DNA from: an uncultured virus (IMG/VR IMGVR_UViG_3300030109_003613)
Taxonomy: Duplodnaviria > Heunggongvirae > Uroviricota > Caudoviricetes
IMG/VR virus record: IMGVR_UViG_3300030109_003613
DNA length: 24,255 nt
Direction: 5' to 3' (one strand)
Shown: piece after piece, positions 1 through 24,255 of the stretch
How positions within the stretch are numbered: position 1 is the first letter of the stretch
How the letters are laid out: every line of letters begins with the position of its first letter
Made by a program: the position numbers and the translations under genes
Notes under the pieces: generated by a model
Seen by the model: only the letters and a program-made list of their open reading frames with translations
What the model was told of the DNA's origin: nothing
Database searches by the model: none

Positions 1-65
1 TTCATACCATTATACGCCCAAATAAAAAACATACCACAAATAATAAAATATATAATATTTAACAT
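1..65 (-). CDS. Start of a hydrophobic small protein running off the window
   Basis: ATG 65 overlaps the preceding TAA (TAATG); MLNIIYFIICGMFFIWAYNGM... open to position 1. Confidence 0.55.
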   Translation of the reverse strand, partial: MLNIIYFIICGMFFIWAYNGM

Positions 66-433
66 TAAAATTTACTCATTATAATTTCATTAATAACTTC
101 TTGTACTTCTTTTCTTGTAGCAGCAAGTTTAAAACTTAAATCTGCTTGAAACCTATCAATTTCTTCTCCATCATCAAATATTACAATTGTTGGTACAATT
201 GCTATTTTATACTTAGCTTGTATATTATCTACACTTATATCTAAATTAGATGTCTTACAATCTTTAAGTTCAGGTAAATAATTAATTCCATTTTGTGTAT
301 TCCAATCAGCATTAAATTGAACTACCTGTATACCATCACTACTAACTTGAGCACTACAAGCACTTGAAAATAGTAATATTAATCCTATTATTAATATGTA
401 TATACTAAATATCCTACTAAGTTCTTTTTTCAT
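65..433 (-). CDS. Exported thioredoxin-fold protein lacking CxxC
   Basis: Signal peptide to CSA|Q; VVQFNADWN where FxAxWCxxC is expected; cis-Pro motif IVPTIVIFDDGEEIDRF. Confidence 0.75.
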   Translation of the reverse strand: MKKELSRIFSIYILIIGLILLFSSACSAQVSSDGIQVVQFNADWNTQNGINYLPELKDCKTSNLDISVDNIQAKYKIAIVPTIVIFDDGEEIDRFQADLSFKLAATRKEVQEVINEIIMSKF

Positions 434-435
434 AT

Positions 436-651
436 TTATTTTTTTGCAAATTTTTCTACTCCACTAATTCCAAAAGTTCCTAATACAACCCATACAAATG
501 AATCATATACAAACTCGTTTATAACTAGATCTTTACCTGTATAACCAGATATAACATCAGCTAACATAACTATCACCATAATAGCAAAAGCAATAAAACC
601 TACAATAGATTTTTCATTCCAATCATTATTATTTTTAAATATTTCAAACAT
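436..651 (-). CDS. Two-TM small membrane protein (holin-like)
   Basis: 71 aa, two hydrophobic helices, charged C-terminus EKFAKK. Confidence 0.55.
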   Translation of the reverse strand: MFEIFKNNNDWNEKSIVGFIAFAIMVIVMLADVISGYTGKDLVINEFVYDSFVWVVLGTFGISGVEKFAKK

Positions 652-652
652 A

Positions 653-937
653 TTATTTTAATTTATCAATTTTATCCTCAATACGTCTCATATCTTCTTT
701 TATTTCTTTTACATCATCTTGAGTATTTAGAATAGTAGATCTAATATTTTCATCTTTCATTTGAAACTCCATTCTAGTTACTTCTGGTGGAGGCGCTACA
801 GGTAATTCTTTAGCTTCTTCTATATCAGCTTGTAGCATAAACCACATACTGATTATAGTTACCATAGCAAAACCAATAGCTACAAGAGTTTTTACACTTA
901 ATTTAAAGGACGTATCTTCGTTTAATTCTTTTGCCAT
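653..937 (-). CDS. Single-TM protein with Pro linker and C-terminal coiled coil
   Basis: TM LVAIGFAMVTIISMWFML; LPVAPPP; DVKEIKEDMRRIEDKIDKLK heptads. Confidence 0.6.
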   Translation of the reverse strand: MAKELNEDTSFKLSVKTLVAIGFAMVTIISMWFMLQADIEEAKELPVAPPPEVTRMEFQMKDENIRSTILNTQDDVKEIKEDMRRIEDKIDKLK

Positions 938-938
938 A

Positions 939-1148
939 TTAATTCCAAAATGTTATTTTACCTATTATACCTAAAATTGCAATCCATATAGACCACAATA
1001 CTTTTGTTGTTGACTTTCTAAAATCTGTATTTTTATTAACTCTTGCTATAGTTCCATCATCTGGGTCTAGTAGCTTCTTTTTAATAAACCTTACATCTTC
1101 TTTAAGGTCTTTTAGTTCATCGTGTATTTGCTTATTTGTTATAGGCAT
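939..1148 (-). CDS. Small protein: coiled coil + C-terminal TM helix (XhlA/holin-like topology)
   Basis: ELKDLKEDVRFIKKKL heptads, then VLWSIWIAILGIIG hydrophobic segment. Confidence 0.55.
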   Translation of the reverse strand: MPITNKQIHDELKDLKEDVRFIKKKLLDPDDGTIARVNKNTDFRKSTTKVLWSIWIAILGIIGKITFWN

Positions 1149-1321
1149 TACACTTCAAACCCTAAATTTAATATCATAAATCTAAATCTTTTTGCTGTGC
1201 AATTTTCATCACAAAACAAGCAAGCTTTAAATTCTAAAACTGTAAATGTTCCTAATCTAAGATTAAGTTCAAACTTTTGCTTTTTATTTCCGGCTTTAAA
1301 ACCGTTTATCCAATTTACCAT
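1148..1321 (-). CDS. Small 57-aa hypothetical protein missing from the ORF track
   Basis: Translated by hand: MVNWINGFKAGNKKQKFELNLRLGTFTVLEFKACLFCDENCTAKRFRFMILNLGFEV*; fills the gap, A-rich upstream, TAATG overlap with the next gene. Confidence 0.8.
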   Translation of the reverse strand: MVNWINGFKAGNKKQKFELNLRLGTFTVLEFKACLFCDENCTAKRFRFMILNLGFEV

Positions 1322-1332
1322 AATTATAATTT

Positions 1333-1701
1333 TTAACGTTTTCCGCCATGATATTCTACAGCATGGCCTTCTTTAATTAATTGTTTATTAACATTGATTT
1401 GTGTAATCTGATCGGTTCCGTCAAGTTTATCGACATATAACTCTCCTAATACACGACCATATTTACCCAATTCTTTAGACTCTAGAGTAAAGCTAGGATT
1501 TTCAGCGAAAATAGCTTTCACCCTATCTTTGGCTGCTAACCCTCTAGCTTTCTCTTCTAAATCTCTAGTTCTGCTTTCTGGTGCATTTATACCAGCAAAC
1601 CTAACTCTTTTTTTAATAGACACATCAAATCCTAAATCTATATTGACATCTATTGTATCTCCGTCAACTACTTTTTCTAATTTAGCTTTATATGTATACA
1701 T
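1333..1701 (-). CDS. Thermonuclease (staphylococcal nuclease-like, SNase)
   Basis: VVDGDT, RVRFAGINAPE, GKYGRVLG, NKQLIKEGHA motifs; no signal peptide. Confidence 0.92.
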   Translation of the reverse strand: MYTYKAKLEKVVDGDTIDVNIDLGFDVSIKKRVRFAGINAPESRTRDLEEKARGLAAKDRVKAIFAENPSFTLESKELGKYGRVLGELYVDKLDGTDQITQINVNKQLIKEGHAVEYHGGKR

Positions 1702-1702
1702 A

Positions 1703-2782
1703 TTAAAATATTTTATAATTTATTCCAAATTTAAAATCATACCATTTTCGATTCCAGTATTTGTTATACTTTCCTTCTACAAAACATCCTACATTTCTAT
1801 TTAAATTATATCCAAAAATTACACCCCCTGAATAATCAGACCATTGTTTTCCATCATTAAAATTATGATAAGAAAATTCTCCTCCATTATTATAGTGCAG
1901 AGGCATTACATTGCCCCATGAGTGTAACCAAAAATCTTTTTTATAATGATAAAAATCAAATCCTAAAACTAATGAGTGAACCCATTGATTAGGCAATTCA
2001 TCTTTTTTTCTTTCTACATAATCTTCAAGTACTTGTGGTATTACTACTTCTTCCCATACTTCAGAACTAGTTGCTACTATATTACCATCAGGATTTTTAT
2101 ATTCGCTATTAAAAACATCTATTGAATATCCTTCTTCAATAGCTAATTGTGTATAATGTAAATTACCATTAGATAATAACCATTCTTCTAACGGTTCATA
2201 TCCATAAGGTTCTGAAATTCTTTGTAAAGCTCCCATATTAAAAGAAAGTTTACTTTTAGAATTAAATCTTATTCTTTGTGTTGCTTCATAATATTCTACA
2301 TCTGCAAACCCATCTTTTACATAAGCAACTTTTATTAACCATTTAGGTTTTACATAACGTAAAAAATGATTTTGATCTAAATATTTAATACCTTCTTGTC
2401 TTCTATAATCTACCTCAAATAAATATTCAAAAGGACTTTTACCAATAGTAGATGCATCAGAATAAGATGATTCTGTACCATCTTTAAATTTACTTATGTT
2501 TTCATATTGAAAACGTTGTATTTTTCTAACTCCTAATGATAATGAATAATCGTAAGGTGTTTTTATAACATTATTAGTTAAAGCTCCTGTATTAACAGAA
2601 AATATATCTCTATCAGACAAGGATGTACCTCCATTAGCTGCCACATAAAATGTAGAAAACTTAAATGCTTTTTTTATTTGAGCATTACAAGTATTAGTAA
2701 ATGATCCTATCATAATAATAATCATTAATATTATGATTCCAGAAAATCCTACTTTTTCTAATATGTTTTTATTTTCTTCCAT
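1703..2782 (-). CDS. Putative outer-membrane beta-barrel protein (359 aa)
   Basis: Hydrophobic signal peptide ending CNA|Q; many alternating aromatic amphipathic strands; C-terminal beta-signal YDFKFGINYKIF. ATG 2782 (TAATG overlap) preferred to 2797. Confidence 0.7.
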   Translation of the reverse strand: MEENKNILEKVGFSGIIILMIIIMIGSFTNTCNAQIKKAFKFSTFYVAANGGTSLSDRDIFSVNTGALTNNVIKTPYDYSLSLGVRKIQRFQYENISKFKDGTESSYSDASTIGKSPFEYLFEVDYRRQEGIKYLDQNHFLRYVKPKWLIKVAYVKDGFADVEYYEATQRIRFNSKSKLSFNMGALQRISEPYGYEPLEEWLLSNGNLHYTQLAIEEGYSIDVFNSEYKNPDGNIVATSSEVWEEVVIPQVLEDYVERKKDELPNQWVHSLVLGFDFYHYKKDFWLHSWGNVMPLHYNNGGEFSYHNFNDGKQWSDYSGGVIFGYNLNRNVGCFVEGKYNKYWNRKWYDFKFGINYKIF

Positions 2783-3951
2783 TATGCTGCTGACCATCGT
2801 CTTTTAAGATATGTTTGTACTCTTGAAAGTTCTGATGATGTTAATTTTCTATCTAATATTAAAATTTCTCCTACTTGCATTCCTGTACCATCAGAAGCTC
2901 CGTTACTAAAAGATCCAAAATATTGCATTCTATATCTAGTATTACTAGGACTAGATTCTCCATCTGGATATGCTCTACTAGCAATATTTGTATTATCAGA
3001 TTCTTTAAGTTTTCCTCCTATATAGTTTGTACCATTATAAGAAGCACAAATTTCTTCGTTACTATCACCTCTTCCTTTTACAAATATCCAAACATAATTT
3101 GTAGTTGCTCCAAGTGTAACGCTAGTAGAACTATCATCAGTAGTATTATGTTGTATCACATTATAATCATTTGTTGTACTTCCATCTGTATTAAATTGAA
3201 TAATACAGGCATTTCCACCTAGTTTTACTTGATTTCCAGAAGTACTATCATCAGCAAAAAGTGTTTCTTGGTTTGGAGTACCGTCAAATCTTGCAACTAC
3301 TATAACACTAAAATCCTGATCTGTTGTTTGTAGCACTGAATCTAACATTAACGAATCTTTAGTTCCATCCCAATATAATACTGGTTTTCCTGCAGCTCCT
3401 AGTCCAGAAACCTTCATTTTAGGATATGCATCTACAGTATTATTAGTTTGAGGTCTAGGCTTAAGAAAATATAGAGTATTAGATGGTCTTGATCTACTAT
3501 AAATTCTTGGATCAGCTATTTGAGTTCCATGTCTTGTTTGCATCACAACTCTACCATATTGATCATTAGCAACAGTAACTGCACTTGATCCAAATCGCTC
3601 TCGTGTAACTCCAGTAAAAGCTGTTACATTACTACCACTAGTGGTAACTCCGGTATAAGTAAAATACTCTGAATCTATTACAAATGTACCCCCTAATTGA
3701 CCAATATTACTAGTTGTAGGGAAAGTAGTTCCTAATGTTACAGTTCCCTCCCCTGTCATTCCAACACTGTCAGCAAAACCACTAGAAGATCCTACTTGAA
3801 AAGCTACGTGTGTTCCTAAATATCTAGGCTCACCACCGCTTGACCCAATACCTGAAAAATCAAAATGTAATAATACATCTCGAAGCTCAGACATTCTCCA
3901 CATCTTCTGCTTTTGCTCTACATTACTTATACCTAGTCCTATTCCGTTCAT
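2782..3951 (-). CDS. LamG/ConA-like lectin-domain fibre with N-terminal GIGLGI peptide
   Basis: MNGIGLGIS start; PVLYWDGTKDSL, FSVIVVAR, VGEILILDRKL...E...VQTYLKRRW LamG-like pattern; inserted IDSEYFTYTG...FTGVTR module. Confidence 0.65.
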   Translation of the reverse strand: MNGIGLGISNVEQKQKMWRMSELRDVLLHFDFSGIGSSGGEPRYLGTHVAFQVGSSSGFADSVGMTGEGTVTLGTTFPTTSNIGQLGGTFVIDSEYFTYTGVTTSGSNVTAFTGVTRERFGSSAVTVANDQYGRVVMQTRHGTQIADPRIYSRSRPSNTLYFLKPRPQTNNTVDAYPKMKVSGLGAAGKPVLYWDGTKDSLMLDSVLQTTDQDFSVIVVARFDGTPNQETLFADDSTSGNQVKLGGNACIIQFNTDGSTTNDYNVIQHNTTDDSSTSVTLGATTNYVWIFVKGRGDSNEEICASYNGTNYIGGKLKESDNTNIASRAYPDGESSPSNTRYRMQYFGSFSNGASDGTGMQVGEILILDRKLTSSELSRVQTYLKRRWSAA

Positions 3952-4715
3952 TATCCTACATATGCTATTACTGATCCTGAAGCTAAAGTAAATCCATCGT
4001 ATCTACCATATAAAGTCATCCCTGCTGGAAATGTAATACCGTCAATTGCTGTTCCTGCATCCCCATCAACTGCTGTACTTGTCTCAGTATCATCTAAAAA
4101 AGTTTGAGAAATAGATGAAGTTAAACCTCCAGCACTACCGTTAAATACAGTATCTGTTAACATGTAAATTGCAACAAATGTTCCACCAGTTATACCACAA
4201 ACTACTGCAGTAGTATCATTAACTAAAATAGCTCCTAATTGCCCTATTGAACTAGTTGTATATAATGCTCCTGTAGCATTAACTTGTAATGGAGAATAAT
4301 CTCCATCAGCACCTCCAAGAGTTGCTAAATCATCATTTCTAACCCCTAAAGGCATAACACCAACATCACCACTACTATGTGCTGCGTCTTCTGCTTTACC
4401 TAAATTAGTTGCTCCAGTTCCTGGTACAATACTAGTAACATCTACGTCACCAATATCTACACCACTATTTGCTGCTAGTTTACCAATTGCATTTGTGCCT
4501 GCTGGCAATGACGCAACTATATCAACTTGCATTTCAGTTCCACTTATAGCATTATCTATAGTTTCGACTGCTGTTTTAATAGCTGTATTAATAGTTTCTA
4601 ACGCCTCTAAATTTACATCAACATCTCCTAAATTAATTTCAAGGTCAGCTGTGTTTTGTCGAATTTTATCGAGTAAAATATCTGTAGTCGTTCTTGGATT
4701 TATAATTTCTCCCAT
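3951..4715 (-). CDS. Structural protein with coiled-coil N-terminus and spike-base-like C-terminal domain
   Basis: LPAGTNAIG and KAEDAAHSSGDVGV...VRND...DGDY.PLQV fibre-type motifs; C-terminal FVAIYMLTDTVF...FPAGMTLYGRY...LASGSVIAY; TAATG-coupled to the next gene. Confidence 0.55.
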   Translation of the reverse strand: MGEIINPRTTTDILLDKIRQNTADLEINLGDVDVNLEALETINTAIKTAVETIDNAISGTEMQVDIVASLPAGTNAIGKLAANSGVDIGDVDVTSIVPGTGATNLGKAEDAAHSSGDVGVMPLGVRNDDLATLGGADGDYSPLQVNATGALYTTSSIGQLGAILVNDTTAVVCGITGGTFVAIYMLTDTVFNGSAGGLTSSISQTFLDDTETSTAVDGDAGTAIDGITFPAGMTLYGRYDGFTLASGSVIAYVG

Positions 4716-4733
4716 TTTTATATATTTAAATTG

Positions 4734-5150
4734 TTACTCATTTATTATTAAGTCGAGAAGAACTATTTGTTCTGCGTTAACTTCTTCAGGTAGATCTTGT
4801 ACATCTATAGTATGAAGATCTAGTGTTAAATCAATTTGCATTAATTCTTTAACTTTTTCAACCTGTTGACGCCTTTTTTCAACTATTTCTTTATTCTCCT
4901 CTTCAAGTTTTGCAACTTGCTCTGCCCCATTCTCTGGATTACTTCTAGTAATAGCATTAACTTTATCAGCTAATTCCATAAATTCCTTAGAAGGAATGTT
5001 TGCTTGTTCTAAGTCTTTCAAACTGCTAGTTAGAATGGACATGTTTCTTCCTGCTACTAATGCTAATTTTTTACTTTTTAGCGTTTTTACAGAATGTAAA
5101 CCACTATAAAGGTCTACAAATTTTTCTTTGGTTGTTGTAATTGTTTTCAT
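4734..5150 (-). CDS. DUF1617-like helical protein (possible fibre chaperone)
   Basis: 138 aa helical; ALVAGRN...ELMQIDLTLDLHTIDVQDLP...IVLLDLII pattern; adjacent to the fibre gene. Confidence 0.45.
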   Translation of the reverse strand: MKTITTTKEKFVDLYSGLHSVKTLKSKKLALVAGRNMSILTSSLKDLEQANIPSKEFMELADKVNAITRSNPENGAEQVAKLEEENKEIVEKRRQQVEKVKELMQIDLTLDLHTIDVQDLPEEVNAEQIVLLDLIINE

Positions 5151-5175
5151 TGTCTATATAATTAATTGGTTAATA

Positions 5176-6591
5176 TTAACTTGGGTTTATAATTAAAAAG
5201 TGAATTTTACTAGCAGTAGCTGAAGTAGCACCTGTAGCATCACTATGCATAATACTTATTTTAAAACTTCCATTTGCATGCGTATGCGTAGCACACGAAA
5301 GTTGAGCATTATTAGTTGTATTTTCATCTTGCATACTTACAAGAATAACTGATGTAGTTTTAGCGTAACTATTAGTTACAGTAAATTCTGCATTTGTATC
5401 ATTTGCTAAAGCTACGGCTGCTAGAGTAATAATTCCACTACTAGCATTTATAGTAACACCAGTAGTATGATCTGTTGCTTGTGTTACTGTTCCACTATTT
5501 GTATGTACTATACCTTCTGTAGCTCCAGTAATAACTAAGCTACCTGTAGCAACTGTTACATCCTGTCCTTCAGCTCCAACTACTAAAGCATTTGTTGCTG
5601 ATGATCCAGTATAAGTTTTTATCTGTACATCTCCATCAGTCCCACTAGAAGACTGACCTGCTGTAATAACTACAGATCCACCTGTACCACTTCCTGTTGC
5701 CTCACCAGCTGTTAATTGTAAATCTCCAGATCTATTATTTACAGATGATCCAGATTCAATTGTCAAATTAGAACCTGCTGTACTACCAGTAGCTGCACTA
5801 GGTTTAATATTTGCCGCTACATCACTAGCAAATCTAATACCTCCAGTTCCTAAATTTAAATTATCACTGTTATGATATGAAGCAGTATCTCCTATATAAG
5901 CATTATTTCCTGTTATTCTAATTCCATTTTGATTTCCATCTGAACTTAAATATCCAGTACCTAAATCTATATCATTATTATCACAATCTAAATCAGCTGC
6001 TAGTGTAGATAAAGTAGCTTCTATTGTTATTGATCCAGCACCATTCGTAATAGTTACGTTTCCACTAGCACCTGCTGTAAGAGTTGCTACTGAAGGGTAT
6101 CCTGTAGTTGCATTACCTATAAGTAATTGTCCATTAGTTGCCATTGTAGCTGAAGAAATAACATCTGTTGCAGATGCGTATAATACTGAACCTTTTGCAA
6201 GAGTACTTAAACCTGTACCACCGCTTGTTACTCCACACTCTCCTGTTACAGTTCCTGTAAAATCTACACCTGTTATAAAACCTGATGTAGCATTATTACA
6301 TAAACTTAAATCTATACCAGCTTCTAATACTGTTAATTCTATATTATTTGAACTAGTTGCTACTGTTAATAATCCGGTATCCCCAGATTTTATTCCTTTA
6401 AAATTTAATTGATTTTTATTTGTAACACTGACAAATAAAGCTTCTGAGCTAGTTCCTAATGTAGTCATAGAAGGAAAAAGAGTTTCAATAGACATCTTTT
6501 TATTAAAAGATGAAACTTCACTTTGGACTTGAAAATAATCTGTAGTAGCTGTACTTGTTTTGGCCAGTGTGCTTAAATTTATTATTGCCAT
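5176..6591 (-). CDS. Tail/head fibre protein
   Basis: G/S/T/A-rich; fibre motifs LNFKGIKSG, VTSGGTG, NGQLLIG...ATLTAG...ITNGAGSITI; C-terminal VTQAT...TGVTINASSGIIT domain. Confidence 0.75.
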   Translation of the reverse strand: MAIINLSTLAKTSTATTDYFQVQSEVSSFNKKMSIETLFPSMTTLGTSSEALFVSVTNKNQLNFKGIKSGDTGLLTVATSSNNIELTVLEAGIDLSLCNNATSGFITGVDFTGTVTGECGVTSGGTGLSTLAKGSVLYASATDVISSATMATNGQLLIGNATTGYPSVATLTAGASGNVTITNGAGSITIEATLSTLAADLDCDNNDIDLGTGYLSSDGNQNGIRITGNNAYIGDTASYHNSDNLNLGTGGIRFASDVAANIKPSAATGSTAGSNLTIESGSSVNNRSGDLQLTAGEATGSGTGGSVVITAGQSSSGTDGDVQIKTYTGSSATNALVVGAEGQDVTVATGSLVITGATEGIVHTNSGTVTQATDHTTGVTINASSGIITLAAVALANDTNAEFTVTNSYAKTTSVILVSMQDENTTNNAQLSCATHTHANGSFKISIMHSDATGATSATASKIHFLIINPS

Positions 6592-6602
6592 GTTTTTTTA
6601 TT

Positions 6603-9600
6603 TTAATAGTTAATATTTGAAGGGCTAACAGGACCAAATGTACCTGTATAGATATTACCTGCTCCAAAATCTGTACTGCAATCCTTACAGAAATTTCTTG
6701 CAAAGTTAATAAAATTATCGATATAATTAGTATTATCTGAAAAATTATACGTATTAAGGTCTTGACACAGCTTCCAATTTCCAGATAATGCGCCCTGTGG
6801 TAATTCTGGATTATATGTTGGATTTCCTGTCGTAAAATTACCTCCTAACTTCCATATCAATCCACTAGGCATTTTTATTACGTCTCCCCACTGCAAAGAT
6901 GCACTTGCAAAAAAGTTTCCTGGATCTAAAATTTCAGTTCCAGTATCTGCATTTGTTGTATGAGTAGCAAATCCAGAAGCTGTTGAATCGTGATTAGCTC
7001 CTGTATTAGGACCTCCTTGTACCCACTGTTCGTGACATGTTAAAACAACAGGAGCATCATTTGGAGTTGCATTATCCTCACAATTATATAAACATGCTAA
7101 GTCTGGATCTGTATTAAACATTACATAATTAATTAATGTAAGCTTCCAAAAATTTAAAACTGAACAATCATCTGCTAATCCACTTGCTATTTTTCTTCTA
7201 TAATCATATCCTTTTATAGTTAAACAATGTCTAACTGTATCTAAATATTTTGGATAAACATTTCTATCTAATCTACAAGGATTTACAGGTATATCATATA
7301 TACACGAACCATCATCACCAATTGCAGATGGAGCGTAATTTATTGCTAAAGGATTTGTACATCCTAAATATTGACAACTGCCATCATCACAGACAGCTGT
7401 TGAATCATAGTTAACAGCATTTGGATCAGTACATCCTGCTGATGTATCCATACTTACAGAAAAATCATGTTGAACCGTACAACCAGTTTCTAAATCTTCA
7501 ACTAAAATATAATATGCTCCAGGATATAATGCTGCTTCTGCTGTTGAACTTTGTTGAGTCCCTTGTGTACCAGCAGTACTATAAATTGTAGTTCCTGATT
7601 GATGTATATTACTTACAGTAGTGAAATTTATAGCTTGCCATGCATAAGTATTACCCGGTCCTATTACTATTGCGCTAAATGTATTAGTTCCATTATAAGT
7701 ATTAACTTGAAAACTAAATGTACCATCTTGATTTCCTAAACATCCTGTATTTTGAGTTGCATTTGTAATAGTTACATTATCAATTGTAGGAAGTATTCCA
7801 GGATCTGAACAATATGTACAACAACTTGTATCATTATAATTTGCATTTGGAACATAATTTCCATTACAATCATAATTTATATTTATAGCTGATGGATCTA
7901 AACACGCATAGTATATACAAGAACCATCATCATAAGTTGCTCCTTGATTATAATTAGCAGCTAATTGATCCATACATCCTCCTACAGGATACATACAAGT
8001 TCCATCATCACAAGTAGCAGTAGGATTAAAATTAAGAGCATTTGGATCCATACACCCATAATCACAAGATATACATGAATTATCATCAACTGTTGCTGCT
8101 GGGTTATAATTAACTGCAGTACTATCCATACATCCACATACAGGTAATGTAGCTGTTCCAAAACTTATATCTTCAAGACAAATAAAAACTCCTGCTGCAT
8201 TTGTAAATCCTATTTCTACCTTCATTGTAATAGTAGGATCAGGATGCGCAATCTGATCACTTTGTATAATCATAGGATTATTAGGACCTATTGTATAAGT
8301 TGTTGGATTTTGAGAAGTATAAGGTGAACCATCTACATACCATTGTAAATCAATAGTTCCTCCTAAAGTACTTTCTAACATAAATTGCGCTTGAGCTCCC
8401 CAACATCCTACTACATAACTTATATTTGAAAAACTAAGAGGACATGTGTATGTACAAAGAGTAGGATTACTAATTGCTAAATCTGCAGGTACACTAACAT
8501 TATAATTATCTGCACTAGTATCCATACAAACTTTTGTTTGAACACTACCAAAACCCCATGAAAAACATTCTTCTATTTCTATAGTACTTCCTGTTCCGTC
8601 ATTTATTTTAATTTTAGCACCATAATGAGCATATGCTAATCCTGTAAAGTTATGAACAGGAGACGCTAATCCTGTTTGAGTAGCAACTGCTGATCCTATA
8701 ATACTTGTTTCATCTCCAGCTATTGATAATTTATATAAAGTAATTTCATATGTAAAACTAGCTGTTAATTGTAATGCTAATAATAAAGGATCAACTAAAA
8801 ATTGAACACTAAACTCACCGTCTGTTGCTGAACTATTAGTAGTAGGTTGTGTAGTTAAATTTAAAACTTCAAATAATTGTAAAATAGAAGTACCATCAGC
8901 ATCTTGAACCCATCCGCTTGTAGCATCACAATACGCGCAAGAATTATCATCAATTACAGCTAAAGCGTTATAATTTAAAGCACTACTAGTAGTACATCCA
9001 GTTACTGCAGGGTTTTCGTTTATATATACATTAAATGTATCTACACATCCAGCATCATCTGTTACCGTACATTGATAAGGTAAAACACCTGTAGTTGGTA
9101 ATAGAGATCCCCATGTATGTTTATATCCTGCAGAAAAAACTAAAGTATTTGTACCTGCTGCAGTTGCACTTACTTGATTTCCATTTATATCAACTAATTC
9201 AAACTGAGTAAGACCTGAAGCATCAGAGCCAATATCTCCCGCAAGAGCTTGTCCAACAAAACTATTTGTCGGTATACCTGTTCCAGTAACTCTCATTCCA
9301 GTAGTTATTTGATCATCTGCAGAACCAACAGTTACTTGATGTTCTGTTCCTGAAGTTGTATTAGTTGTACAAGAAATAGATGCTGTATTACCACCTGTTG
9401 GCGGCGCATCTTGTGTAATTGTTAAACTTGGATGTGATATTGTATATGTATAATGACCAGTACTAAAAGGAGTTCCTAATCCATTTGCTCCTCCTAAACT
9501 TGGATCAGTCATATCTATTGTAATAGAACCGTCAGCTGTTCCAAATGTAGCATTTGATGATTGTGCTGCTGCTTGAAATCCACTACAGTCTACAGCACAA

Positions 9601-11081
9601 CATGTTCCTCCTGGAGGAGAAATAAAATTAGCATCCCATGTACCATCTAAATAACTAGCATTAATTGTATTTCCATCACAATCTTTACTTGTTGTAATAA
9701 AATAACTAGGACTATTTTGCTGTAAACAAACTTCAAGATCTGGTATATTAGCTCCTGTATAACAAGTATTTAAATTATCAGCATATCCAATTGTATTAGC
9801 AAAATTTAAAAATTTTATAGTTGGGTTATCAAAATCTGGCACTCCTGCAAAAGTTGGCATATCTGATAATTGAAATGCATTACTCCCATTTAACATTGCT
9901 TCTTGTATAGCAAATGTTAATTCAAAAACATTAATTGCATTTAACATTGCAGGACTTAAATCTAATAATTGATTATAAGATTGCTCTTGAATTTGTAATC
10001 TAATAGCATTAAATCCTTGCATATCAGAAACACTAGCATCAGGTCCTAATACATAACCTCCTACTATACTTTGTTGCCAAGATTTTGGAACATTTACATT
10101 TACTCCAGCTTGAGTTTGTGTAGCATGCCAATCATCAGTTTGACCTATAGTCATATCTGAATATACATTAGTTTGAGAAGTATTATGAAAAGCTATTCCT
10201 TTAGAAATTCCTTCTGCATAGCCAACATTACTTGCTAATGTAGCATTAACAGATGCATTCCAATCATCATATCTAACTAAAGTATTATCTGTATTTGGAG
10301 TAATAAAATTTAAATAATAAGCATCTCCAGCTGCAGTTCCTGGACTACTTATTTTATTATAATTACTAAATTGATAATCTCCTTGTAAACCAGCAGTTAT
10401 CTCACCTGTTGCTGCACTACCAACACAATTTTCGATATTTCTACTTTCAGAAAAAACATTACTTCCATCTGAAAATACACTGCCTGAACTTTCTTGTCCT
10501 GCTATATTTACTGTATGTCTAGTAAGAGTACCACTTTGCCATCTAACATCTATAACAAATGTTTGCATAGCAAGTGAGGCATTATTAGGAAATTGTAGTT
10601 CAAAATAATGTGTTTGACCTAATGCATTATAATGTGTTACACCATTTAAAACTGGTTGTGGATAAGGAGCTGGATACGCTGATGATACATCTACTACTTT
10701 ATCACATACAACACAAGCACTATAACTAACAATTACTATAGGATTACCTCCTTTATGAGAAGAATGTCTAAATCCGTATACAGTAGCATATCTTTTATCA
10801 AAAGGTATTTGAGCATTTCTTGCAAATTTTGCAATAGCCTGATCTGTATTTATTTTTGAATTTTTAGTAAATTTTTCTCTTGCTGCTTGTTTAGCAGTTT
10901 GCTGTCTTCTTTTAAATTTTTCTTTTTGAGAAAGTTGTGCATTAAAAGCATTATAAGCACCTGAATCTGTAGATGCTAATTCTTTAAGAATTTCATTACT
11001 AGAACTAGATGATTCACGAGACGTTTCAGATCTTTCTGACCCTCTAGAACTACCACCATATCTGTCTTCTTCTGTTGCCAT
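6603..11081 (-). CDS. Giant (1492 aa) adhesin-like virion protein with SprB-like and GCxD-DDGSC repeats and a hub-like C-terminus
   Basis: About 8 GCxDxxAxNY...DDxSC repeats; three DG(S/E/T)(I/F)...Y.V.V.D..GC SprB-like units; helical Cys-containing C-terminus ending FARNFCKDC. Confidence 0.7.
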   Translation of the reverse strand: MATEEDRYGGSSRGSERSETSRESSSSSNEILKELASTDSGAYNAFNAQLSQKEKFKRRQQTAKQAAREKFTKNSKINTDQAIAKFARNAQIPFDKRYATVYGFRHSSHKGGNPIVIVSYSACVVCDKVVDVSSAYPAPYPQPVLNGVTHYNALGQTHYFELQFPNNASLAMQTFVIDVRWQSGTLTRHTVNIAGQESSGSVFSDGSNVFSESRNIENCVGSAATGEITAGLQGDYQFSNYNKISSPGTAAGDAYYLNFITPNTDNTLVRYDDWNASVNATLASNVGYAEGISKGIAFHNTSQTNVYSDMTIGQTDDWHATQTQAGVNVNVPKSWQQSIVGGYVLGPDASVSDMQGFNAIRLQIQEQSYNQLLDLSPAMLNAINVFELTFAIQEAMLNGSNAFQLSDMPTFAGVPDFDNPTIKFLNFANTIGYADNLNTCYTGANIPDLEVCLQQNSPSYFITTSKDCDGNTINASYLDGTWDANFISPPGGTCCAVDCSGFQAAAQSSNATFGTADGSITIDMTDPSLGGANGLGTPFSTGHYTYTISHPSLTITQDAPPTGGNTASISCTTNTTSGTEHQVTVGSADDQITTGMRVTGTGIPTNSFVGQALAGDIGSDASGLTQFELVDINGNQVSATAAGTNTLVFSAGYKHTWGSLLPTTGVLPYQCTVTDDAGCVDTFNVYINENPAVTGCTTSSALNYNALAVIDDNSCAYCDATSGWVQDADGTSILQLFEVLNLTTQPTTNSSATDGEFSVQFLVDPLLLALQLTASFTYEITLYKLSIAGDETSIIGSAVATQTGLASPVHNFTGLAYAHYGAKIKINDGTGSTIEIEECFSWGFGSVQTKVCMDTSADNYNVSVPADLAISNPTLCTYTCPLSFSNISYVVGCWGAQAQFMLESTLGGTIDLQWYVDGSPYTSQNPTTYTIGPNNPMIIQSDQIAHPDPTITMKVEIGFTNAAGVFICLEDISFGTATLPVCGCMDSTAVNYNPAATVDDNSCISCDYGCMDPNALNFNPTATCDDGTCMYPVGGCMDQLAANYNQGATYDDGSCIYYACLDPSAININYDCNGNYVPNANYNDTSCCTYCSDPGILPTIDNVTITNATQNTGCLGNQDGTFSFQVNTYNGTNTFSAIVIGPGNTYAWQAINFTTVSNIHQSGTTIYSTAGTQGTQQSSTAEAALYPGAYYILVEDLETGCTVQHDFSVSMDTSAGCTDPNAVNYDSTAVCDDGSCQYLGCTNPLAINYAPSAIGDDGSCIYDIPVNPCRLDRNVYPKYLDTVRHCLTIKGYDYRRKIASGLADDCSVLNFWKLTLINYVMFNTDPDLACLYNCEDNATPNDAPVVLTCHEQWVQGGPNTGANHDSTASGFATHTTNADTGTEILDPGNFFASASLQWGDVIKMPSGLIWKLGGNFTTGNPTYNPELPQGALSGNWKLCQDLNTYNFSDNTNYIDNFINFARNFCKDCSTDFGAGNIYTGTFGPVSPSNINY
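7297..9002 (-). repeat. Coding GCxDxxAxNYxxxAxxDDGSC repeats (~24 aa unit)
   Basis: Units near 8930-9000, 8450-8530 (degenerate), four tandem at ~7815-8135, two tandem at ~7300-7437. Confidence 0.9.
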
Positions 11082-11093
11082 TTAATAATTGTT

Positions 11094-11615
11094 TTAACAA
11101 TTACAACCGCAAGTCAGATCACAAATTTCTTTTGCTTTAGTATATTTGTTATAAGCGTCTAATTGATAAGAATTTGTAGAAACATTATTATCTCCTATAT
11201 TAGAACTATCTACAGCTGTTTTAGCTGAATTTAACAATAAAAATATTTTTTGAGCTTTAGCTAGAGATTTTGCACATCTGGCGCAGTCGCATTCACAAGC
11301 TATTAATTCGTTTGTTAGCTTTACTAAACAACAATCTATATCACAATGTAAAAGAACTAATTTTTCTTCTACTTGAGTTCCGTTTTCCTCTAAAGTAACT
11401 AAATACACTCCACCTACTGTACTATTATCAGTTTGAACAGTAAAGTTCCATGAAGCATATCCACTTCCTGGATAAGTTACAAAATTAGAGTCAACAACTT
11501 GATTTGTTGCTGCGTCTATTAATTTAATTGTGCCACCGCTAACTCCTGCAGTATATTGACTAGCTTGTACAGAAATATACTTGCAATTACTTACGGATTG
11601 TACTAGTAATGCCAT
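11094..11615 (-). CDS. Cys-rich structural protein, putative tail hub A-like
   Basis: Ig-like N-terminal half, helical C-terminal half with CDIDCC, CECDCARC and terminal CDLTCGCNC; position matches the hub genes after the auxiliary capsid gene in crAss001. Confidence 0.5.
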   Translation of the reverse strand: MALLVQSVSNCKYISVQASQYTAGVSGGTIKLIDAATNQVVDSNFVTYPGSGYASWNFTVQTDNSTVGGVYLVTLEENGTQVEEKLVLLHCDIDCCLVKLTNELIACECDCARCAKSLAKAQKIFLLLNSAKTAVDSSNIGDNNVSTNSYQLDAYNKYTKAKEICDLTCGCNC

Positions 11616-11628
11616 AATTTTGATTTAT

Positions 11629-11668
11629 AAAAAAAGACCGATAGGGGGACCAAGCCCCCTATAAGTCT
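11629..11668 (-). terminator. Rho-independent terminator ending the capsid transcript
   Basis: Minus strand AGAC-TT-ATAGGGGG-CTTGGT-CCCCCTAT-CG-GTCT followed by a T run, just after the 11684 stop. Confidence 0.85.
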
Positions 11669-11683
11669 TATTAATTTAAGAGA

Positions 11684-12187
11684 TTATGATAAATCTCCAG
11701 TTTGTACGTATTCTACGAACAAAGTAAGTTTACCTGCATCAATTGCGTGATCATTGTTAAGAGTTAACAATAATTCCTTATCTGCAGTTAATGCAACCAT
11801 AGTAGCATCTCTTGCTATACCCATGTTAAGTGCTGTTAAAGCACCACCATCTAAAGCATAGTTATCAATTAATGTCATACCAATACCTGCTGCATATTGT
11901 ACAGTATTACATGCAACTGCTGCAATAAATGCTCCTGTAGCTCCAGTATAACCTAAAGCTAATGTTGTTGAGTTATCTCCATCGTCAGTAACTGCTGTTT
12001 CACAATACGTCCAAGCCCTTGTAATTAAAGCTCCTTCAGGGATAATTACGCTATATCCTTCAACATAACCATTATCGCTATTTGTGCTTGTTCCAGGAGC
12101 ATAAGATTTGTTAGTAGCTAAAGTACCACTAGCACTTATATCCCAAACCGCTTTTACGACTACTGGATTTACTATATTATTTGCCAT
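11684..12187 (-). CDS. Capsid decoration/cement-like jelly-roll protein
   Basis: IPEGALITRAW...ETAV...TTLALG...AGKLTLFVEY pattern resembling BPP-1 Bbp16-type cement proteins; shares the MCP leader. Confidence 0.55.
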   Translation of the reverse strand: MANNIVNPVVVKAVWDISASGTLATNKSYAPGTSTNSDNGYVEGYSVIIPEGALITRAWTYCETAVTDDGDNSTTLALGYTGATGAFIAAVACNTVQYAAGIGMTLIDNYALDGGALTALNMGIARDATMVALTADKELLLTLNNDHAIDAGKLTLFVEYVQTGDLS

Positions 12188-12211
12188 TTTTTCTATTTTT
12201 TAAAAGTTAAT
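12183..12211 (-). promoter_or_regulatory. Shared capsid-gene leader, copy 3
   Basis: ATTAACTTTTAAAAAATAGAAAAAATGGC. Confidence 0.7.
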
Positions 12212-12212
12212 A

Positions 12213-13142
12213 TTATAAATTTACGTTTGCGAATCCAGCTGATAATAAGTAAGGATTAAGAACCCCCTCTAACGCTGAAGTCAAAGCTGCTGTTCCATTA
12301 TCAAAAGCTATGTTTAACTCGATAATATTATCAACACCATGAATTTGTGAACTAGAAGATCCGTCTTTAGTAGCTGCAATGCAGTACATATCATAAGGTT
12401 CTGCTACCTCAGTTACTAAACTTGGAGTAACAGGAAGTTCAATTCTGTTGTAATAACCGTATTGAGCTCCTCTTAAGTCTTCTTCTAACTGTTTTACGTA
12501 GTATCCATCACCAGCACCTCTGTTTGCTGCTGAAGTTGCATCTACATCTACAGTTACTGTAGTTGTGTCCCAGTCTCCGCTATTATCTGCAAAGTCCCAA
12601 AGAACTACGTCTCCTTGAACAGATCCGTCTGCTTTAGTTTCACCTTTCTTATAACCAGTAATAGTTATAGTTCCTGATGAATCAGAACATGTTTTAATCC
12701 AATGAGGAAGATCTGCGTTAATTGCTACAGCTAAAGCAGCTGATACTACTGTATTTGCATTACCGCTTGCTACTGAAATTTCATAAGACTTTAATTCAAA
12801 TGGTTCTGCACCATTAGTCTTATTAATAAGTTTACACTCTAAAGTGTACGCAGCGCCAGCTGTGCCAGAAAAAGCTAAAGTACCTACTTGTGCTACTTGT
12901 GCAACATGAGATTTACCACTCCAGTTAATTACGTCTTTACCATAAACCCAAGGACTTACAATATTAGTTGTTCCATTCCCTTGTACAATTCTAAATTGTG
13001 CAGAGTCTGCGATTGTGTCTCCAGGTAACATTGGTGTAGGTCCTGAAGCGCTTAATTTTTGGATGTCTAATGCACCATTAGCTAATACTCCACTAGAGTA
13101 AGAAACTGCTACATCATTTCCAATATACAAATGTCTTGCCAT
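12213..13142 (-). CDS. Auxiliary capsid protein (crAss001 gp36-like)
   Basis: 309 aa, beta-rich; C-terminal GxGDGYYVKQLEEDLRG...YNR...P...YD pattern; follows the ring gene; shares its leader with MCP. Confidence 0.6.
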   Translation of the reverse strand: MARHLYIGNDVAVSYSSGVLANGALDIQKLSASGPTPMLPGDTIADSAQFRIVQGNGTTNIVSPWVYGKDVINWSGKSHVAQVAQVGTLAFSGTAGAAYTLECKLINKTNGAEPFELKSYEISVASGNANTVVSAALAVAINADLPHWIKTCSDSSGTITITGYKKGETKADGSVQGDVVLWDFADNSGDWDTTTVTVDVDATSAANRGAGDGYYVKQLEEDLRGAQYGYYNRIELPVTPSLVTEVAEPYDMYCIAATKDGSSSSQIHGVDNIIELNIAFDNGTAALTSALEGVLNPYLLSAGFANVNL

Positions 13143-13165
13143 TTTTTCTAAATTTTAAAATTAAT
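13138..13165 (-). promoter_or_regulatory. Shared capsid-gene leader, copy 2
   Basis: ATTAATTTTAAAATTTAGAAAAAATGGC. Confidence 0.65.
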
Positions 13166-13169
13166 AAAT

Positions 13170-14360
13170 TTATTCATTTTTACTCAACTCTATTTGTTGA
13201 GATTTATATCGAGGGTCACTAATCGCCTCTAAAATACTGCTCACTGTCATATCCACTATCTCTTGATGAGAGTGTTCAGGCAGTTCACAATCTGTGCCCA
13301 AATTTAAGGAAATTTCGGCAGGTTTTCTAATATATGTGATTTTTACATTATCTATTATAAATATATCACTCGTGTATATATCTATTGAGTTTCCTGAGAT
13401 TGTTGTCAAAGGATTTGTATACTTTGTTGTGTTAAATGGATCATCTAACATTGTAAATATATCGTCATGCTGTATAAACTTATTTGGAGAATTTATACGT
13501 TCTATATTCGAAGATGTAACATCTCGTTTAGCACCCATAGCACTATCTGCATATTGTGCATATACAGTTTTATTAATAGAGAAATCTGGGTTTGTAGAAA
13601 CTAATGCAGTTGGTTGTGATAATCCAGATGCAGTATTTGTTACAGATGAATCCCAATTTACCCAAGTGTGTATATCAGTATCAACTACTACAATAAATTC
13701 ACCTGGAGCAACAATACTTCCAAATTCTTCCCAATAAATTTGCATTCCAGTTTGACTAACTATTCCATTATTATTTAGAATTTCATCTTTAATTACTTCT
13801 AAAGAATCAGGATATGTAAAACCATTATTTTGAGGTAAATTTGCCCATATTGGTGCATACCCTGAAGCAGAGCTAGCAGGCCAATCAGTTATATCAGCAG
13901 TTATTCCTACTAAACCAACTAAAGTATCACTACTAAAAGAAGCTGCAGCTTGTAAAAAATCTAAACCAAATGTAAAATAAGTTACAGGTTTATTTTGAGT
14001 TAAAGTAAATTCTAAAGGTTCACACTTGTCTATAATTACAGTAGACCTTTGATTAACTAGATACATATAATCATTAGGAAGTTGATATGAATCAATAAAA
14101 AATTTCTGACTATATTGTCCCTTATAAATAGTAGGATTAGAATCCTCTCTAATTAAAGTTCTAAGATCATCAATTCTTTTTTGACTTTCTTCAAAACCTT
14201 TTCTATGCAGATTATTTCTACCATATTTGGTATTAATAAACTTTATTTGAGCTTTATTAAGTTCAATGTCAATTTCTTCTGATAATAGCATATCAGCTTG
14301 GAATGAATTTATTTTATCCACTCCTTGCTGAACTGCTAAATGCATCTCGTTTACATTCAT
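13170..14360 (-). CDS. Ring / head-tail connector protein (crAss 'gene 74'-like) with internal insertion
   Basis: N-terminal EEIDIELNKAQ, GFEESQKRIDDLR, LPNDYMY; C-terminal TYIRKP...CELPEHSHQEIVD pattern of crAss ring proteins. Confidence 0.75.
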   Translation of the reverse strand: MNVNEMHLAVQQGVDKINSFQADMLLSEEIDIELNKAQIKFINTKYGRNNLHRKGFEESQKRIDDLRTLIREDSNPTIYKGQYSQKFFIDSYQLPNDYMYLVNQRSTVIIDKCEPLEFTLTQNKPVTYFTFGLDFLQAAASFSSDTLVGLVGITADITDWPASSASGYAPIWANLPQNNGFTYPDSLEVIKDEILNNNGIVSQTGMQIYWEEFGSIVAPGEFIVVVDTDIHTWVNWDSSVTNTASGLSQPTALVSTNPDFSINKTVYAQYADSAMGAKRDVTSSNIERINSPNKFIQHDDIFTMLDDPFNTTKYTNPLTTISGNSIDIYTSDIFIIDNVKITYIRKPAEISLNLGTDCELPEHSHQEIVDMTVSSILEAISDPRYKSQQIELSKNE

Positions 14361-14361
14361 A

Positions 14362-15174
14362 TTATACTAACGATAATTCTTTAAGTTTTGCTCTTAAAAT
14401 TGTTAACGTACCAGAATTCTTTTTATCCTTAAGATAAACAACAGTATCGTCCATATCGTCTCCAAGTACTTCATCAATATAAATTACTTGGTTTCCAATC
14501 TTTCTTAAAACTCCAGCTGAAATCATTTCGTTTACTTCTGCTTTTAATTCTAAGTTCTTATCAGTTGCTATTCTTAAGAATTTTTTAGGATTCTTACCTT
14601 TAATTTCATAAAGAGCGTTTTCAACTTGCTCTTCAGTCATCCTGTCTGGATTTGTATTAGATAGTAATCGTAAAACTCTTTTCATTGACTTAATATTAGA
14701 TGAAAGTTTAATAAACTCTTTATCTGCGTCTTTATTAAGTTGAATTTTGTTATTTTTTACTTTGTCGTCTCTACTCAAATCTTGAATATAAAAACGTTTA
14801 CCAAAGTCACTATCCATTTCATCCTTAGTTAAAGCTACATGTGGATGAGCTAAAGCAAATCTATACTTAATATAATCCATAATATTTAATGGAGTTCCAT
14901 TTTCATCTAGACCAATTTCTAACTCAACACCTGTAAACCCTACAGGAATTGTAAGTTCTGCCCAGTAATTTTTAGAATGTTTTGGCCAATCTTGATGATC
15001 AGGACTAACATCTAAAATTCCGTTCATAAACTTTTTTTCCTCTTCTAAGGAAAATCCTTTTAGAGGCTGTCTATTTACATAGACACTACTGAGCTTCATT
15101 ACAGCTTCAGCTTTCACTGCCTTTGGCAAGTGATTCATGACGTCTTTACGTCTTAAAGTTACTTTTTTATTCAT
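14362..15174 (-). CDS. Conserved crAss-like post-MCP protein ('gene 75'-like), 270 aa
   Basis: PLNIMDYIKYRFALAHPHVA motif and position after MCP; start moved to ATG 15174 (MNKKV) because the listed TTG start reads through the hairpins. Confidence 0.72.
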   Translation of the reverse strand: MNKKVTLRRKDVMNHLPKAVKAEAVMKLSSVYVNRQPLKGFSLEEEKKFMNGILDVSPDHQDWPKHSKNYWAELTIPVGFTGVELEIGLDENGTPLNIMDYIKYRFALAHPHVALTKDEMDSDFGKRFYIQDLSRDDKVKNNKIQLNKDADKEFIKLSSNIKSMKRVLRLLSNTNPDRMTEEQVENALYEIKGKNPKKFLRIATDKNLELKAEVNEMISAGVLRKIGNQVIYIDEVLGDDMDDTVVYLKDKKNSGTLTILRAKLKELSLV

Positions 15175-15200
15175 TTCAGTTCTTTTTTTAATTGTTATTA

Positions 15201-15268
15201 ATAGGGTGGGAAGAATAACTCCCCTATATTTAAAATCAAGAGGCGGGGGGATAAACCCCCACGCTCTC
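15201..15268 (-). terminator. Two tandem GC-rich hairpins downstream of MCP (terminator/attenuator or mRNA stabiliser)
   Basis: GAGAGCGTGGGGG-TTTAT-CCCCCCGCCTC (15240-15268) followed by TTGATTTT; then ATAGGGGAG-TTATT-CTTCCCACCCTAT (15201-15227). Confidence 0.65.
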
Positions 15269-15305
15269 AACTAAAAACCAATATATAGACTGCGTTTCCG
15301 CCAAA

Positions 15306-16760
15306 TTAAGATGCTGTACAAGTGATGTCAAGCGAAGTATCAAATCTCCTAAGAGCAATACCAGCTGTTTTCAACATATGTACAGACGCCCCGTCAACGT
15401 CAGACGCTCTAGAAGAAGTTGATTCAAATCCTCTAGGAACAACTGAACCAGCTACACACCATCTCATAGACTCACGACCTTTTTTATTGATCATTTGTAG
15501 GTTGTTTTGTCCATCATAATTTGATTGATCAACAAATACCATTCTATAAGATTCAAGTGAATAACCTGTTACAGGGTGTTTTGATCTCGCTTGAGCAACA
15601 GCACCATGGTCAAATAATGGTAATTTTACCACATTAACCGTGTGACCGTCTACGTGCTCGTACGAGTTGAAGTAGCCTGTTAAACCAAGGCTTCTTCCAG
15701 AGCCAGTGATGAATCTGTTCTCTCCACCAACTTTCCATGATCCTGCAGATCCTGAGAAGTGATTTTTAAGAGCTTCATCAAATTCTCTAGCTCCACCAGT
15801 ACCAGTATAAAGCGTAACTTGCTTTTTACTAGCATCAGTCATTTGATAGAATAAATCACCAATAATGTTTTTCAACTTAGTCTCTGTCATAGTAGAATAA
15901 GTATCAGTATTAACGATTTGCTCTAAAAGACCAGGACCAATAATAACTGGTTGCCCGTTTTCGTCTTTCATGTAAGTATGACCATTTGAGTCATAAGTTT
16001 TTTGTCCGTACCAATAGTACATCTCACATTCTTCTTTAAAGTCAAGCATGTGTAAGTACTCTTCGTAGTCCATCCAAAGTTTAGTAGTTTTTCCACCTTT
16101 TGTTGGAAGTGAAAATTCTGCTACAAAATCTTTAGCGTTTCCAGACATGTGGTAAGATTTACGAACTGTAGTCAGTTTGTTTCTTACTTTACCTGGAGTT
16201 TCCCAGTTAGAAGCGTTACCTCTTGAGAAGTCAACACCAACTGGTGCATACATTTGAGCCCAAAGAGCTCCTGCTGTAATATCTGCTGCTGCAACTGTTG
16301 CTGTAGCTGCTGGATTTACAAGCTGTAAAGTATATTTCCAAGAAGATCCTCCAGCTACTTGCTGTGGTTCTTTCATAATACGAGCTTGTGTCCCAGCTTG
16401 AGATACAATTACGTATGGAAATACGAAATGTTTGTCAGGAAATTCAAGTTCAAAACTTGCTCCTCCTAATCCAACGTTAGACGTTGAAGATGGTGTTGCT
16501 GCTACCGGTCTTGTTCTCAATCTGTGTGTTGCCACTCTATACTCATATTCTAAGCGATCGATAGACTTAACATTACCAACACCTTCTGTTAAGAAAGATA
16601 ATGGGAATCTTTTATCATCTTTACCCGCTAAGTGAGTAATGATTGGAGATAATTCAGTAGGCTTAGACAACAACGCATTTGCCAGACTGTTCATGTCAGT
16701 CATCTGTGAATCGTTATAAAACGTTTTTTGCACAGAGATGTTTGTTCCGTTTAAAGCCAT
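15306..16760 (-). CDS. Major capsid protein (crAss-like, HK97 fold)
   Basis: 484 aa; crAss MCP-like motifs RNKLTTVRKS, GPGLLEQI, YTGTGGAREF, LPLFDHG...HPVTGYSLESYR; canonical synteny. Confidence 0.93.
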   Translation of the reverse strand: MALNGTNISVQKTFYNDSQMTDMNSLANALLSKPTELSPIITHLAGKDDKRFPLSFLTEGVGNVKSIDRLEYEYRVATHRLRTRPVAATPSSTSNVGLGGASFELEFPDKHFVFPYVIVSQAGTQARIMKEPQQVAGGSSWKYTLQLVNPAATATVAAADITAGALWAQMYAPVGVDFSRGNASNWETPGKVRNKLTTVRKSYHMSGNAKDFVAEFSLPTKGGKTTKLWMDYEEYLHMLDFKEECEMYYWYGQKTYDSNGHTYMKDENGQPVIIGPGLLEQIVNTDTYSTMTETKLKNIIGDLFYQMTDASKKQVTLYTGTGGAREFDEALKNHFSGSAGSWKVGGENRFITGSGRSLGLTGYFNSYEHVDGHTVNVVKLPLFDHGAVAQARSKHPVTGYSLESYRMVFVDQSNYDGQNNLQMINKKGRESMRWCVAGSVVPRGFESTSSRASDVDGASVHMLKTAGIALRRFDTSLDITCTAS

Positions 16761-16785
16761 TTTTCTCTAATTTTTAAAAGTTAAT
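16756..16785 (-). promoter_or_regulatory. Shared capsid-gene leader, copy 1 (MCP)
   Basis: ATTAACTTTTAAAAATTAGAGAAAAATGGC; near-identical to copies at 13138-13165 and 12183-12211. Confidence 0.7.
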
Positions 16786-16804
16786 TGCATTTTAAAATTG
16801 CCAT

Positions 16805-17947
16805 TTATATACTAAGATCTAAATCATCAAGGTTAACATTTTTAGTTCGTCTAGTAGATCGTTTAGCGCTTTTTACAGCCTCTTCATTTTTACCAATCTT
16901 ATCTCTTAACGATTTTGCGCTCTTAGTACGCGCTTTTGTGTCAATCATTTTACTAAGGTCGAAACCTTTAAACATTAAATAATCAACTGCTAATTTAACT
17001 TCTAAATCAGCATTAGTATGATCCAAATCTCTTTGAGTCTTACCTTCTTTATTTACAGGGGTTGTAAGATAATCAAAAAACTTATCTTTTTCTCTTGATG
17101 GGATTGGTATCCCAGCAACTTGATCGTTTTCATCTATTGTCTTAGCAACTCCACTCCAAAATTCATTCATCTGCGCTTCTTGTTCTCTTTGTGAAACTTT
17201 TTGTTGTTCCAACATTTGAGATCTTTGAGCATTTTGCATTTTAGCTAAAGCATCTTTAGCTTGTCCTGCTTTATTGTATAATTTACCACTATCTTCTAAA
17301 TCATTTATCATTTCATTAATAAATTCTTTGTCGTGGCCTTTTATATTAAAGTACTCACCTAAAAGCGCTTTTTGAGTCGCGTGATCTTTTTCATCAAGAG
17401 TAAACTCTCCATAATCTGAAAGAGGATCATTTGATCTCATAAATTGTTTTGAATCTCCTCCTGACAAAACATATTCTAAATGTTGTTTTACTAGAGGAAA
17501 AGCCTCTAAAACTTCATCTATTCTATCATCTGCCATTTGAGATGCAATATCCGATGTCATTTCTGCAAGTCCCTCAGCGGTATCTGCGTACTTAGCATCG
17601 CTTTCATATCCTAATTTAGTTAGAACTTCTGATACTACTGTATCTTCTTCAGTTTCATTTTCAGGATCTATATCTTTGTCTTCTTCTTCTTCTTCTGTTT
17701 CTTCAACTTTTTCTTGTTGTTCAACTTCTTCTTCTTCTTCCTCTTCTTCTTCTTTAGATTCTGCTGGCGCTTCTAAGCCATCTACTTCTAACTCATCAAT
17801 AGCATCTTCTTTTGCTACTTCTTCTTTAGGTTCTTCTTTTGTTTCCGGTGCGGCAGGTTCTGCTACTGCAACGGTGTCGATTCCATCACCTCCGATGACA
17901 TCATCGAAGCTAATATCGTCTAGTTGTATTCTTTCATTTGGGTCCAT
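16805..17947 (-). CDS. Acidic scaffold-like protein preceding MCP (crAss 'gene 77'-like)
   Basis: Very acidic, disordered N-terminal ~100 aa, helical core, basic C-terminus; directly upstream of MCP as in crAss-like phages. Confidence 0.7.
   Translation of the reverse strand: MDPNERIQLDDISFDDVIGGDGIDTVAVAEPAAPETKEEPKEEVAKEDAIDELEVDGLEAPAESKEEEEEEEEEVEQQEKVEETEEEEEDKDIDPENETEEDTVVSEVLTKLGYESDAKYADTAEGLAEMTSDIASQMADDRIDEVLEAFPLVKQHLEYVLSGGDSKQFMRSNDPLSDYGEFTLDEKDHATQKALLGEYFNIKGHDKEFINEMINDLEDSGKLYNKAGQAKDALAKMQNAQRSQMLEQQKVSQREQEAQMNEFWSGVAKTIDENDQVAGIPIPSREKDKFFDYLTTPVNKEGKTQRDLDHTNADLEVKLAVDYLMFKGFDLSKMIDTKARTKSAKSLRDKIGKNEEAVKSAKRSTRRTKNVNLDDLDLSI
17678..17752 (-). repeat. Coding (GAA)n poly-Glu low-complexity tract
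   Basis: Runs of TCT/TTC on the plus strand encoding EEEEEEEEE and EEEEE. Confidence 0.85.
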
Positions 17948-17967
17948 ATTATATAGTTTTTAAGTTA

Positions 17968-17975
17968 CAAATTTA
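17968..17975 (-). promoter_or_regulatory. Putative Bacteroidota -7 promoter element (TAAATTTG) before scaffold/MCP operon
   Basis: TATAAATTTG, the same 10-mer as upstream of portal, in a 90-nt intergenic region, 20 nt before ATG 17947. Confidence 0.5.
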
Positions 17976-18037
17976 TAAAATATACAAGTATTTTTTATAC
18001 ATTTTATTTTTTATGTGTGTTGTTTATTATATAACAC

Positions 18038-20515
18038 TTATTTATTTTTATTTTTAATTTTTCTTAGTTTTTTACGTGTTCCTCCCTTTTTAAATTTATA
18101 ATTAGGATTATCTCTAAGCAATTTCAAATATTCATTTTTAGATAAAATTCCTTGTGGGTTTCTAACTTGAGTTCCTTTTGGACCAAATATTGTAGTAATA
18201 TTCGCACCCCTACTTACAAAATTAGGATTAACAATAGATCCTGGAGGTATTTTAGCAAGATCATCTACACTTTTTCCTAGTGTTGTATATACACCTCCAC
18301 CCAGCTCTAGAGGTAAATCAAATTTACCTTTATTCCATTTTCCTACATTTTGAGTATATGGAAATTGAAAATTTAAAGCATCTGTTCTTTTCTTAATTGT
18401 ACTAACACTTTCTGGTCCTACTAAAGGATTTCCTCTACCCATCTTTATTATATAGGGATTTCCTCCTTTATTTCCTCTACCATATAAATTTATTAGATTA
18501 GAGTGATCCCTTGACCCACTACCTAAAATCCAAGATTGATCACTAGTGGTACTTAATACATCAAAAGGGGTTTCTCTTTGTAATTGTGAATATCCTGTAC
18601 GTCTTCCTGTAGTTGGTACTTTTGGTATTGTTGTACCATATTCTGCAGCTTTAGTTACTTCATCTATCTTTGAACCAAATGGAACATCTACCACTCTATA
18701 TAGTGAATGCGGATCTTCTATTAAATCTGTGTTTTTCCCAGAAGGTTTAGACTTAGTAATAATATTTACATTTTTAAAATCAGAAGGTTTTTTTGAAGAA
18801 CCTTTAATCAAGTCTTTTACTTTTTGATAACCTTTTTTAACGAGTCCACCAGGAACAAATGGTAATAGAAGTCCTGCACTATGTAAAGCTGCTTCTCCGT
18901 AATCTCCTGTTGCTACATTTTTAACAACATTTTTAGCATCTATGATTTCTCCTGAAATAGGAGCAAAATTCATAGCACTTATATCATCATCTGATACAGT
19001 TTTAGTCTTGCCTCCTGGTGCTAAACTAAAATGCTCAAGATCTTTGATACCTTGATATATTTTATTTCTAGTACTAGTATCAGTTGGTTTTATAGTACCT
19101 TGTTTACTTTGACTTTCTTGAGATACTTTTAATAAATGAGGCGGTATATTAGCTATAACATTAGGATCAATAGTTACTTTTTCTCCTCCATTTTTATATT
19201 GTAATATATCTTTTGCTTTATACATTCCTCCGTGCTTCATATAAGATTTTCCTACTTCTTCATATTTTTTCTTATAACCCTCTTCAAATGTTTTATCACC
19301 TTGAAATAAAATTTTATTTACATAATTTTTTGATTCATATATAGGTTTATTTGTTTTAGTTCTATGATACTTAGGTAAATCTTTAATCCAATCTAAACCT
19401 GAATATATATCATAGCCATCATCTTTCATTTTATTTAAAGTATTAACTAATTTTGGAGGCCCCATATTATAAGCAGCTAATGCTTTTGCTCGTCTTACAG
19501 TTTCATTTGCAGATTTTTCTTGACTATTCCAAGGTCTATTCATTAGATCTTCCATATACTTTTGCTGTAAATCAATAGATAAATCTGTATTAGTTTTCAA
19601 ATCTTGAAACTTAGCTCCTTCTGGAACCCATCCTCTACCTTGCATATACTCAAAAGTCTGTTCAGTAATTTGAGATAATCCTATTGCGTTAGCAGGACTT
19701 ACTGCTTTTGGATTAAAACTTGACTCAGTAAATAATTGCCTATTTAAAAGACTATCCATTGGAATATTTGATTTATAAGGAATGCCTCTATCTCCATATC
19801 CTTCCTCTTCTTTTTTTATACCTGCATCTTGAGGAGTAGGATGAAGTCCTCCATGTTTTAATTTAACATTTAATCCAGAATCAACAGGTTTTTCAGTAGA
19901 GGTACTATAAACAGTGCCCTCAAACGTAAAAGTCTTTTTCTTATTTTTTTTAGCTTTTGCTTTAGCTTTATAGAATTCATCAAATGGTTTTAAATCATCA
20001 TAATAACCACCTTTTTTATATTGTCCTAAATTTTCTTCAACTGGATCAATTTCTCTTCCAATTGGTAAATTAGTCATACTAGGAGGTGTTGATTGATAAG
20101 ATTGAACTAAACCTCCAGATTTATATACTCTATTAGTACCTCCTATAAGTGCTTCAGTACTATATGGGTCACCTGCTGCCCCTGTACCCCACATTGCTGG
20201 CATATCACTAGCATCTTTGGTAGGATCAATTAATCCAGCTACTCCCATAAAAGGTTTTAAACCTTTACTTGCAAATCCTAATAAATTAGTTGCTTTACTT
20301 ACACCTTTTTTTATTAATCCTTTTACACCCATTGTTTGAGTGAGATCAGCAGCTCCTTCTACATAACCTCCAGTTGCCATTTGTTGAGGTTGTTCTTGCT
20401 GAAGAGATTGCATAAGCTCTTGCTGTTCAGCTTTACGGAATAAATCTGAAACAGATCCTTTATAGTCATTAGCAATTGCTTGCTTTAATATTTCCATATA
20501 CTGACTAGACTCCAT
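18038..20515 (-). CDS. Multidomain putative virion cargo protein: SLT lytic transglycosylase + pre-toxin-TG-like + possible ADP-ribosyltransferase-like domain
   Basis: SLT motifs ESSFNPKAVS, GLSQI, ALAAYNMG, ESKNYV; PT-TG-like FAPISGEIIDA...GDYGEAALHSAGLLLPFVPG; LYR...STT pattern; TAATG overlap with portal stop. Confidence 0.75.
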   Translation of the reverse strand: MESSQYMEILKQAIANDYKGSVSDLFRKAEQQELMQSLQQEQPQQMATGGYVEGAADLTQTMGVKGLIKKGVSKATNLLGFASKGLKPFMGVAGLIDPTKDASDMPAMWGTGAAGDPYSTEALIGGTNRVYKSGGLVQSYQSTPPSMTNLPIGREIDPVEENLGQYKKGGYYDDLKPFDEFYKAKAKAKKNKKKTFTFEGTVYSTSTEKPVDSGLNVKLKHGGLHPTPQDAGIKKEEEGYGDRGIPYKSNIPMDSLLNRQLFTESSFNPKAVSPANAIGLSQITEQTFEYMQGRGWVPEGAKFQDLKTNTDLSIDLQQKYMEDLMNRPWNSQEKSANETVRRAKALAAYNMGPPKLVNTLNKMKDDGYDIYSGLDWIKDLPKYHRTKTNKPIYESKNYVNKILFQGDKTFEEGYKKKYEEVGKSYMKHGGMYKAKDILQYKNGGEKVTIDPNVIANIPPHLLKVSQESQSKQGTIKPTDTSTRNKIYQGIKDLEHFSLAPGGKTKTVSDDDISAMNFAPISGEIIDAKNVVKNVATGDYGEAALHSAGLLLPFVPGGLVKKGYQKVKDLIKGSSKKPSDFKNVNIITKSKPSGKNTDLIEDPHSLYRVVDVPFGSKIDEVTKAAEYGTTIPKVPTTGRRTGYSQLQRETPFDVLSTTSDQSWILGSGSRDHSNLINLYGRGNKGGNPYIIKMGRGNPLVGPESVSTIKKRTDALNFQFPYTQNVGKWNKGKFDLPLELGGGVYTTLGKSVDDLAKIPPGSIVNPNFVSRGANITTIFGPKGTQVRNPQGILSKNEYLKLLRDNPNYKFKKGGTRKKLRKIKNKNK

Positions 20516-22794
20516 TATTTGCTATCAGATTTTTTATTTTTAGCTGCTTTTTCTTTTACTTTTGTTTCTTGTTTTTTATTTGACTCTTGAGCTTTATTAG
20601 ATCTAGTCTTTTCTCTACTCTCACTTTCTTTTATTGACAGTTCTCTTTCTTTAAGATCTAATTCTCTCATACCTTTTTCAAGGTTTAATTGAGCATTACT
20701 ATTATTATCTTGAGCATGAATCATAGCAACTTTGATTTGTGTTTCTCTATCTTTCTCTTTATTCATATCTTCTCTTTCCATTCTATCTTGCTCTTGTTGT
20801 ATCTGTGCTTCTTGAGCCGCCTGTTGAGCCTGTTGCTGTTGTTGCTCTAATTCTTGTTGAGCTTTTTCTGCAGAAGCTATTTTTAATTTAATTTGAGAGA
20901 AACTATCTGAATCAAACATTTCTGCAATTGTTGAAGCAGGTACTCCATTCTGAACCATAGATTGAGAAAGAGCTTTTAAGCTTTCTAGTTTATCTTGATC
21001 TTTACCAGAATCAGATAAAAAGATTCCGTACTCAGACTCCATATGTTCCATACTACTTAAATCTAAAAAGTCTGTTGTACCGTCAGGCATAACATACATA
21101 GATTTTTTACCAGTTAACCATGCTTCTTTAGAATAATCTAATAATGCTTGAAGATCTCTTTGTTCCATTCTATTAAATTTTCTAAATAAATCCTCAGTAA
21201 TATGAGATGATTGTACAATAGCTTGCTGACTTGCAGCTTTACCATCATAACTTCCTATTTGTCCTTGTCTTTGTCTATTTACTCCTGCAAGTTTTTCCCA
21301 TTCCTGCATAATAGATTCTAACAAAGCAATATATTGTTCTATTGTTTTAATAGACATATCCAGCACGGATTGATGCTGTGGGTTGAGTTGTATTCCTTCT
21401 TTGTTGTAATCTACCCAAGCAATACCCGTACCTTCAACGTAATACATGAATTTATCCATATCCCATTTTTTAGGGATCATGTTAATATCAAATTGCGCTA
21501 TAATATCTTTACTTCTTGCAATAGCTAGTTCTAATCGGTATTTATAAATATTGTAATTTAACTGATAAGCAATACCTAAAGAAACTAATGAAATATTTTT
21601 TGTATTTATATCTGAATATCTTCTACCATTTATTGGAAGTTTACATTTAGATGGATTATCTAAAGACATTCTTTGATTAACAATTGGATGCATTTTAACA
21701 TACATTCTACCATCTATTCTTGTTCCTTCCCATACTTCATTTACCCACTTCCATGTAAGTTTAGCACCTTGATCTTTTAATTCTTGTGGCAATCTAAATC
21801 CATCTTCTACTTCCATTTCCTCAATAGCCCCTGTATCTGGATCCATATATGTTACAAACCCAATTCTTTTTCTAGATTTCCAATATACATTTACAACTTC
21901 AATTAATCTGTTTCTAAATGCATTAGGATCTTTACTCATCTTATCTGCATATAAGAAATAAGAATCAGACTCTGAATGTTGAGGATCTTCTAATTCTAAT
22001 ATTTGCTGTTCTGTTAGATATTCATAATATCCATCTATAACTGTAGATGCGTGTACAAATTTTCTAACTAATGCCCAATCTCCGTCTTCTACAAATTCTA
22101 AATCTGGATCAAGATCATAATCTACATCTAAAGGGTTTAAAATTTCTAGAAATGGTTCTTTATTTTTAACTCCCCTCCTTGTATAACATTCTCCTGATAC
22201 TAAAAAATGAAACCACGCTTTTTGCAATTTATCATGCACTTCTGAATTTTGCATAATGTAATTAATAGCATTTTGCCCTTTAATAGCTCTGTTATCTACA
22301 TAACTCATTTCAAATTGCTCAAGAATATGCCCTGGAAGTTGCACATCTTGCATTTCCACTCCAGTTTCCATACCATTCTCTGCCATTTGATTTGCAAATT
22401 GTGCTTGAAGATTTCTCATTATAAGTTCCTTCTTAGCTTCTTCTTTAATAGAAACAGAATCTGCATTTTGTACAGTAACGGTGAAATTGAGAGGCCTTTT
22501 GGCTTTCTCGCCTAGAAGAAGATCGACTATAGGTTTGATTATGGGATAATTACGCATTTGTGAAGGGAAATTCTTACGGGATTTGCCGTAAGGTTTTAGT
22601 ACGTAAGAATAGTCTACCTCGTCAATAACACCGTTGTAATAATCGTACATTCTTTTTAAATCATCCTTGTGGGATGACCCTGAAAAGTTTCCAGAATTAG
22701 AAATATCAATAAAGGCTTCAACGCAAGCCTCTTGCCATTCTTTTGTTTTTTTGCTCTTAGACAATTTCTGCCTAGGTATTTTATTATATCCCAT
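20515..22794 (-). CDS. Portal protein, crAss-like (759 aa from ATG 22794)
   Basis: Position between terminase and capsid genes; crAss-type motifs (PRQKL, NYPIIKPIVDLLLGE, YWKSRKRIG, WVNEVWEG, LPINGR, GVNRQRQG); Q-rich coiled-coil C-terminus. ATG 22794 preferred over the TTG at 22803. Confidence 0.92.
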   Translation of the reverse strand: MGYNKIPRQKLSKSKKTKEWQEACVEAFIDISNSGNFSGSSHKDDLKRMYDYYNGVIDEVDYSYVLKPYGKSRKNFPSQMRNYPIIKPIVDLLLGEKAKRPLNFTVTVQNADSVSIKEEAKKELIMRNLQAQFANQMAENGMETGVEMQDVQLPGHILEQFEMSYVDNRAIKGQNAINYIMQNSEVHDKLQKAWFHFLVSGECYTRRGVKNKEPFLEILNPLDVDYDLDPDLEFVEDGDWALVRKFVHASTVIDGYYEYLTEQQILELEDPQHSESDSYFLYADKMSKDPNAFRNRLIEVVNVYWKSRKRIGFVTYMDPDTGAIEEMEVEDGFRLPQELKDQGAKLTWKWVNEVWEGTRIDGRMYVKMHPIVNQRMSLDNPSKCKLPINGRRYSDINTKNISLVSLGIAYQLNYNIYKYRLELAIARSKDIIAQFDINMIPKKWDMDKFMYYVEGTGIAWVDYNKEGIQLNPQHQSVLDMSIKTIEQYIALLESIMQEWEKLAGVNRQRQGQIGSYDGKAASQQAIVQSSHITEDLFRKFNRMEQRDLQALLDYSKEAWLTGKKSMYVMPDGTTDFLDLSSMEHMESEYGIFLSDSGKDQDKLESLKALSQSMVQNGVPASTIAEMFDSDSFSQIKLKIASAEKAQQELEQQQQQAQQAAQEAQIQQEQDRMEREDMNKEKDRETQIKVAMIHAQDNNSNAQLNLEKGMRELDLKERELSIKESESREKTRSNKAQESNKKQETKVKEKAAKNKKSDSK

Positions 22795-22800
22795 AACTTG

Positions 22801-22808
22801 CAAATTTA
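22801..22808 (-). promoter_or_regulatory. Putative Bacteroidota -7 promoter element (TAAATTTG) before portal
   Basis: Exact TAnnTTTG match in the terminase-portal intergenic region, 6 nt before the ATG at 22794; no clear -33 TTTG seen. Confidence 0.5.
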
Positions 22809-22877
22809 TATAAATTTATAATTTTTTCCTACCTAGTAATATATTTTTACTTATTATTTATAAATATATCACCTCTA

Positions 22878-24255
22878 CTAATGATAGTTTAAATCAAACC
22901 ATTTATCAGATGATCTGTCTTCTAATATATCTTTAACTTCTGCATTATATAATTCCCTGCTGTGATACATTCCAATCATTAATGCCATAACACGGTCAAA
23001 GTTACCTTGTTGATTAAACTTAATTAATTCTGTTAATAATGCTGGATCATATATTTTATGTAAATTTAAAGTTTGTTTTCCATGCTCATCTGTACTTCTT
23101 ACAGTATTAAGCCAATCTCTAATATATATTTCTCCTTGTCTTTTTCTAGCTTCTGTCATATGCATGCCATATTGACGTTTTACTGTCCTACTTCTAAGCT
23201 CTTTTTTATCTAGCATTTCAAATTCTTCTTGAAGTTTATGTAACTTTCTATGTCTTTTTGCGTAAGCTATAACTTCACCACGATCATTCTCAAATCCTAT
23301 TTTACATCCATAATAATCTGCTAGCATAAATAAATTTTTATTATACTCATCTTGAGAATGAGGCCTACCTACATAACTAGCTACAATCATATCATCAGGC
23401 CTAGATAAATTATTAGCTCTTTTTATTACATAAGCTGCTCCTAAAGATGAAGAGTCAGCTGATTGATTTTGTCCATAAGGGTCATGACATAATACATATA
23501 AATTTCTAGGAACCTGTTGTTTTTCATTTTTATAAGGAGCTTCATATATAACTACAGCTCCTGTAATATCATCATCTTTTCTATGAGGAAATTTTATTAT
23601 TTGTCTTTTATCCCCGTCAATTGTAAATAATATTTTACCATCTTGTCCATAATAAAACTTACCTACAGTTCCAATAGATTGTAAATTCCTAGATTTTACA
23701 TTATTATACTGCTCTTGTAAAGATGCCACATCAAATAAATTAGCAGTAACTCTTAATGTTGCTTCTTGAGGAGAAAAAGGGTGCTCAGCTATATATTGGT
23801 CTAATGATTTAGCATCGGCAGCACCTTTTTTCTTTTCCCTCATTTTTTCTTCATATTCAATAGCTTCTTTTTCTAATGAATTACCTTGATCATCTATAAA
23901 TCCATCTAAGTTTTTTTGTATTGGAATAAAGTATCCACACCTAGTTCCCATAGCCCCTTCATCCCATATATTTTCATAATCCATACAATCATATGCTTCT
24001 GGATTATAGAATATCTCCTCCATAGCCTCAAAATCAGCTCCTTCAGTACCACCCGTTCCAAAAGCTATCATCATTCCTAATGTTTTTGCTCCTTGTCTCA
24101 TTGTTGGCATAGTTACCTCCCAAGCTTTTAATAATCCTGGAAAAGATCCTGCCTCTTCAAAAAATATTAATTCTCCTGCTTTACCCCTTACTTTATCTGG
24201 CGCATCTTTTAAACTTACCCCCATTATTTGAGATTTCATCCCCATTTCAATTTCT
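22878..24255 (-). CDS. terL: Terminase large subunit, 5' truncated by window edge
   Basis: Walker B-like LIFFEEAG, FGTGG coupling motif, RNase H-like nuclease motifs (CHDPY...DSSSLGA, FENDRG, FDRVMAL); frame is open from 24245 to the window end (EIEMG), so the true start lies outside; directly upstream of portal. Confidence 0.93.
   Translation of the reverse strand, partial: EIEMGMKSQIMGVSLKDAPDKVRGKAGELIFFEEAGSFPGLLKAWEVTMPTMRQGAKTLGMMIAFGTGGTEGADFEAMEEIFYNPEAYDCMDYENIWDEGAMGTRCGYFIPIQKNLDGFIDDQGNSLEKEAIEYEEKMREKKKGAADAKSLDQYIAEHPFSPQEATLRVTANLFDVASLQEQYNNVKSRNLQSIGTVGKFYYGQDGKILFTIDGDKRQIIKFPHRKDDDITGAVVIYEAPYKNEKQQVPRNLYVLCHDPYGQNQSADSSSLGAAYVIKRANNLSRPDDMIVASYVGRPHSQDEYNKNLFMLADYYGCKIGFENDRGEVIAYAKRHRKLHKLQEEFEMLDKKELRSRTVKRQYGMHMTEARKRQGEIYIRDWLNTVRSTDEHGKQTLNLHKIYDPALLTELIKFNQQGNFDRVMALMIGMYHSRELYNAEVKDILEDRSSDKWFDLNYH

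Follow-up and report, generated by a model that had tools for sequence, protein, structure and literature searches.

A near-obligate trio of envelope genes in marine crAss-like phages and its possible role in outer-membrane disruption

Three genes, encoding a predicted outer-membrane (OM) beta-barrel, a predicted 94-aa inner-membrane protein and an exported thioredoxin-like (Trx-like) protein, form a near-obligate set in relatives of an uncultured marine phage. We propose that this trio is an envelope module of marine crAss-like phages infecting Bacteroidota. Gene neighbourhood and protein topology, the sole basis of this functional reading, suggest with a probability of about 0.4 that the trio is a lipoprotein-free, spanin-like module for OM disruption. 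How Bacteroidota phages breach the outer membrane is largely unknown, and the trio provides a concrete and testable candidate.

The window, i.e. the whole stretch of 24,255 nucleotides analysed here, represents the late region of a marine crAss-like phage of low GC content and carries all of its 22 large ORFs on the minus strand. Between positions 65 and 2797 we counted seven close-packed minus-strand ORFs of at least 30 aa, the threshold of our ORF listing, where the original prediction had claimed eight genes:

65..433, minus strand: exported Trx-fold protein without redox cysteines, 122 aa, core trio member (profile search, AF2 model)
436..651, minus strand: 71-aa protein with two transmembrane (TM) segments and a charged C-terminus, EKFAKK (hydropathy, alignment)
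653..937, minus strand: 94-aa predicted type II inner-membrane protein, core trio member (hydropathy and alignment)
939..1148, minus strand: 69-aa predicted tail-anchored membrane protein, variable accessory gene (hydropathy, alignment)
1148..1321, minus strand: 57-aa Cys-containing protein, variable insert (ORF)
1333..1701, minus strand: staphylococcal-nuclease-fold (SNase) endonuclease, 122 aa, variable insert (Pfam, PHROG)
1703..2782, minus strand: predicted OM beta-barrel, core trio member, 359 aa from M6 (ORF open to 2797, 364 aa)

The upstream 389-aa gene overlaps the barrel gene by TAATG, a 1-nt gap leads to the SNase gene and an 11-nt gap to the 57-aa gene, the 57- and 69-aa genes share a second TAATG overlap, the 94-aa gene is separated from the 69- and 71-aa genes by 1 nt each, and 2 nt lie between the 71-aa and Trx-like genes. 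Hence, the tight packing claimed earlier (gaps of 12 nt or less, several TAATG overlaps) is right as to the gaps, which reach at most 11 nt, while the overlaps are only two. Terminator-like sites are absent from positions 1–5200 (0 found, 1.0 expected), and all large ORFs lie on one strand, which bears out the chaining of these genes to the structural operon; the trio forms the end of this late operon, without a terminator. As also stated before, neither an endolysin gene nor a conserved lipoprotein or clear o-spanin is present in positions 1–2782; the left neighbour of the window is beyond view.

Searches starting from the barrel yielded 172 loci, with a full barrel ORF in 161, the 94-aa gene in 146 and the Trx-like gene in 140, the last always accompanied by the 94-aa gene (140/140). 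When these loci were collapsed at 90% barrel identity into 112 lineages, all three genes were found in 100 of them and in 69 of the 72 lineages that have 5 kb or more of flanking sequence to both sides, and across the trio lineages the barrel is 29–76% identical to that of the window. The reverse search from the 94-aa protein recovered the Trx-like gene in 79 and the barrel in 73 of 80 loci, or in 44 and 43 of the 44 loci with at least 6 kb of flank; one apparent exception is a single contig found twice (L049, L190), in which the barrel lies about 10 kb from the other two genes. The 94-aa gene has the Trx-like gene as its next neighbour downstream in 126 of 144 cases, and in 119 of 140 loci the two are no more than 10 nt apart. 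The barrel directly adjoins the 94-aa gene in just 68 of 160 loci and is upstream or separated in others.

Thus, of the genes that had been joined into a single cassette, just three of seven travel together in relatives. The predicted co-occurrence holds for the barrel, 94-aa and Trx-like genes, but not for the nuclease, 57-aa and 69-aa genes (13, 13 and 11 of 80 close loci, respectively), which are unrelated inserts outside the conserved module. The cytoplasmic SNase itself is well assigned, with matches to Pfam PF00565 (7.9e-12; 46 bits, cut-off 21) and PHROG 452 ‘endonuclease’ (3.8e-39) and with neither a signal peptide nor a hydrophobic N-terminus; over 133 nt, the gene shares 80.5% DNA identity with that for the endonuclease of Prochlorococcus phage P-SSM3. 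The 57-aa gene, for which tblastn gave the 13 loci and an iterated HMM 50 of 172, often follows the nuclease gene. The 69-aa protein has a charged helical N-terminal part and a C-terminal TM segment, located near residue 50 in homologues, in agreement with the coiled coil plus TM protein predicted originally, as the 71-aa protein agrees with the predicted two-TM protein. The 71-aa gene is no member of the unit either, being loosely linked to it (24 of 80 close loci); homologues occur in 56 of the 172 loci, where they directly precede the 94-aa gene in 14 and lie elsewhere in 31. None of the 57-, 69- and 71-aa proteins matches a family in Pfam, PHROG or NCBIfam, holin families in the case of the 71-aa protein included. 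By its layout, the latter is a candidate class II holin-type protein and may be a holin-type partner of the trio.

For the barrel protein, M6 (position 2782) is the most likely start, given the TAATG overlap, a 359-aa database record and an Atlas record. The signal peptide ends in TCNA followed by Q and the protein in NYKIF. Among 153 distinct homologues, the N-terminus is signal-like in 148, with a small residue and Gln coming next, and 127 have a terminal Phe. The AF2 model (pLDDT 79.5, pTM 0.72) shows about 14 strands (12 or 14), a disordered but conserved loop at residues ~93–122 and a helical insert at ~196–270. Its fold matches in VIA and Foldseek are nearly all OM barrels, the best being 12-stranded KdgM, NanC and autotransporter types (VIA Z-scores: KdgM 13.5, EstA barrel 13.4, NanC 12.9, LpxR 12.2); Foldseek gave 1.4e-6 for NanC, yet with TM-scores not exceeding 0.36 when normalised to the query length. 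The family thus combines the Sec signal, the C-terminal aromatic residue and, according to the model, the closed antiparallel barrel that are expected of OM barrels. The window protein has no Pfam, PHROG or NCBIfam match, and Pfam remained empty for 28 family members. Nearly invariant polar residues are R91, K92, E124, R175, Y283, W290, H292 and N360, several of which lie in the model near strand ends on the side of the C-terminus, which we take to be the periplasmic side from the usual OM protein topology. Two identities were considered and rejected: the eight-stranded Lom/OmpX (Ail/Lom) type, given the ~14 strands of the 359-aa model and no Pfam match, and PorP/SprF (PF11751), with no Pfam match in 28 members and no profile similarity.

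The Trx-like protein carries a signal peptide ending in ACSA followed by Q and has WNTQN in place of WCGPC, while the cis-Pro loop (VPT) is kept. In the family alignment, WNxxN or FNxxN occupies the position of the CxxC motif, CxxC occurs anywhere in just 6 of 134 sequences, and P81 is invariant in 37 sequences. As a single sequence it matches Pfam Thioredoxin (PF00085) at 0.0011 and 19.3 bits, under the cut-off of 23.5; the alignment profile retrieves 203 thioredoxin-type sequences from the PDB at 0.01 or better (best 6e-10). The AF2 model (pLDDT 91.4) finds almost exclusively thioredoxins among the top 50 Foldseek matches (2.6e-6, target TM-score 0.68), so that the protein has a clear thioredoxin fold but lacks the CxxC redox motif; the clade of the window lacks the first strand-helix unit. 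A signal followed by Gln is present in 133 of 134 sequences and is of signal peptidase I type (small-x-small, then Q), and the Cys within the signal peptide is no conserved feature, with a lipobox-like setting in just 20 of 140. Redox-inactive Trx folds are known as binding modules, e.g. the b domains of PDI, and host thioredoxin itself serves as a subunit of T7 polymerase.

By hydropathy and alignment, the 94-aa protein consists of a short N-terminal cytoplasmic part, a TM segment (~14–35), a Pro-rich linker (ELPVAPPPEV) and, on the periplasmic side, a heptad-patterned helix of ~45 aa, and in the family the TM segment is flanked by lysines on its N side and acidic residues on its C side. An i-spanin has an N-in TM anchor and a periplasmic coiled coil, which is the layout predicted for this family. 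Its periplasmic part of ~58 residues is short, and of 131 distinct sequences just 3 contain any Cys. Within 653–937 there is no embedded ORF reaching 30 aa, and neither this protein nor the Trx-like protein or the barrel matches a spanin family in Pfam, PHROG or NCBIfam (E up to 0.01–0.1). The protein types named in the original prediction for the trio, i.e. a beta-barrel with signal peptide and C-terminal Phe, an exported redox-dead thioredoxin and a TM plus coiled-coil protein, are therefore all borne out by models, fold matches, alignments and homologue counts.

The neighbours of the trio in relatives include lysis genes. Pfam identified Peptidase_M15_3 in L074, L150, L164, L118, L145 and L158, Amidase_2 with PG_binding_1 in L085, DUF5675, putatively a wall hydrolase by a weak Tlde1 match (0.0034), in L005, and GTA_holin_3TM beside the hydrolase genes. 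Counted within the available flank with local HMMs seeded on Pfam-verified members, a hydrolase of one of these three unrelated families is found in 85 of 140 trio loci, the 3-TM holin in 59, and either of them in 100. The most frequent arrangement, seen in 28 loci, runs from the barrel through the 94-aa and Trx-like genes to M15 and the holin, with M15 directly after the Trx-like gene in 24 loci. The hydrolase family changes while its position is kept, which resembles lysis cassettes. The link is not universal, since M15_3 and DUF5675 are absent from the whole of three complete relatives (115–120 kb). As to an o-spanin, the gene after the 94-aa gene encodes a signal peptidase I-type signal, and the 172 loci contain no lipoprotein family that is conserved: 20 of the 43 lipobox-like ORFs are the non-conserved Cys in the Trx-like signal peptide, and the sole cluster with several members falls within the barrel gene, read in a different frame. 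A relative that is 96% complete has just two convincing lipoprotein ORFs, both tiny and ~50 kb distant, in its replication region.

With this in mind, we propose that the trio may act in the last step of the lysis programme, the breach of the outer membrane, replacing a lipoprotein-based spanin. The barrel would be exported by Sec and presumably inserted by BAM into the outer membrane, the inactive Trx fold would reside in the periplasm, and the 94-aa protein would be anchored in the inner membrane with its coiled-coil helix extending into the periplasm. Late in infection, the three proteins would accumulate, kept apart or immobile by peptidoglycan, until holin and endolysin, encoded beside the trio in relatives, destroy the wall. 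The coiled coil could then be connected, via the Trx-like adaptor, with the barrel on its periplasmic face; this link might destabilise or fuse the membranes, opening the outer membrane. Of the three roles suggested originally, namely lysis or OM disruption, superinfection exclusion and a channel that remodels the infected cell, the first is supported in its genomic part by the proximity of three endolysin families and a 3-TM holin in relatives; the mechanism is our own conjecture. Among the points against it, the ~58-aa periplasmic part of the 94-aa protein may be too short for the periplasm, even together with a 10-kDa adaptor, its family lacks the cysteines that lambda Rz uses, and the OM lipoprotein that defines an o-spanin is absent. 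Our literature search found no report of a beta-barrel acting in phage lysis.

Alternatively, the trio might serve superinfection exclusion or receptor masking, with the barrel blocking or altering a receptor or entry route of related phages, as is reported for lambda Lom and LamB, and the Trx-like and 94-aa proteins blocking periplasmic steps of the incoming phage, e.g. a virion transglycosylase; we consider this unlikely, though less so than the other alternatives. A pair of small proteins, one exported and one in the membrane, fits the layout of T4 Sp and Imm, exclusion proteins that block periplasmic steps of an incoming phage, and the SLT transglycosylase domain in a virion protein of the window phage (18038–20515; Pfam 3.7e-13) is a possible target of a periplasmic inhibitor. 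Phage OM barrels are, moreover, widespread and have been proposed to alter the receptor landscape (10.64898/2026.10.24.761521). However, the trio is located at the end of the late operon beside lysis genes, whereas exclusion genes would be expected early; a Lom-like barrel that works by itself would not require three genes to co-occur near-obligately; the barrel, with ~14 strands and 12-strand best matches, is not of the 8-strand Lom/OmpX type; and small lipoprotein ORFs in the early region of the near-complete relative are more typical exclusion candidates.

A second alternative, which the original prediction did not foresee, arises from secreted proteins carrying the C-terminal domain of type IX secretion, which local HMMs detect in 79 of 140 trio loci and which are thus about as frequent as the hydrolases (85 of 140), a finding that counts against a role in lysis. 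Flanking the trio are proteins of 600–1300 aa with signal peptide and Por_Secre_tail (L005 1.3e-10, L085 3.2e-13, L082 8.2e-7, L016 5.1e-12), such cargo being the commonest identified gene directly after the Trx-like gene (38 loci, M15 24). In L001, to which the window is most closely related, that place is taken by a Cys-rich repeat protein of this type with 940 aa (3.9e-4, under the cut-off), and a family of 181 aa has this domain at its C-terminus as well (hhalign 99.7%). The trio could hence be a helper set that displays or releases type IX cargo from the infected cell, the barrel acting as OM partner or anchor like PorP/SprF or PorV and the inactive Trx fold as periplasmic holdase for the Cys-rich secreted proteins next door. 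Flavobacterium type B cargo genes often lie beside porP/sprF-like barrel genes, and redox-inactive Trx folds such as PDI b domains bind unfolded chains. Yet alignment of the barrel family (28 sequences) with nine PorP/SprF proteins from Bacteroidota MAGs gave an hhalign probability of 4%, confined to the signal peptide, PF11751 is not matched, and the fold comes closest to KdgM, NanC and autotransporter-type barrels; to our knowledge, the type IX machinery has no counterpart of the 94-aa protein; and in 61 of the 140 trio loci the flank is free of such cargo. We therefore regard this role as improbable.

Least probable is a control of lysis timing, in which the 94-aa and Trx-like proteins regulate holin or endolysin, much as T4 RI antiholin is a small N-terminally anchored periplasmic protein, and the barrel acts separately: the tight spacing of this pair, the two-TM holin-type gene directly upstream of it in 14 loci and between its members in the window, the endolysin and holin genes directly downstream in many loci and the looser placement of the barrel fit this, but in 43 of the 44 well-flanked loci the barrel accompanies both genes, unexpected for a mere neighbour across 29–76% identity, and we found no antiholin family similarity for the pair.

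As to distribution, the barrel has 3,569 homologues in a large protein collection (297 clusters at 50% identity), none among 50,697 GenBank phage records and no cellular relatives in our searches; in genomes, its sole occurrences are on contigs that were binned into taxonomically discordant MAGs. Signal peptides of Bacteroidota follow a Q-rule, as described in PMC5837995 and PMC10653852, and the Q-rule signal peptides together with the type IX sorting domains point to Bacteroidota as the host phylum and to phages tuned to the export of their hosts. In the available text of PMC8776804, spanins are annotated in just a few cultured marine flavobacterial phages, and that of PMC10136315 names spanins for Crassvirales only unspecifically.

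Compared with known systems, the Trx-like protein shares fold and cis-proline loop with the thioredoxin family, but has WNxxN with both active-site cysteines replaced and a Bacteroidota-type Sec signal. PorP/SprF barrels of Flavobacteriia likewise lie beside genes for type IX sorting-domain proteins, but show no profile similarity to the trio barrel (4%), whose neighbouring cargo carries Por_Secre_tail (type A). The available text of a study of huge phages (10.64898/2026.10.24.761521) describes 1,603 OM proteins and cites Lom binding to LamB; these barrels and lambda Lom are, like the trio barrel, phage proteins with signal peptides that need host export and insertion machinery, but they are mostly 8- or 22-stranded, akin to host OmpA, OmpX and TonB-dependent types, and act alone, whereas the trio barrel has ~14 strands, two partner genes and a place in the lysis region. 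Should the trio serve exclusion or secretion, it would contain the first phage barrel dependent on two dedicated partners, one of them a Trx fold re-used without its chemistry.

About 15% of phages are reported to have no spanin genes, and phages of this kind use other proteins for the OM step, such as disruptin (phage phiKT gp28; bioRxiv 10.1101/515445), a single small cationic peptide-like protein, in contrast to the three-layer set of exported and membrane proteins predicted for the trio. Two-component spanins are the closer parallel. With lambda Rz/Rz1 as comparison, they are also encoded with holin and endolysin genes, have a type II inner-membrane partner with a periplasmic coiled coil and a component at each membrane, and act in the last step of lysis, the task proposed here. 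The differences are that spanins comprise two genes and an OM lipoprotein, where the trio has three genes and instead an integral beta-barrel and a soluble Trx-fold protein, and that the periplasmic helix of the trio is short (about 58 aa), cysteine-free and matches no spanin family. It is conceivable, if rather doubtful, that besides spanins and disruptin the trio represents a third kind of phage OM disruptor, a ‘barrel spanin’ made of three parts and no lipoprotein, which would then be used by thousands of uncultured marine Bacteroidota phages.

The barrel gene (1703-2782), the gene of a 94-aa inner-membrane coiled-coil protein (653-937) and that of a thioredoxin-like (Trx-like) protein (65-433), all on the minus strand, co-occur in other phages, the check that the original prediction had set for a larger cassette. 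We fetched 80 IMG/VR loci with the barrel as seed (53-74% identity), then 80 further loci via distant-homologue alignment and 12 from genome collections, 172 in total. Profile searches recovered a full barrel ORF in 161 of these, the 94-aa gene in 146 and the Trx-like gene in 140, the latter always accompanied by the 94-aa gene (140/140) and no more than 10 nt from it in 119/140. After collapsing near-identical loci, all three genes were present in 100 of 112 lineages, and in 69 of the 72 whose flanks reach 5 kb or more on each side; across these lineages the barrel is 29-76% identical to that of the window. A reverse search seeded on the 94-aa protein, from which 80 of at least 578 loci were kept, returned the Trx-like gene in 79/80 and the barrel in 73/80, or 44/44 and 43/44 where at least 6 kb of flank was available. 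One locus with the barrel and no partners in view (L049) and one with the partners and no barrel in view (L190) proved to be a single contig, the genes lying about 10 kb apart. The other members of the predicted cassette are variable: among 80 close loci, the two-TM gene (436-651) occurs in 24, the nuclease gene (1333-1701) in 13, the 57-aa gene (1148-1321) in 13 and the 69-aa gene (939-1148) in 11.

Between 65 and 2797, the minus strand carries seven ORFs of at least 30 aa and not the eight genes counted originally. Their packing is as tight as claimed (gaps of 12 nt or less), with three 1-nt gaps, one of 2 nt and one of 11 nt, the largest; the "several" TAATG overlaps are real and number two. 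No terminator-like site was found in 1-5200. Position 2782, the sixth codon, is the most likely start of the barrel gene, as it creates the TAATG overlap with the 389-aa gene upstream and agrees with the 359-aa database record and the Atlas record. Homologues of the 57-aa Cys-containing protein occur in 50/172 loci, usually immediately downstream of the nuclease gene (window, L001, L013, L034, L063), as if the two genes moved as a pair. Within the nuclease gene, 133 nt (1547-1679) match the endonuclease gene of Prochlorococcus phage P-SSM3 at 80.5% identity and other T4-like cyanophages at 72-77% (73 records), the sole DNA-level match to GenBank phages in the window's first 4 kb. The gene looks like a mobile insert, and the match suggests its recent exchange between phages of unrelated marine hosts.

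All 22 large ORFs of the window lie on the minus strand, and the trio region is the downstream end of its late region. The matches to a crAss-type major capsid protein (Crass_capsid 3.2e-82, Pfam; phrog_11589 7.3e-90, PHROG), portal (phrog_6547, 5e-126) and large terminase (phrog_6681, 9.1e-96), together with GC (26-30% in the first 3 kb, 29-38% elsewhere) and gene content, identify the window as the late region of a distant, low-GC crAss-like phage. A crAss tail ring protein match (Pfam/PHROG) stayed below cut-off, and no tRNA was found in the window. The capsid protein shares about 31% identity with those of gut crAss-like phages and has 95 matching records in all, 29 of them Flavobacterium phages. 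Two further large proteins are encoded:

18038-20515, minus strand: 825-aa protein with an SLT transglycosylase domain (3.7e-13), matching phrog_342 "internal virion protein with endolysin domain"
6603-11081, minus strand: 1492-aa protein with no Pfam or PHROGs family match

The former is probably an ejected wall-digesting protein and not the lysis endolysin.

The outer-membrane barrel fold of the 1703-2782 product holds. The protein matches nothing in Pfam, PHROG or NCBIfam, nor do 28 aligned homologues, save one chimeric row with an FGE-sulfatase domain. An AlphaFold2 model built from this 28-row alignment (pLDDT 79.5, pTM 0.72) has about 14 strands, is disordered at 96-116 and carries a helical insert at about 196-270. 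All 38 Foldseek matches in the PDB at E ≤0.001 are outer-membrane barrels (NanC 1.4e-6, FapF, Tsx, OmpG), with low TM-scores (≤0.36 by query length), and in an exhaustive VIA search 12-stranded barrels rank top (KdgM Z 13.5, EstA 13.4, NanC 12.9, LpxR 12.2), and the strand count may be 12 or 14. Among 153 distinct homologues, a hydrophobic N-terminus leads into a small residue and Gln in 148, and Phe is the last residue in 127, in agreement with the predicted signal peptide and C-terminal Phe. Many nearly invariant polar residues and the conserved disordered loop lie on the same side of the model as the C-terminus, which by standard topology of outer-membrane proteins is the periplasmic side.

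The description of the Trx-like protein as an exported, redox-dead thioredoxin fold was likewise borne out. As a single sequence it reaches only 0.0011 against Pfam Thioredoxin, under cut-off; a 37-row profile finds 203 thioredoxin-type sequences in the PDB (best 6e-10), and classical thioredoxins are the top matches of its AF2 model (pLDDT 91.4; 2.6e-6, target TM-score 0.68). The alignment has FWAxWNxxN or FNAxWNxxN in place of the thioredoxin FWAxWCGPC, and CxxC occurs at any position in 6/134 sequences. The cis-proline P81 is invariant; in thioredoxins, the cis-proline loop lines the peptide-binding groove, and since this loop is kept the fold could serve as a non-redox adaptor. Pattern scans were made on alignments A2 and A4, A1 and A3 being too diverse. 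We also considered the 122-aa protein as a lipoprotein o-spanin, owing to a lipobox-resembling LLFSSAC in the window, and rejected this since the Cys is not conserved in the family. Gln directly follows the signal peptide in 133/134 sequences, the Bacteroidetes "Q-rule" of signal peptidase I substrates (PMC5837995, PMC10653852), earlier noted in Porphyromonas phages (PMC10367356).

The 94-aa family is well conserved: a short N-terminus and a single hydrophobic segment are joined by the motif LQADIxEAKELP, a linker rich in proline and a heptad-patterned helix of about 45 aa, while Cys hardly occurs (3/131 sequences). Judged from the alignments, this is the predicted TM plus coiled-coil protein, and the 71-aa protein, with a charged tail and two hydrophobic segments, would be the predicted two-TM protein. 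The 69-aa protein is tail-anchored. None of the three has a family match in Pfam, PHROG or NCBIfam.

With local profiles seeded on Pfam-verified members, one of three hydrolase families was found in 85/140 trio loci, a GTA_holin_3TM protein in 59/140 and either in 100/140. Over all 172 loci, Peptidase_M15_3 (M15) occurs in 47, DUF5675 in 39 and Amidase_2 in 4; the holins, about 128 aa, adjoin the hydrolase genes, and barrel, 94-aa, Trx-like, M15, holin is the order seen most often (28 loci). Three complete relative genomes of 115-120 kb have neither common hydrolase family (M15_3, DUF5675). A conserved lipoprotein partner was found in none of the 172 loci; in G010, the one near-complete (96%) record scanned, convincing lipoprotein ORFs occur only about 50 kb from the trio, beside the DNA polymerase gene. 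There, in the replication region (L266:966-1526), an 80-aa two-TM protein accompanies two lipoprotein ORFs, both clear (46 and 62 aa; LTSC, LGSC); these three tiny genes may act in exclusion or at the envelope and have no relation to the trio. Elsewhere, a 135-aa signal-peptide protein in a lysis region (L158:9708-10115) matches OMP_b-brl (1.7e-4) and the cyanophage family Phage_OMP (0.0075), both below cut-off.

Signal-peptide proteins of 600-1300 aa with a type IX secretion sorting domain at their C-terminus are the other frequent neighbour; local profiles place such cargo in 79/140 trio loci. Por_Secre_tail scores are 1.3e-10 (L005), 3.2e-13 (L085), 5.1e-12 (L016) and 8.2e-7 (L082), and weak in L001 and L013. 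Large cargo proteins adjoin the trio at:

L001:3242-6064
L005:7684-9666
L016:2828-5992
L085:5015-7999
L082:3686-6187

They carry a Q-rule signal, many Cys-rich GCTDxxAxNYNxxAxxDDGSC repeats and YGDGW-type motifs, and no Pfam domain besides the sorting domain; a 181-aa family (e.g. L164:8607-9152) shares the same tail. In L001, the window's closest relative, and in G010 the cargo gene directly follows the Trx-like gene; in G010 DUF5675 comes next, then the holin 2.5 kb further. Since the window stops 64 nt beyond the Trx-like gene, at its left end, a cargo gene followed by a wall hydrolase gene may lie just outside it. In a second clade, the gene right after the barrel encodes a secreted protein of 160-260 aa in 45 loci (L150:5618-6175, L093:8056-8775, L118:7981-8559), with an LDL-receptor-class-A-like Cys/Asp motif (weak Pfam match, L098) and a very acidic D/E/T/I-rich middle; a type IX domain at its end is unsupported (hhalign probability 2%). 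Sorting-domain proteins were earlier noted in crAss-like contigs (PMC6949934).

Q-rule signals, type IX sorting domains and the crAss-type capsid together point to Bacteroidota as the host phylum. The barrel has 3,569 homologues in a 5.8-billion collection (297 cluster representatives at 50% identity), with an informative name for none of 120 among the matches listed. Its Atlas neighbours are all viral, and Atlas searches gave viral hypothetical clusters only; named rows scoring 0.80-0.93 shared few features and were taken as noise. None of 50,697 GenBank phage records matches the barrel, 94-aa or Trx-like protein. All 12 matches in a species-representative genome collection (L081-L092) are on MAG contigs, several of which bear all three trio genes along with type IX cargo. 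Their labels (Pelagibacter, Parvibaculum, Nitrosopelagicus, Rickettsiales, Maricaulis, Woesearchaeota, Flavobacteriales, Bacteroidetes) are so discordant that these are best explained as phage contigs mis-binned by composition into low-GC marine MAGs.

We propose, with a probability of roughly 0.4, that the trio links the envelope layers and opens the outer membrane after wall degradation, the task of the spanins, because the 94-aa protein has the layout of an i-spanin, a conserved lipoprotein partner is missing from the 172 loci and the barrel's conserved residues and loop face the presumed periplasmic side. The three proteins carry signals for three envelope layers, and the trio sits among lysis genes whose hydrolase family changes at a kept position. 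One protein in each layer, joined to the others, would form a link that acts once the wall is degraded, so that the outer membrane would be opened. A complex prediction of barrel (40-364), 94-aa (36-94) and mature Trx-like protein (29-122), run without controls, scored 0.00 (mark 0.32) and bears neither way on binding. The main points against the spanin-like reading are the short helix of the 94-aa protein, a barrel in lysis without any precedent, the equally frequent secretion-cargo neighbours and the lack of both common hydrolase families from three complete genomes.

That the trio excludes other phages is unlikely: barrels are now known to be widespread in phages, and masking of LamB by Lom is reported (10.64898/2026.10.24.761521), yet a late position and a requirement for three genes agree poorly with such a role. 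Less probable still is help for the neighbouring secreted proteins, whose genes so often lie beside the trio; no kinship of the barrel with PorP/SprF is detectable, and profile comparison led us to reject membership in that family. A PF11751 search gave no match in the window's nearest record (G001, an 8.4-kb fragment without the barrel) or in control genomes. Slimmer again is the chance that the two small proteins (94-aa, Trx-like) control lysis timing. An LpxR- or OMPLA-like lipid hydrolase carries low weight, since S275 and H292 of the barrel, although nearly invariant and although LpxR is among its fold matches, appear far apart by the model's strand register.

In the open literature, subscription journals lying outside the search, we looked for a barrel or a thioredoxin in phage lysis cassettes and for spanins in crAss-like or flavobacterial phages, and met no description of the trio. 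A bolder version of the spanin-like reading, which we hold only tentatively, would add the trio to the outer-membrane disruptors as a third class. Barrels encoded by phages, thioredoxin folds without redox activity and anchors of spanin type are already known singly; new is the fixed combination of all three in a lysis region, within an uncultured group of phages that is very abundant.

Follow-up and report, generated by a model that had tools for sequence, protein, structure and literature searches.

The gene studied here lies in a stretch of DNA of 24,255 nucleotides (the window, meaning the whole stretch that was analyzed) from an uncultured marine crAss-like phage, and all features described below are on the minus strand. 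An open reading frame at 18038..20515 encodes a protein of 825 amino acids, putatively a virion cargo, that is mosaic ("polymorphic") in makeup, and we call its position the cargo slot. On the upstream side the slot is flanked by the portal protein gene (20515..22803; PHROG 6547, E value of 5e-126), whose product has 509 relatives in IMG/VR. As a preliminary description of this DNA had noted and as can be read in the sequence, the portal stop codon overlaps the cargo-gene start codon in the TAATG at 20513..20517; translation of the cargo gene is coupled to that of the portal gene. The downstream flank is a conserved gene for a 380-amino-acid protein (p380; 16805..17947), which is syntenic in four relatives at 43 to 58% identity. 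It begins 90 nt 3' of the cargo gene, and a small immunity-type ORF is absent from that spot. The Crassvirus major capsid protein is encoded at 15306..16760 (Pfam PF23898, E value of 3e-82), and no signs of lysogeny were found in the window. The preliminary description had taken the gene following the cargo gene to be the scaffold. Gene position and weak Atlas leads to scaffolding clusters (0.82 to 0.83) agree with this, and nothing beyond these does: the Atlas otherwise returned viral hypothetical clusters for p380, its named leads were at chance level, and an ARM-like Pfam match (E value of 1e-5) fell under the cut-off. p380 is possibly a scaffold protein.

We regard the slot protein as cargo because of two matches and its position. 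Its SLT part resembles PHROG 342, "internal virion protein with endolysin domain" (E value of 1.6e-12), and the SLT parts of relatives match T7-type internal virion protein D by tblastn. Its position is like that of the MuF/SPP1 gp7 proteins, for which the relevant passages of Jamet et al. (2017; PMC5576092) describe a gene directly downstream of the portal gene and a product that is proposed to be head-carried and injected, with gp7 binding the portal.

The protein opens with a helical hairpin (residues 1 to 40; 20396..20515; helices 3 to 15 and 22 to 40; pLDDT of 89 to 96), which is the constant part of the family. The hairpin and a Gln-rich spacer are followed by the first junction motif, MATGG (20366..20380), which has the counterpart MQEGG in relatives P0017 and L027. 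Residues 46 to 238 (19802..20380) have pLDDT values below 50 and are probably disordered; besides MATGG they contain YKSGG, YKKGG, LKHGG, and two stretches of biased composition, one Gly/Ala-rich and hydrophobic and the other Lys-rich. The AlphaFold2 input alignments were shallow (20 and 39 rows), which makes the "disordered" call uncertain, and in this region the depth of the 39-row alignment may itself be part of the cause of the low confidence. Residues 129 to 170 (20006..20131) are what is left of a DUF192-like module's C-terminal half, recognized by BLASTP to P0003 and P0006; homologs match DUF192 in Pfam. Homologs that have this module close it with YQKGG, and YKKGG (20006..20020) is the terminal junction motif of the remnant. 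YKSGG (20111..20125) is instead an internal turn of the remnant, aligning to a "..D-K-E-G-N-LVxSY" turn within the homologs' module, where the GG is not conserved.

LKHGG (residues 219 to 223; 19847..19861) is the junction motif upstream of the SLT lytic transglycosylase domain, and the consensus of 39 homologs has a GG some 10 residues ahead of where SLT starts. The domain itself (residues 245 to 428; 19232..19783; pLDDT above 93) matches PF01464 over residues 263 to 365 with 49.5 bits against a curated cut-off of 21.3, and a PDB sequence search matched it to MltC and EmtA. Family-1 lytic transglycosylases carry their catalytic Glu in an E-S motif that opens the domain; E264 and S265 are near-invariant across the 39 homologs. 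A double junction, MKHGG-(12 aa)-YKNGG (19184..19240), separates the SLT domain from the C-terminal half, and pLDDT falls at residue 429. MKHGG (residues 426 to 430) sits at the C-edge of the SLT domain in the AlphaFold2 model, and the SLT core is free of motifs, in agreement with the preliminary description.

That description had also proposed a block of PT-TG and ART-like domains in the C-terminal half, of which the two parts fared differently. Residues 440 to 600 matched no Pfam family at an E value of 10 or less, although HMMER filters may drop weak matches, and neither a PT-TG nor an ART family was matched by Pfam anywhere in residues 440 to 825, even at that threshold; PT-TG is unsupported. 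What is conserved among homologs is a helical hairpin before the toxin-like domain (residues 515 to 557, "ISGEIIDAKN...LPFVPGG"; 18845..18973), corresponding to helices 84 to 96 and 100 to 111 of the model of the C-terminal half, with low to moderate pLDDT. The C-terminal alpha/beta domain (residues 602 to 812; 18080..18712; pLDDT of 70 to 93) has a predicted ART-like fold. Its top structural matches were all ART/RES-type toxins (Z of 5.2 to 5.4, rmsd of 4.2 to 4.9 over 128 to 137 residues), and Foldseek E values were 0.2 or worse; at Z of about 5, the modeled resemblance is weak but consistent. ARTs of one type have the catalytic triad R / S-T-S / E-x-E; homologs of this domain conserve "LYRVVD" and "STTSD" without a clear E-x-E, the sole candidate acid lying in "PLELG". 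The domain closes with FKKGG (18080..18094; residues 808 to 812, its C-edge in AlphaFold2), the GG of which is invariant in nine of nine close homologs and, in a set of 20, conserved to 90% or more. The 13 residues after this last GG form a basic C-terminal tail in the translation, TRKKLRKIKNKNK (18041..18079), which is identical in L005. The polypeptide thus has two unrelated effector/enzyme domains, SLT and a separate ART-fold-like domain, and relatives contribute further modules (DUF192-like, HExxH, and others).

All seven motifs of the form [MYFL]-[KA]-x-G-G that had been reported for this protein (MATGG, YKSGG, YKKGG, LKHGG, MKHGG, YKNGG, and FKKGG) are present at their reported positions, and an eighth match is LAPGG at residue 498. 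The count of eight compares with a shuffle mean of 0.25 and was reached in none of 20,000 shuffles of the protein, and the 18 other ORFs of the window (∼6,900 amino acids) contain no match. Two facts would favor a chance or compositional artefact of a Gly-, Lys-, and Tyr-rich protein: the pattern was defined post hoc, after the data had been seen, and GG alone is only mildly enriched (13 versus 8.3 expected, with at least 13 in 1,102 of 20,000 shuffles). Against these stand the shuffles, the conservation of the motif at aligned positions in homologs, the enrichment of aromatic residues at -3 across the family, and the breakpoint tests described below, which together refute this explanation; we give it next to no credence. 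At the DNA level, the copies in the window are built from the common Gly, Lys, and Tyr codons of the gene and the seven have only 8 to 11 nt in common, on which ground long DNA repeats were rejected as the cause of the motif. GGAGG as an internal Shine-Dalgarno sequence and start was likewise set aside, because ATG would lie too close to it and the following codons are mostly non-start codons.

The motif belongs to a longer junction peptide, [YF]-[KQ]-x-G-G-[FLV]-[KR]. In a family set of 165 proteins, clustered at 50% identity, an aromatic residue stands at -3 in 363 of 1,098 GG sites (33%), compared to a background of 9.7% and to 6 to 18% for other dipeptides. Lineages have the side before GG in common; the side after it is [FLV]-[KR] here and W-L-D-K-Y or x-L-P-K-A-Q elsewhere (LPKAQ occurs at 10 sites in six family proteins, and also in G003, and in none of 45 slot proteins). 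GG...GG doublets are over-represented, with a spacing peak at 7 residues (35 versus 5.9 expected) and flanked 7-mers such as FKSKYQV, WLDKYAN, and YRSQYEE. The ends of the proteins are also marked. A tail of at most 16 residues after the last GG was found in 54 of the 165 proteins (16.5 expected) and a short basic N-terminal leader closing with the motif in 22 (6.2 expected), while W-L-x-x-Y occurs within the last 14 residues of 29 proteins and the first 14 of 17. Conservation extends to the C-terminal tails, as in ...GG-x-KKCKYGCW, and proteins that lack the hairpin begin with a basic leader plus motif (the second ORFs of L071 and L086 and the 648- and 360-amino-acid proteins of G007). The distant relative G003 (120 kb) was not informative, with 0.9 motifs per 1,000 amino acids overall and 1.4 to 3.7 in four large proteins. 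We found no description of the junction peptide in any openly accessible paper that our search returned.

We compared the slot across 46 related loci in which both flanks were present. The slot gene was immediately downstream of the portal gene in all of them, as a single ORF in 44 and as two ORFs in 2, and these mosaic ORFs between the portal gene and p380 ranged from 311 to 1,477 amino acids. Each of the 59 distinct first ORFs that follow related portals could be aligned over the N-terminal hairpin, with G20 at least 90% conserved. Behind it, module order was shuffled (SLT precedes the ART-like domain in the window protein and follows it in L010/P0003), and whole modules were gained or lost between GG...GG. 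The junction motifs persisted while module content varied, at 1 to 10 copies per protein and at a density of 4.05 per 1,000 amino acids in the 45 distinct slot proteins, compared to 0.76 after shuffling. A Pfam scan of 73 homologs recovered SLT and DUF192 only. Outside the relatives, neither the whole protein nor its C-terminal half had a tblastn match among GenBank phages (50,697 records); cultured phages have only the portal (∼30 to 34% identity) and the SLT part in common with the window phage, and in the gut crAss phage cr1_1 a gene comparable to the cargo gene is absent after the portal.

Homology between these proteins breaks at the GG. Of 1,205 internal alignment C-ends, 53% were no more than 5 residues away from the second G, peaking at 0 to +2, compared to 5% of 2,250 random positions, and 74 of 149 internal motifs lay at breakpoint hot-spots, compared to 14.3 expected. 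When every GG at a breakpoint was taken, without presupposing the motif, breakpoint GGs were preceded by an aromatic residue at -3 in 33 of 41 cases (75 of 272 at other GGs) and followed by a hydrophobic residue at +1 in 33 of 41 (124 of 272) and by K/R at +2 in 22 of 41 (70 of 272). Where a module was gained or lost, the two junctions on either side of it have 12 to 14 of 15 nucleotides in common. In the AlphaFold2 models from shallow alignments, the motifs of the window protein are placed in low-confidence linkers or at the C-edges of domains. The earlier proposal that the motifs stand at module boundaries thus holds for linkers, domain edges, and breakpoints and fails for YKSGG, the in-domain turn. 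Because of the variability across the 46 loci, the breakpoints at GG, and this linker and edge placement, the further proposal of a swappable cargo cassette, here bounded by the portal gene and the p380 gene, is well supported. A polymorphic cargo architecture, in which modules are exchanged between phages as units ending at GG, is in our view very probable.

The preliminary description had regarded the motifs as possible sites of a maturation protease and had suggested looking for such an enzyme, which did not turn up. Pfam, PHROGs, and NCBIfam gave no maturation, prohead, or adenain/Ulp1-like protease among the ORFs of the window; PF02902 (Ulp1-like) was absent from all five related records searched, three of which are at least 97% complete; and G007, a relative that is 100% complete, had no prohead, T4 gp21-like, or CE-clan protease among the ORFs scanned (75 of 79 with Pfam, 56 of 79 with PHROGs). 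The sole peptidase family match in G007 was Peptidase_S74, in a fibre-like protein. The window protein has no HExxH. Among relatives, 12 of 45 slot proteins contain an HExxH in a zincin-like context, as do giant proteins from G007 and G009; one of these slot proteins has a sub-threshold, reprolysin-like Pfam match (E value of 4.5e-4, 20.9 bits versus a cut-off of 27).

We consider the junction peptide most likely to be a processing site, while putting this reading at somewhat less than an even chance. The conservation across lineages of the side before GG, with differing sequence after it, fits processing, as do the leaders that close with the motif, the short tails, and the HExxH modules of relatives' slot proteins, taken with the prediction in the sections of Iyer et al. 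(2017; PMC5512222) on polyvalent proteins that peptidase domains process such proteins, since their domains have different subcellular targets. Against it count the protease families missing from the window ORFs and the G007 scans, the five related records without a PF02902 match, the window protein without HExxH, the non-SLT modules without a match in any cultured phage, and the crAss001 structure paper (Bayfield et al. 2023; PMC10172136), whose text as available contains no mention of a protease or of cargo-protein cleavage. Two features of the family weigh on the same side: motif pieces occur at extreme termini, where cutting would free few residues and tethered docking fits equally well or better, and the GG-7mer-GG units resemble displayed short linear motifs. 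The docking alternative takes these features at face value. The junction peptide would then be a multivalent docking or packaging tag on Gly-Gly tethers, at termini and between modules, that is not cut; its partner would be the capsid interior, p380, the portal or tail-barrel rings, packaged DNA, or, on the host side, an envelope protein, and its role would be to hold unfolded cargo in place or to guide ejection. The W-L-x-x-Y pieces at protein ends, the spacing peak of 7, the conserved C-terminal tails, and the hairpin-less proteins that open with basic leader and motif all speak for such a tag. The constant hairpin, however, would already supply an incorporation signal and is a more obvious candidate for that function than the motif, copy number varies from 1 to 10 per protein, and the core common to all lineages (aromatic, K/Q, and GG only) is small for a binding epitope. 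We judge the tag, its proposed partners, and its proposed roles to be unlikely.

The near-identical 12 to 14 nt at neighboring junctions raise another explanation, since in-frame recombination could help to account for the breakpoints without cleavage. The motif might then be mainly evolutionary, a flexible hinge and codon-biased microhomology (TTT/TAT AAA NNN GGA GGN) for in-frame shuffling, without recognition by any protein. Homology that ends at GG, module gain and loss exactly between two junctions, and copies made of the gene's common codons are what this would produce. It sits poorly, however, with the residues that set breakpoint GGs apart from others (aromatic at -3 in 80% versus 28%, hydrophobic at +1 in 80% versus 46%), with the retention of the motif in lineages whose proteins are less than 50% identical, with its presence at termini, where a shuffling partner is absent, and with the short match among the window's own seven copies; we find it more doubtful still than docking. 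Processing and recombination could also be combined: a portal-docked precursor of exchangeable modules would be cut at aromatic-K/Q-x-Gly-Gly by a virion-carried peptidase, possibly of the HExxH type, and the same code would double as an in-frame recombination joint. This composite we hold only tentatively and think rather unlikely as a whole. In the explanation that we favor, the 825-amino-acid protein is a polymorphic virion cargo (ejection) protein, probably located in the virion, with the constant N-terminal hairpin as its putative incorporation handle. The modules of its variable string, here the truncated DUF192-like remnant, the SLT lytic transglycosylase, and the ART-fold toxin-like domain, each close with the junction peptide [YF]-[KQ]-x-G-G-[FLV]-[KR]. 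Under the processing reading, a virion-associated or host peptidase would cut after, or within, Gly-Gly, separating a wall hydrolase that acts in the periplasm from an effector that acts in the cytoplasm and trimming the short basic leaders and tails; candidate enzymes are the zincin-like HExxH modules of some slot proteins and of relatives' giant cargo proteins.

Several known systems share parts of this arrangement. T7-type internal virion protein D (gp16) is likewise an ejected internal protein with a family-1 lytic transglycosylase; gp16 is one conserved protein, with its SLT domain at the N-terminus, and is not known to be mosaic, to have a junction motif, or to adjoin the portal. Adenovirus adenain and ASFV pS273R cut virion precursors at short motifs ending in Gly-Gly, and in phiKZ/SPN3US-like giant phages ejection proteins are cleaved during maturation at short motifs. 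The likeness lies in virion-internal, partly basic proteins, short motifs, and the trimming of terminal peptides. The differences are that neither a CE-clan nor a T4 gp21-like protease was found here, that cleavage in our case is a proposal, and that the hydrophobic residue lies at P5, whereas the adenain consensus has it at P4.

Polyvalent proteins of phages and conjugative elements, in the sections of PMC5512222 that describe them, are alike in combining several unrelated effector/enzyme domains per polypeptide in a late or virion gene setting, with predicted co-delivery with DNA, extensive mosaicism, predicted processing into units, and modules of lysozyme, ART, and zincin-peptidase type. 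They differ in that those sections name no junction peptide ("linker" and "glycine" do not occur in the text) and describe neither the N-terminal hairpin nor the fixed portal-p380 slot; the window protein, for its part, lacks the zincin-like peptidase (MPTase) module. MuF toxins, as portrayed in the relevant passages of PMC5576092, share the portal-adjacent gene and a constant N-terminal part with a variable C-terminal toxin, frequently an ART. The window protein, in contrast, has no MuF match (PF04233/PF06152) in Pfam at an E value of 0.01 or less, at 10 or less its N-terminal hairpin still matches no MuF family, and it carries several modules rather than one toxin, in a crAss-like lineage. 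The crAss001 cargo proteins C1 (gp45) and C2 (gp46) belong to a crAss-type virion and, according to the cargo sections of PMC10172136, are stored partly unfolded in capsid and tail, with short ordered segments that bind portal and tail rings and long disordered stretches. Their genes follow the muzzle gene, and SLT or ART modules and a junction motif are not reported in those sections; none of the crAss001 chains matches the window protein at an E value of 0.1 or less.

The proteins that a phage injects decide the first minutes of infection, when the wall is crossed, defenses are disarmed, and the host is taken over. With a short, conserved code at module boundaries, sequence alone is enough to divide such cargo proteins into functional units and to find new effector modules, and one can ask of crassvirus cargo, with peptides, mutants, and virion proteomics, whether it is docked or processed. 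Docking tags, if that is what the joints are, would be usable for loading foreign proteins into capsids. If they are cut sites, tailed phages would have a polyprotein-type maturation system with a protease of its own, and the tentative composite reading, which covers marine crAss-like and other Bacteroidota-type phages, would, if true, make it a counterpart of the di-glycine maturation of adenovirus and ASFV.

The structural block of this crAss-like phage lies entirely on the minus strand, running from the large terminase (22878-24245) through the portal (20515-22803), an 825-aa cargo ORF (18038-20515), a conserved 380-aa ORF that we call p380 (16805-17947) and the Crassvirus major capsid protein (15306-16760) to the ring and tail genes. 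As the preliminary description had claimed, the cargo ORF starts in a TAATG that overlaps the portal stop. p380 has no family assignment, its only leads being a below-threshold ARM-repeat Pfam match and chance-level Atlas matches to scaffolding-protein clusters; the protein, encoded between the cargo and capsid genes, may serve as crassvirus scaffold or as cargo receptor. Elsewhere in the window, a 1492-aa ORF (6603-11081, minus strand) had no match in Pfam, PHROG or NCBIfam. A 1527-aa ORF occupies the corresponding place in the structural block of G007, a complete 86-kb relative (L105-L109), and the G007 muzzle protein is encoded away from it, elsewhere in the genome. A small endonuclease in the window (1333-1701, minus strand; PHROG 452, E 4e-39) is conserved in G007, where its Pfam match is SNase-like. 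G007 also encodes crassvirus capsid, ring and muzzle proteins, as well as a thioredoxin, a SET-domain protein, Cpn10, a spore-photoproduct-lyase-like protein and a family-A DNA polymerase.

The preliminary description had reported seven copies of the pattern [MYFL]-[KA]-x-G-G in the cargo protein (MATGG, YKSGG, YKKGG, LKHGG, MKHGG, YKNGG and FKKGG). Every one is present where it had been placed, and LAPGG is an additional match. These eight matches compare with 0.25 expected, and at least eight were seen in 0 of 20,000 shuffles; GG alone is mildly enriched (13 vs 8.3), and the remaining 18 window ORFs contain no match to the pattern. An exhaustive HMMER search returned 513 relatives of the protein at E≤0.001, and we analyzed the best 150 of these together with those from a word-based search, 165 proteins in total. 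Across this set, F, Y or W stands three residues upstream of GG at 363 of 1098 sites (33%; background, 9.7%), compared to 6 to 18% for fifteen other dipeptides. At least one motif is found in 133 of the 165 proteins, and at least three in 63.

AlphaFold2 models of the protein were built in two halves, from alignments 39 and 20 rows deep. The models comprise a helical hairpin (residues 1 to 40, pLDDT ∼95), a low-confidence stretch (residues 46 to 238, pLDDT <50), an SLT domain (residues 245 to 428, pLDDT >93), low-confidence helices (residues 445 to 600), an alpha/beta domain (residues 602 to 812, pLDDT 70 to 93) and a basic C-terminal tail of 13 residues. MATGG, YKKGG and LKHGG map to the residue 46-238 stretch and YKNGG to another of low confidence, whereas MKHGG (426 to 430) and FKKGG sit at the C-edges of the SLT and alpha/beta domains, respectively. 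The label "disordered" for the low-confidence stretches is provisional because the alignments behind the models are shallow. YKSGG, also in the first stretch, had been counted among the junctions. We do not regard it as one, because its counterpart is a turn inside a truncated DUF192-like module, where the GG is not conserved.

The SLT assignment is confirmed by Pfam (49.5 bits against a cut-off of 21.3), a conserved E-S pair and MltC/EmtA matches. The PT-TG label proposed for the C-terminal part was not borne out, as Pfam gave no match to PT-TG, nor any to the C-terminal domain. In Foldseek re-ranking and, independently, in a search against 48,161 chains, the top structural matches of the residue 602-812 model were all ADP-ribosyltransferase or RES-type toxins, with Z scores of only 5.2 to 5.4. 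A conserved helical hairpin precedes this ART-like domain (residues 521 to 550; residues 82 to 111 of the C-terminal half model). Its model overlays the coat-binding helix-turn-helix (30 residues) of the P22 scaffolding protein at rmsd 0.7 and Z 3.5, probably a trivial match between hairpins. Residues 51 to 100 (20216-20365, minus strand) form a Gly/Ala/Lys-rich hydrophobic stretch, GAADLTQTMGVKGLIKKGV...FMGVAGLI, that is possibly membrane active and resembles the Gly-rich, hydrophobic N-terminal part of a 648-aa protein from the G007 cargo block.

As the preliminary description had proposed, we compared the interval between portal and p380, hereafter the slot, in related loci. From 509 portal relatives in IMG/VR we took the best 80 (66 to 86% identity) and two others. 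Both flanks were present in 46 loci, 44 with one slot ORF and 2 with two (L071:8417-13451 and L086:8417-12264), the ORFs spanning 311 to 1477 aa. The N-terminal hairpin aligns in all 59 distinct first ORFs; the two second ORFs lack it and start with a basic leader closing in YQTGG. In one of the two, HExxH occurs twice and Pfam gives a reprolysin-like match below threshold. Module content and order vary while the motifs stay at junctions: SLT precedes the ART-like domain in the window protein and follows it in L010/P0003, and a lysozyme-like module precedes that domain in L005 and follows it in L011. Among 45 distinct complete slot proteins, [FYW]xxGG occurs at 4.05 per 1000 aa vs 0.76 in shuffled sequences. 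Motif density in the slot protein is the highest or near-highest in the genome, at 3.4 and 6.4 per 1000 aa in the relatives G007 and G009, against genome-wide values of 0.86 and 0.70.

Internal C-ends of BLASTP alignments between slot proteins, which are non-independent events, lay no more than 5 residues from the second G in 53% of 1205 cases, peaking sharply between 0 and +2, compared to 5% of 2250 random positions and 21% of 543 alignment starts. Internal motifs coincided with breakpoint hot-spots in 74 of 149 cases (14.3 expected). Counting all GGs at breakpoints, whether or not they match the motif, gives 41: position -3 is aromatic in 33, position +1 hydrophobic in 33 and position +2 K or R in 22, vs 75, 124 and 70 of 272 nonbreakpoint internal GGs. 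From this the junction peptide reads [YF]-[KQ]-x-G-G-[FLV]-[KR]. A small Cys-rich insert (...GSDGRACWDGYRYAGTENGKDKCVP...) in L058:8267-11005 and protein P0008 is a cassette with GG on both sides, found in unrelated mosaics.

What follows GG differs between lineages, so the pre-GG side is universal and the post-GG side lineage specific. x-LPKAQ follows GG at 10 sites in 6 proteins of other lineages, and also in the relative genome G003, but in 0 of 45 slot proteins. GG-to-GG spacing peaks at 7 residues (35 vs 5.9 expected), the intervening 7-mers being of the type [WFY]-[LKR]-x-K-Y-x-x. A C-terminal peptide after the last GG, x-[KR]-[KR]-K-C-[KR]-Y-G-C-W, with two cysteines three residues apart, is strongly conserved in the slot proteins of L047, L055, L058, L059, L060, L063, L067, L092, L099 and other loci.

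Three readings of the junction peptide, which are not mutually exclusive, were weighed. In one subfamily, proteins differ by whole modules whose limits are precisely a pair of junctions (...FKTGG/module...FKSGG/YKKKCKYGCW vs ...FKKGG/LKKKCKYGCW), and the junctions on either side share 12 to 14 of 15 nucleotides. A hinge doubling as an in-frame recombination joint would accommodate such exchange; it would involve no specific recognition, the residue preferences at breakpoint GGs speak against it, and we think it improbable. The motif also marks protein ends. At most 16 residues follow the last GG in 54 of 165 proteins (16.5 expected), in aromatic and basic tails such as YRSKYGW or KKCKYGCW, and a mostly basic leader closes in the motif in 22 of 165 (6.2 expected). 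The 648-aa G007 protein, encoded beside the block of muzzle and giant-protein genes, likewise opens with a basic leader plus YNKGG; in more distant SLT-bearing relatives, W-L-D-K-Y lies at the extreme C-terminus in 29 proteins and at the N-terminus in 17. A tethered docking or packaging peptide could occupy such ends as well as internal junctions, a reading that we hold to be rather unlikely.

That the junction peptide would be a processing site is a tentative reading, yet the likeliest of the three, and the short leaders and tails would fit it as well. HExxH occurs in zincin-like contexts in 12 of 45 slot proteins, and giant proteins encoded by G007 and G009 have it too; the window protein has none. 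The reprolysin-like match noted above is to one such HExxH-bearing protein. The suggested search for a Ulp1/adenain-like or other protease found no protease family among the window ORFs, no PF02902 (Ulp1-like) match among five records of relatives, of which three have a completeness of 97% or more, and no maturation protease in G007 by Pfam (75 of 79 ORFs) or PHROGs (56 of 79 ORFs).

The junction peptide is not described in the openly accessible literature searched, including passages of PMC5512222, PMC10172136, PMC10136315 and PMC5576092. Given the gene position, a T7-type internal virion SLT match and crassvirus cargo biology (PMC10172136), we infer that the cargo protein is located in the virion. 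It would work in a manner like that of polyvalent proteins (PMC5512222) and of MuF polymorphic toxins (PMC5576092), but without the MuF domain. Very probably, this hypervariable slot encodes a constant, portal-coupled N-terminal hairpin followed by exchangeable modules, each closing in the junction peptide.
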